DNA of 64,000 bases, from positions 59,272,001 to 59,336,000 of the forward strand of contig NC_042999.1 of assembly GCF_006345805.1 (NCBI RefSeq), read 5' to 3'. Source of the DNA: Octopus sinensis (Eukaryota). This document shows positions 1 to 64,000 of this stretch, one piece after another; positions within the stretch are counted from its first letter, which is position 1; every line of letters starts with the position of its first letter. The translations under genes and the position numbers were made by a program. The notes under the pieces are model-generated. The model ran no database searches, was not told the DNA's origin, and saw only the letters and a program-made list of their open reading frames with translations.

Positions 1-159
1 GAAGGATCGTGATACCGGTTTATTGGATAACAGAAGTAGACGCACTGAGAGAAGCTCGTTTCAGAATGAGTTGAGCGGATGATAATTAAAATGGTCAGCA
101 ATGACCCTCAGATAACAACTGCAGTGTCCAAAGCCAATTTAACAGCTATCAGAGTTTAT

Positions 160-605
160 GTTTCAAGGTCGAAAATTACTCTGACCCTCAACTGAATGCG
201 TATCCGTTGACAAGATGCAATTGTTGAAAAAACAATTAACTGCATGTTTAAAGTTTTGCGAGAGACTTTCTGAAGAGGCATAGATGATTTGGCACACTGT
301 TCTGTGGTCTGACGAAACCAAACTCGAGTGATTCAGTCACAACGATAGGACCACCGCTTCGAGGAAAAGACGAGAAGCTATCAATCTGAAGAATGCCATC
401 CCCACCATCGAACATGGCAGAGGTAGCATAATGAGGTGGAGCTCTTTTTCTTCCAAAGGCAGTGACTGGTAAATTCCAGTCGAAAGAACGATAAAATAAG
501 GGAATTATCTCGATGTTCTGAATGAAAATCTGAAGTCATTAGCGAAGCAACAGGAATTAGGATGCTGTTATATCTTCATACAAGGCAATGATGCCAACAA
601 TACCC
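160..605 (+). pseudogene. Tc1-family transposase remnant (DDE domain, stops and frameshifts)
   Basis: Manual translation from 302: LWSDETKLE*FSHND...KNAIPTIEHGRGSIMRWSSF...YLDVLNENL...YIFIQGNDANNTP. Matches the Tc1 pattern WSDETK...TVKHGGGSIMxWG...FQQDNDPKH. Confidence 0.85.
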
Positions 606-619
606 CACTTTTAATCTCT

Positions 620-719
620 TTTAATCGTTCTCTTTTGCCAAACCGCTAAGTTACGGGACGTAATCACACCAACATCAGTTCTCAAGCAATAGTTGGGGGA
701 ACGGACAAGCACAGACACA

Positions 720-768
<49 letters not shown>

Positions 769-910
769 CGATGGGCTCCTTTCAGTTCCCGTCTACAAAA
801 TCCACTCACTTTGGTCGGTCCGAGGCTATAGTAGAACACACTTGCCCGAGGTGCCACGCAGCGGGACTGAACCCGGAAGCGTATATCCTTGGTAAGCAAA
901 CTACTTACCT
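620..910 (-). mobile_element. SINE A copy, both ends eroded
   Basis: Reverse complement of the SINE A body (tttcagttcccgtctac, gaggtgccacgcagcgggactgaacccgg, ggtaagcaaactacttacc) with an internal (TA)n. Confidence 0.9.
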
Positions 911-975
911 CACATACATACATACATACAAACATACACATATATTTATAGAGGGATAGATAGATAGATAGATAT

Positions 976-1656
976 GTTTCTTTATTAGCCACACAGGGCT
1001 GCACACAGATAGAACAAATTACAAGGTAGAGCTTTTCTTTTGAAGGTTTAAAAAAAAAAAAAAATAATAATAATAATAAAATAAAAAATAAAATAAAATA
1101 AAAAAGGGGGGGTCGATCAAAAGGGATCGTAAAAGGAGAGAAAGAGGACAAAAAAAGGGGGGGGGGTTAAAAAAAAAAAGGGGGAGAGGAAAAAAAATTT
1201 GATCAATAGGGATCGTTATCACAGAAATGTCAATATGAAGTGTAAAGGGGAGGACAGGTGAGGTTTACCCGTGGAAAGAAAAGCCTACGGAAAAGACCAC
1301 GGTAACCTCGGTCAATGAAGTCACATGTTATATTTCTTTTTTTTTTTTGCAAATAAGCAACTCTCTGTATTAATTTTTACGGTTCATAGAATCATAGTCA
1401 AGGTGGCTTCGTCATTCATACGTGCCATCCTTGCTACATTCACCCATCTTTTTTTAAAACATTCACTAGACAAAACTTGCCTCTCTACTCTCACTTTTTT
1501 CTTCAAGTGATACTTGAAGAAGTTGATGAGAGATTGACCAGAGAGGAAAGTGTTTGTCTCTAATCCTTTCAGACGCGTCCACCAGATACATTCTTTTGCC
1601 ATAGCCACAAGTATGATAAAAATAGCTCTTCCTTCCCGTTTGAAGGAAGGAGGCGT
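976..1656 (-). mobile_element. 5'-truncated Tx1/L1-clade LINE 3' fragment flanked by (GATA)n
   Basis: ORF 1384..1608 (AMAKECIWWTRLKG...GQSLINFFKYHLKKKVRVERQVLS...RW) aligns by eye with the C-terminus of the element at 55107..55520 (AILKETVWKTCVRG...GQGLVNFFSYHLSNKIRLEKRYLS...RW). The 3' end is agcc-ctgtgt-ggct plus aataaagaaac. (GATA)n lies at 954-974 and 1657-1746. Confidence 0.8.
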
Positions 1657-1747
<91 letters not shown>

Positions 1748-2224
1748 GGACCAGTAAATCGATACCTCTTGCATCGTATACATATTCCATCTCTCTTGTT
1801 ATCCTTCCTTTATACTGCATAACAATTGTCCGTGGTTCTTTGCATTTTCTTTTCACATCTGTCCTAATCCCTTCCTTGCAGTCCTGACCTTCAGTTCATT
1901 TCCCCTATTCTTCTTTCCTTTGTTGATTTCTTTCTACTACTTGTATATTGTTTATTACATTCAGCCTTTCCAGTTCTTTCTTTCTGTATTCTTCGTTATG
2001 TTTCTCTGTCCCGCATCTTTATTACCCTTATATCTGCATGTTCCACTGACACTACTGCAATCCTTCGTCTATACTGTCGACATTACGAATGTGTACTACT
2101 TCACTAACTCTACCAATAACGCACACTGCAATTGTGTCCGTACTACCCATCGCGCTACTACACTGCCAGAACTACACTCATCGCTACATTGCGATTTCAA
2201 TTATACACCACTGCACAACTGCTA

Positions 2225-2273
2225 CTATACAACAGCAACAGCTACTACTACTACTACTACTACTAACACCACC

Positions 2274-2322
<49 letters not shown>

Positions 2323-2380
2323 ATAATAATAATAATAATAATACTAATACTACTAATACTACTAATACTAATACTACTAC
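2225..2380. repeat. (TAC)n/(CAC)n/(AAT)n trinucleotide microsatellite inside a degenerate actacac-rich tract (about 2040-3440)
   Basis: Read directly from the sequence. Confidence 0.9.
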
Positions 2381-2581
2381 CGTTTCTATGGCGTATGTGT
2401 TCCACAGCTGGCGGGACGCCAGTCCATCACAGCGTTACTTATTTTTGCCAGCCGAGTGGACTGGAGCAACTTGAAATGAAGTGTTTTGCTCAAGAACACA
2501 ACGCGTCGTCCGGTCCAGGAATCGAAACCACAATCTTACGATAATGATACTGACACCCTAACCACTAAGCCACGCGCCTCC
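2381..2581 (-). mobile_element. tRNA-derived SINE D (head, CORE-like segment, V-like segment)
   Basis: Minus strand: ggaggcgcgtggcttagtggttagg (A box), ggtttcgattcc (B box), tgtgttcttgagcaaaacacttc (CORE-like), gtgatggactggcgtcccg (V-like), ending gccatagaaac as in SINE C. Confidence 0.8.
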
Positions 2582-3026
2582 ACTATATTGAACTATAAGT
2601 CTACCACTAAAACAACAACAAGACATTGCACCCTGTACCACAGACACTGACGCACTTACACTACTACACAGGTATTTTTACGCTGTCACTGTAATGTCAC
2701 CTCGACTGTCAACACTTACACTGCAGTACCATACGGTCGATACTAAACATCTACAACTACCACGCTTCTATCGTTTCTCAGTCTCTTTTAAGGCCACTAT
2801 TTACACTACCACTACAACACTGGCTGTATTGAACTACTACAGAAGTATTATTCGTTGTTAGTGCACACACGTTACAACGTAGCTGCAACCACTTAAAGTG
2901 GTTGCTTTTACACTGCTGAGATTATACAGCCACTAATAACTACACTGCAACAATCTATCAGTCGTTGCCGTAAAGCAAGTATTTACACGGCCTCTTCTAC
3001 AACACTGATAGTACGGCACAATTACA

Positions 3027-3255
3027 TATTTCTTTATTGCCCACAAGGGGATAAACATAGAGGGGACAAACAAGGACAGACAAAGGGGTTAAGTCGATTA
3101 CATCGACCTCAGTGCGTAACTGGTACTTAATTTATCGACCCCGAAAGGATGAAAGGCAAATTCGACCTCGGCGGAATTTGAACTCGGAACGTAGCGACAG
3201 ACGAAATACTGCTAAGCATTTCGCCCGGCGTTCTAACGTTTCTGCCAGCTCGCCG
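3027..3255 (-). mobile_element. SINE B with 12-bp TSD
   Basis: TSD ggcacaattaca at 3015-3026 and 3256-3267. Body is homologous to the copies at 43065, 49426 and 63851. Confidence 0.92.
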
Positions 3256-5861
3256 GGCACAATTACAACTACACAGACATTATTGTGCTACGTCCAGGCA
3301 TACACGTTACCACTCTTGCATAACTGCGTGACATCTACTAAACTACCCCAACTACGCAGTCAGTTTTACACAGTTGATTATATACTGCCATTAGCAACTA
3401 CGCTGCCGCTTTACAAATCACTAAGTACAGTCAGAACTGTGCGCTAACTTGAGGACTCTTGCGTCGCTTCGTCGAATAAGAATTTGTGCAAGACACAGAT
3501 GTGTGATGCTTTTCAAATCTGCAGAAACCCCTATACCACCTCTGTGCAGCGTCAACCTGAAGATCTCCAATTGGGTCCTGTACTTATTCTCTATATTTAC
3601 TATTAATGATGCCAGTGTCTTGATTTTTATTCCCTATATTTACTAGTAATGATGCTAGTGTCTTGATTTTCTGAATAACCAGCACGATGATAATATTACT
3701 ATATTAGGCATGACTGGTGCAGAGCAAGTACCTTTCTCTGGTCCTTCAAACTTGTATTGGTCTGGAGTAATAGGTGTCACGAGTGTAGTAGTTAGCAGGA
3801 TGCAGAACTTTTATGAAGATACCTTCTCTTAGATCAGCATCTAAAGAGCTGTTTGTGAGTGACCTACTTCCTGAGACAATTCGGTGACATACTAAATACT
3901 CCATAGTTGACACCCTGCTATTCCATCTAGATCAGAGTAGACCCGATGAGAATTGGGGCTAAGAGGTGACACCACGCTCACCCAAAAGCTGGAATGTTTG
4001 AACCAAGGCTTTAAAAGCCATCCAGCACTTATTTACTTTTTTACAGTCACATTCAGGATAACTGCTACACCACTTAATAGACACCCACTTTGCATAGCCA
4101 TTCTCACACAAGCACAGATAGATTTCTTGCACATTTCTATTAACAGAAAGCCGCTGCTATACATATACGGTGACTGATACCTAATGCATTCTGACCTAAA
4201 TAAGTTTGTTTCTACCATAAATAACATTATTGTAATCTGCCTTCTTAATGTCCAATGGGGTCAATCTAAGTTTAATGTAACTGGGACTCTGGACATATCA
4301 CATTCCATTACTATCTCCACAATCTTTTGATCATATCTCTTATATTCTCTCAACGAATGATATCTTAGAAATTTATCTTTGATACCAGAAACTTCAGTTC
4401 GCTTCATCCATCCGTATGGGCAAACACATTGGAAAAGGCTACATCAGAATGTCAATAATTGCTTCAGAATTTGTACTGTAATTGATTTAAGACAAATCGA
4501 TCAGATGCACAGAACTATCACATTTAAGAACCCAAGTATCCTAATATTCTTATACTGCAGAAACGCCTGTCGGAACTTAATATGCAATAACAAATTTTTA
4601 TTAAATAAGTTTCAATGATGTATCATTCTCCATACTTCATTACGTTGTCTCTCTCTCTCTTTCCTTCTATCCTTCTCTCTCCCTCTCTCTTTCCGTCTCT
4701 CCTCCCCCCTCTCTCTCTATATAAATATATGAATACATATGTATATATACATACACACACTTACGCACACACATATATGTGTGTGTATGAGTAATTATTG
4801 GATAATAAAATAAGTGGTTTACACCTGGTTGCTTACTGGTTAAGCGCAGTCACAACCACTAAGAATTTTTAATTTTAAACCTCTCTTTGTGACTATTATC
4901 TTATTCCTTTTCATTATTTGAAATTCCTATTTCTGGACATAGTCTATTTTATTCTGTTCTTCGGTTTACTCGCTTTTCACAATTTTTTTCTTCTATTTAA
5001 CTATTTTCTTCTATCTAACTATTGTTCATATTATATTTCCACTAAAGTCAACCCCCATTGGCAACCAATTTAACCCCTTTACATTTTTTACAAAATTATT
5101 GTTGCAATTAGATGGAGATGCTTGTTCATTGGCCTGTATAGATTATATTATATATTCTCACATAAGTTTAGCTATTCAGTATTATCATAAATGTCTGATG
5201 AACCTCTAAGTAACAGATTGTGAAGATTTTTTTTTCAGCTTTAATAAAATATTATATGTAAATATGTATAGACACGCACTCACATATTGTCAGCATCTTA
5301 AGTAAAGCAAGCTGAAATATATTACTTGGGTGGCATGGTGTCTTACGAATGTAATGTAAGATTTTAGTAGATATATATTCTCAGGAAAAAGAGAAGCGAA
5401 TGTTTGTGTAGTGAAGGGTGGATGTACTAAAATTGAACGAAATGTTTGCTGAGTAAGAGAGGGGGTAGTAATAAAATAAAATATTACTTATTTTGAATGA
5501 CTGATATTGGATGAAATATTAGCTGTAGTGAAGTGACTATGGAATATCTGTTTGTTCAAAAACAAATGAAAAATGTCTGTAAAGATAAGATGTTTATTTC
5601 TAGATGCTTATTGTGATAAAGGAAATATTTCTTTAGAATATATCTCAATACATGGTGTATAATCCTATTTATGATGAAGTTGCACTTATAACCTGGGCCA
5701 ATGTTATATTTAAAATTACAGTTATGTAAGCAACTAAGTTTAGAGTGGGGGAATATTTGCACGTATGCAATAAAGTCGTTATTTTCAGTATATAGCATGA
5801 ATTATATAACGTACATAGAACTATCTGAACTTACTGCAATGTAATTTGTTTTAGTATATAC

Positions 5862-6390
<529 letters not shown>

Positions 6391-6469
6391 ATCTAAAGAT
6401 GACATTTATTTTCTAAGACTGAAACTTCATACAAACCAAATTCCCTTCTACTTGGCAACCAGCCACATG

Positions 6470-6780
6470 AGTAACAGATGAAGACTATGCTGATGCCATA
6501 GCTCGCTACACCGGCAGCATCTATTACGTTATTCCATTCAACAGTAGATATTAGATAATACTCTGATGACTTAAAAGATGCATACTTCCACTGCATTCCA
6601 GAAGCGTACAAAAGGCACCAAAAGGAAAAACAAACAGTGAAATCTCTAATAAAAACATCGCATCCACAGATTGGTCTTAGTGTCATATGAAAATCACCGA
6701 TACCTGACGACCTTAAGAGAAGCTTCTTTTATGCTTCTCTGGTATCTGTGCCATTGTACTGGTTTTCTGCTTGGTCACTC
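6470..6780 (+). pseudogene. Decayed RTE-like LINE RT fragment
   Basis: DYADAIA (RT YADD-like) near 6483 and IPDDLKRSFFYASLVSV near 6700, resembling RTE-clade motifs. Heavily degraded. Confidence 0.45.
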
Positions 6781-6794
6781 ATCAAATCTCTGGA

Positions 6795-6860
6795 CAGTTT
6801 TAACTGATGTGAAATTAGTCCGGTCAGTTTTAACTGATGTGAAATTAGTCCGGGCAGTTT
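6795..6860. repeat. 30-bp tandem duplication (cagttttaactgatgtgaaattagtccgg, about 2.2 copies)
   Basis: Read directly from the sequence. Confidence 0.9.
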
Positions 6861-7238
6861 ATACCTAGTTATTATTTGGGTTTTGCAATTTATGATCAAA
6901 ACTGAATTTAGGAAGACTTTGTGGTAAGGAAAAGACTAGGGAAGCTCGTTAAAACTTAATTCAAAGAAGCTAGCAGTAAGTCCGTCGTATGTTACAAAAC
7001 GTGTATTCGTTATTTCACAAACTTATTGCGAATGAATTTGTGATTTAATAGGTAAGTTATAACAGAATGAAATTGCGAGATATATTATTAGAAATGAACG
7101 TGACTGGCTTAAGTTTATATTGTTTAAAATTTGCTGCAGATTCGCATAATTGGTGTTTCGGGAAGATTTGAGTATGATTTCTTTCTTTCTCTTTTTCATT
7201 ATTCGCGCGCGCGCGCACGCGCGCGTGTGTGTGTGTGT

Positions 7239-7464
7239 AAGGGCAGCGAGTTGGCAAAATCGTTAGCACACCGGGCAAAATACTTTAAACAACATATACT
7301 TTACGTTCCGCGTTCAAATTCCACCGCGATCGACTTTCCCTTTTATCCTTCCAGGGGTCTATAACAGACGTACCGGCGAGATATTGGTGTTGACGAGTTG
7401 ACATAATCGACTTAACGCACACCCTGAAATTGTTGGCCTTGTGTCAAAATTCGAAACAATTATT
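7239..7464 (+). mobile_element. SINE B-like copy with an alternative 3' tail
   Basis: B-type head (gcagcgagttggcaaaatcgttagcacaccggg...cgttcaaattcc) and body (atcgacttaa), but the tail is ccctgaaattgttggccttgtgtcaaaattcgaaacaattatt. Confidence 0.75.
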
Positions 7465-8043
7465 TTTGTCTGTAATGTATGTGTGTGTGAGCGTGTGTAT
7501 ATTATAGTGGGATATATTTAGGTAATAGCTTAGAAAATAAGTTTGCTAATTGGGTAGTTAATTGTAGACTAGTCGTTGGATTATCACAGAAGCTTGGGTC
7601 CTCACTCTTACCCATGGATTTCGATATATTTTTTCAATGAAACAGTTTCGAATAATTGTATCACTGTAGTAACATGAAAAGTCACTGAAGACTTGTTAAG
7701 CACCCAAGAGCTCAGAAAGACGCACGAAAATGTGTTAGCTCAACTTTCAGCTGCTAATGACACATGCTAAAGGTTTTATTTATCAATGCAAACTTTCAGT
7801 CACTTCCATTATATATCCCCCAACAAATAAACATACAGTTGAAACTAGTTTATTTCAAATTCCCTTAGCACCACACTCATAACATACTCATATGTGTATA
7901 TTCGTAAATTCAGAAGGTCCTTGAGGGAAATTCTTAGAATATGCCATAGGAATTTATGATTAAAATATAAAATTTGGAGGGGGATTTTATCCGCACATAT
8001 GCTACAGAAATATGTTAAGATATTTCCATTACCATTTGCATAT

Positions 8044-8280
8044 GATTCACAGACCGGGCGTTGTGAGTGTTTATTGAGCGAAAACACCTAAGGCTCCACG
8101 AGCTCTAGAGGTGGGGGCAATCCGTGCTGTACTCTTTCGCCATAACTTTCTCTCACTCTTTCTTCTGTTGACCTGCTCCATTAGCCAGCGAGCTGGCCTC
8201 ATTTGAAGGCTAAAACAATGCGAAGCGCATTGTGACCAGCGATGTGTAGCAACATCTGATAGTCTGGTCGATCACGTGAT

Positions 8281-8288
<8 letters not shown>
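8044..8288 (+). mobile_element. 5'-truncated SINE C-like element with an alternative 3' half
   Basis: Matches SINE C from the B box to ctcactctttcttc, then switches to cctgctccattagccagcg...gaccagcgatgtgtagcaacatctgatagtctggtcg followed by (atcacgtg)2. Confidence 0.8.
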
Positions 8289-8324
<36 letters not shown>

Positions 8325-8719
8325 CAAAATGAGGGTGAAAAATTGGATAATAACATCAATTTTTACACCAGTGGTCTAGCATATAAAAAACTGAGATTCA
8401 GTAAATAGTATTTCATGCATAAATATAAGAGGGAATTTTTTAACCACTATGTGGAAACTCTTATGCTAGAAGAAGATCTGCTATTGTCTCAACCATAGCG
8501 TGAAGTTCTACAAATTATATCTTGCACAGAGGATCATACTGACGATCTACAGATAAATTGTGTAAGTAAAATTACGTAATTTATTGATAGTGAAACAATT
8601 GTTTATGATTTAATCTATATTTTTGTTACTTTTCATTTGTCTTGCTCACTTACGTTTCTGGTGTGCTAAATTTTCTGGAGAGCATATCCCTATTTTATGA
8701 AGTTTATTTTTTATTTATG

Positions 8720-9005
8720 CTCCTTTTTCAAGCCTAGTCAGCCTCATGGGCCCGGTTTCCCGGTTTCTGTGGCGTATGTGTCCCCCACCCGACTGGACGG
8801 GACGCTAGTTTATCGCAGCGTTACTCAAGAAACAGGAAGAGAGAGTGAGAGAAAGTTGGGGTGAAACAGTACAACAGGGGTCGCCACCACCTCCTGCCTC
8901 GTGTAGCTTTAGGTGTTTTCGCTCAATAAACACACACAACGCCCGGTCTGAGAATCGAAACAACGATCCTCCGACCGCGAGTTTGCTGCCCTAACCACTG
9001 GGCAT
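8720..9005 (-). mobile_element. SINE C (tRNA-like head, V-like domain)
   Basis: Reverse-complement homolog of 45561-45857. Confidence 0.9.
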
Positions 9006-9039
9006 TTTATGATGTACCGTATAAATAATTTACTAGGTC

Positions 9040-9700
9040 ACGATAGTTTACTGAGTCTTATAGCTTAAAACCATAATTTATAAATGTCAATAGAATATGA
9101 AATGTAAGATAGCATCACCTTTTACTAAATACATTCTGTTAGTTTTCTCATATGATGGATAAAGCACAAAGCATCATAAATATACCTTCATATTCATGGA
9201 ACAAATGTTCGCTTGCGAGAGCATGTGAAGTATTTCATGTCTACACAGTCTCTTTGAATACTCCAATAGTAGCCTGCTGTCATGTGTGTGTTCCATTGGC
9301 CTTGATATCTCTCCTCCATAATCTTGATTGTTTGATGAAAACGCCCACCATGATCATCTCTCACGTCTCCGAAATTAGCAGGAAATTCATCGAGATGGCT
9401 ATTGAGGAGAAGTTTTATGTTCATGTTACAGCCCAAATGATGAAAGCTATCGCGTAATAATTCCCCTCCAAATATTTGTAGTTGGCAGCCTTTTCACTCC
9501 TCTCCAAATCCTTTCACAACAGTCACAACTGAATCCCATGTTCTTTTTTCTATGGCATTTCGTCAACCAAAATGTTACAGAAATTGTACCAAATATGTCC
9601 TAGACGTGAACAGCAGTTTTTCTTCCCTTTCTAAATGAATTATTCTATTATTGCATGATGGAACATGTTATACCATATTGTTTACTCCTCTCGTCAACTC
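9040..9700 (-). pseudogene. DNA-transposase C-terminal remnant, probably Chapaev3/CMC-type
   Basis: ORF 9194..9436 GCNMNIKLLLNSHLDEFPANFGDVRDDHGGRFHQTIKIMEERYQGQW resembles the LGCNMSLKxHFLHSHLDFFP..SDEHGERFHQDI..ME.RYQG motif. Upstream frames give EKRTWDSVVTVVKGF and KAANYK. The family name is from recall. Confidence 0.7.
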
Positions 9701-9992
9701 TGATCAAATTGGCATTAATCAAAACGAAATGAAGCCAATATCATCCCATCCAATTTTATTGTAGAGTATATCGAGATAGCATTATCCATGGGATATTTTT
9801 CTTTAAAGCACATGAAGCAATTGCAGTGAACGTACGTCAGCGTGCCAGGCGTTTTAGGTTAAACGCGATGTAGCTTGAATAAAGAAGGAAAATTTCCGTT
9901 AGTATCACGTTACCAAATGCAAGTTCATCTATAGGCTTTTACCGAAAAATCAAAAATACAAGTTTATATGTATGTAGCATTGTAATCCTAGG

Positions 9993-10730
9993 ACTAGCCG
10001 GACCCGTGAATATTTCACGGAATTAATGGAAAAGCTATTGGGTTATTTTTGAAAACATTATCCCAAATAACTGAAAGCGTAGCCTGTGTTGTGTGTAAAT
10101 AAGCGTGAATACTTCACGGAATTGCACTGATGTGCATGCGTTGAGAGGTGATATAAAAAAAGACTTCAATTAAAAAAATACAGAATTCACTATGCAGTCA
10201 CTACCGCCACCTTCAGCACGATCCACCTCGACCACCACCACCACCTCTATGTCCACCACCACTACCACTATCATCATCTCTTCATCCCTCCATTCGCTCT
10301 CTCTCCCCGTCTCTCTATCTTTTATAGGCTCATCCTCAGAATATCATCCCTCTGCTAAAATCATATTTCTAACTCTCCTCCTCTAACTTCAGCTAATTCT
10401 TATAACCACGTATTAGATATTACGTTCTCCCTACCCCACGTCATGGACGCTTCTCTCTCTCGTTTTTTCTTTCTTCCTCTTTCTGTCTCACTCTTCACCT
10501 TATCGTCGTTTTCTCTCTCTCTCTCTTTTCCTTATTCTCTCTTTCCCGTCAACGAATCGCATGAAAGTGTTACACTTACATTCTCTCTACCTGGTGTCAT
10601 GGAAACTTCTCTCACCCTCTTTTCTCTCACCCTCTTTTCTTTCTCCTCTTTTTCTCTAATCACGTGAAAGCGTTACTGACGTAACGACAAGGCGAGTTAT
10701 TATAAGGCTAAAAGAGAAATTAGACTTTCT
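9993..10730. mobile_element. Putative non-autonomous Helitron/Helentron-like element
   Basis: Starts actagccggacccgtgaatatttcacgg (ACTAG plus a hairpin). The hairpin motif recurs at about 10104. Interior is (ACC)n and CT-rich. Confidence 0.35.
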
Positions 10731-10995
10731 TCACGCTGAGGTGGTACCCATCAAAGTAGGAAGCAGTGGTATGAGGGAGATATGTTTCTTTTTTATTTCT
10801 GGAATGTTAGTCGAGAACATAGAGATCAAACCATTCCTATTCTTAGCACTGCAAGGTATGATTTAAGGGAGATTTGTGTGCTATTTTTAGTAAATTCAAA
10901 GACAAAGTGGAAATATGCCTACTGGCATATGGCATAGTCGTTGAGAGCGCGGGCTACTAACACCAATATTACGAGTTCGATTCCAAGCAGTGGCT

Positions 10996-11068
<73 letters not shown>

Positions 11069-11092
11069 TAATAATGATAATGATAAATGATA

Positions 11093-12083
11093 AATGATAA
11101 ATGGCAAGAAAACCCTCTCTATGGCAAATACCCAAAGAGAGCAAATAATGCAGATATTGACAAAGCCCTGACCCATCAATGGCTAATGGCCTCTGGCTTA
11201 AAATCTGAAACAGAGGGGTTTATCATAGCAGCTCAAGATCAATGCCTACCAACAAGAAACTACCAGGCCAACATATTAAAGATCAGAAGCAGTCCAACGT
11301 GTCGTGTATGCCAGCAACAAAATGAAACCATTGACCATGTGGTCTCCAAGTGCAGTCTTCTAGCGCCTACAGAGTATCTCAACAGACACGATAGAACTGC
11401 ACAATATATTCACTGGGTAATCTGCAAAAACCTGGATTTGCCCCATGAAAAAAACTGGTGGGAACACAAACCACCCCCAGTGCTTGAAAATGACCACATC
11501 TCACTCCTCTGGAACTTCACCATTCAAACTGACAGAAAGATAGATGCAAATAGGCCAGACATCATATTGAAAGACTTCAAACAAAGAACATGCCTCCTCA
11601 TTGATATGACTGTCCCAATCGATATAAACGTATCTGTCAAGACCTACCAAAAACTGAGTAAATATAAAGATCTTGAAATAGAAATCAGCAAAATGTGGAA
11701 CCTGAAGTCTAAAACAATACCTGTTGTCATAGGTGCCCTGGGAATGATAGCAAAAGGGGCTGATAGCTACCTAACTCAGATACCAGGAAACCCAAAAATG
11801 GCAGAAATTCAAAAGATAGTGCTCATGGGAACTGCTCATATCCTACGCAAAAAAACTTTCTATGTAATCTCAAGGTTTAAAACAAACATAATTTTCGGTT
11901 TAAAGGGAGAGGGAAAAGAAAAAAATTTTTTTTTTTTAGACATTCATTAGTACAACCCCCCCCCCCAAATATATGGCACACTAGGCATAACAACAACATG
12001 AACTTCCAACCTGTTGTCTCTTGAGGTCTCTGGGTGAGACTTGGAGCCAACTTGTACAAATATAAAGCAAAACTCAAACATAG
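11093..12083 (+). mobile_element. 5'-truncated R4/Dong-clade LINE (zinc finger plus restriction-like endonuclease) inserted in (AAT)n
   Basis: ORF 11087..11950: EGFIIAAQDQ, CRVC..NETIDHVVSKC, RHD, RPDII..LIDMTVP, KYKDL, TIPVVIGALG. (AAT)n lies on both flanks. Confidence 0.9.
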
Positions 12084-12172
12084 AATAATAATATTAATAA
12101 TAATAATAACAACAAAAACAACAACATCGAAAATACCTTAGGAATGAGAACCCAGGTTCGAAATTTCCCCAA

Positions 12173-12218
12173 GACACCTGATGAAGGCTGGAGGGTATAT
12201 CAGCCGAAATGTTGTGTC
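12173..12218 (+). ncRNA. Minimal type I hammerhead ribozyme-like motif
   Basis: gacac (12173-77), CTGATGA (12178-84), a, ggctg...cagcc (12186-90/12201-05), GAAA, tg, TT, gtgtc (12214-18). Stems I and II pair perfectly. Confidence 0.7.
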
Positions 12219-13535
12219 AACAACAAACAAGATGAGGACAAATATCCGTCAAATATAAATAATGTAAATAATGTGGAAATTTCTTGTATAAAGTATATTG
12301 GGTGTTACTCGGTAAATATTGGCCTGCGATTTCTAGGAAGTAGATGATATATGTTTGTCCAGAAAAAAGGTTGTCCAGAAAGTAAATAAACAATGAGAAA
12401 CATTTAGTAAAATTACAACGGGAATTGGATAACATAACAGTAATTAAACTGTTATTGTCATTAAAATAAACTTGAATAGTAACATAAACATGCAACAAAA
12501 ATTTAGTTGTCTCCTCCACTGAGATTTTCGAAATTACTTCTTGAAATTGTCTAAATACTTTGTGGGCACCCTGTACTGTTTAAAGCGGTAGACGATGAGT
12601 TGACTGAGAGATTTAGGTGTTATTTCTAACCCGTCAATCGATCACATAAAATATTCCTTCCTTTTACTTGTGTTTTTTAACGTATATTTGAAGCTGGTCG
12701 GCTGTGATCTGATAGAGATACGGTTGTTAAATCCTGCAACTCATGTAACCACGTAGAAGCTCATTTGTTGGCGCATCCTAATCTTTTTTATGCAGATTTA
12801 GCAATGTTTCACATGTGAGGTCACCACCATAAGAAATCGTCAGACACCATTACGCCTAGCATGTAAAGTGTTATATGTAGGAGGATAAAATACTTTTTTT
12901 ATTCCTCTCCACAAACTTTTTTTATATACACTTGCCTCGCTTGGCCCTGTTTAAATGTAAATCTAACTTCGAATGTATCCTCATATATAAATGCGTATTT
13001 TATACAATCTTTATTCTTTATCGTTTTCCTCCTTCCATTAAACTTTTAAATCCTTGCTTCCAAACACACACACACTCTCTCTCTCTTACTCCCGCGCGTT
13101 TTACTGGTTTTCGAGTTTGCTTCCTTATTTCCTCTTTCATTCTCTCTTCAGTCTTTCTTCCTTCTCTCAGTTTTTCTTTTCCTTTCTTAGTTTCTTCATT
13201 TCAGTTTTATTCCTTCATTTCTCTTTTCCTTGTTTATGTTTTTTCTTCAGTTTTGCTTTTTATTGTCTTTTTTTGCTCTTCTTTTTCTTAATGTTCCATT
13301 CTAATTTTGAAGACATCTTATGGAATATTGTCAGGTTATCAATGTTTGTGCAGGAAATCAGAATGTAGAAAAATTCTTATTTCTGTATTTATATATTTCT
13401 TTCTTTGTATATTTGTTTAATTCATATTTATTACTTTTGTAACGGCTTATCAATCATAGTATATTTAATCTAATGCATCATCTGTTGCTGACAGCTATCA
13501 GCCTTCTCCGTCTCCCTATCTCTTCCACTCTCTCT

Positions 13536-13539
<4 letters not shown>

Positions 13540-13577
<38 letters not shown>

Positions 13578-13606
13578 CCTGTACCCTATACATAAATACA
13601 TACATA

Positions 13607-13682
<76 letters not shown>

Positions 13683-13695
13683 CGCACACGTATAG

Positions 13696-13735
<40 letters not shown>

Positions 13736-13875
13736 ATATATATACGCAAATATATGTTACAAGTATGTATGTATGTATGTATATATGTGTGTGTGTATGT
13801 ATATGTATGTATGTACATATATATATATATATATAGATAGATAGATAGGTAGATAGATAGATAGATAGATAGATT

Positions 13876-13908
<33 letters not shown>

Positions 13909-13969
13909 CTATACGTGTGCGCAAATATATATGCATGTAAGTTTGTATATATGTATATGTATATGTGTG

Positions 13970-14016
<47 letters not shown>

Positions 14017-14095
14017 ATGTATATGTATGTATGTACATATATATATATATATATAGATAGATAGATAGATAGGTAGATAGATAGATAGATAGATT

Positions 14096-14131
<36 letters not shown>

Positions 14132-14155
14132 TGTAGATAGATAGATAGATAGATT

Positions 14156-14208
<53 letters not shown>

Positions 14209-14340
14209 CTATACGTGTGCGCAAATATATATGCATGTAAGTTTGTTATATGTATATGTATATGTGTGTAAATATATATATATATATATTATATATATAT
14301 ATATGTGTGTGTGTGTGTGGTGTGTGTGTGTGTGTGTGTA
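13540..14340. repeat. Compound microsatellite (CT/TA/GATA/TG) with higher-order tandem and inverted duplication
   Basis: 20-mer agctatacgtgtgcgcaaat at 13907 and 14207; its reverse complement at 13678. Confidence 0.9.
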
Positions 14341-14567
14341 AATTTATAAGTATTTATGCTTGTATACGCATATATATCATCTTATTCTTGCCCGCACACA
14401 TATATACATTCATGCACACACACACACACACACGCGCTCACACTCACTCACACACACATCTTATTTATATTTCTGACTGCATCTCACTCTTTTCTTTCCC
14501 TATTCATACATACATAATGCATGCATTAATATATAAACACATATAAACATGTATGTATGTATGTATG

Positions 14568-14610
<43 letters not shown>

Positions 14611-17600
14611 AAATACATAGTTGTATGCAAGCACATGTATACATATATAGGAATACAGACATATGTAAAGGCATATGTAAATAAATGCTAACATCAGTAT
14701 GTATGTATGTATGTATGTATATATGTATGTAAGCAGTACATACATGCAAGCGTACATGGTATCAACTCCAATACAAAGAATAAGTAAGTCCAATAAACTA
14801 CACATCGGTATGTTTATTTTTGTTTGCGGTTTTTATCCATTAATGTTTATCATATTGATTCAGGGTATCTCTGCGTGGTTTGGTGTTTGCTTGTGTTTTC
14901 CTCTATTCTCTTCTTGTATGCGTTCCTAAAATTGTTTGAAACAAATGTGTGGTGTATAGATTAAAGAATTGTAAAATAGAATTTAAAAACATATAGAAAG
15001 TGTGCATTTGTGATTTTTAAATTCTTTTGCGAGAACTCAAACAAATAACATTTCAGGTTTGACAGGAAATCTGATTTCAGAAAACGTGGTTAATATACTT
15101 TGCAATTTCTATCCATGGGTAAACGAAGCATAGAAGCACATATGCCTGAAGGAAATCAATTTCTTTCTTTAGCTATTCAAATAAGCCTGCGCGTTTTCCT
15201 TGTGTAATTTCATATAATAAATGTATTGGAGTTGTAGTTGACCTTTAACGTGGATTTTCATACTTTACAGATGATGTCACTGGTTAGCCTGGTCAAATGC
15301 TGTTTTATGTAGTTTTTTTTTTATCTGTCGAATATGAAACTACTATTGTTCTATGTTGATACGTGTGTAAAGAAAGCAAGGTTGCAGAGCTGAGTAAGAT
15401 GTGAGATCGATAGCCATAAGAAAGTTGGTATCACAGCAATAACAGCGTTGCCATGCAGTTGAATTTACAATTTACAGTGAATAATATCCAAGGGTCAAAG
15501 TTAACCTGAATAAATGTGGAGGCAGGAAATTTGTTTGAGATTGGTAAAGCAGGATGGCCATCCAGTAGGGAATGCCCCGTTAAATAACCTGCCTCCTTTA
15601 CATTTTTACTTATTGATATCTTCAATAAATAAGAAAGCAATATAAGGTTTTACAGAATAACTGGTGATGTTTTGGAAAGGAAAATGCCAAAGTGATGACC
15701 AGGGGTTGGAGATCGGATGAAGTATTTAGATATTTGCTTTCCTTGATGTGTTTTCCGAAATAAATAACTAACAGTTAATTTTAAGTATGAAAGGGTTTTG
15801 TTTTTTTAAAATTAATACCGATGGTGGTCAGCCTACACTACAATGCCAACAGTAATGAGCCTAATAATTCAGTTTTCCCTGCTAGAACTTAGCCCCCTCC
15901 TGAATATCCGTGCCAGGTGCCATCGTGATTACACACCATAACTGGATCACGTGGCATCAATTGATTGCAGAACTGCTGAAGATAGACTCACTCCATTTGA
16001 TAAGCTCTGGCACTTATTAACCAAATCTCTAATGTCTTGTCCGTGAGTATAGGAAGTCTTGAAATAAAGCAGTATACTCTGATGCCGTTGACCGTCTGTT
16101 TTAAGGCGGTTCCGGAGGACTGGAAATTCTGGCAACCTACTGTAGCTAGGAGGTACCAGTCATCTAGGGTCTCTCTAATCCTTTAGCTTTCCCTCATTCA
16201 CAACCAAAATAGTTATTTTGTGAAATGCGTCTCCCCCAAACTTCTGTAAAACTTCATTGCATAAATGATTGATCTTGGATCATGTATGGGAGAAATGCAA
16301 ATTTAGGTGATGGGAGAATTTGAAAACTTGTCCACTATTTACAATTCCTGGTCATGAAAACTCGACTACCGAGGCATTGCACATAGCAACTTTCTGTAAA
16401 AATAATAATAAGCAAAATCTACCACCCATACATTTAACGAGGAATATACAAAGTAATTGATGTTGTTCGAGGGATAAATCGCACCCAAATTAGAGCTGCC
16501 ATCACAATATGTAAGCTAATGTATTTAGGTGAAGATATCAATGCATTTGAGCAAGTTACTTGGAGAGGGGTCTTTTAACGGATTTTGTGTAAATATATCG
16601 TATTTTGAAAAGGTTACACTGAGGGTAAGCATCAGCAATATGTGTCAGACTTTGTAGGCATGAAAGTCCGCTGCCTAAATTGACTATGCAACTAGTGGCT
16701 ATCAGTAAGGGAAAAACGTAACATAGCATTAATCTAGATAGATTACGCTATGCTACCTTGCTCAATGCTTCGGTAAAAACTCACCCATTCAATATTCAGA
16801 CTAAAGAGCGCTTCTACGTACGAAATTAGATCCTGAGTAAGATACAATACAGTACAAATTCATGCAAATGAGTGGCCTTAATGTGACATTACCAAGTTAT
16901 TTGACAATAAGGAATCATGGGATTAGAAAGTTTGATCTTAAAACGAACAGTAATTGCGTCAGGATGTTTTATATCAATGCCGATCACAAATCCACTCTTA
17001 TCAATACCACCACATAGCAGAAGAATGAACCCAAATCTTCGTGGGTGCAACATGGATCTTAATATTAACGTTTTATCGGAGACATTAGATATTTTATTTT
17101 CTGCTTATCAGAGAGATGTCGTACATTCGAGAGGTCATCAGTCGACATAAATAAAGGTTTTATTCAGATATCTAGAGCAATCCTTTTATAGTCTCCAAAA
17201 TCGCAGTGGCTATGTTCTTGGCAGTCCTGATATTAGTAAAGACTATTAGTAATCTAAACTAGTCAAACAGGTTGTACAACAAACATCACACCCAGGGAGC
17301 TGCAAATATTACGAGTGCCGTACACATATCGTTGGGTTCAGCATATTTGTATTCCTTGATGTGGTAAATGGAGACAATTTTAGCATTCGTACATCTCTCG
17401 AATTCTTTCGTCTCGTGAATTATAGACTAGTCTATCTCTTGATGCCATTCCATTCAATAGCATTCGTCCATGTCTTGAATTGCACTCTCCGATTTCAAGC
17501 CTTCTGGAAAAAGGTACTTCAGCAATGTGTTACAGAGATCATTGTCTTCATTCTAGACATTTATCAAAACCAAGGAATGTCAGGAAAAAAATAAAAATGA

Positions 17601-18142
17601 AAACTGTTTCTTCAGTACTTCAATGCAATCAGCAGTTTCTTGAATTAAACATAGAAGCCTTCAGAGTGACTTTAGAACCCAACTTTACATAATCTAAGAA
17701 AAATAGCTGCGAGCTCTTTGAATCTCTTATGTAAGATAGATTGCAAAAAGTTCCTAAAAACTCCGGAAATTCTGATACATTCACAAATAAGTAACATATA
17801 CAATTATAAGCAATCTGTGGCACAATATTTCTCCATGGGACAAGTCAAATCGTTTGATGGCGTATCTATACTGAATTCCAGTCCATTACAGTGGATTGCA
17901 GTGGAGAATTCCTCGGTTAATTCATAAAGTAGTGTAAACCATTTAAATTGAGCGAGTATAGAAGGGTTTTGGGAAATGTTCGTTGTCCTTGACGTTGACG
18001 ATGCATCCTTCTTGTGTAGATCAGATAAGATTCTATTAGCGATATTGATTGGAAATTGTTATTTCTGTAGCATAGCAATGAAGGGCTGTTTTCAAAATTC
18101 ATTGATAAGGAATCTAGAATGTAAATGTTGGGCATATACTCG

Positions 18143-18343
18143 TTTACTCTTTTACTTGTTTCAGTCATTTGAATGTGGCCATGCTGGAGCACCGCCTTTA
18201 GTCAACCAAATCGATCCTAGGACTTATTCTTTGTAAGCTTAGTACTTATTCTATCGGTCTCTTTTGCCGAACCATTAAGTTACGGGGACATAAACACACC
18301 AGCATCGGTTGTCAAGCGATGTTGGAGGGACAAACACAGACAC

Positions 18344-18442
<99 letters not shown>

Positions 18443-18529
18443 TACGACGGGCTTCTTTCAGTTTCCGTCTACCAAATCCACTCTCAAGGCTTTGGTCGGC
18501 CCGAGGCTATAGTAGAAGACACTTGCCCA
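18143..18529 (-). mobile_element. SINE A, 5'-truncated in the CORE-like region
   Basis: Full 3' half with tail tttactcttttacttgtttcagtc; ends at gacacttgccca. Confidence 0.92.
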
Positions 18530-20213
18530 TCGTCTAACAAGTATTAAGGCTTTTTTACTCTAATGTTTGCGTGTAAAACATGTACTGCATGCAATAGACC
18601 CATTGCACTGGAGACTTCAGTACAACAACATGCAGAGTCTTGATAAGATATTTCCTGTCACTTGGTGATATAAGATTACTCAGACTGAAATGTTTCATTG
18701 AACCAACGCCAACAGTATAGAATTTTTACTCTATAAACAGCAACCGAGATGACGTGAACTTTTGTGAATAACTATTTCTCACATCTCACGCAGAATCTTT
18801 TACGACCAGTCGAGGCTGGCCGACGCCTGCGTAAGGACCGAAGATAGATGCTTAAATACCAGCTGAAGAACACTTTGGAAGAGAGTAATGTCAACCTTTT
18901 GGAATTGCAACACATCGCTATACGCCGATAATTTCGACACTCCTACTAAGGCAACAGGTATCGATAATGTAAAGGAGAAAAGCAGTAAATACCACAGGAA
19001 AAGAATATAATAGAGACATACACGTGGAGTTATAATTGTATAAGGGACTTCTAAAACAGCTTAGATATCCCTCTTGTAACCGTAATTCTATTCGAAGGAT
19101 TGCTATGTGTAAGCGCTATCATGAAGTGGAAGATGAGGCTGGTCCTCTTCATGGGATAGGAATAACATCCAAAACCAATTTCGCAAGGAGACATAAAACA
19201 TTAAGAATACTCGTGGAAGCGGTTATAATAAGTCATGATAAGTTAAATCAGTGCTATGTTTGTGTTTGTAGGATGATATATAGAAAGAATAGTTTCCCTG
19301 AACCTCTCCATCCGAGGAAGTTTGTTTTAGATTAACTTCGCAGGTAGTGAGGCCGTCAAAGAAATATCATCAGTTAGGAGTGTTTGAAGTGTGATAAAAA
19401 AAATCATATGAATCTAGAAAACCTTTGAAAAGTGACGCCCAGTTATAAGAAAAGAAGGATTGGTTTTTACATTTGCTTTTGTGATATAGATAACATTCTA
19501 TTAATTCGAGTAACGTATTTAATAAAACGGAGAGTGAACGAACTTTGATTACTTGTTGTAGATAACGAACATTTAAGAATAGTAACGAGATATATTGTTT
19601 TCAGATTTTGAGAAGAGTATTGTTAAGTAGTTTATGTTAGATGAATGGGGCGGTATTGGTTTGTTCATTACCCTATATCATACAAATAATTCGGATTTCG
19701 AACTATAATTTATACATATTTAATAAACATATTTAAACTAATCTCGAATAAGGAGCGAGATAACATTCACGTATCAATAATAAATGAGGATTAATAACTT
19801 ATCAGCAGAAGTTACTTCTTGGAGTATTTCATTCTTGAACAAATGATTTGTACGTTCTGTCATATATTAAGTATGAATCGTTTAAATGTAGAAGGGGTGA
19901 GAGTGAAGGAACAATGAAAGATTTTCACTTGAATACTATGAAGTATTACTTTGAAGTAATTATATCGAAAGTAAACAGGGAACTGGAAGGTAGTAACATG
20001 TCGAAATATTAAGTGCTGAGTTCATACAATTTTGAAATATATGAACGACGTCAATGAAAGGAAAGAAACTTAGTCGAAAATCTAACCCTGGCCCACATCA
20101 GCATGCTTTGAAATTTGGTTTTTGTTTAAACCAAACTTATCTTTGATTTAACAATCCAAAATCAAAACTAGATGTGACCGTTTCATCTCTTTGTGTGTTT
20201 TTTTAAAATGTAT

Positions 20214-20606
20214 GTAGGAGCGGCTGTGTGGTAAGTAGCTTGCTAACGAACTACATGGTTCCGGGTTCATTCCCACTGCATGGCATCTTGGGCAAGTGTC
20301 TTCTACTATAGCGTCGGACCGACCAAATCCTTGTGAGTGGATTTGGTAGACGGAAACTGAAAGAATCCCGTCGTATATACGTATACATGTATTGCATATG
20401 TTTGTGTGTCTGTGTTTGTCCTCCCAACATCGCTTGACAAATGATGCTGGTGTGTTTACGTCCCCGTAACCTAGCGGTTCGGCAAAAAGAGACCGATAGA
20501 ATAATTACTAGGCTTGCAAAGAGTTGGTCCTGGTGTCGATTTGCTGCGATAGAGGCGGTGCTCCAGCATGGCCACACTCAAAATGACTGAAACAAGTAAA
20601 AGAGTA
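20214..20606 (+). mobile_element. SINE A, near full length
   Basis: gtaggagcggctgtgtggtaagtagcttgc ... atgactgaaacaagtaaaagagta. Confidence 0.92.
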
Positions 20607-21853
20607 CTACATTATCCATTGTGCTGCTTGTTCGTTCTTTGTTTTCAGATACCCTAATGTGATTTGAGGAAGACTTTTCTGCTATTATTAATATCGTGGA
20701 TGATGTTGCTGGGGGCGTTTAATTATTTCTTTCGCATTCAATTACTCAATTAAAAGGTGCACGGCAAGAGAAGAAGATATCTCATACATTCTGAACCATC
20801 AACCAACCTCATGTTTTACACCATCTTTCTCTCTTCCCAGTTCTTGATATTCCTCAAGCAACCTTTTTACCGACAGCCCCCCCCATCACCACCACCACCA
20901 CCGCCACCACACACACACTACACTCCTTCAGACAAACACACTAAAAAAAAATGTTGCAAGCGAAAACACGAACATGTATTCTGAAATGGGAGGAGAACTC
21001 AGATTTCATACTTGAAGTTGCTTTTTTCCGTGGAATTATTTCTGAAGAAGTATGATGCTTAGAAGTTTGAGAAACGGAACGTAGGTACATTACATTTACT
21101 AAACAAAATACAGTCTCTTAATATAATAAATTTTATAATTTATCAATTATATTATTAGCGTTTTCATGACACCTAACAATGAATTCGGCAAAAAGATTTT
21201 TTACATTCGTCCGGATTGTGATTCCAGATGTATCGGTATCAATTTTTAACATTAAAATAACTGTACTATTATAAACTGCATATATATATATATATATATA
21301 TATATGTACTGAACAATTTTAAAGAATTTTCATATTCTTAGCATTGTATTAAATATTTATGAAATTACTTTTATCGTTGTAAAGCTGCTAGACTTTATAA
21401 GCAATCAAAATGAAAAAAAAATTCCAGTTGTAAAGGCATTTTCAAAATGATCAGTAAATATAAAAATAATCTAAATTTACGATGAATTGTCTCGTTAGAT
21501 ATTGTGTTTCATTTTTTCCTCATTTATTTTATTCCTTATTTTTTCTATGATCAATTTAATTTTTTTTTTTTCAAATTTCAAAAACGGTAAACAAAAATTG
21601 TAGATTGAAAAAACAACGAACAAAAAAAGAAAGAACAAGAGAAAAAAAAAACCCACGAACACTACGATAGCAATATTTTTCTAACTAGTTCAAATAACAT
21701 TTAAATGGGACAAAATGATAATGTGGATCAAATAACGAATGAATTTATTTGAGAAGCAATACACGCACAGAACATATAAGTGTGAAAGTGATACGTAGCT
21801 AATATTAAGAGAAAAATATTACGCGAGGTCTAAGATGATAAGAGTTACTTAAA

Positions 21854-22186
21854 GTTCCGGGTCCAGTGCTACTACGTGGCACTTTGGGCAAGTGTCTTCT
21901 ATCATAGCCATATGGCCGACTAAAACCTTGTGAGTGGATTTGGTAGACGGAAAAAGTCTGTCGTATATATATCTTTGTGTGTCTGTGGTTGTCCTCCCAA
22001 CATCGCGTGACAGATGCAGGTGTGTTTACGTCCCCGTAACTTAGCGGTTCGGCAAAAGAGACCGATAGAATAAGTACTGGGCTTACAAAGAATATGTCCT
22101 GGGGTGGAATTGCTTGACTAAACGCGGTGCTCCAGCATTTGCCGCAGTCAAATGACTGAAACAAATAAAAGAATAAAAGAATAAAG
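21854..22186 (+). mobile_element. SINE A, 5'-truncated
   Basis: Starts near the B box (gttccgggtccagt); tail (aaaagaat)n. Confidence 0.9.
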
Positions 22187-23002
22187 TGAAAGGCAAAGGG
22201 TCAACATTTAAAATATGATTAGAAATATATAAGTGAATATGTGAAAACATATGGGGATTGAAGTAATTTTCTAATAAGTTAAAGGAGTTGCGTATTTTCT
22301 ATTAGTAAAAGTAGCAGTAAAGAAGGAAAAATTATTTAATTGAAAGAACAAATTAGATTTTAAATATAAACAGGAGAGTAAAGGCGAATGAGATATAATA
22401 TAAAAATAATAAGAAAAATGTAGCGAATAGAAGGATAAATATAGTAATATGGGTGTAGTAAGCAGTGCTAAGAGCGCAGAAAAAGGATGTGTAAAAAATT
22501 TTAATATATTTTTATGAGGACCACAAATGAAATCATAAACAAATTTAAGATATTCTTATGTAAATATGAATTAAATTATTAAAGGGGACAGGAAGGGGAA
22601 TGGGATAAAAGGGGAGAAATATAATTGGATTAAATAAAATTTAAGAATAAAATTTCCAAAGTAAATTGGAGAAAGATGAAGAGATAATATTTGATTAAAT
22701 AAAATAAGGTGAAATAAATGAGGGCAAAGTTTGAATTAGGCAAATGTAAAGATAGAGATTCCGAAATAAATATAAAATTATTAGAAAAGAGTATGCCGTA
22801 AAGATTTATTCAGTTTTAAAAAGCTAAGGAAATGTGAGGGTAAAACTACATGAAAAATGATCCTAGGGGTTAGAAAATCAAGAAAGAATATTGATGTTAA
22901 ATGGATTTAAAAACTAATTGTAATAGAGACAACTAAAATTCTTAGAAAGTTGTAAATAATCAACTACTTTGTATCCGATAAGTTCGGCATTAATATATCT
23001 CA

Positions 23003-23275
23003 TAAGTGGTCTGATCAATAAGTATCCGGACTGCTGGCATAGTAACGAAGCTAAAGCATGCACAGATTGATCTTGAACTCTGCTGTGCAGGAATGCTACC
23101 TTTTAACGTTCAACCTCACTTCCACTGCTTACGGCAGTGCTTGAAAGGCTGGTGTGTTGCATGTGATCGTTGCATTGACCATGACAGAAAAATTTGTGCA
23201 GAGAATTTTATCAGATTTTGGCACAAACTAGTCAGACACGCAGCTCATACTCGAATCTTCAGTGATAAGGGACTG
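23003..23275 (+). mobile_element. Mariner 5' end fragment (TIR-like end plus transposase start)
   Basis: taagtggtctgatcaataagtatccgga is mariner TIR-like; followed by a decayed atgacagaaaaatttgtgcagaga (MTEK..QR) start. Confidence 0.55.
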
Positions 23276-23282
23276 AACTGAA

Positions 23283-23600
23283 CAGTAACTAATCTGCACA
23301 TCCTCACATTCGACGATTTCCCCTCACAGCTGCACGCACATCTGCGAGGATTTTTCTCAATTCCGTTGGTTGTGGGTCTCCCTGAACGTACGTCAATATC
23401 GACATTTTTCGGCCATCTCGGAAACGTCTGAACTATTTGTATACTTGAGAGCGGCTCATACACTCCTCTCCATACGCTTTCTGCAAATTTGCGTCGGCCT
23501 CTGAGCAGGTATCGGCATGGCAGCTTTATCTATCATTGTAAATGCGACAATCACATGCTACACACCTTTCTTCTTAGCACTGCTGTAAACAGCAGAATTG
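23283..23600 (-). pseudogene. Mariner transposase N-terminal HTH fragment
   Basis: Minus strand: LQKAYGEECMSRSQVYK*FRRFRDGRKNVDIDVRSGRPTT. Confidence 0.8.
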
Positions 23601-24656
23601 TGCTAGTTCAAACACAGTACGCATGCGCAACAGATTTCATAGTCAATTTGTGCCAAGCGGATTCACTCTGCGTACAGGAGCCTCATTACGGGTACTTATT
23701 GATCAGAGATTGTATATACGTTATATTCCAAATTACTGGTATGTATATATATATATATATATACGATTCATTACAAATTCCTTGTATCTGAAAAATGCTG
23801 ACAAATGGTTGATAAAGCTTTAAATAGTTATATATATACATATATATACTATAAATAAAATATAAATATATGCATACATACATACATGTACATACCTACA
23901 TATATAAGTATATATACATGCATATATGGGTACAGGACATCCAAAAACGTTGAAGACAATGAGAAACGAAAACATAAAAACAAAAATATAGAAAGGAACT
24001 TTTTCGAACAACGAAAAAAAAAATAAACAGAGAAACGAGACATACAACATACAACAGTTGTAAAAGGATATATATAATCTTGTTTAAATTAAATTTTAGT
24101 TTCACTTTTAACTAAAGGGGTATATAGTTTTATCATATGACTTTATAGATATGAAAATTAAAAACATAAAATCACGTTTTTATATAATCTTATAGCTTTA
24201 CTGAAAATACATTGTGTATTTATCCACAACGTGAATTGAAATTACAAAAGCAAAAAATGGAGATGGGAGACAAAGGCACACATGTAAATTTGAGTATTTC
24301 GTACGGAATGTCTTCAGTGCATAGGTTCTTACGCATGATGTGGCCAAAAGATGTATTGTGGTAGAAGAAATAAATCATATATAACTTGTTTACGCAACAT
24401 TTCGGCTAACACAAGCTTTGCTTGGTTCTTCCATGACGTGTGAAGTGGAAGTACAATTTAAATTTATAAGCATTTTGTGTATAACATTCCCAAAACGAGC
24501 GATATGATTTCGGTTGTTATTTTGTTGGTTGTCTACTTTTAATAATGGTATCTGTAGCTAATATTTCAGGTAATAATATTGCTACTGTTATAGAATAATA
24601 AAGAAATTTTTTTTAAGAAAGGGAAGGAATTAAAAAAAAAAATATTGCAGAACATA

Positions 24657-25078
24657 GGCGCAGGAGTGGCTGTGTGGCAAGTAGCTTGCTTACCAACCAC
24701 ATGGTTCCGGGTTCAGTCCCACTGCGTGACACCTTGGGCAAGTGTCTTCTACTATAGCCTCGGGCCGACCAAAGCCTTGTGAGTGGATTTGGTAGACGGA
24801 AACTGAAAGAAGCCCGTCGTATATATGTATTATTTTTTTATGTGTGTGTGTGCGTGAGTGTTTGTGTGTCTGTGTTTGTCCCCCTAGCATTGCTTGACAA
24901 CCGATGCTGGTGTGTTTACGTCCCCGTAACTTAGCGGTTCGGATAAAAGAGACCGATAGAATAAATACTAGGCTTACAAAGAATAAGTCCTGGGGTCGAT
25001 TTGGTCGACTAAAGGCGGTGCTCCAGCATGGCCGCAGTGAAATGACTGACACAAGTAAAAGAGTAAAAGAGTAAAAAA
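24657..25078 (+). mobile_element. SINE A, full length, used as the uninterrupted reference copy
   Basis: ggcgcaggagtggctgtgtggcaagtagcttgcttaccaaccacatggttccgggttcagtccc ... (gagtaaaa)n. Confidence 0.95.
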
Positions 25079-25689
25079 GGTAATATAAAGTAAATACATT
25101 TTTGTTTCGATAAATGCAAGGGTTTTCGTTTTCAGAAAGCGATTCCCCGGTTTATTATTGTTTTTGTAAAGTTATAGTAAATGTTATTTGTGTTGATTTT
25201 GTTGTTCATGTTTCTACTAGTGTAAATTCTGTTTGATGATGTAGGAGACCTATCACAGGATGGTAATCCTGTTTCAGACTACATACTATGAAGATTCAGG
25301 CGTGTATATGCACACACAAATATACGTATACGCACTCATACACACATATACATATGTATATGCTCATACCTCATATATATATATATATATAAAATAATAA
25401 TAATGAAAATAAAAATAACAATAAATTAAAAAATTAAAAAATTAAAAGTTTAAAAATTTATAAATTTAAAATTTGAAAATATAAAAAATATAACAAAAAA
25501 TAAAAAAATATAAAAATTTATAAATATAAATTAAAAATTTTAAATTTAAATAATTTAAATTCTAAATTTTGTATTTCATATATTTTGTATATTATATTAA
25601 TTATATTAATTATATTTATTTTTATGTTTTGGTTTATGTCTTTCACTGTTTGATTTGCCTAATAGTGGTTTTATCTCTAATTTAATATA

Positions 25690-25778
<89 letters not shown>

Positions 25779-25779
25779 G

Positions 25780-25810
<31 letters not shown>

Positions 25811-26239
25811 TGTGTGTGTGTGTGTATAAACACACATATATTGTCATAAATTGCAGAGAAGTATTTAGATGAAGCTTTATTTACGGACAAGAAATCCAAA
25901 TATGACGACACATTTGTTTCATAACGTAGAAAAATATGTAAATAACTTATATTGACATATTTAATACTAAATAAGCTACTTACATGTCTGCACTAATACA
26001 AAATGTAAAGAATTCTTTCAAAATAATACAGAATTCGAGCTACGTCATTAGGTGAAATATATTTTATGACAACGCTCCTTATGTTTTTCTCTGTTACTAT
26101 ATAGTATATATAGTTTGTACAATGACACATTAAGAAGCTTTTTTCTATGAATGCTACCGGATTACTTGAATCCATACATTGTGATTTGAATACATACATA
26201 CAAACATACATACATACTTATATATATTTATATACATAT

Positions 26240-26322
<83 letters not shown>

Positions 26323-26699
26323 ATATTTATATATATATGTATGTATGTATGTCTATATATATATATATAATGTAAATATATTAATTCATATACATACATA
26401 CGTGTATGTCTTCATTTTTAGACGCATGTTTCATACATCCATGCTTCTACTTATATATACAGGATAGCGGGCGTGTCATTATACGTATATCAAGAAATAC
26501 ACGACATTAGTATAACCATACCAACATGCTAAATTTCTATTTCTGTCCAATCAGAGAAGTCACTTGTGTTTATTACATCTAAGTTATCATTTAATAAAAT
26601 TTTGTATTGGCGTCACCGACTGAAAGACAGTAGGCGTATATAGTCAGTGTTGTGTGTTAAGTAGAGCATAAAGTATCGAGGCTTTGTTTGGATTAGTTA

Positions 26700-27950
26700 A
26701 TACAATATAATATTCTTTCGTTAATCTCTAGTCGTTCAGTCCCTTCACCAGTAGAAATGGATGAGAAAAAAATAGTTAGGTAAGACCTGCCCTCCATAAG
26801 TATCTCTCTATTCACCCAAGGGTGGTTATCTTGTCTATGATTCCCTGATTTGTTGGCGTTCTACCGTCATTCCTTATCCAAGTTTCATAACCGATTCTCG
26901 ATAACCTATGCATGTTATAATGAAGACTAGATTTTCCGACTTGTACGCGAAATTGTTTTTAATTGTGGCAGTATGAACCTATTTATGTAGAATTTGGGTC
27001 TCTTAAACAAGCAGCTAAATATGCCATAGCTTACATTTACATTAGCAGTTTTAAAGGTATGCGTACATAAATATCCTTTTAGTGAGTTTGTTTGTGATTT
27101 GCTTTTTCTAATTACTTATTTTTTCGTGGACGTTTTTAAGCTTTTGATCCTGTAATAATAGTGACAGGTGTTGATAGATGTTAAAAATTTCGGTATTGCT
27201 TTGGATAAAAATTGAAATATATTGAAATTGCATTTCTTTTCTTTTTTTTTTTTAATGTTATTTGAAGTTCTCAGATGTAAATTAATTTCTCTTTTTGAAT
27301 TCTAAATTAATTCCCGTTTATGGAGCATTTACTTATCTATACCTTTCCATTTTGTTCCAGGGTTTGGTGCAATTGTGCATATTCGTTTCGCCAGACTGAA
27401 CGGAATGTTGTTTTGGATGTGTTTAAATTCACGCGATGAACAGAAGAGGCCTTGTCTTGAGTCTAGATTGTGTAAGAATGGGAGTTTATCATTCCTGAAT
27501 ATCACTGCGAAGTGAATATGTCGGTGTATACTGTTTACAATGTTTTGAAATTGTCAGTATCTAAGTATTTTCCCTCCATAAAATGAAACAATCGTCCAGA
27601 AACCGCTTTCAATTTACTTTAAAAAAAATAACAACGCGTTACCGGATATGAAGCCAATGTTTTCTGTAAGACAGAACCCATCTTCAATAAAGTTCTTATC
27701 TCCGCATTCTAGTACTTCATACGTTATTAAGTCAAGTTAATATTCGATAGCTCCGGTTCCATAATTGTGAGGAATTCTACTATATAGATTCATAACATCA
27801 AATATGATAATATACATATTTACATTATTTATACGATTTAGTATGTCCAAATCATCTCGTATAAAACGCTTTATGCACTTCAGGAAGGGTTTTAACAATG
27901 TGTTTCCAATGGTGATAAGACGTTTACACATTCTGTTCCTACACGTGTTT
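26700..27950 (-). pseudogene. Decayed Penelope-like element (RT plus GIY-YIG)
   Basis: Minus strand: LLKPF..FIRDDLDILN..FDVMNLYSRIPH; KRFLDDCFILW; IHFAV..KLPFL; NIPFSLAKRICTI; then SENLVFIITCIGY..MTVERQQIR (GIY-YIG-like). Confidence 0.8.
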
Positions 27951-28387
27951 CATTAATTAGTTTATTCATATATAACTTACATAGTCGATAGATGTTGCTT
28001 GCTCTATATTTGAAGAATGTAAAGCAATTCAATTCTTTAGAACTAGGAGTATATTATAATTTATATATTTAATCGAAAGAGTTACTCAAATCGTAATATT
28101 AGTATTATTCGCGGTAGTATTACTACTATAACCCAGCAGCCATAAGGAGAAAACCACAACCAGCACCGTATGAATTTCCTGAACAGATATCATGAAAAAT
28201 TGATTTAATTTATTTCAATATATTTTCTTTCTTTCCCATCATGCAGAAATCGTCTTTAAAATGATTGGGACGGGTAGCATATTCTTATAAATCGTATACA
28301 TATTTTATATATTTGTCCATAATAAAGTTCTGAGCTCATATTCTTCATAAATTTACAAGTGTGAAACCTCTTTGCCTTTCAATATGA

Positions 28388-28457
<70 letters not shown>

Positions 28458-29255
28458 GTACGTGTATGTGTGTGTACCTGCGTGTATGTGTGTGAGTATG
28501 TTTTTGCGTGTAAATCGTATTTGTGTGCATCTACGTGTGGGTACCTGTGTGCGTGCATCTACGTGTGGGTACCTATATGCTTATATATATATATATATAT
28601 ATATGCATATACACGTACATAATATATATATATGCACATGCATATACACGTACACATATATAGGAATACACGTGCGTACTCCTATTTCAGGTATGTATGC
28701 GTATGTAGTTGACTGCGTGGTTTACATGTGTATATAGAAATGAATACTTATTCCTACTCATATCAATTTCGAACGAACCAAAAATATGATTTCTTCATAG
28801 ATATCATATTAAATGCGATTGCTTGTTGCTAAGGATTTAGGATTATATGATAACTGTATGAATGTAATTGCTAAAATTAAAATAGAGAAGCAGACTTTCT
28901 TACAGCTTATTTTGGAGTTTCAAAGCAATTACTGCTATTGAACGAGGTTTAATAGCATTAGGTAGTTCATTGTTACGCGACTTTAATGAAATTCGTAGAT
29001 TAGTAATAAAGGCCAGCTAATATAATAGCTTTATTTATAATGAAGTGTTCTTCTGGCAAGAAACTTCCGATAAATGTTAATAAAATTCGTAATGTTAAAG
29101 GACTTTTCTGACAAATACTACAAGATTTCACCGCAATAATCGATGAAACATTAATTCACGTATCGCACGCATAAATACGTAATTACATACTTATAGATAT
29201 ACGTGCATGTATACATACAGACATACATCTATATGTATATGTATCTCTTTCTTTT

Positions 29256-29342
<87 letters not shown>

Positions 29343-29486
29343 GTGTGTATCTACAAGTATTTATGTGTATAGGAATATATACCATATCTACCTAGGTATC
29401 TACATATCTATGTATGTATGTATGTACGTATCTGTCTATCTATCTAACTATACATATCTATACATGTGTGTGTACTGTACACACAC

Positions 29487-29521
<35 letters not shown>

Positions 29522-29584
29522 TTATATACACATACATACATACATACATACATACATACATACATACATACATACTACATACAT

Positions 29585-29615
<31 letters not shown>

Positions 29616-30132
29616 TACATACATACATACATACATAGACATATATCAGCTGATCCACAATTGCTAAATCTATTTTATATGAAGTCAGAGTTAGGTAGCA
29701 AAGGGAATTCTAGATATGGAATTTAGTTATTAAAATGTATTGTAAACACACATAGAATTCGGGATATATTAATATTGAAAGCGAGAAATACGAGAAATAA
29801 GATTGTGTTCTTAACGCGAACAAATAGCATTCGAGTTCCGTTTTGCATTTACTGATTACAAAACCTTTGCCTGAAGATCATTATTGTTTCTTGTATACTA
29901 AATGAACTTTCATGAATATCATATTCGATGGCATATCTGTGTGGTTAGGAATTTCAGTGGGCATCGATGAGGTTTCAGGTCTCATCCCACTGCATTTAAA
30001 CATCTCTAAAACGTAATGTGAAAAACCAACAAACCACAAGTAGTGGCGAATGTTCAAAGTCACCTTATACAAAATTGTACATATATATATATATATATAT
30101 AATACAATATGTGTGTGTGTGTGTGCGTGCAA

Positions 30133-30372
30133 AGGCTCATGGTTCAGTGATTTGATAGTCGGGCTTAGTACCATTAGATAGTGAGTTCGATTCTGGGACC
30201 AGGCTGTGTGTTGTGTTCTTGAGCAAGACACTTCATTTCATATTGCTCCAGTCCAGCTGTTGGAATGAGTTGCGAACGTCACTGGTTCCAAGTTGTATCG
30301 GCCTTTGCTTTTCCTTTGGATAACATCGGTGAGGTGGAGAGGGGAGGCTGCTATGCATGGGTGACTGATGGT
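30133..30372 (+). mobile_element. CORE-type tRNA SINE with a distinct body, followed by a SINE A head fragment (30375-30433)
   Basis: B box gagttcgattc, CORE-like tgtgttcttgagcaagacacttcatttc, body ggataacatcggtgaggtggagaggggaggctg. Confidence 0.65.
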
Positions 30373-30672
30373 CTTCCATAAACCACTCACATGGTTCGGG
30401 GTTCAGTTCCACTGTGTGGCACCCTGGGCAAGTAAAATTATTTCCTAATGTCTGTTGATATCAACCAAACAATAATTAATTGCAATACGCACAGTGAACT
30501 TAGAAATCTCGAGGATGGCATCCATTTTAATTTTGAATACATTTCAGCAGATTCGAATGTGACTCAAAGGAAATTATCATATTCGTATTCTCATCTATCG
30601 GAACATATTAAGAATGAATATGTATGTAATTGTGTTGATTCTCGTTATTCAATGTGCATATAATAATTTAGC

Positions 30673-30870
30673 ACTCTTTTACTTGTTTCAGTCATTTGAC
30701 TGTGGCCATGCTGGAGCACCGCCTTTAGTCGAGCAAATCGACCCCAAGACTTATTCTTTGTAAGCCTAATACTTACTCTATCGGTCTCTTTTGCCGAACC
30801 GCTACGTTACAGGGACGTAAACACACCAGTATATGTTGTCAAGCGATGTTGGTGGTGGGGACAAACACAG

Positions 30871-30939
<69 letters not shown>

Positions 30940-31108
30940 CGTACACACACATATATACGACGGGCTTCTTTCAGTTTCCGTCTACCAAATCCACTCATAA
31001 GGCTTTGGTCGACCCGAGGCAGAAGACACTCGCCCAAGGTGTCACGCAGTGGGACTTGAACAATGTGGTTGGTAAGCAAGCTACTTACCACACAGCCACT
31101 CCTGCGCC
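30673..31108 (-). mobile_element. SINE A, full length
   Basis: Complete reverse-complement copy ending gccactcctgcgcc. Confidence 0.95.
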
Positions 31109-31139
31109 TTTTGCTTTTTTTTTTTAGTTCACAAATCTT

Positions 31140-32700
31140 TAATGTCTCATAAGAGGAAAGAGGACGAGGATAGAACCATTTTGATTTCTAGTGTAACCGC
31201 CTTGAATGATGGAGCAGAAAGTTTTTGGCTACATAATTTTTTTTTTACATTTATTTCCAGTATGATATTTTCGAACGTAACTTTGAAGCCATCTAAGTTT
31301 GCCGAACATTTCAATAAAAAAATGTGATAAAGTAGATGGAAATGACATTGAATAATTGATCGCCGAGAAATTCCACCAAAGTTGGGATTTGGATTAATAG
31401 AAAAACCTTTACTTCAAGCATTCTATTAAGATGCCTATCAAGGGGTTAAGGAAGAAAAAAAAACTTCACTGCATCGGATCGGTGAGTGATTAATGAAATC
31501 TTGTGAAGTAGAAATGATCAAGATTGTTCATGGTAAAAATGCGGAAAAAGATGTGTAGCGGGTACTAAGATCAAAAGACATCATAAGAAATGCCATTGTG
31601 GATATGAAACAGTGTAGCTTTGAGCTGTTGACATCAATGAAAGTACGATGAAATTATCACTGCGGTCGTATGAGTCAACAAGTGGTTCCAACTGTAACTA
31701 AGATTATTTTTGCTCGATGTATCAAGGAAGAACATGTGAGAGAACTCATTTTATTCTGTGAACCACTGGAAATAACAGGGAAATTACTGAATGCATTCAA
31801 TTTTGTTTCTTTTGCTTGGCATGGATTTATTATATACATCATAGGCTCTCTTTGCACTGGTGGTGAGTTATTTATGTTTGCGGAAAGTATCTGGATTCTC
31901 TGCGCTCATAAGAATGAATATTCCAGACCCACATATTACTCACTGTCTTCTTCACCAACATTCTTTGGCAGCGGAAATTTTAATTCATAATTTGCAAAGA
32001 GTGTTTAGCATATTTGTAAATATTATCAATAGAATGACAGGATCCCTTTCAGATATAGTTCACTCCAAATATTTTACGAAGTCATGAGTTACGAACAAAG
32101 GAATTTTCATTTAGTGTTCAACGTTGGAATTGTTATTCCGTGAACAAGTTTTGGACCTCATATTTGTGCTTCGCGAAACGCGATCTGGAGCATTTTTGAA
32201 CAACGATTGTCCAAATCACAAGTGATTCTTTAAAGAAACCCAAGAAACGTAGCTATTGTATGAATGTGCCAGACGCCCATCCATTAAAGAGAAAATTCCG
32301 TTATAGACGAGAAATTTTGAAAACGGAAACCTGTCAAGATTCTTGTCATAGGAATATTTTAATGAAGACGAATAATTTATTTTAAACTTTTCAGATGACT
32401 ATTTCTTAATCAGTACTCTCAATGTTTTTTTATGACTTCTCCGCTGGATATTTGGATGTGAATGACCGCTGGTTAGGCAATCTGCTTCGTTTCAAAATTT
32501 GTGACAGGCTTGGCCATTTTCTTAACATAAAGAAATAATTGAAAAAGATAGTCATCCAACAGAAATGGACTTCAATTTAAATTGACTTAGGACTTACAAG
32601 TTCCAAATAATTCGAAATGAAAAAATGAGCACTTTTTAAAAAAGTATTCTTCGTATATAATGGCATATATCAGGAAAATGGGGTTCCGTCGCTATCTTAT
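31140..32700 (+). pseudogene. Decayed hAT (Charlie/Buster-type) transposon
   Basis: SNVTLKPSKFAEHF; EKPLLQAFY; FARCIKEEHVRELILFCEPL; GSLCTGG; terminal ggggttccg motif near 32680. Confidence 0.75.
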
Positions 32701-32805
32701 AACTGCACAAATTTTATTATCGTGATATGACTTTTTTAATTTTGTGATTACAAAAATTACAACACAAAGGTGCAGGAGTGGCTGTGTGGTAAGGAGCTTG
32801 CTTCC

Positions 32806-34242
32806 GTGCATGCGTCACTCAGGGTGCACTTGGTTTGGCGTTTGTGTGCGAGGTTTTTTTTTGGGGTGATGTACAATATATATATATTTTTTGGGGTGAT
32901 GTACTCAGGGGTGATGTACTCAGACTTTAGCCTGCCTGAGTTGTCTTCAGCAGAGGAGGAGCTGGTAAGAGCGGTCATAAAGATGGACGGAGTGTTGGAG
33001 AAGACAAGAAGTTTTGCTGAAGCCACGGAGATGAAGCGAAGGGTGTTGGATTTGGCTGGCCTGAAGATGTATGAGATAATGGTACAGAAGGTGGGAGGTG
33101 ACGTGAGGATGTCGCTCCCCCCAAGGCATTATGGAGCGGATGGAGAGAAAACCGATCACCTATAAGGTGTTCTCGTTAAAAGGAAAAAAGGCCGAGCAGG
33201 TGGAAACTGAAACAGAAAAGACGCTAAGGGAGCGGTCAAAGAAAATAATATACATAACTAAAGGAAGGAGATATGGAACAATGGTCGTCCAATTTAGGAC
33301 AGTAGATGAGGCGAAGAGGCTGGCGAGTGTGGCGGTGAAAACAGAGGAAGTAGTGCTTCTGCCCACATACCTTGGAAGATGAGGGTAGAAGCAATCCCAC
33401 CTGATATAGAGGTGGCTTGGGCGGCGGCGGCTGTCCTTGTTGGAAGTGAGGAGAAAGTGGCTGTCCTTCAAGCCACAGAAACAGAAGAAGGAGGGTGGAA
33501 AGGGAAGACACTAGAATTAAATATACAGACGGAGGACAACTGGAGAGTTTGGAAGAAACGGTGACATTGGGGAAGATTGTGCTGAGAGTGTGGGTAGAAT
33601 GCAGAGTACCACATTGTTTCAAATGTGGCCAAAAGGGCCACATTAGAGCATACTGCCCTCTACAGAGGACAATAGCAGAGGAAACAGTTGTGGAGACGGA
33701 ATAGAAAAGAGAAGAAAAGAAAGACGGAGGAAAGGAGGAACAGGAGGAACAATGGAGAGTAATAGAGAGTAGAAGGAAGAGAAAAAAGAAAGAACAGTGA
33801 GTATGACGTGGTACCCCAATCAACTCCATCCCACCCAAGACCAATCGGACCTACTCTCCCCATACAGACACCAAACCCACCCACCCCGTTTCCCCACAGG
33901 AAAAAAGAGCATATAGCTCAGAATTTAGAAGAACTCTCTCCCGGTGGAAAAGGTTACGAGAGAGTGCAGTCATGGAACGATAGTGGAACTGGAACAGAGA
34001 CTAAAAGGAAATTAGTACTCAGAGGCGGCAAGTTGTGTTGCTCAGTGTTGGGTGATTAGCATACTCTTCATATTTTCAACTATCACGCATGTTAACATTA
34101 TTTTAATTTGTTTTTCATGTTCATTTTCATGTTTCATTCATAATATTATGTTTCATTTTTATATGTTTTTAATGTTATATGTCCCCACATGTGTTGTAGT
34201 GCCCCCTGTATGTAATGCCTTTATGGAAGAAATATTGAAATA
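32806..34242 (+). mobile_element. Non-autonomous ORF1-only non-LTR element with a Tx1-like 3' end
   Basis: Imperfect 15-bp TSD aaggagcttgcttcc (32791-32805) / aagaaacttgcttac (34243-34257). No RT motifs found. 3' end tgtaatgcctttatggaagaaatattgaaata. Confidence 0.85.
32869..33800 (+). pseudogene. ORF1/gag-like nucleic-acid-binding protein with a CCHC zinc knuckle (frameshifted)
   Basis: Consecutive ORF pieces 32770..33165, 33131..33382, 33379..33564 and 33495..33704. CFKCGQKGHIRAYC (CX2CX4HX4C) at 33615-33656, then an E/K-rich stretch and WRVIESRRKRKK. Confidence 0.85.
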
Positions 34243-35123
34243 AAGAAACTTGCTTACCAATCACATAGTTCCGGGTTCAGTCCCACTGCGTGGCACCTTG
34301 GGCAAGTGTCTTCTACTACAGCCTTGGGCTGACCAAAGCTTTGTGAGTGGAGTTGGTAGACGGAAACAGAAGGAAGCCCATTGTATATATATCGTGGAGT
34401 AATTCATTCATGAAGAAATGATTTGTACGTTCTGTCATATATTAAGCATGAATCGTTTAAATGTAGAAGGAGTGAGAGTGAAGGAACAATGAAATATTTT
34501 CACCTGAATACTGTGAAGTAATTATATCGAAAGCAAAGTGGGAACTGGAAGGTAGCAACATGTCGAAATACCACTCATCGTATGTGTGTGTGTGTATGCA
34601 TTTGTGTGTCTGTGCTTGCCTCCCCCCCAACATCGCTTGACAACCGATGTTGGTGTATTTACGTCCCCGTAACTTAGCGTTTTGGCAAAGAGTAGGAAAG
34701 GATAAGTACTAGGCTTGTAAAGAATAAGTCCTGGAGTCCATTTTTTCGGCTAAAAGGTGGTACTCCGTCATGGCCCTAGTCAAAAGACTGAAGTAAAAGA
34801 ATAAAAGAATATTCTTATTGGCATTATTCATCTTCATTCGTTTGAATTTGATTGTTTTATACTTCAACTTCATGGGAACAAGATGATGCTGTAGTTACCA
34901 CTGGATGTAGGTCATGAAAGCAGTTGAGAGCTGATTTTATGATCATGCAACCTGCAAGAAATAGCAGTTGTATATACCACAAATCAAACCATACAAGATG
35001 TGCCGACACCGTTTTCCTCCTAACGAGAAAAAGTTACGTCTGTGTAGTGATGAAAAGTAATATTTATTTATAGAACTAATACTCAGTTCGTTCTAGAGTT
35101 AGTTCTTTGTTAGTTCTACCATA

Positions 35124-35307
35124 GGCGTAGGAGTGGCTGTGTGGTAGGTAGCATACTTACGAAACGCATAGTTCCGGGTTCAGTCCCACTGCGTGGCACC
35201 TTGGGCAAGTGACGTTTACTACAGCGTCGGGCCGACCAAAGCCTTGTGAGTGGACTTGGTAGACGGAAACTGAAAGAAACCCGTCGTATATATGTATACA
35301 TATATCA

Positions 35308-35354
<47 letters not shown>

Positions 35355-35597
35355 TTTGTCTGTGTATGTGTATATGTGCGTGTGTGTATGTTTGTGTGTA
35401 TGCTTTTGTGTCGGTATTTGTCTCCCACCATCGCTTGACAACCGATGTTGGCGTGTTAACGTCCACGTTAGCTAGTGTTTCGGCAAAAGAAACCGATAGA
35501 ATAAGTACTCAGCTTACAAAGTATAAGTCCTGGGGGCGATTTGCTCGACTAAAGGCGATGCTGCAGCATGGCCACAGTCAAATGACTGAAACAAGAG
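35124..35597 (+). mobile_element. SINE A, full length
   Basis: ggcgtaggagtggctgtgtggtagg ... atgactgaaacaagag. Confidence 0.93.
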
Positions 35598-35633
35598 TGT
35601 CATAAATAAATGAAATAAAAAATAGCAAAACTA

Positions 35634-35688
<55 letters not shown>

Positions 35689-35739
35689 ATATATATATAT
35701 ATTACATCAGGCATTTATAAATAGCGCGTCAATTGATGT

Positions 35740-36800
35740 TCCTAAGAGGTTGAAAGACCATAGAGAGTTTGTATTTAGAAGGCGATTTTGAATGGTTATA
35801 TTTTCTAAATTCGTGTTCTTCTATTGTTGGTTTTTAAATTTCTTTTCTCATTATTCGTGTTCTTGACTTGGTTTTGTTGAACTAATTTTTTTGGAAAACG
35901 ACTGCTCACACATGGAGGCGTTGCTGAACACTGACGCCATATTTTTTTGTGTGCGTGATAGGAGAAATTTAAATGCATCTCGTGTTCTATATAGATATTT
36001 CATTAAGAATCCATGTAGAGATTCGCACTCTGCATGGAATTTAGCTTTTAATAAATCATGCCATTGTATCTCAAGAAGTTCCATTTTCGGCATCGCTGTA
36101 CATTTTCGCATCAAATAGAATACAAAATATTCTGAAATTATCTGCGTGTTAACGAATATTACCAAACCGTGATTTAGGTAGAGAATATGGCCCTGAAATC
36201 ACGTTTCGCAGCCAAAAATATGCAGCTTGTCTGTAAGCTTTGTCTCTCTGAGGTGCAGAGATTGATTTTTTTTCGGCTGGCATATCCGCAGTTGAAGTTT
36301 TGTTTCAAAGACGAGTATGTATCGCCATACGTCATGAATCATCTGAGATTCTTCTATGTAGCAGCAAATTTATCTTATTTTATTCTCAATGAGTTAAATC
36401 AAGTAGATATGCTGGGCTTTGAAAGTCGTTCTAAATAAATGCGTAGAAACAATCTGTCTTCACAGTGCATGTATTCTTGCAAGCTTAACTCCTTGATTGA
36501 TCCAAACAACGTCGCAGTGTTGTAGCAAGTCTTCGTACCGAGTCTCTAATTTCGACAATACTTGCCGAAAATGATAGAGGTTCAATTTCTGTGACAAGAT
36601 CAGCTCTACCGCTTATGTCACTGCGTCGATCGGGTCCTTCAGATGATTTTGCAATGTTGCATTTAATTGCGAGGCTTGTCCTTCGTCTTTAAAGTAAAGC
36701 TACGATATTTTTATTTTGTTCAACGCAGCGCTTACTTCTACGAGCATTGAGACGTGTAGATTTCTGAATGATGAATATCAACCATCCTGCTCATTTGCTT
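35740..36800 (-). pseudogene. Decayed hAT (SPIN/GTF2IRD2-like) transposase
   Basis: Minus strand: LETRYEDLLQHCDVVWINQG; MELLEIQWHDLLKAKF; MASVFSNASMCEQSFSK (hAT dimerisation-domain CEQxFS motif). Confidence 0.75.
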
Positions 36801-36868
36801 CTTTTCTAGAGCTAATGTCAGAAGTCGTTCGTCCATTCACGGAAATATCAATAATTCCTTCTCTATCT

Positions 36869-36900
<32 letters not shown>

Positions 36901-37031
36901 CCTTTGTGTCCCTCTCGGTGTCTTTTCTCTGGCTGCCTATCAGTCGGTCTGTCTCTCTCTCACACACACAAACGTTATATATACATGTACGCGTATGTTT
37001 ATGTATATATATATGTATATGTATGTGTATA

Positions 37032-37078
<47 letters not shown>

Positions 37079-37080
<2 letters not shown>

Positions 37081-37180
37081 CCTGCTCGCTTAGCCAGCGG
37101 GGTGGTGTCATTCGAAGGCTAAAAGAATGCGAACGCATTGTGACCAGCGATGTGTAACAACATTTGATGGTCTGGTCGGG
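37079..37180 (+). mobile_element. Tail-only copy of the alternative SINE C 3' module
   Basis: cctgctcgcttagccagcg...gcattgtgaccagcgatgtgtaacaacatttgatggtctggtcg matches 8172-8270. Confidence 0.8.
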
Positions 37181-37939
37181 AAAAAAGGAAAAGAAAAGAA
37201 AAGAATATATATATATATATATGTATGTATGTATGTACATATATATGTATCTGTGTATCTATATATTTATCTATCTATCTATCTATCTTTCTATCTTTCT
37301 ATATATCTTTCTATCTATCTATCTAACTAGCTATCTATCTATCTGTCTATCTACTTTTTGTGTATATTCCACATACACAAGTACAAGCACACACAGAAAA
37401 CACGTACACACGTTAACAAGGGTGACATATAAGCAGTCATCAGAACTGCTTGAAATGTGAATCAGTTCACCCTAAAATCAAATCCCAATCTTTGCAATAA
37501 GAAACAGCGAAGTGTCAGATACTAATTTTGACATGAGATGCACACCATTTTCGAAGCAAAACATAATTATCTTGATACGTTATGATTTGAATGCCTCCGA
37601 ATATCTATGTCTGAAGGATCTATGCCATCTGAGAAAAAGATAAGAGAAACGCATATATACATATATTCTAACGAATAATTATGAATGCAAAAAAAAAAAT
37701 GTCTTATAAAAGAGAGGAGCAATGTTTGAACAGTTGTTATCTCCCTTCCATAAGTTTGTGATTTGTGTTTGCAGCTATTCTTATTTTCTAACAAAAAAAA
37801 CAGTAAAAAAAAAATATTCCTTGCTCTGTTCTACATAAGCTCGAAAGACTTTATCTGCAACAGTCTCTGTGTATGTCTGAGAATACGTACATACATATAT
37901 GCATATGTATGGTATGCATATAGAACTAAATGTGTAATA

Positions 37940-37942
37940 TAT

Positions 37943-37992
<50 letters not shown>

Positions 37993-38927
37993 TTATATAT
38001 ATATTATATATTTATGTATATATATATATATATATAATATATGTATACACATACCGCATATAAATACGTATATATACGTATATAAGTGTGTGTATACACA
38101 CATGTATTTGCAAATTATATACATTTACATACATACATAATACATATATACATACAAACACACCCACATAAATATGTACGTAGGTGGTATGTGTGTACAT
38201 ATGAATATATAAGGCATGCAATTAGTATTTAACCCATCACAGAAGCATTTCCATCCCGAGTCTTGTAGCAAAGAACCCATGTTTGTTATAATTTTTTCCG
38301 CCTATTGTCTTATCTATATTTTATTTTCCTTCTCTCCTGTCACCTTATCTAAAACAATTATCAATTTAGACGCTTCGCACCATATTACACTATATTACAT
38401 TAACTTATCTTTGTCCGTAACATACTTACACTTTTTCCTAGCATCTCACAAATACATCATACAAGCAAGCAGCACCCCCGTGGCCTAGTCTTTCTGATTT
38501 TCTGTCAGAACTGTGAGATGGATGAACTTCTAAAGTGGACACAGCAACGAAGATAACAAATCACTTAGTCTAGACTTTAATTGTGCGTTTGTCACTGACA
38601 GTAGAGCAAAAACATTTCTCTCCATCCTATCTTTCTTATCGTTGCTGTAATCTCATTGCTCTCATATACTCGGTAAATTCATCCTATCATATACTGTGCT
38701 GGTTGCTATTTATGTATTTATTTATTTACTTGGTTATTGTGCGTGCGTTTCAGCTCTCATTGTGTGTGTGTGTGTGTGTGTGTGTCTTTTTAGCATAATT
38801 TTAATCTTCATTCGCGTAGTCTCTCTCACTTTCGCTCTATTATGGATGTATATATGTGTATGTGCGTATATGAATACATACATACATACATACATATATA
38901 TATATTATATATATATATATATATATA

Positions 38928-38997
<70 letters not shown>

Positions 38998-39539
38998 TAT
39001 ATATATATACCATATCTCTAAGTATGTATACAGATACATACGGATTGATGTACATATATATATAGACATAACTATGTTTACACACAAAAGTTTATATGTA
39101 TACATATACAAGTATGTATATATATATGTCTGTGTGTGTGTATGTAGATATGTATGCATGAATATATGTATAGATATACACATTTATGTGCATAGTTATG
39201 CTTCCATTGTATATAGCTGTATGGTTCCTTTATGTGCGCCGGGAGTTTTGAATATATTATTTCCCTTACACTTTCGCTCAAAGCATCTTCACAAGAAAAT
39301 AAATCTTCTGATTATGAGATAGGACATGGGTCATAAGGTGAGAGACAGCGTAGGAATCTTTCATGTGTATCTGTCTATTCGCGGGGTGTGTTTATTAGTA
39401 TATATGTATATACTTTTGCATATATGTATTTTTGTATACATATATAGACTCTTACATACACAGACACACACACACACACATACTGTATATGCATACATAT
39501 ATATATATATATATTATATATATATATTTACATACATAA

Positions 39540-39579
<40 letters not shown>

Positions 39580-39900
39580 GCATATATATATATTTACATT
39601 TGGGTGCATACATAGATGTATGTATATATATATGTATATGTATTTGTGTATAATATATATATAATATATATATACATATGTATGTTGCTGTGCATATGCA
39701 TACAGACACATTCTCATACATTTATGGACACATATATACGTGTATGTGTATATAGATAGACATCCATGGAGATATATAAGTCTTTATCTTTATTTACATA
39801 TTCATATTACATACACACACATAGATGTGTATATATATATATATATATATGACCGGGTGTATGGTAATTTGCAATGGGAATGTGTATGCACGAACTGTGT
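37940..39900. repeat. Extended (TA)n/(TACA)n/(TG)n compound microsatellite fields
   Basis: Read directly. Similar fields lie at about 25690-26400, 28390-29640, 46500-46760, 47740-48470, 50630-51260, 52370-52800, 60100-60290 and 63190-63285. Confidence 0.9.
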
Positions 39901-40244
39901 TGATACATTAATGTACACGTGTGTGTATATATTTTATATACACACGATCTAATTGCTATTAGATATGTCTGTCCATTTTGGTACAAGCTTGAATTTTCAA
40001 GTGTGTTGCTTATGTCTGATTATAAATTTCTGTTTTTATCCTTTTCCCCTCCGACTCTCTCACATTCTCTATCTCAGGGCATTCTCTTTCTCTCTCTCTC
40101 TCTCTCTCTTTCATTTTCCCCTCTCGTGTTTCCCCGTACGATAATTCACCAAATCATTTGAATATTTCATGATTTGCATATTGCACTCAGTATGCATCCC
40201 TACACGTATGTTCGTATGCTTGCATGTATTTATGCGTGTATTCC

Positions 40245-40439
40245 TTATTCTTTCTTTTATTCTTTTATTCGCTTCAGTCATTTTCACTACGGCCATGCTG
40301 GAGCACCGCCTTTAGTCGAGCAAATCGACCCCAGGACACATTCTTTGTAAGCCTAGTACTTATTCTATCGGTCGCTTGTGCCGAAGTACTATGTTGCGGG
40401 GACGTAAACACACCAGCAATGATGTCAAGCGATGTTGGG

Positions 40440-40515
<76 letters not shown>

Positions 40516-40654
40516 GACGGGCTTCCACTCACAATGCTTTGGTCGGCCCGTGGTTATCATAGAAGACACTTGTCCAAGGTGCCACACAGTGGGACTGAAC
40601 CTGGAACCATATGGTTGGTTAGCAAGCTACTTACCACACAACCACTCCAGCGCC
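40245..40654 (-). mobile_element. SINE A, near full length with a small internal deletion
   Basis: Reverse-complement copy ending accactccagcgcc. Confidence 0.92.
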
Positions 40655-42149
40655 TATATGTGTAAATGCATACATGATTGTTTGTATGTATGTACGTATG
40701 TAGAAGATGTGCGCTTATACAACTGAGAAACCCTTGCATGCTTTGCCTGTTGGTCCTAAAGGACCAAATACGCAATACATATGCTGTCATATACAGGTGC
40801 CAATACCCTCTAGCGCTCTTTGCACGCAGACATGTAAATCTTTGAGTTTGCCTGTTCCTCTGTGTGTATATGTGTGTAGTGCGTGCGTGAGCGTGTGTAC
40901 GCGTATGTGTGTGTATGTGTGCGCGCGTGAATGTCTCTGTGTACGTGTGCGTGCGCCCTTCTACGCTCGTTTTTTTTTATTGGTTATTTTTGTGTTTGTA
41001 TGTGTGTGCCCGTTTAGCGTGGTATCGTTTGTTGTTGGTTTGTACGGGTCAATCATTGTTTCTGTTTCATTATGACGTGGCAAGGAGGTGCCTGTAACTT
41101 GATGATAATCATTCCAAAATTACTGAACTTTCATCTATTCGTTACATCCTTTGCCAATATGTATTCATATGTGTGTGTATGTATGTGTGTGTGTGTGTGT
41201 GTGTGTGTTTTGTCAGGTTTTTGTATATGTGTTTGTGGTGTTCTGATTCTCTAGATTGTCGAGGAAAGGGGAAAGGTGTACTGAATAAATTCATAGAATA
41301 TATTAATATAGACTCAATTTATTTGTCTCGTGATATGAGTTTCATGACACCGCCATCTTCAGTCGAGAACATCTTTTCTTTCAGTGGTTAGCGTTAATTT
41401 CATACAAGACGAAATTGGTCACCTTTTTGTGTATTTTTATTGATGTCGTTGTTTCATATTAAATGCTGTTTTTTATTGTTTTAGTAGGATTCGTTTTCTG
41501 TGTTTATTAATTTTGTAGATTGGCATTCGATAATAAATTACATTAGAGTTTTGAATCGTAGTTGTAGTGACATCTTTTATTAACTCGTTCTTTGTAAATT
41601 GTTTTTATTGTTTGCACTTGGTTATTTATAAGTTTATGAATCTGAATATTTCAACTGTTTCCGATGTATTTTTTTTTCTGACAAAGTTTTCCTTATTTCA
41701 TATCCTTGTTATCCAGGTATTTTTGTTACCCATTTAATCGTTTGTAACTGCAGATATTTTTTCCTGCGAAGACTCACGTATTGTTATTTATGTTTCACGT
41801 TTTTTTTACTGAGATTTCATTTATGTACAAAAAATTTTACAAACTCACACACATACACACACAACATACTCACATATAGTAGTTGTTGAACTGGTCATCT
41901 ATTTTTACCTTACACGTTTATCTGTTTAACATTTATCTAATGATGGCGGGATTTTGACATGGTATAACCAATAAAAAGCATCAATAAAACGCTGCGGAAA
42001 CAGCTGTTGTAAATTTTAAGACTTACTTGTGTTCTTTTCTTATGCATATAAACATACATATATACATAGATACAAGAGTTTATTCCCCAATCATGGCTGC
42101 TGAAGTTTCTCCATTTGGCAAAATGCCTGCCCCCTTAATTGCTATTATT

Positions 42150-43045
42150 GAGAGGCTCACAAATGCTTGAGTCACTTAGAACAGGGTAATGCAACGGCCA
42201 TCCCCAATGCTATGAATATATCAAAGGGATTATTACAAGGAGATATGTCTCTGTGCTTCTATTCATTTTGGCGTTAAATCCATTATCATTCATGTTAAAA
42301 AATACAAATGCTAGGGTCTGCAACTGTTAGAGATATTCATTTAGCCCTTAATTTCTTTGTGGATGACATTAAGAATTATGCTAAAAATAAAAATATTAGC
42401 AATGCCAAAAAACAACTGGAATTTATCGCATTTTCAGCTGACATAGGAATGGAATTTGGCCAGAAGAAATGTTCTTATTCAGTTCTCCCAGTCACAAAAC
42501 CTGTGCATCAATGATCTCATATCTCTTCTGTCCCACACAAAAAATGCTACAAGTAACCTGGCATTATATATATAAACCAATTTACTGTGAATAAAGATCG
42601 AGTGGCCCAAGAATATTATACCAGACTAATATAACTATGGCACTCCAAACTCTCCTCTTACAACTAGGCAATATCCCATAATGCATTTGCTGATTCCCAC
42701 ATTTGGCTTACTTCACTGGTCGGTAGAAGAAATCCAATCCATAGACATTAAAACCAGCAAGATTCTAACGTCATGTCGCATAGAAAGGTAGTACCTTGAT
42801 GACATTTTTGGGCAGCATGACGTCTTACACAAAAATGACATAATCTACATTTGCGGTTGGATCCTGGAACTCCAAGTGCGTCACTGTCTCTTCTGTTGAT
42901 CAGGTATTTAGTAGCAACCTCCTGTTCTTCGATGGCAAATACATAGCCTTCGAAGTGAATCCTAGCTAGAAACTTCAGAAATAGACATTGACTTCTATGC
43001 AGACGAATGAACAGCAAATAACTACGGCACAGAGAGCCATGGAAA
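42150..43045. pseudogene. R4/Dong-like LINE remnant with an internal inversion
   Basis: Plus strand: SKGLLQGD, LALNPLSFML, NFFVDDIKNYAKN, FSADIGMEFGQKKC, IPTFGLLHW..IDIKTSKILT. Minus strand 42770-43045: EGYVFAIEEQE..KCRLC and RHD. Confidence 0.75.
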
Positions 43046-43064
43046 GATGTATGCTGTAAATACC

Positions 43065-43297
43065 TATTTCTTTACTACCCACAAGGGGCTAAACACAGAG
43101 TGGAAAAAACAAGGACAGACAAACGGATTAAGTCGATTATATCGACCCCAGTGCGTAACTGGTACTTAATTTATCGACCTCGAAAGGATGAAAGGTAAAG
43201 TCAACCTCGGCGGAATTTGAACTCAGAACGTAACGGCAGACGAAATACCACTAAATATTTCGCCCGGCCTGGTAACGATTCTGCCAGCTCGCCGCCC
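43065..43297 (-). mobile_element. SINE B with 17-bp TSD
   Basis: TSD tgtatgctgtaaatacc at 43048-43064 and 43298-43314. Confidence 0.95.
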
Positions 43298-43319
43298 TGT
43301 ATGCTGTAAATACCGTTGC

Positions 43320-43508
43320 AGAAGAGTATTCAAAATGAGATAAGTTCACGAGAGAGTGGAATAAACGAGGTGTTTACAGAATGCCAAAATCACAAGTTTT
43401 ACATGGTACACAGACAAGAGACACATGCATTTGTTGACTGGTATCCAAGAAAAAAGATCAGGGAACTCTGATGGGTGATCTCCAACAGAAGATGGCGTGA
43501 AGATGATA
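43320..43508 (+). pseudogene. Possible RTE C-terminal remnant
   Basis: DWYPRKK...RRWREDDI resembles the RTE WxPR..R..GRP..RWxDDI ending. Confidence 0.4.
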
Positions 43509-43510
43509 TA

Positions 43511-44376
43511 CAAGGGGTACAAAAAAGAAACTGTAATTTTGCAATGTTATTTTATTCATTTAGTTTTACATGTTTTCACTTTTATCGCCTTCAAAGTATT
43601 CTTCATTTGAAGCAATACATCGGTTCAGACGCGTTCGAATCGGTCCTAGAACTCTTGCGAAGTGATACCTTTTAACGCATCTGTTGCTTTTTACTTTACC
43701 TCTTCCACAACCGCAAATTCCGTAGCACCAGTTTTCGTCACAGGTGATAACTTTCGAAAAATGGTCCGGACCATCTTTCAACTGTTTTTATAATTCACGA
43801 TGCGCATTGAGTCGTAACTGGTTTTGATCTTCTGTGAGAGCAAGCGAGGCACAAATTTTGCTACAACCCTCTTCATTCACAATTCATTGCTGAAAATTCG
43901 TTGGCAGAAGCTCCAGGACAAGTTCACCAATTCTCCGGAGACGGTGTTCCCAGATCATTTCATGAATTTTCGTGATGGTTTCACTCGTTCAGGAGATCGA
44001 TGGTCGTCCTGAACGAGGTTTGTCTTCATGCGACAAGATTCTATTCCTAAAGCGTGAAAACCACTCACAAACTTCTGTTTTGCGCATGGCAGCGTCCTTG
44101 TAAGCTGTCTGAAGCAGGACAACTGTTTCATGCGCCGTTTTCCCCAGCAGAAAACAGAAATTCACGGAACACTACAGCCATCGCAAAAATCAACCAACAG
44201 GAGAGAAACGCTGCAAAACAAATGCACATCACGTAGCAGTACGACTCGCCAGGAAGACGCCGGTTGCCTGACTGACGCTTGAGTGTGGCATCAAGTGGCT
44301 TATAGTGGCAGAAGCGGGAACTACAACGGGCTTGTCCGACACCGAACGTCTCCGGTCACTTTTCGATGCCACCTTG
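43511..44376 (-). mobile_element. Internally deleted mariner element with degenerate TIRs and TA TSDs
   Basis: TA at 43509-10 and 44377-78. Ends caaggggtacaaaaaag / cttttcgatgccaccttg. Translations EWFSRF..EDKPRSGRPS, AKFVPRLL, FSKVITCDENWCYG joined to RCIASNEEYFEGD. Confidence 0.85.
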
Positions 44377-45560
44377 TAAATTTTCCGTGGAAAAGGATGG
44401 TGCTACGAGGGGAAGAGATAATCAGGAATGTAGATTATATATTACTGCATGTAGGTACATATATATTTATATATTATAAATATAGCTATATATACATATA
44501 TATTTGTGTGTGTGTGTGTGTGCATGTTGCACTGTACCTTAGTCTTGACTCTCCCCTCATGTATTTAAGGCATAAATAAGATACCCCAATGCAACATATT
44601 CCAATCTGCGTAATCCATCTTAAATTATATGACATTTATGCCATTGAACATTATTTTACCGTCCAGAAATCACGGAAGAAATTGCTACATGTTTGTTAGA
44701 TTTACAAGAGATAACATCCAAATCGTTCTCAGATTGTATCCTAGAAACCCAAACACCATTAAATAGCGTAAGTCGCTATAAATGATTCCTAGAGAAGGAA
44801 TTTTATGATGACGTGATGACAGAGGCTGGAAGATTGATTTTAAAATTGGTAAATCAGTGTGCTAAACAAGTATATCCTTATATTTAAACGAACCATATAT
44901 AAAGTCGCATGGTATTTGCATAAACATTAAGAAAATGGATACAAGAACAATTTGTAGTTCTAGATACAATATCCTTGCAAATAATACAACACTTTTACAG
45001 TTTTGAGTTTCTTTCCTCATAACTCTGCTTAAAAAGAGCTAATTTTGTAATAAACAACAGCAAGAGGTATGTTCAGAACGCATTAAACTAAGGTTTTAAT
45101 GACGTATCCAAATAATTATCGTTACAGATGTTTGTATACGACGTGTGTCACAAATATCTAAGATCGTGAATTTATTCATTGTTTGATCTGGACGAAAGGG
45201 TTGTGTCCATGTCTTGGAGAGGTACGAGATACTATGCACTTCGACGTAGTTAAAGTTCTTTTTAAATAGATATAAATCGACGGCTGTTAGAAAGAAATAC
45301 ATGGGAAAGGAAGGACTTCTAGAGACCCTATATTGCAAGGATGAAAGCTTAGTTGTAGAGGTTAATTCAAAGCCTGGGCGTTGACTCAGTATGCATGAGG
45401 ATAATTAGAGAGACGTCTAAGTCAGGGGGTTCTCAGTTGGGGTGACATGGCATTAGCCATCCCTACGGAAGATAAACCATTTTTGTAACAGTAGCAAAGC
45501 CAAATATTGATCTAGTCACTGTATATAAATATATATATAGTCTCATTATAATTGGTCTGT

Positions 45561-45857
45561 GGAGGCGCAACGGCCCAGTGGTTAGGGCAGCAGACTCGCA
45601 GTCGGAGGATCGCGGTTTCGATTCCCAGACCGGGCGTTGTGTGTGTTTATTGAGCGAAAAACACCTAAAGCTCCACGAGCCCCCGGAAGGGGGTGGTGGC
45701 GACCTCTGTTGTACTCTTTCGCCCCAACTTTCTCTCACTCTTTCTTCTTGTTTTTTGAGTAACGATGCTATGGACTGGCGTCCCGTCCAGCTGGGGGGAA
45801 CACATAGGCCATAGAAACCGGGCCCATGAACCTGGCGAGGCGTAAATAAAAAAATAA
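45561..45857 (+). mobile_element. SINE C, full length, 12-bp TSD
   Basis: TSD taattggtctgt (45549-60) / taattagtctgt (45858-69); A box tggcccagtgg-like; V-like atggactggcgtcccgtccag. Confidence 0.93.
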
Positions 45858-46326
45858 TAATTAGTCTGTAGGCTAGGGTTTAATCGAGCGAGCGACTTAA
45901 ATGCGGTGACCTGTTATGATGATGTCGTTGTATGTAGTATCAACCTCATTGCAGATAATAGCAGTAATAGCATTGCTTAGTTATATCACGTGATTTATCA
46001 GTATATGGGGCGGGGATGAATTAAGTATTTCGTGACCAGTTTTTTCTGGTGCAGTCATTATTGATGTTTCTAGCTGTGCCTTGTTAGTGTTTATGGTAGG
46101 TACGATGTTATATTGTTCAAATAGGGACTAACGCTGTGCTGTTAAACTAGACAAGACTAGCATGACAAAATTGGATTGGGAGATATGTTATTTTAAATGG
46201 GTGATATATCCTTGACAAAATTAAGGAAAAAGCGTATGTGATTCATTTACTAAAAAAATTGTTAATATTTATTGATTGCGGTTGATACAGTACTGAACGT
46301 AAAAGGCTTGGGTTAGAGTGTCCATA

Positions 46327-46367
<41 letters not shown>

Positions 46368-46580
46368 ATAATTAAAATATGATAGATTATCAGTAACACT
46401 ACTTAGCATAGCATTAATCACACCACTGTACGGGAAACAAAGATTAGCGTTCATAAATCTAACAATACCCACATATACCATTTATACACACAAATACACA
46501 CATACATATTGATAGATAGATAAACTGATAGATAGACAGACAGCAGACATACAGACAAATAGACAGAGAGACAGACAGAC

Positions 46581-46653
<73 letters not shown>

Positions 46654-47907
46654 TACAGACAGACAGACAGACGGACGGACGGACGGACGGACGGACGGAC
46701 GGACGGACGGATGGATGGATGGATGAATGGATGGATGGATGGATGGATGGATATGTATATATAATCGGAACAGAAATATCCTACAACCATTTCCATCAAC
46801 CAACATCGAAATATTGTACGTTCTAAGCTGGTGTGTTGAAGGCATATATAAAATCGTAGAATGGTAATGGAGGTCTCCTTAATTGGATGTTTTTAGAAAT
46901 GCTATAAATGGATAGAATTTCTGTAAAAAATAATCTGTTTCCATATTTCGTGGACAAACTGAAAGCAAAATAGGAGAATGGATTAAAGCAAAAATTCGGG
47001 TGTTCGATGCATTGGTTGATCAGCTTCTATTGAGCGTATGGATATGCAGTGTACGGTGAGAATTATGAGAGCTGGCGCCAGCGTAAGAGACAATAAAAAA
47101 AAAGAATAAGGTAAACCGTTGGCATAATGTATGAATTGCATTTAATTAATGATAAAACAATTAAAATAACCACAGAAACGACAAAGAAATATTAGGATGC
47201 ACACGGGATTACAAAATAATTAGTTTGGCCGAGAGGTGATGATGAATCTATGATCGAAACATTTAATGGAATGTAATATACTTATGCAGTGTTATATAGC
47301 CTACAACACAAGGGATTTATCTATAGAATGATGAGATTCATGTGGCTGATCAGAGATGTATTTCCATAAAGAGATTAGAGAACGCCAGCAGATATAAAAT
47401 CTGCACTGAGTGAATTAATGCCACAGAAGCGAGATGAGTAGAAGTTGAACGACGATGTATAATTATCTCGTATTTTCGGGTAAATTAAGCTGTTAGCGAT
47501 GCAAGAAATTGAATGATCAAGGTTGTGGTCATAGAAGAGAGTGAGGTGTTTAGCGAGAGAGAGAGAGAGAGAGACAGACAGGCAGAGAGTGGGGACGGGA
47601 TAACTAACTGATGATATTCATTTCAATAATCAACTTCCTCTCGATCCGTATATAAAGCAAAACTACATAACAGTGGAAAGGAGTGGTTACTTAAACATAC
47701 AGCAACTAGAAGATCGTTTCATCTATTACAATTCATCACACACACGCGCGCGAGCGCGCACACACACACACACACGCATATATATATACATGCACAAATA
47801 TATGCATATATATGTATAATTATATACACACGCAAGTGCACACGTTCATACATACATGCATACATACATATATATGTACATATATACATGTGTATCCATG
47901 TATATGC

Positions 47908-47956
<49 letters not shown>

Positions 47957-48276
47957 AAATATATGTATCCAAATATATATATATATATATCCGCATATGT
48001 ATATATATATATAAATATATATGTATGCGTATATATATATATATTATATATATATATATATATAATTCCACCTATCTATCTGATATATATATATATATGT
48101 ATGTATATATATATATACATATATACATATGCATGATATATATATATATATATATATGCGTGTATATATACAGGTAGGTACGTACATATATGTATATATA
48201 TATGCATATGTTTTATTTATTAATATATATATATATATATGTATATATAAATATATATGCATGCATATGTATATAT

Positions 48277-48331
<55 letters not shown>

Positions 48332-49344
48332 CAAATATACATACATACATATATACATATGCATGCATATATATTTCTATATATATATATATGTATATAT
48401 AAATATATATGTATGCGTATATATATAATTCCATCTATCTATCTCATATATATATATATGCATGTATATATCTCTCTGTCTGTCGCAATAAATTCTGTAC
48501 CGAACAACACCGCCTAAGCAGGAGATAGAGATGTAAATCGCATTAAGCTTCAAAACACAACTTTGATCATGAACTCTCTCTTACGTCTTTTGTGTTCCGT
48601 TTCCTTTTCCTTTTCTTCATTTTTCTTTTCGCTTTTCCTTTTATTCATCTTTTTTTTTATTTTATTTTTCCCCAGTTCTTTTTTTTTTCTTTTTCTTCTT
48701 CTTATTCTATTTCGTTTTCTTATTCTTGATTTATTACCGATATCAATCAGCCTCCTATTGTAAATCGTTCAAATAGGAAGTGACTCTTATAATACAACAT
48801 TAACAATCATCCTTGATTAGCAGACAGAAAATTTTAACGGGTGAATAGACGCTTAGTTCAAGATTTTAACAGAACCATTGTTAAAGTTACTAACCTGAAC
48901 AATTCTTTCATATGAAACGATCTTGTATTCGCTAGTTAAGCGCAATCGCGTTGATATTGGTCCTGTTACCACTATTGTTTGTTGCTTTTCTTGTTATTAT
49001 TTATTATTTTTGTTGTTGTCAGTTATGCTGTTTACTCGGCTATACTTTTTTATTATAGTTTTTATATCAGTAACGTTTTGTATATTTGTTTTTGTTCTTG
49101 GTTCTGATTCTCAGTATAAACAATGAACGATTATTATTTATTTTGTTTTATTTCATATGATTTAATTCTATTTACTTTTGGAAATGGAAATTACTTTCAA
49201 TTGACGTCGATACTGTAATCTTTTATTTCTAGTTACTAAAATGTCCAGCTCCTGGTGTAATGTAGATATCAGAAGCTAAGTCGTGGACACTTTGTACTTG
49301 GGTGTAATAGTTTACGAGGCGAGAAATCGCTTTTCATTTTTTTT

Positions 49345-49715
49345 ACCCCTGGCAGGATTGGAGCAACGTAAAATGAATTAACTTGCCCAAGGAAACAGTG
49401 CACGGTTTAGACCAGAAACTGAACTAAGGCGGCGACCTGGCAGAAACGTTTACACTGCGGGTGAAATGCTTTGCAGTATTTCGTCTGCCGCTATGTTCTG
49501 AGTTCAAATTCCGCCGAGGTCGACTTTGCCTTTCATCCCTTCGGGGTTGATAAATTAAGTACCAGTTACGCACTGAGGACGATGTGATCGACTTAATCCC
49601 TTTGTTTGTCCTTGTTTGTCCCTTCCATGTTTAGCCCCTTGTGGGCAATAAAGAAATAAGAAACTAAACCCAGTACCTAACAAGCCTGACACCAACTGCT
49701 TAACCACAATGAGAC
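49345..49715 (-). mobile_element. Old CORE-type SINE fragment interrupted by SINE B
   Basis: Minus strand: tgtggttaagc...gggtt|agtttctgg...ccttgggcaagtt...ttgctccaatcc. Confidence 0.6.
49426..49658 (+). mobile_element. SINE B with about 11-bp TSD
   Basis: agaaactgaac (49414-24) / agaaactaaac (49659-69). Confidence 0.92.
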
Positions 49716-50629
49716 AGATTTCACACGCTCTTTGTTTTTGTTTTTGTAAAATGAAATGTGTTTTGCATAAATGTATAAACTCCAATACCCATGGCTGTAT
49801 GCTGCTTGGAAAAGCATCGGCAAATTCGGCGCTAACATACATAATATACTGATCCAGAATATTTTAATTAAACTAAATTACACGCGTAGTAAGGAGAAAA
49901 AGAAAGTCATGTCTGTTCTTAAATAATTTTAGTTTGAATCTAAATTAAGTTTGCTGATATATCTAGTACCCTTCATCTTCGTCTACCTTCATCAACTGAA
50001 AATCTCTACCACCATTAATGATTAAAATCACAAGAATTCATGCGACTCGTTCGCAATTGACCTGCAACTGTACAGCACTGAGTATTTATCTGCCGTGAGT
50101 CACTCAGTTTGTGATGCTTACTATAAATTGCAATACGACAATCGAGAGAGCCGATATGCTTTTCGACATTGACTGGATTAGATATGAAGATATTTTAGAG
50201 ATAGTGGCGGCCTGTCAGAAAAATGAGCCCCAGCCCCATGAAGTGGAGAGTCTACTGCAGGGCGCTCCTGCTTTACCCCACCATTGTTTCTCCATCTTTT
50301 CCTTTTTATCATCTTTTTAAAGTGTATATTAATAAATAAGATAGTGCAGACCTCTTTTAATCATTTGGTCAAATGTAGTCTCTGAAATACGGAATGATCT
50401 ATATGTTATCAGTGAAAAGGCTATAAGAGCGTAACAAGCTTTAAATTTTTCCTTGACCACCTTCGTCTATAAATGCAAATTCATTTTCAGTAATTAATTC
50501 ATTTTCAAATTATCTCCATGTTCTCTCCAGAATCATAACGATTACCATTAATATTTGTGATTTCATCTCCAAGAAAAAGGGAAATTTCAGTTTCCTTACG
50601 ATCAGTCTGTGCGCGTAACTATGTACAGA

Positions 50630-50722
<93 letters not shown>

Positions 50723-51488
50723 GCACACACACACACGCACACGCACACACACTCACACGTATGCACACAAACACACACATATATGTGCATATGTGTGTGA
50801 GTGTACATACGTACGCGTACACACACACACACACACACATATGCACAAATACATATATGTGTGTGTGTGTGTGTTGGCGTTTGAATAACACTCATAACAC
50901 GACCACATTTTGTCGGCACATTGGCTCATTTGTATTCCATGAATTGATCATGTATGTATGTATGCATGCATGTATGGATGAATGTATATTTGCATGTGTA
51001 TGTATATATATATACACCAGAGTAAGTTCACAAATGGGAAAGTAGGTGAATAAAATAGTACTGGAATACATTGGTAGAATAATATGCTTTATTAACAAAG
51101 CTGCAAAGACCACTAGATAGTTTTTAAACATATTGGTATGCGTATATACGCTAGGGTGTATATATGTATCTTCTAGATACATACATACGTACATACATAC
51201 ATACATACATACATACATACATACATACATACATACATACATACATACATACATTCATTTATACATATATATATATAATCAATAATATCAGGGTAAGAAA
51301 AACAGTTTAGAATTTTTTTTTACTACGAGTGTTCTAGCGTGTACAAAAATTAGTCAATAGACTATATATTATTTCCCTAATAATGGTTATATAACCCTAA
51401 TAGTGGTTAGGATTTTGGCATTTCCTTCTAGCGTCCCAGGTATCCTATGACGGTTACCTCTTATGCCTTTAAATGTAAACTGTATGTA

Positions 51489-51528
<40 letters not shown>

Positions 51529-51607
51529 TTTCAAAATGTGACCTCGTGTGCACCGTTGGCGATTTTTTCCCTCTGTCTTCCCTTCTCTGGATCTTTCCTT
51601 CTCCTAT

Positions 51608-51642
51608 GTTTCCGACGAAGAGCTCTGCTCGAAACGTTAAAC
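51608..51642 (+). ncRNA. Second minimal hammerhead-like motif with a variant core, in a putative Penelope-derived repeat (about 51395-51740)
   Basis: gttt, CCGACGA, a, gagc-tct-gctc, GAAA, cg, TT, aaac. Stems I and II pair. Confidence 0.55.
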
Positions 51643-51835
51643 CCTCCTTCTTTCCTTCTTTCCTGAGCGTCCAATAATACTATATTTGTTCCACATCCTC
51701 GCGTTGTTGTGTTTTTTGTGTTTTCTTGTTTGGATTAACTATATATATATATATATATGTATGTATATACATATATATGTGTATACGCTTCCAGACATAT
51801 TTAAAAACTGTTAGATGGTATTATATATAAATATA

Positions 51836-52339
51836 CACAGGGTATCACCCAAAATTTGACGTAACACGAAATGTGAATGACTAAGTAACTACATGTCCTA
51901 GGCAAACGAAATTGAATAAGCTTTATGTTGAAGAATTAAAAATTTATTGATCTAAATTGAAAGAGATTCAGAAGGACGTAGATTTTATAAGAGATTTCAC
52001 AAAGTTTCACACATATGCACATCATCTCTGACTCGACACACGCCGAGTCAGTAGTCTAGCTCCCGCCAGACACGCTGTAGCAGGTCTTGCATTAATGTCT
52101 CCAGTACCTCAGCGATTCTCAGGTTAAATTCCTCTAGCTCTGGAGGAAGAAGTGTGATATAGACCGGTCCTTTCAATCAGGTGAACACGGTGGCCTTCTC
52201 AACAGCTCATTGTCATTGTCACTGGTATGCCCAATCTGAACTTAGTTTTTGCACGTTTTGTTAAAATTTCAGATCATTTGTGCGAGAATCAGCAATGTTA
52301 TAAGACACTGAAATGTTATCAATTTTTTGGAACAGGCTA
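51836..52339 (-). mobile_element. Deleted Tc1/mariner-superfamily element (C-terminal remnant between TIR-like ends)
   Basis: Minus strand: PPCSPD and LEEFNLRI..LLQRVWRELDY*LGVCR. Ends cagggtatcacccaaaa / ttttggaacaggcta. Confidence 0.7.
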
Positions 52340-52467
52340 TACATACAGAGAGACAAAGAGACAGACAGACAGACATAAATACATACATACATATATATAT
52401 ATATAATATATATATATATTATATATATATATATATATGTATGTGTGTATATATATGCATATCTATG

Positions 52468-52516
<49 letters not shown>

Positions 52517-52541
52517 ATATATATATATGTATGTATATATA

Positions 52542-52592
<51 letters not shown>

Positions 52593-53449
52593 GTATATAT
52601 ATCAATATATGTATATATGTAGACACGCATTTACACAACCACGCGCACATACACAGGTATACACACGCATATACATATATATATATATATATATATACAT
52701 ACATACATACATGCATACATACATATACATGTATGTATTTAGACACGCATTTACACAACTACGCGCACATACACACGTATACACACGCACACACATACAT
52801 GCAGGATTGATTGAATCTATTAATGCTCTTTCGAATCGTATTTTCTGCTTTGTACGCCACCTACAATGTAAATTATTCATCATTATATTCTATTTCGTTT
52901 TGCATCAAAATACATGAAATACGAAAGAAATTAACATACAGCTAATAATGTTGAGCTGACATTCATTAATAATTAGCCGAGTGAAAGCGTTAAATAATTC
53001 TGATCCGAAAGTTGCGTAATATTTCGAAAGATTGGAATATTCCAATCAATTGTATCACGCACGGGAGTCACAGCAAAATATCTGTTCAGAAGCTTTATAA
53101 CATAGATGTTAGACACGGAAAGCAGCGCATTGCTTACATTGTTGATATATTCAAATCAAGCAATGCAATACAGTACATACTTCTGATCTGTGTATATTGT
53201 ATATTCAATAACATTCTTTTATTATTAATGACAGTAATTATCACAAAACATGTAACGAGTTGTTGTCATGAAAATCATGAATCTGTCCATCCTCTGCTAT
53301 TGTATATCTTGCAGTGTTCATTGTATACCTGATATCTTTTGTTCGATGGAAACCACATATTAAAATCAGTAAAAACAATATCAGCTACATCTCACTCGAA
53401 TTTGAACAGAAGGGAGAGCATTATACCTATAAAAATTAACAGTGATATA

Positions 53450-53634
53450 GGCATAGGAGTGGCCGTGTGGTAAGTAGTTTTGCTTACCAACCGCATGGTT
53501 CCGGGTTCAGTCCCACTGCGTGACACCTTGGGCAAGTGCCTTCTACGACCAAAGCCTTGTGAGTGGATTTGGTAGACGGAAACTGAAAGAAGCTCGTCGT
53601 ATATATGCATGCATTTCATTCAACTACTTAAACA

Positions 53635-53679
<45 letters not shown>

Positions 53680-53698
53680 GTATGTATGTATGTATGTA

Positions 53699-53742
<44 letters not shown>

Positions 53743-53980
53743 CACATATGTATGTATGTGTGTCTATATGTTTGTGTGTCTGTGTTTGTTCCCCCAACAT
53801 CGCTTGACAACCAGTGCTGGTGTGTTTTCGTCCCGTTACTTAGCGGTTCGCCCAAAGGAACCGATAAAATAAGTATTAGGCTTACAAAGAATAAGTCCTG
53901 GGGTCGATTTACTCGACTAAAAGGCGGTGCTCCATCATGGCCCCAGTCAAATGACTGAAACAAGTAAAAGAGTAAAAGAG
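53450..53980 (+). mobile_element. SINE A, full length with long internal microsatellite
   Basis: ggcataggagtggccgtgtggtaagtag ... (gagtaaaa)n. Confidence 0.93.
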
Positions 53981-54645
53981 AGTGTGGGATAATCACGAGT
54001 GGACCGGCTCCAATCAAAGTTCTCTTCAATGAGGGATGAATAGGAGCTAAACTAGAATTTCAAATTTATACAAAAAGGGAGACTTAATGTTGTAGATGAA
54101 CTTGTGGAATAATGATGAAATTTCCCTCACATCACAATCTACCATCCTAAAATTAGGAGGGATATATCGTATCATATATGTCAAAGGATAATAAGCCTCG
54201 AAGAAAATGTCATGATTAATTGATGATAAAGAATGGAAAGCATTTAATCATAGTTCTTCTTTATTAGAGTAATCCATGGGTTAAACAATAACAGCTAGTA
54301 ATGCAACACGATCATCACTGGAACCTTCTGGATCATGAATAGTCTTGATCAGGTTGAGCTGGAGTTAAACAACGAATAAACTTAACGGCAACAGACTGTA
54401 TTTCCTTCGTTTTTACTCTTTTACTTGTTTCAGTCATTTGATTGTGGCCATGCTGTGGCACCGTCTTTAGTCGAGCAAATCGACCCCCAGGAATATTCTT
54501 TGTACTTATTCTATCGGAACCTTTCGCCGAACCGCTAAATTACGGGGACGTAAACACACCACCATCGGTTGTCAAACACACAAACATACACACACACACA
54601 CACAAACACAGACACACACAACACACACACAACACACACACACAC

Positions 54646-54711
<66 letters not shown>

Positions 54712-54852
54712 CAACGGGCTTCTTTCTGTTTCCGTCTAACAAATCCACTCACAAGGCTTTGGTCGGCCCGAGGCTATAGTAGAAGACACTTGTCCAAGGT
54801 GCCACAAAGTGGGACTTAACGCGGGACCATGTGGTTCGTAAGCAAGCTACTT

Positions 54853-57218
54853 TATTTCATAAATATTTGCCATGAAGGCATTACAAAGAGGGGACGAACA
54901 AGAACAGACAAACATAAAAGGGTGAAGTAGCTGTAGCGATTAAATATTTACAATTTAAAATTAACAATAATTTGATAAATATGTTTATAACTTTTGACTT
55001 AAGCGTTGCTCATTACAAATGAAATTTGTAATGGTTTCTCTGAAGGATAGGCATCCGACCATCAGGGTAGACCCCTTGCTTTTTCTTTCCTGTATTTGGC
55101 TTCCACTTACCTGGTGCAAAACACTCCCAGCTTCCTCGCCACAGGCTTCCATCTTCTCATGAATCTGTCTCGTGACAGGTACCTTTTCTCCAGCCTGATC
55201 TTATTACTGAGGTGGTAACTAAAAAAGTTAACCAATCCCTGGCCGTATATAAAGGCACCCGACACTATGCCTCTCACACACGTCTTCCATACTGTTTCTT
55301 TCAGTATGGCTACTATGCAGAAAAAGCAAGACTTCCTTTCCCTGTTAGGGGAAGGGGGAGGCACAATCTCGATGATAGATTCAGCTGATAGCTGTACTCT
55401 TCGCATCGATGACAACAGTTGCTTTACGAAAACTATCAGTCCCGTTAATTCCGGACACTCCACAAATGCGTGCAGGACGGTTTCCCTGTCCTGCCCGCAC
55501 CTCGGACATGTCTGTGCCATGACAGTTTATCACGAGCAGGTAACGCCGCACGGAAGCACTGCCAAGCCAGAGATTTTTGGTAATTGTCCAGATACCCCGG
55601 CCCGAAAGTTCTCCGGAACATGTTGATTAACTGATTTTCATCGTAGCCCATGGTCTCTCCTAAGGCCTCATCGGACTTAACCTCCACTAACCCGCTATAG
55701 AAATCCGCGGTGGAACTCTTGTTGCCGGCATTGCCCGCCTGAAAGAGTAGCTGAAGTGCCTGGCGGCACTCCAACTGCCAGTCCTCCAGCCTAGGTCTCT
55801 GCTTGATCCAATTACCAATGTCTGTTAAGGACGTTAATTGCGGAAGGTAGAACTGAACGTGCGGTGACCACACCAGCTCTCCATCCAGGTAAAGCTAGAG
55901 GTGCCTCAACCTTAACGCGAATTTTCGCATCCTCAGCCAAGGCATCCCTAGCCCACTCTTTAGCGGTTTCTGGCAGCTGACAGAGCGCTTCACGAGTGGT
56001 TTTCCTCCCTTCCACAAAAAGTGGAAAAGGATTCTCTCCAAATTGTTCAGCCACAAATCGGGGCAAGGTGATAACCGATGCTATAAACATCTGCACCACC
56101 TCCGCCTTTCCTGGCAAGGATAACACCCGCCCAGACCAGGTCTGGGTTAAAGCAATCACCTTGCTGGCCACCTCACCCCAATTTTTCTCTATCTGGAGGT
56201 CTGGCTCGAACCAGACTCCGAGCAGCTTAACAGGACCTTCCGTTCAACGCCCCACGACGTTATTGGACGGCATCGGCTTGCTCCTCCAAGTGCCGAGCTG
56301 CAAACCAATTGACTTGTCCTTGTTAACCTTTGCTTCTGCCACTGCCTCGTAACTTGTGATAGCTTCTTCTACCACTGGAAGCTGGCCTTCATCCGCTACG
56401 ATGATGGATATGTCATCTGCGTACGCCATAGCTCCTCTTCCACACCATAGATCATGCAGTGCGCCCCCTAGTGCCTCCAACCTCCGCAATAATGGCTTGA
56501 GAGCCAGTATATACAAAAGCGGGGACAGGGGATACCCCTCACGCACTGAGCGCTCGATCCTGAATGGCTTCGAAAGGAAACCATTCATTTTTACGACGGA
56601 CTCGATGTCGCTGTACAACGCAGCAAACCATCCCCGGAAGGACCGCCGCCAAGTACTGATGGTCGACCCTATCGAATGCCTTAGACTGGTCTAAATGTAC
56701 CAGTGCCCCCCCCCCCCTGCGCCTGAAAGCTTCCCCACCCTCTCTAAGGAGTAGCGTATACGGTGGAGATGGTCATGAATCGTCCTACCCGGGATAGCGC
56801 ACGTTTGCGTTTCCCCGACAAGTTTGTCCACGACCCGCGCCAAACTTTTTGCTAACACCTTGGCCATAATCTTTAACTCTGTGTTCAACAGAGTTATGGG
56901 CCTCAAGTTCCCTATCTCGTCCCCCTTGCTCGAGTCCTTCCTGATCAACGTCACCATCCCACGGCTCGCAGATTGGGAATTCCCCCATTCTGCTGCCAAG
57001 TGGCGTAGACGCTGGCCAGCAAGTGCCCGAACAAGTCTGGCATAGTTTTGTAGAATTCATAAGGCAGACCATCGAGACCCGGTGACTTCTCCCCGGGGCA
57101 TTCGCCCAGTACCTCGATTACCTCCGCGGCCGTGATTGGTCCTTCACAGCACTCAGCTTCGCGTGCCGAGAGACGCAGGCCGCAAGACAGGAAGTCCCTA
57201 AGGGCAGGAAGTCCCTAA
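54853..57218 (-). mobile_element. 5'-truncated Tx1/L1-clade LINE: ORF2 RT and zinc-finger region (frameshifted) plus 3' UTR
   Basis: KSPGLDGLPYEFY (about 57050-57092), NLRPITLLNTELKIMAKVLA, LDQSKAFDRVDH, SVREGYPLSPLLY, YADD (56412-56423), LQLGTW, CPRCGQDRETVLHAFVEC. GC-richer than the flanks. 3' UTR 54853-55106. Confidence 0.93.
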
Positions 57219-57534
57219 TTCGTAAAATTAACCTACGTTCAAGTTACGAATTACAATTTTGTTTTCAATTTTGTTTACAATAATGTTTTCTTTTGACACA
57301 TTCTACCAGTATACGAAGTTTCAAATTGTTTAGTTGAGTAGAAAATTCCGTCTATCAAACGGAAAAGATCCTTCTTTCATTCTCTCAAAAAGCTCGGAGA
57401 TCTCCGTTTCAATTATATTTTTTGAAGACACAGCGGCTACTGCCGCGAACTTTTTTGCTGCCTCATGCAGCTGGTTCTCTTCTTGAATTATTTCGACCGA
57501 CATATTCATTCGAAATAAATGAAACAAAATTCAA

Positions 57535-57950
57535 TCCCAGAAAAGGGAAACCTATCATTTTTTTACTTTTTTCCCCCTCTTAACGAGGACAACAGTTCAA
57601 ATCCCACCCCTGCTGGGGGGTGAGACGTAACAACAAAGCCTGCAACGTTCGAAATTAATTATTTTTTCACACAATAATATAATATAGAATTCCCAAAAAC
57701 GGGAAACCTATAATATTTTTTCCTCACAACGAGGACAACAGTCCAAATCTCGCCCACGCTAGTGGCGGATGCCACAATAGAGCCTACAACGGCTAAAATT
57801 TAAATTTTTTTTCGCAATAATAAATTGTTTATCCCGAAAAACGGGGAACCTATAATATTTTTTTCCTCTTCATGAGGATAACAGTTCAAATGCCGCCCCC
57901 GCTGGAGTGGGGGACACGACAATAAAGCCCATAACAGCTTTAATAAGTTC
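57535..57950. repeat. Three diverged tandem units of about 145-155 bp
   Basis: Anchors aacctat at about 57549, 57705 and 57847; a(c/t)gagga(c/t)aacagt at about 57583, 57729 and 57872. Confidence 0.85.
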
Positions 57951-58394
57951 AATATTAATAATTTTAATATTTCAACAATTACTTTCTCCCATCACCGGGA
58001 AAAAGCACAAAAATTTTCAAAGTTCACGAAAATATTCAACAATAAACATTCAACAGTAGAAAAATTATCCACGTGCAACTAACCGCCAAAAATATAGGTC
58101 CATCTACGACACGCTACTTACCACACAGCTGCTCCTACGCCTAGTAAAATTTTGTTATATCTTATACATCGATTCTTAAACTACGCCCCGCAAGAAATTC
58201 TAGTTGCATACTGAGTTAAAAAAGAATAATAATAATTAAAACTTTCGGAAATCCCTGTGTGAGAGGTTGTTTGAAATCGTATTATTTATGATTTTATTAT
58301 AGAGACGTGTGATTAAACAAATTAGGAAAGAATAGTTACTATATTTTTCTTCTGAATTTTACCTTTAAATCAAATCTTTATTATTACCAAAATT

Positions 58395-58612
58395 AAGGTG
58401 GTGAGCCGGCAAAATTGTTAAGAACGCCGGGTAAAATACTCCACGGCATTTCGTCCGTCTTTTCGTTCTGAGTTCAAATTCTCCCAAGGTTGACTTTGCT
58501 TCTCATCCTTTCAGAGTACAATAAATTAAGTACCCGTGCGACACTATGGTCAAATTAATCCTCTGTACTTCTCCCGCAAACTTCAGGCCTTGGTCCTATA
58601 TTAGAAAGGATA
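58395..58612 (+). mobile_element. SINE B-like copy with alternative tail
   Basis: B head and body; tail cttcaggccttggtcctatattagaaaggataatt; possible TSD attaccaaa (58383/58613). Confidence 0.8.
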
Positions 58613-60104
58613 ATTACCAAACATTTCCAAGGGAAGCGTGCCGGTAAATTATTATGTTTGACAATATAAAAATGCTTGAGGCCCAAGGCCATATCGGCGT
58701 TTTTTCTGTTGCTATGTATGTGACACTCACCATATCTACACAAAAACACGTTTTTTTGACAAAGGTCTTAAAACCAGATTATTAATATTCTTACTTCTTT
58801 TGGTTGATTACGATTTCCAGTCTATCATATTCACCAAAGTCTCTCATTCTTGAAACAATAGAATTTGCATGTTAAATGCTAGCTTGCTAGGCTCCTCTAT
58901 GAAAAGCAAAAACCAACAGAAAATAAAACTTATGTTACGATTCACTAAATAACTAAATATTTTGTTTTATTGTTTAGTCGTATGTAAAAGATATCTGATC
59001 GAGCAGACCTTCAATCAAAGTAACCCTACCGCTGTATGAAGTGCACAATTTACCTTTATATTTCATACCTTCTATCTTTATAAGACGGTAACGAATTTGT
59101 CGCTCTACGTTATTGCGACACTCACGCTAAGTCTGTGTATTTTGTTCCTTTAATAGAGAGACAAGATAAACCTAAAGGAATGGATCATCTGGATTTAAGT
59201 CACATGATTTATACAATATGTATACCACTCGCTAAATATCAGTAACTGAAATCCAGAGACAAACATTGCAAGATAACTCAATTATATCAAATGCAGGATT
59301 GATTTCAGAGTGTTTTCTCTTAGACTCTTCCAAACACTCCATACCTACAAGTCAGTATGAATTTGAAAGGAGTATACTTGATATTTCCCCACAGTTTGGT
59401 AGCCATTGACTCTCATGTGTTCTTCTGGCCTTTAATGTGTCTCGTTTTTTTTTTATCCTGCAGTATGTTGAAAAAGTCAGCCACTTCACCAAGCTGGCCA
59501 GGAGAAGTTGACAGTTTGGTTACCGACCATCCGACACTGCAGTAGTTTGCACTAGACTGCAAGTTATCTGTAGCACTTCATAATCAACTGGAATCGCACA
59601 CACTCATATACACATATTTAAACACTCACACACGTACATTATACATATGATATACGCGTGTGTGTAAGTGTGTGAGTGTGTATTCCAAATGTATTTCACT
59701 GTCTCCAATAAGCGAAAAGAAACAAGGAGAATATGGGTCTTGTTATTAATATAAATCGTTATCGATTTGATTCAACATCGATTATATGCCGTTTATTATA
59801 TTTTATCAAGCCTTCTATCACCTCCATTGCTAATGTAACCCCCATTTCCTTGAACTCTACTCCTATATATTGATATCACTGACCATTTGACTATATCGTC
59901 ATGCAACATAACTGGCGATTTTATCAAATACAAAAGAAGTGATAAATTCAGCTCTTTTTATGGCATATAAATATTCAATGTGGATTATCAATATATTATT
60001 ACATGAATATATTACCAACAATTTTCATGGAAGATATAGGATCATTTGGATTCAGAGGTCCACATGATTCACACAATAAGTGTGTATGTGTGTATATACA
60101 CGTG

Positions 60105-60191
<87 letters not shown>

Positions 60192-63100
60192 GCAGTTTTA
60201 TATTTATATAGATAAACATAAATTTATATATATAAAATATAAATATCTATCTATCTATATATATATATATCTTTCTATCTATCTATCGTTTGACAGCATC
60301 AGCCTTTTCATAAAAAAACTCCAATTATAATGATATCTGTATTGATCGAAAACTGTGATGACACGTATATTTTGCTTTCTTTCTGATGGAGTATGTGACA
60401 TCAGAGTTGTAAATTATGGTATAACTAAAGAATCCGAATGTCATAATACAAAGGAATATCAATCTACTTGAATGAAAACAGCTCGTCAGAACTGCATGTC
60501 GTTGAAAAAAAAATAAAACGGATAAATTATAGAAAAGCTGTATCTAACACATCAATAGCACAATGCTTGTTACAAATGATAATGAAGGAAAATCTGAATT
60601 TGATTTTCCTTGTTATTAAATCATATCGAATGCAAGAAAAGAAATGGTCTGAAAAAGATGCTACTTAGTCAAAAGACTCATTTTCCTAAAGAGAAAAAAA
60701 ACCAAACAAACAAAGAAATAAACAAAATTTATTGAAGGGGTGCAATTTTGCAGGAGAATATAATATAATAAACAATTCGCCCGATGTCATCTTACAACAA
60801 CAAATAAAATATCTTGTAATGGAGGTATCAGTACCAAAAGGTAATAATAAAAACTGTGTTCAAGCATGAATATTTGTGTAGACTAATTAGAATAATTATG
60901 CAAAAGAAATGTGCATGTTGATTATTTCGTTGTATTTTTCCATAACTGATTAGTTAGGCACCGGGTCTCAAGTTTGAAGAGAATGATATAGTTGTTTATA
61001 TAATCCCTCACTACTGAAACTAGTATTTTGGTTTAGCGACTTCGAGTGGTTGGGAGGCAAGTTGACCTCGAGAGAATTAGAACGTAAATAAATAGCTCTA
61101 ACGATTCTGCACATCAACTGATTTTCTGAAGCCATCGCTAGGTCAGTACGTGTCACTCGAGTAGGTCAGCGAGGTCTATATTAGCCTTCGCCTATGCAAG
61201 CGTTCCACTTGCATTCTCCTGTCAATACAATCACATTGAGCGAGATTCAGCTATCATTCTTGCTTTCTTCACTCGTCTGTGTCCCAGACGAATCATCTGT
61301 AGGTAATAGCGCACTGATCTACCTGGAAATCTGTGGCAACCAACTTTAACAGAGAATGCAGCCGCGTACCCTGTCTTGACATGTGCCTTCTCAACTAAGT
61401 CCTGATGTTTATTCTTCTCTAGCTGGTGGGAAAATTCAAGTCAGCCTTCCCAGGGTAGTGTAAGTTCCACGACGATGAGTATATTTGTAATCCTGGAGAG
61501 CAGGAACATGGTTGGTCAGAGTGATATTACCGCTACCTCCCCTGGGAACACGAGTCTACTCTTCAGGCCGTCTTAAAAATAAAACTCTAGAGCTGGGGGC
61601 TGGCAGTGCTAGATTTAAAGAATATGACTAAAAAATATGTGATATTCGAACAGCTAAAAGCAAAAACTAGAACACCAGATTTTAGACTGAATCAAGCAGC
61701 ATAATTTAAAAACCTCGCCAGTTTTATATCCTTTAGTTTCAACCAGTAACCAGTGGTCAACGGAATCTGTACTGCAGATGGTATTTGCTAAACGAGGAAA
61801 TTTTATGCTACTGCTCTTAAAATGAGGGATAGAGATTGCTCTGAAATATTACTCTGTTGAATGCCTAAGTCTGATTTAAGGTATTGATTCAATTCCGTAT
61901 TGATCTGTCAGGCTTTTTTTGCCGAAAATTTTAAAATCATTTTCTTTTCAATGTGAGGTAATTCAAATATGTGATTTCATCTTCAGATGTGTGGTTTTAA
62001 CATAATGCAATGGTGCACGTTTCATGAATTTACATCACTATAATACCAATGTTTACTACTAGACATTCTAAGCCCACTTTCACTTAAACATGTTTCTGCA
62101 TATCTTTAATCTGTCTTCTTGTTATTTTAGGCAAGCTTTACATTCAAATTGCCACTATAAGGTTGTAGCGAGAACGGTAGACCGAATCTGTTATTCTGTT
62201 TAACTGCAACAGCTAACCCTCGTGCGTCTTTAATGGTCACCGATTTCTTGCTAGCATTCCAGCCCTGTATCCTGGTAGAGACTTCCTTATTTGTTTCGCT
62301 AGTCACGGGGGTCTGAGAAGAGATGTCATGGTCGCTGCTCCTTCTACTACAGATGACTAAGCAATTGCAAAGGCCATATAACGGTAGTCTTCTTGTCCTA
62401 TTACCCAAAACCATATTAAGATAAACAATAATTATTTTAGGAAATCATTTAAACTACAGAATTTTACGACCATATTATCAGCAAATTAAAATTTCCATTT
62501 GACTTTGTACACATCGATACAAAAGAAATATGTTTTAAACCATTTCCCAGATGAATTTTAATAGACCAAGTGGATCTATTAATTGATAACAGTTTCGAGT
62601 TCTTCGATTCAGTAATCGAACTATGGATGGACACCTTCCTAGACAATCTTTATTTCCATTCAATATCGCTTTCTATTAGAAATAATCGTTTTATCTTCGT
62701 AAAACTGTAATCGCTATTTTTCTATAAACCAAAATCTTATTTTCGTTATTAATGTATAGTGAAGAAAGCATCATTATCTGTAATTGCTTTCGAAAGAAAG
62801 AACAGGAAAAAAGAGAAGAAATCTTTTAACAGCAGCAAGCTATCTTGCTGTGAGAGTGTATGTAGAAATATCTGATTTGTGAAACAAAAATAGAATAAAA
62901 TAAAATGTAGAGTTAATTACTATTTTAAAGAAAGGCATATTTGAAAACCTAGTTTGAATTACACACATTAACGCTTTCAATATGAAAACTCTATTCTCTG
63001 CAATGCTATTCCCAGGTTGATGTTATTCATAATTGTATAAAAATAACATATTATTGCAGACACGAAACACTCAGGTTAGCTTTTCTTATGATTGGAAGTG

Positions 63101-63209
63101 AAAAACAAAAACGCTGTCAGCGGAATGATTAGAGATGGATAGAAAAGTGCATTACAACAAAGAACGCTCGATAGCAAGATACTGGTACATACATACATAC
63201 GGGTATATA

Positions 63210-63278
<69 letters not shown>

Positions 63279-63850
63279 TATATATGGGGAAATAGAAAGA
63301 GATTAGGAGAATTAAAGTTGAGATTGATATTTAAAGTACGCGATGTATCATTGTGAAGATCCTAAAAGTTTCCGCGCAGAATGAGTTAATGCATAAAACG
63401 ATTTAAATGAATTTTTGGTGGTAGTATTAAGAAAATGAATATTTAATGGCAGTATTAAGAAAACATGGGCAAGATACTTTAGTGACTCATACTTTTTTGT
63501 GAGAATACAATCTCTTAAAATGCTTCGGGGTCGAAGAGGTGAGAATGGGATTGTATAAAGATATAACAGTGAAAACTTTCTAAACCACTCCTTAGCCTGT
63601 TTTGTTTTGTTTCTTATAAAGAATTTACATTGTATAATACAATTATGTGGTTCGAATGTCTTTAATCATAACGTCTGGTAGCACGATCTGATTCTCAATA
63701 AGAGTAAAAACAACAACAACAACAATAACAATAACAGCAACGACAACAACATCAACAAAAGCATCTCATGTTGTCATTATCATAGTTATTGCCATTAAAT
63801 AATTATTTTATGAATATTCAAGTGCTCGTCATGCTAGGAATGGTGAACAG

Positions 63851-64000
63851 AAGGCGGCGAGCTGGCAGAAACGTTAGCACGCCGGACAAAATGCGTAGCT
63901 GTATTTCGTATGTCGCTACGTTGTGAGTTCAAATTCCGCCGAGGTCGACTATGCCTTTCATCCTTTCGGGGTCGATAAATTAAGTACCAGTTATGCCTTG
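63851..64000 (+). mobile_element. SINE B, cut by the window end
   Basis: aaggcggcgagctggcagaaacgttagcacgccgg...gataaattaagtaccag. Confidence 0.92.

What the first reader, a model, noticed from the sequence alone, without database searches (positions are those of the whole stretch)
54841..58141. Tx1-clade LINE that appears to target one exact nucleotide in the tRNA-like head of the dominant SINE
Seen: intact SINE A heads read ...gtgtggt|aagtagcttgcttaccaacc (31060-31108, 20214). The RT-encoding LINE at 54853-57218 (-) ends ...tgtaatgccttcatggcaaatatttatgaaata and is joined directly to aagtagcttgcttacgaacc. The missing 5' SINE piece reappears 3.26 kb away (58113-58141) with a 5-7 bp TSD (gctactt). 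A second, independent insertion at 32806-34242 ends ...tgtaatgcctttatggaagaaatattgaaata and is joined to aagaaacttgcttacc, the same junction position just 3' of the A box. Established: the Tx1 clade contains sequence-specific families (Xenopus Tx1/Tx2 into DNA transposons, Keno into U2 snRNA, Dewa into tRNA arrays, Kibi and Koshi into microsatellites). Inference: this is a sequence-specific retrotransposon using a high-copy SINE as a safe-harbour target. Insertion between the A and B boxes would also disable that SINE copy's Pol III promoter. I do not know of a described SINE-head-targeting family in molluscs, but cannot confirm novelty.
Basis: partly seen in the sequence, partly recalled or inferred. 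Interest (0 to 1): 0.9.

Follow-up and report, generated by a model that had tools for sequence, protein, structure and literature searches.

The report
LINE lineage that inserts into a SINE head
An old L1/Tx1-type jumping gene in an octopus-like genome, and a shortened ORF1-only derivative of it, have repeatedly landed at the same spot inside the promoter-bearing head of the genome's commonest short repeat, a new target for an already known kind of site-specific element.

Summary
Two SINE A copies in the window are split at the same place, GGT|AAG just 3' of box A. Both inserts end in ...GAAATA. Their target-site duplications differ (7 bp and about 15 bp), and so do their bodies. The 54853-57218 insert is a frameshifted, 5'-truncated RT plus zinc-finger ORF2. 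The 32806-34242 insert is an ORF1-only "half-LINE" that shares only the 3' tail.

The one further copy of this lineage that I could retrieve with a 3' end (Logan contig L009) also joins the SINE A head at that site. Ka/Ks of 0.35 against the window copy indicates it came from a different source element. So lineage X is 3 of 3 in SINE A. The sister lineage Y and its partner SINE B, which share the tail family, are 0 of 7.

The preference is therefore real and belongs to the lineage. The sample is only three. A 6-8 bp nick motif would be enough to produce it. The exact nick is uncertain by 0-7 nt because of AAG microhomology.

Tx1 membership could not be tested. The RT is L1-like, relatives carry an APE endonuclease, and ORF1 has a CCHC knuckle.

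Verdict: a new member, with a new target class, of the known target-specific L1/Tx1 kind. Moderately interesting.

The parts
54853..57218 (-). Lineage-X LINE copy (insert 1, recognisable part). It carries the RT domain, a C-terminal zf-RVT zinc finger and a 254-nt 3' UTR. It is 5'-truncated with no endonuclease part, and has at least 5 frameshifts and 2 in-frame stops.
   Evidence: Frames. The stitched 704-aa ORF2 hits Pfam RVT_1 at 9e-21 and zf-RVT at 2e-6. The best PDB hit is human L1 ORF2p at 1e-28, against R2 at 1e-13. tblastn with P0001 and P0005 covers 55137-57202.
54853..54912 (-). Conserved 3' tail of lineage X, ending ...TGTAATGCCTTCATGGCAAATATTTATGAAATA-3'. It belongs to a tail family shared with lineage Y and SINE B.
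   Evidence: Alignment A1. The exact 16-mer TGTAATGCCTTYATGG occurs only here and in insert 2.
57219..58112 (.). Unexplained 894-bp 5' segment of insert 1. It includes three tandem monomers of about 145 bp (57533-57940). A 14-nt duplication, CAGGAAGTCCCTAA (57188-57201 and 57205-57218), sits at the LINE truncation point.
   Evidence: Repeats. No blastn or tblastx similarity to insert 2, to relatives or to the rest of the window. It is enclosed by the same split SINE A and TSD.
54705..54852 (-). 3' part of the target SINE A copy (SINE position 27 to the end). The 3' TSD copy AAGTAGC is at 54846-54852.
58113..58142 (-). 5' head piece of the same SINE A copy, containing box A. The 5' TSD copy AAGTAGC is at 58113-58119.
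32806..34242 (+). Insert 2, an ORF1-only 'half-LINE' of 1437 bp. It has a frameshifted ORF1 (about 32920-34059) with a CCHC knuckle at 33612-33659, then a 3' UTR ending in the lineage-X tail (34183-34242). There is no ORF2.
   Evidence: Frames. zf-CCHC at 1e-4. BLASTP against the ORF1 of the Argonauta hians relative in L002 gives E=7e-21, 30% identity over 192 aa. Only the tail resembles insert 1.
32766..32805 (+). 5' head piece of the second target SINE A copy. The 5' TSD copy AAGGAGCTTGCTTCC is at 32791-32805.
34243..34390 (+). 3' part of the second target SINE A copy (position 27 to the end). The 3' TSD copy AAGAAACTTGCTTACC is at 34243-34258.
976..1656 (-). Comparison element: a 5'-truncated copy of sister lineage Y, ending ...GGCTAATAAAGAAAC. 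It lies inside a (TATC)n microsatellite and not in SINE A.
   Evidence: tblastn with P0001 gives 65% identity. Sequence.
3027..3256 (-). Comparison element: a SINE B copy whose roughly 55-nt 3' tail belongs to the same tail family, of the Y type. Its TSD is TGTAATTGTGC(C), which is not SINE A. Other full copies are at 43066-43294 (-) and 49430-49657 (+), with TSDs GGTATTTACAGCATACA and AGAAACTgAAC.

Best explanation
Lineage X is a sublineage of an octopod L1/Tx1-superfamily LINE. This superfamily has an ORF1 with a CCHC knuckle and an ORF2 made of APE endonuclease, RT and a zinc finger. Its 3' tail is sequence-defined and is not poly(A).

Proposed mechanism: lineage X inserts by target-primed reverse transcription at one preferred site in the tRNA-like head of SINE A. 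The element-encoded endonuclease is inferred to nick the bottom strand at 5'-...GCTACTT^ACCACAC-3'. On the top strand this is GGT|AAG, at the boundary of the D arm and the anticodon arm, between box A and box B. Reverse transcription starts on the ...GAAAUA-3' tail. The top strand is cut 7 to about 16 nt downstream, which gives TSDs of variable length that share their left edge. An ORF1-only derivative carrying the same tail is mobilised in trans and so lands at the same site.

Shown here:
- the three junctions;
- the TSDs;
- the independence of the events;
- the contrast with the sister lineage;
- the domain content of the elements.

Inferred, not shown:
- that the endonuclease, rather than RNA-target annealing, sets the site;
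- how long the recognised sequence is;
- that insertion inactivates the SINE's Pol III promoter;
- that the SINE serves as a harmless landing place.
For: - Two split SINE A copies in the window have the 3' junction at SINE position 27. Their TSDs are 7 and about 15 bp, both in the same orientation as the SINE.
- The insert bodies are unrelated except for the tail. One is RT plus zinc finger. The other is an ORF1 homologous to the ORF1 of a full-length relative.
- A third junction was found without reference to the SINE. L009, from Logan SRR11869391, is 73% identical in nucleotides to insert 1 and ends ...TTTATGAAATA|AAGAAGAAGCTTGCTTCTCAACCACATG.
- Ka/Ks between insert 1 and L009 is 0.35 over 322 codons, with dS 0.59. 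The two therefore diverged largely as functional lineages and are not orthologous dead copies.
- The sister lineage Y and SINE B share the tail family (A1) but sit in non-SINE-A sequence in 7 of 7 cases. Three of 3 against 0 of 7 gives a Fisher probability of 1/120.
- The TSD-defined ends of SINE B (…GAAATA) align with the terminal GAAATA of X, which fixes the junction at GAAATA|AAG.
- Full-length relatives carry an APE domain (Pfam column).
- Tx1-group elements are known to be target-specific for other repeats (PMC4494074).
Against: - There are only three junctions. No genome-wide sample could be obtained.
- The endonuclease of lineage X itself was not seen, because all three copies are 5'-truncated or cut by a contig end.
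- A 6-8 bp motif would suffice, so recognition of the SINE as such is not established.
- The junctions of insert 2 (AAGAAAC) and L009 (an extra AAG) can also be parsed as tail-derived AAAGAAA. That would spread the nicks over about 7 nt.
- 894 bp at the 5' side of insert 1 is unexplained.
- All copies are old and dead, so current activity is unknown.
Confidence: 0.75

Rival explanations
1. The endonuclease has only a short nick-site preference of about 6-8 bp around GGT|AAG. SINE A is hit simply because it carries most genomic copies of that motif, with no recognition of a longer SINE-specific sequence.
For: In the window GGTAAG occurs 20 times, 12 of them in SINE A. TGGTAAGT occurs 5 times, all in SINE A. 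With three junctions, a motif whose sites are 60-100% in SINE A is fully compatible.
Against: This differs from the main explanation only in degree. No non-SINE insertion of lineage X has been seen. Described target-specific L1/Tx1 families behave in the same operational way (PMC4494074 uses a criterion of more than 20% of flanks).
Confidence: 0.2
2. The junctions are not independent. Either one ancestral LINE-in-SINE event was later copied by segmental duplication or orthology, or the LINE carries the SINE A 3' part along by 3' transduction.
For: All three have the same orientation and nearly the same junction. The 5' side of L009 is not available.
Against: - TSD lengths differ (7 against about 15 bp), the bodies are unrelated, and the outer flanks differ.
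- Both window inserts have the matching SINE head with an overlapping TSD on their 5' side, which 3' transduction does not predict.
- Ka/Ks of 0.35 between insert 1 and L009 argues against orthologous pseudogenes.
- There are no shared derived substitutions in the flanking SINE pieces.
Confidence: 0.03
3. Chance, or a structure-driven hotspot. The palindrome GGTAAG...CTTACC in the SINE head is fragile and attracts any insertion, with no lineage-specific targeting.
For: The site lies in a 6-bp inverted repeat that folds as a hairpin.
Against: - The probability of two further random hits at the same site and orientation is about (7e-5)^2.
- No other element splits a SINE A copy in the window.
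- Lineage Y and SINE B, which use related machinery, are 0 of 7 at this site.
Confidence: 0.02

Closest known systems
Target-specific Tx1-group LINEs that nest in other transposons: Xenopus Tx1L in the DNA transposon Tx1D, crocodilian Tx1-Mar in Mariner-N4_AMi, and Tx1-8_Crp and Tx1-4_AMi in LTR elements (PMC4494074)
   Same: - An APE-type L1-superfamily LINE whose copies sit at one position of a high-copy interspersed repeat.
- TSDs of variable length.
- Non-autonomous passengers share the target, as SINEU-3 does with Tx1-Mar and as the ORF1-only element does here.
   Different: - The target is the head of a tRNA-derived SINE, between box A and box B, rather than a DNA or LTR transposon. I found no described case.
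- The host is a cephalopod.
- Clade membership is not verified.
- Only three junctions are known, against hundreds in the published cases.
Tx1-group LINEs targeting small-RNA genes: Keno (U2 snRNA), Mutsu (5S rRNA), Dewa (spacer of tRNA-Leu) (PMC3706591; PMC4494074)
   Same: The target is a multicopy Pol III or snRNA-type sequence. The logic is that of a harmless multicopy landing site.
   Different: Here the target is a retroposed tRNA-like SINE head dispersed through the genome. It is not a functional tandem gene family. Dewa inserts in a spacer, not inside the tRNA-like body.
HAL1 'half-L1' elements of mammals (from my own knowledge: Bao and Jurka 2010)
   Same: Insert 2 keeps ORF1 and the LINE 3' end and lacks ORF2, so it must use ORF2 protein supplied in trans.
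   Different: It belongs to a different LINE lineage with a sequence-defined tail. Only one copy was seen, so family status is unproven and it could be a single internally deleted copy.
Stringent-type LINE/SINE partnerships that share a 3' tail (the Okada model; PMC3747384, PMC4176376)
   Same: SINE B, lineage Y and lineage X share a tail of about 55 nt ending (A)AGAAATA.
   Different: RNAalifold found no conserved tail stem-loop. Recognition of the tail is inferred only from its conservation.

Membership tests
Tx1 clade (L1 superfamily) of non-LTR retrotransposons | The RT domain groups phylogenetically with Tx1 reference elements rather than with L1 proper or other clades. | not testable with these tools
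   No named Tx1 reference sequence was available. The homologues carry no clade names. The only evidence is that the best solved structure is human L1 ORF2p (1e-28) rather than R2 (1e-13). O. vulgaris repeat annotation lists L1-Tx1 as its only L1-type group among recently active LINEs (PMC13282606).
Tx1 clade (L1 superfamily) of non-LTR retrotransposons | An APE-type (Exo_endo_phos) endonuclease lies N-terminal to the RT. | tested here: inconclusive
   It is absent from the window copy, which is 5'-truncated at 57218. It is present in the nearest full-length relatives: the L002 ORF hits PF03372 at 4e-12, and P0005-P0015 carry it. No lineage-X copy with its 5' half was found.
Tx1 clade (L1 superfamily) of non-LTR retrotransposons | A C-terminal Cys/His zinc finger follows the RT, and ORF1 is of type I (RRM/CCHC). 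| tested here: met
   zf-RVT at 2e-6 in the stitched ORF2. A CCHC knuckle is present in the ORF1 of insert 2 and of L002. Type I variants are described as consistent with Tx1 (PMC5203782). An RRM was not detected by Pfam.
Target-specific non-LTR retrotransposon (operational criterion of PMC4494074: the same sequence in more than 20% of flanks) | The same target sequence, position and orientation recur at independent insertions. | tested here: met
   3 of 3 lineage-X 3' junctions are at SINE A position 27. Independence is supported by the TSDs and by Ka/Ks. With n=3 the true fraction is poorly bounded.
R2/R4/Dong-type site-specific LINEs (restriction-like endonuclease) | An RT of the R2 group with a C-terminal PD-(D/E)XK endonuclease and no APE domain. 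| tested here: not met
   The RT is closer to L1 than to R2, and relatives have an N-terminal APE.
tRNA-derived SINE (SINE2), for the target SINE A | A head with tRNA-like cloverleaf and box A and box B at tRNA spacing. | tested here: inconclusive
   Default ARAGORN and the Rfam tRNA model give nothing. Relaxed ARAGORN (-ps60) draws a degenerate 74-nt cloverleaf with anticodon GCT on the consensus. Box A-like TGGCTGTGTGG and box B-like GGTTCAGTCCC are visible in the sequence.
Half-LINE (HAL1-like) non-autonomous element, for insert 2 | ORF1 plus the LINE 3' end with no ORF2, present as a multi-copy family. | tested here: inconclusive
   The structure is met. Only one copy was seen, so family status is untested.

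The most novel reading that the evidence does not exclude
A long-lived LINE lineage (dS of about 0.6 between copies that use the same site) has specialised on the Pol III promoter region of the genome's dominant SINE. It splits box A from box B at each insertion. It therefore both uses the SINE as a safe harbour and inactivates SINE copies. It also supports its own ORF1-only parasite that inherits the same targeting. This would be the first described SINE-head-specific LINE, and a case of a LINE preying on a SINE family that another LINE mobilises.
Probability: 0.45. Interest if true: 0.6.

Novelty: new member of a known kind. Interest (0 to 1): 0.5.

Why it matters
Target-specific L1/Tx1 elements are natural examples of APE-type endonucleases retuned to long, defined DNA sites. 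Each new target adds a data point for how that specificity evolves and for engineering site-directed insertion.

A SINE head as target would be a new class. The landing site is itself a retroposon with hundreds of thousands of copies, so target supply is almost unlimited. Each hit also separates the two halves of a Pol III promoter.

Sister lineage Y shares the tail family but shows no such preference. That gives a natural pair for mapping the responsible endonuclease residues.

For cephalopod genomics, this explains one class of nested SINE/LINE structures in genomes that are very rich in repeats.

Tried and rejected
1. An exact-pattern scan of metagenome contigs with TGTAATGCCTTYATGGN{6,16}GAAATA gave 4 bacterial chance hits.
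2. The third homologue search used a concatenated query (ORF1 + C-terminus + P0080 + P0081, joined by runs of X). It returned nothing, not even its own components, so the candidate cap was evidently filled by spurious words. That search was wasted.
3. Exact look-ups of 20 window ORFs or start variants found none in the protein collection. The window's own genome could therefore not be sampled elsewhere.
4. Cluster names and accession searches gave no organism or clade names.
5. Scans of viral contigs and genome contigs with a SINE A 22-mer gave nothing, or a chance hit in a 67%-GC MAG.
6. The large ENA contigs holding 40-47% identical relatives (L010, L011/L012) contain no SINE A or SINE B, so they are useless for junction counts.
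7. RNAalifold found no consensus structure in the shared tail. A small hairpin I saw by eye is not supported, and I dropped it.
8. The 894-bp 5' segment of insert 1 had no blastn or tblastx similarity to anything held.
9. I considered and rejected the idea that the SINE A body is the LINE's own 3' end, or an RNA-level SINE-LINE chimera. Both window inserts have SINE sequence on both sides with overlapping TSDs.
Full report
**What is in the window**

The window is rich in repeats and looks octopod. The nearest named protein relatives are from Argonauta hians.

A roughly 165-bp SINE, here called SINE A, gives 13 BLAST segments. Its head reads GGCGCAGGAGTGGCTGTGTGGT AAGTAGCTTGCTTACCAACCACATGGTTCCGGGTTCAGTCCC. 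It contains a box A-like and a box B-like motif.

Default ARAGORN and Rfam do not call the head a tRNA. Relaxed ARAGORN draws a degenerate cloverleaf on the consensus. In that cloverleaf the site of interest lies at the boundary of the D arm and the anticodon arm.

Only two SINE A copies are split. In both, the 3' piece starts at SINE position 27 (alignment).

**Insert 1 (54853-58112, minus strand)**

The part from 54853 to 57218 is a LINE ORF2 remnant. After stitching across at least five frameshifts it gives 704 aa with RVT_1 and a C-terminal zf-RVT finger. Its best solved-structure match is human L1 ORF2p at 1e-28. R2 proteins score 1e-13.

The copy is 5'-truncated before any endonuclease domain. 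The 3' UTR is 254 nt and ends ...TGTAATGCCTTCATGGCAAATATTTATGAAATA.

The remaining 894 bp (57219-58112) contain three tandem monomers of about 145 bp, and a 14-nt duplication sits at the truncation point. This segment resembles nothing else I hold, so it stays unexplained.

The whole 3260 bp is bounded by the two halves of one SINE A copy, with a 7-bp TSD, AAGTAGC.

**Insert 2 (32806-34242, plus strand)**

This insert shares only the last 35 nt or so with insert 1. It encodes a frameshifted ORF1 with a CCHC knuckle.

That ORF is homologous to the ORF1 of a near-full-length relative in Argonauta hians (L002), with E=7e-21. L002 also carries an APE domain, the RT and the finger.

Insert 2 is therefore an ORF1-only derivative with the lineage-X tail. 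It is bounded by a second SINE A copy. Its TSD is about 15 bp, AAGGAGCTTGCTT-CC against AAGAAACTTGCTTACC.

**Relatives and the tail family**

tblastn found a third LINE 3' fragment in the window, at 976-1656 on the minus strand. It belongs to a sister lineage, Y, and is 65% identical to P0001. It lies in a (TATC)n microsatellite.

A second SINE, here called SINE B, has three full copies. Its last 55 nt or so match the same tail family. Its TSDs are ordinary unique sequence: TGTAATTGTGCC, GGTATTTACAGCATACA and AGAAACTgAAC.

Lineage-Y 3' ends from other samples (L003, and two in L002) are also not in SINE A.

The TSD-defined end of SINE B is ...GAAATA. In alignment A1 it lines up with the terminal GAAATA of the X copies. 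This supports placing the X junction at GAAATA|AAG.

**An independent test**

A search with only the ORF2 C-terminus returned two lineage-X proteins. One contig, L008, stops before the 3' end.

The other, L009, comes from Logan run SRR11869391 and is 73% identical in nucleotides to insert 1. It ends ...GTTGCCAATTTATGAAATA and is followed by AAGAAGAAGCTTGCTTCTCAACCACATGCTTCC. That is the SINE A head from the same place, with one extra AAG.

Ka/Ks between insert 1 and L009 is 0.35 over 322 codons, with dS 0.59. For two orthologous dead copies it should be near 1. The two copies therefore derive from different source elements, and the lineage kept this site over a long period.

The tally is X 3 of 3 in SINE A at one site and one orientation, and Y with SINE B 0 of 7. 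The Fisher probability is 1/120.

**How it most likely works**

The pattern is a fixed left edge with a variable right edge of the TSD. Target-primed reverse transcription gives exactly this when the first, bottom-strand nick is sequence-directed and the second nick is loose.

- The inferred first nick is 5'-...GCTACTT^ACCACAC-3' on the bottom strand, a T^A step as for L1 endonuclease.
- The ORF1-only element lands at the same place because it borrows the same ORF2 protein through the shared tail.
- The sister lineage has a related tail but no such preference. The determinant is therefore more likely the lineage-X protein, presumably its APE domain, than the tail.

All of this is inference, because no X endonuclease sequence was recovered.

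**Limits**

1. There are only three junctions.
2. The 8-mer TGGT|AAGT occurs in this window only in SINE A, and the 6-mer GGT|AAG is 60% in SINE A. A short recognition motif would therefore look the same as recognition of the SINE.
3. The AAGAAAC of insert 2 and the AAG-AAGAAGC of L009 can also be read as tail-like AAAGAAA. That would spread the nicks over up to 7 nt, so 'one exact nucleotide' is the simplest reading and not the only one.
4. Tx1 membership could not be tested for lack of named references. What is shown is L1-superfamily affinity, an APE domain in relatives, a CCHC ORF1, and a target-specific habit. All are typical of the Tx1 group (PMC4494074, PMC5203782, PMC3747384).

**Comparison with what is known, and novelty**

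Tx1-group families are known to target:
- DNA transposons (Tx1D, Mariner-N4_AMi);
- LTR elements;
- U2, U5 and 5S genes;
- a tRNA-Leu spacer (Dewa);
- microsatellites.

O. vulgaris is reported to hold 13 recently active L1-Tx1 families, with no mention of targeting. Full-text searches, including searches for the sequences themselves, found no description of a LINE that targets a SINE head.

This is best filed as a new member, with a new target class, of a known kind. It is moderately interesting, and a genome-wide flank count could easily confirm or refute it.

Noticed in passing
window 3027-3256 (-), 43066-43294 (-), 49430-49657 (+), partial 63855-63996; compare 976-1035 (-), L003:1952-2011, L002:6590-6649: SINE B is about 230 bp with its own tRNA-like head. 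It shares a 3' tail of about 55 nt (…TTTGTCTGTCCTTGTTTGTCCC.TCT.TGT…CCCTTGTGGGCAATAAAGAAATA) with the lineage-Y LINE. This looks like a classic SINE/LINE partner pair. Its TSDs are 11-17 bp of unique sequence.
   Followed up: partly
window 976-1656 (-); L003:2011 onward: The lineage-Y copy in the window sits inside a (TATC)n microsatellite, and the L003 copy is followed by a long (ATT)n run. This may be a microsatellite preference of lineage Y, or a tail repeat. Two other Y ends, in L002, are in plain AT-rich sequence.
   Followed up: partly
window 57219-58112: There are 894 bp of unknown origin between the truncated LINE and the SINE head. They include three tandem monomers of about 145 bp (57533-57940), each with a box B-like GTTCAAATCC motif on the plus strand. 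The segment could be a 5' UTR promoter array, a captured sequence or a later insertion.
   Followed up: partly
window 57188-57218: A perfect 14-nt direct duplication, CAGGAAGTCCCTAA, lies 3 nt apart exactly at the 5' truncation point of the LINE. This is possibly a template-jump or microhomology scar.
   Followed up: no
L009:1331-1345: The junction in L009 reads GAAATA-AAG-AAG-AAGC, with one extra AAG relative to SINE A. This suggests slippage or annealing of a read-through AAG during priming.
   Followed up: no
window 3257-3275 (- strand, 5' flank of SINE B copy 1): The sequence upstream of this SINE B insertion, CTGTGTAGT|TGTAA, resembles the SINE A site CTGTGTGGT|AAGTA in 8 of 9 bases upstream of the nick. 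It may be coincidence or a hint of upstream recognition by this LINE group.
   Followed up: no
window SINE A heads, e.g. 31091-31073 (-): The target lies in a 6-bp inverted repeat, GGTAAG-TAGCTTG-CTTACC, that can form a hairpin or cruciform. The nick falls inside the left arm.
   Followed up: partly
L011/L012 (ENA ERZ25071366 ctg14421c): A full-length relative, 40% identical, with ORF1 of 732 aa and ORF2 of 1143 aa, is present as a perfect head-to-tail tandem array with a period of 6484 bp. The contig's name ends in 'c', which may mean circular. It could be a real tandem array, as target-specific LINEs often form, or an assembly artefact.
   Followed up: partly
window 11087-11950 (+): An intact 287-aa ORF is the C-terminal part of a different non-LTR retrotransposon. 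It has a marginal zf-RVT match, followed by a PD...D...K-like motif that I saw by eye. It may belong to the Dong/R4-type LINEs reported as highly active in octopus.
   Followed up: partly
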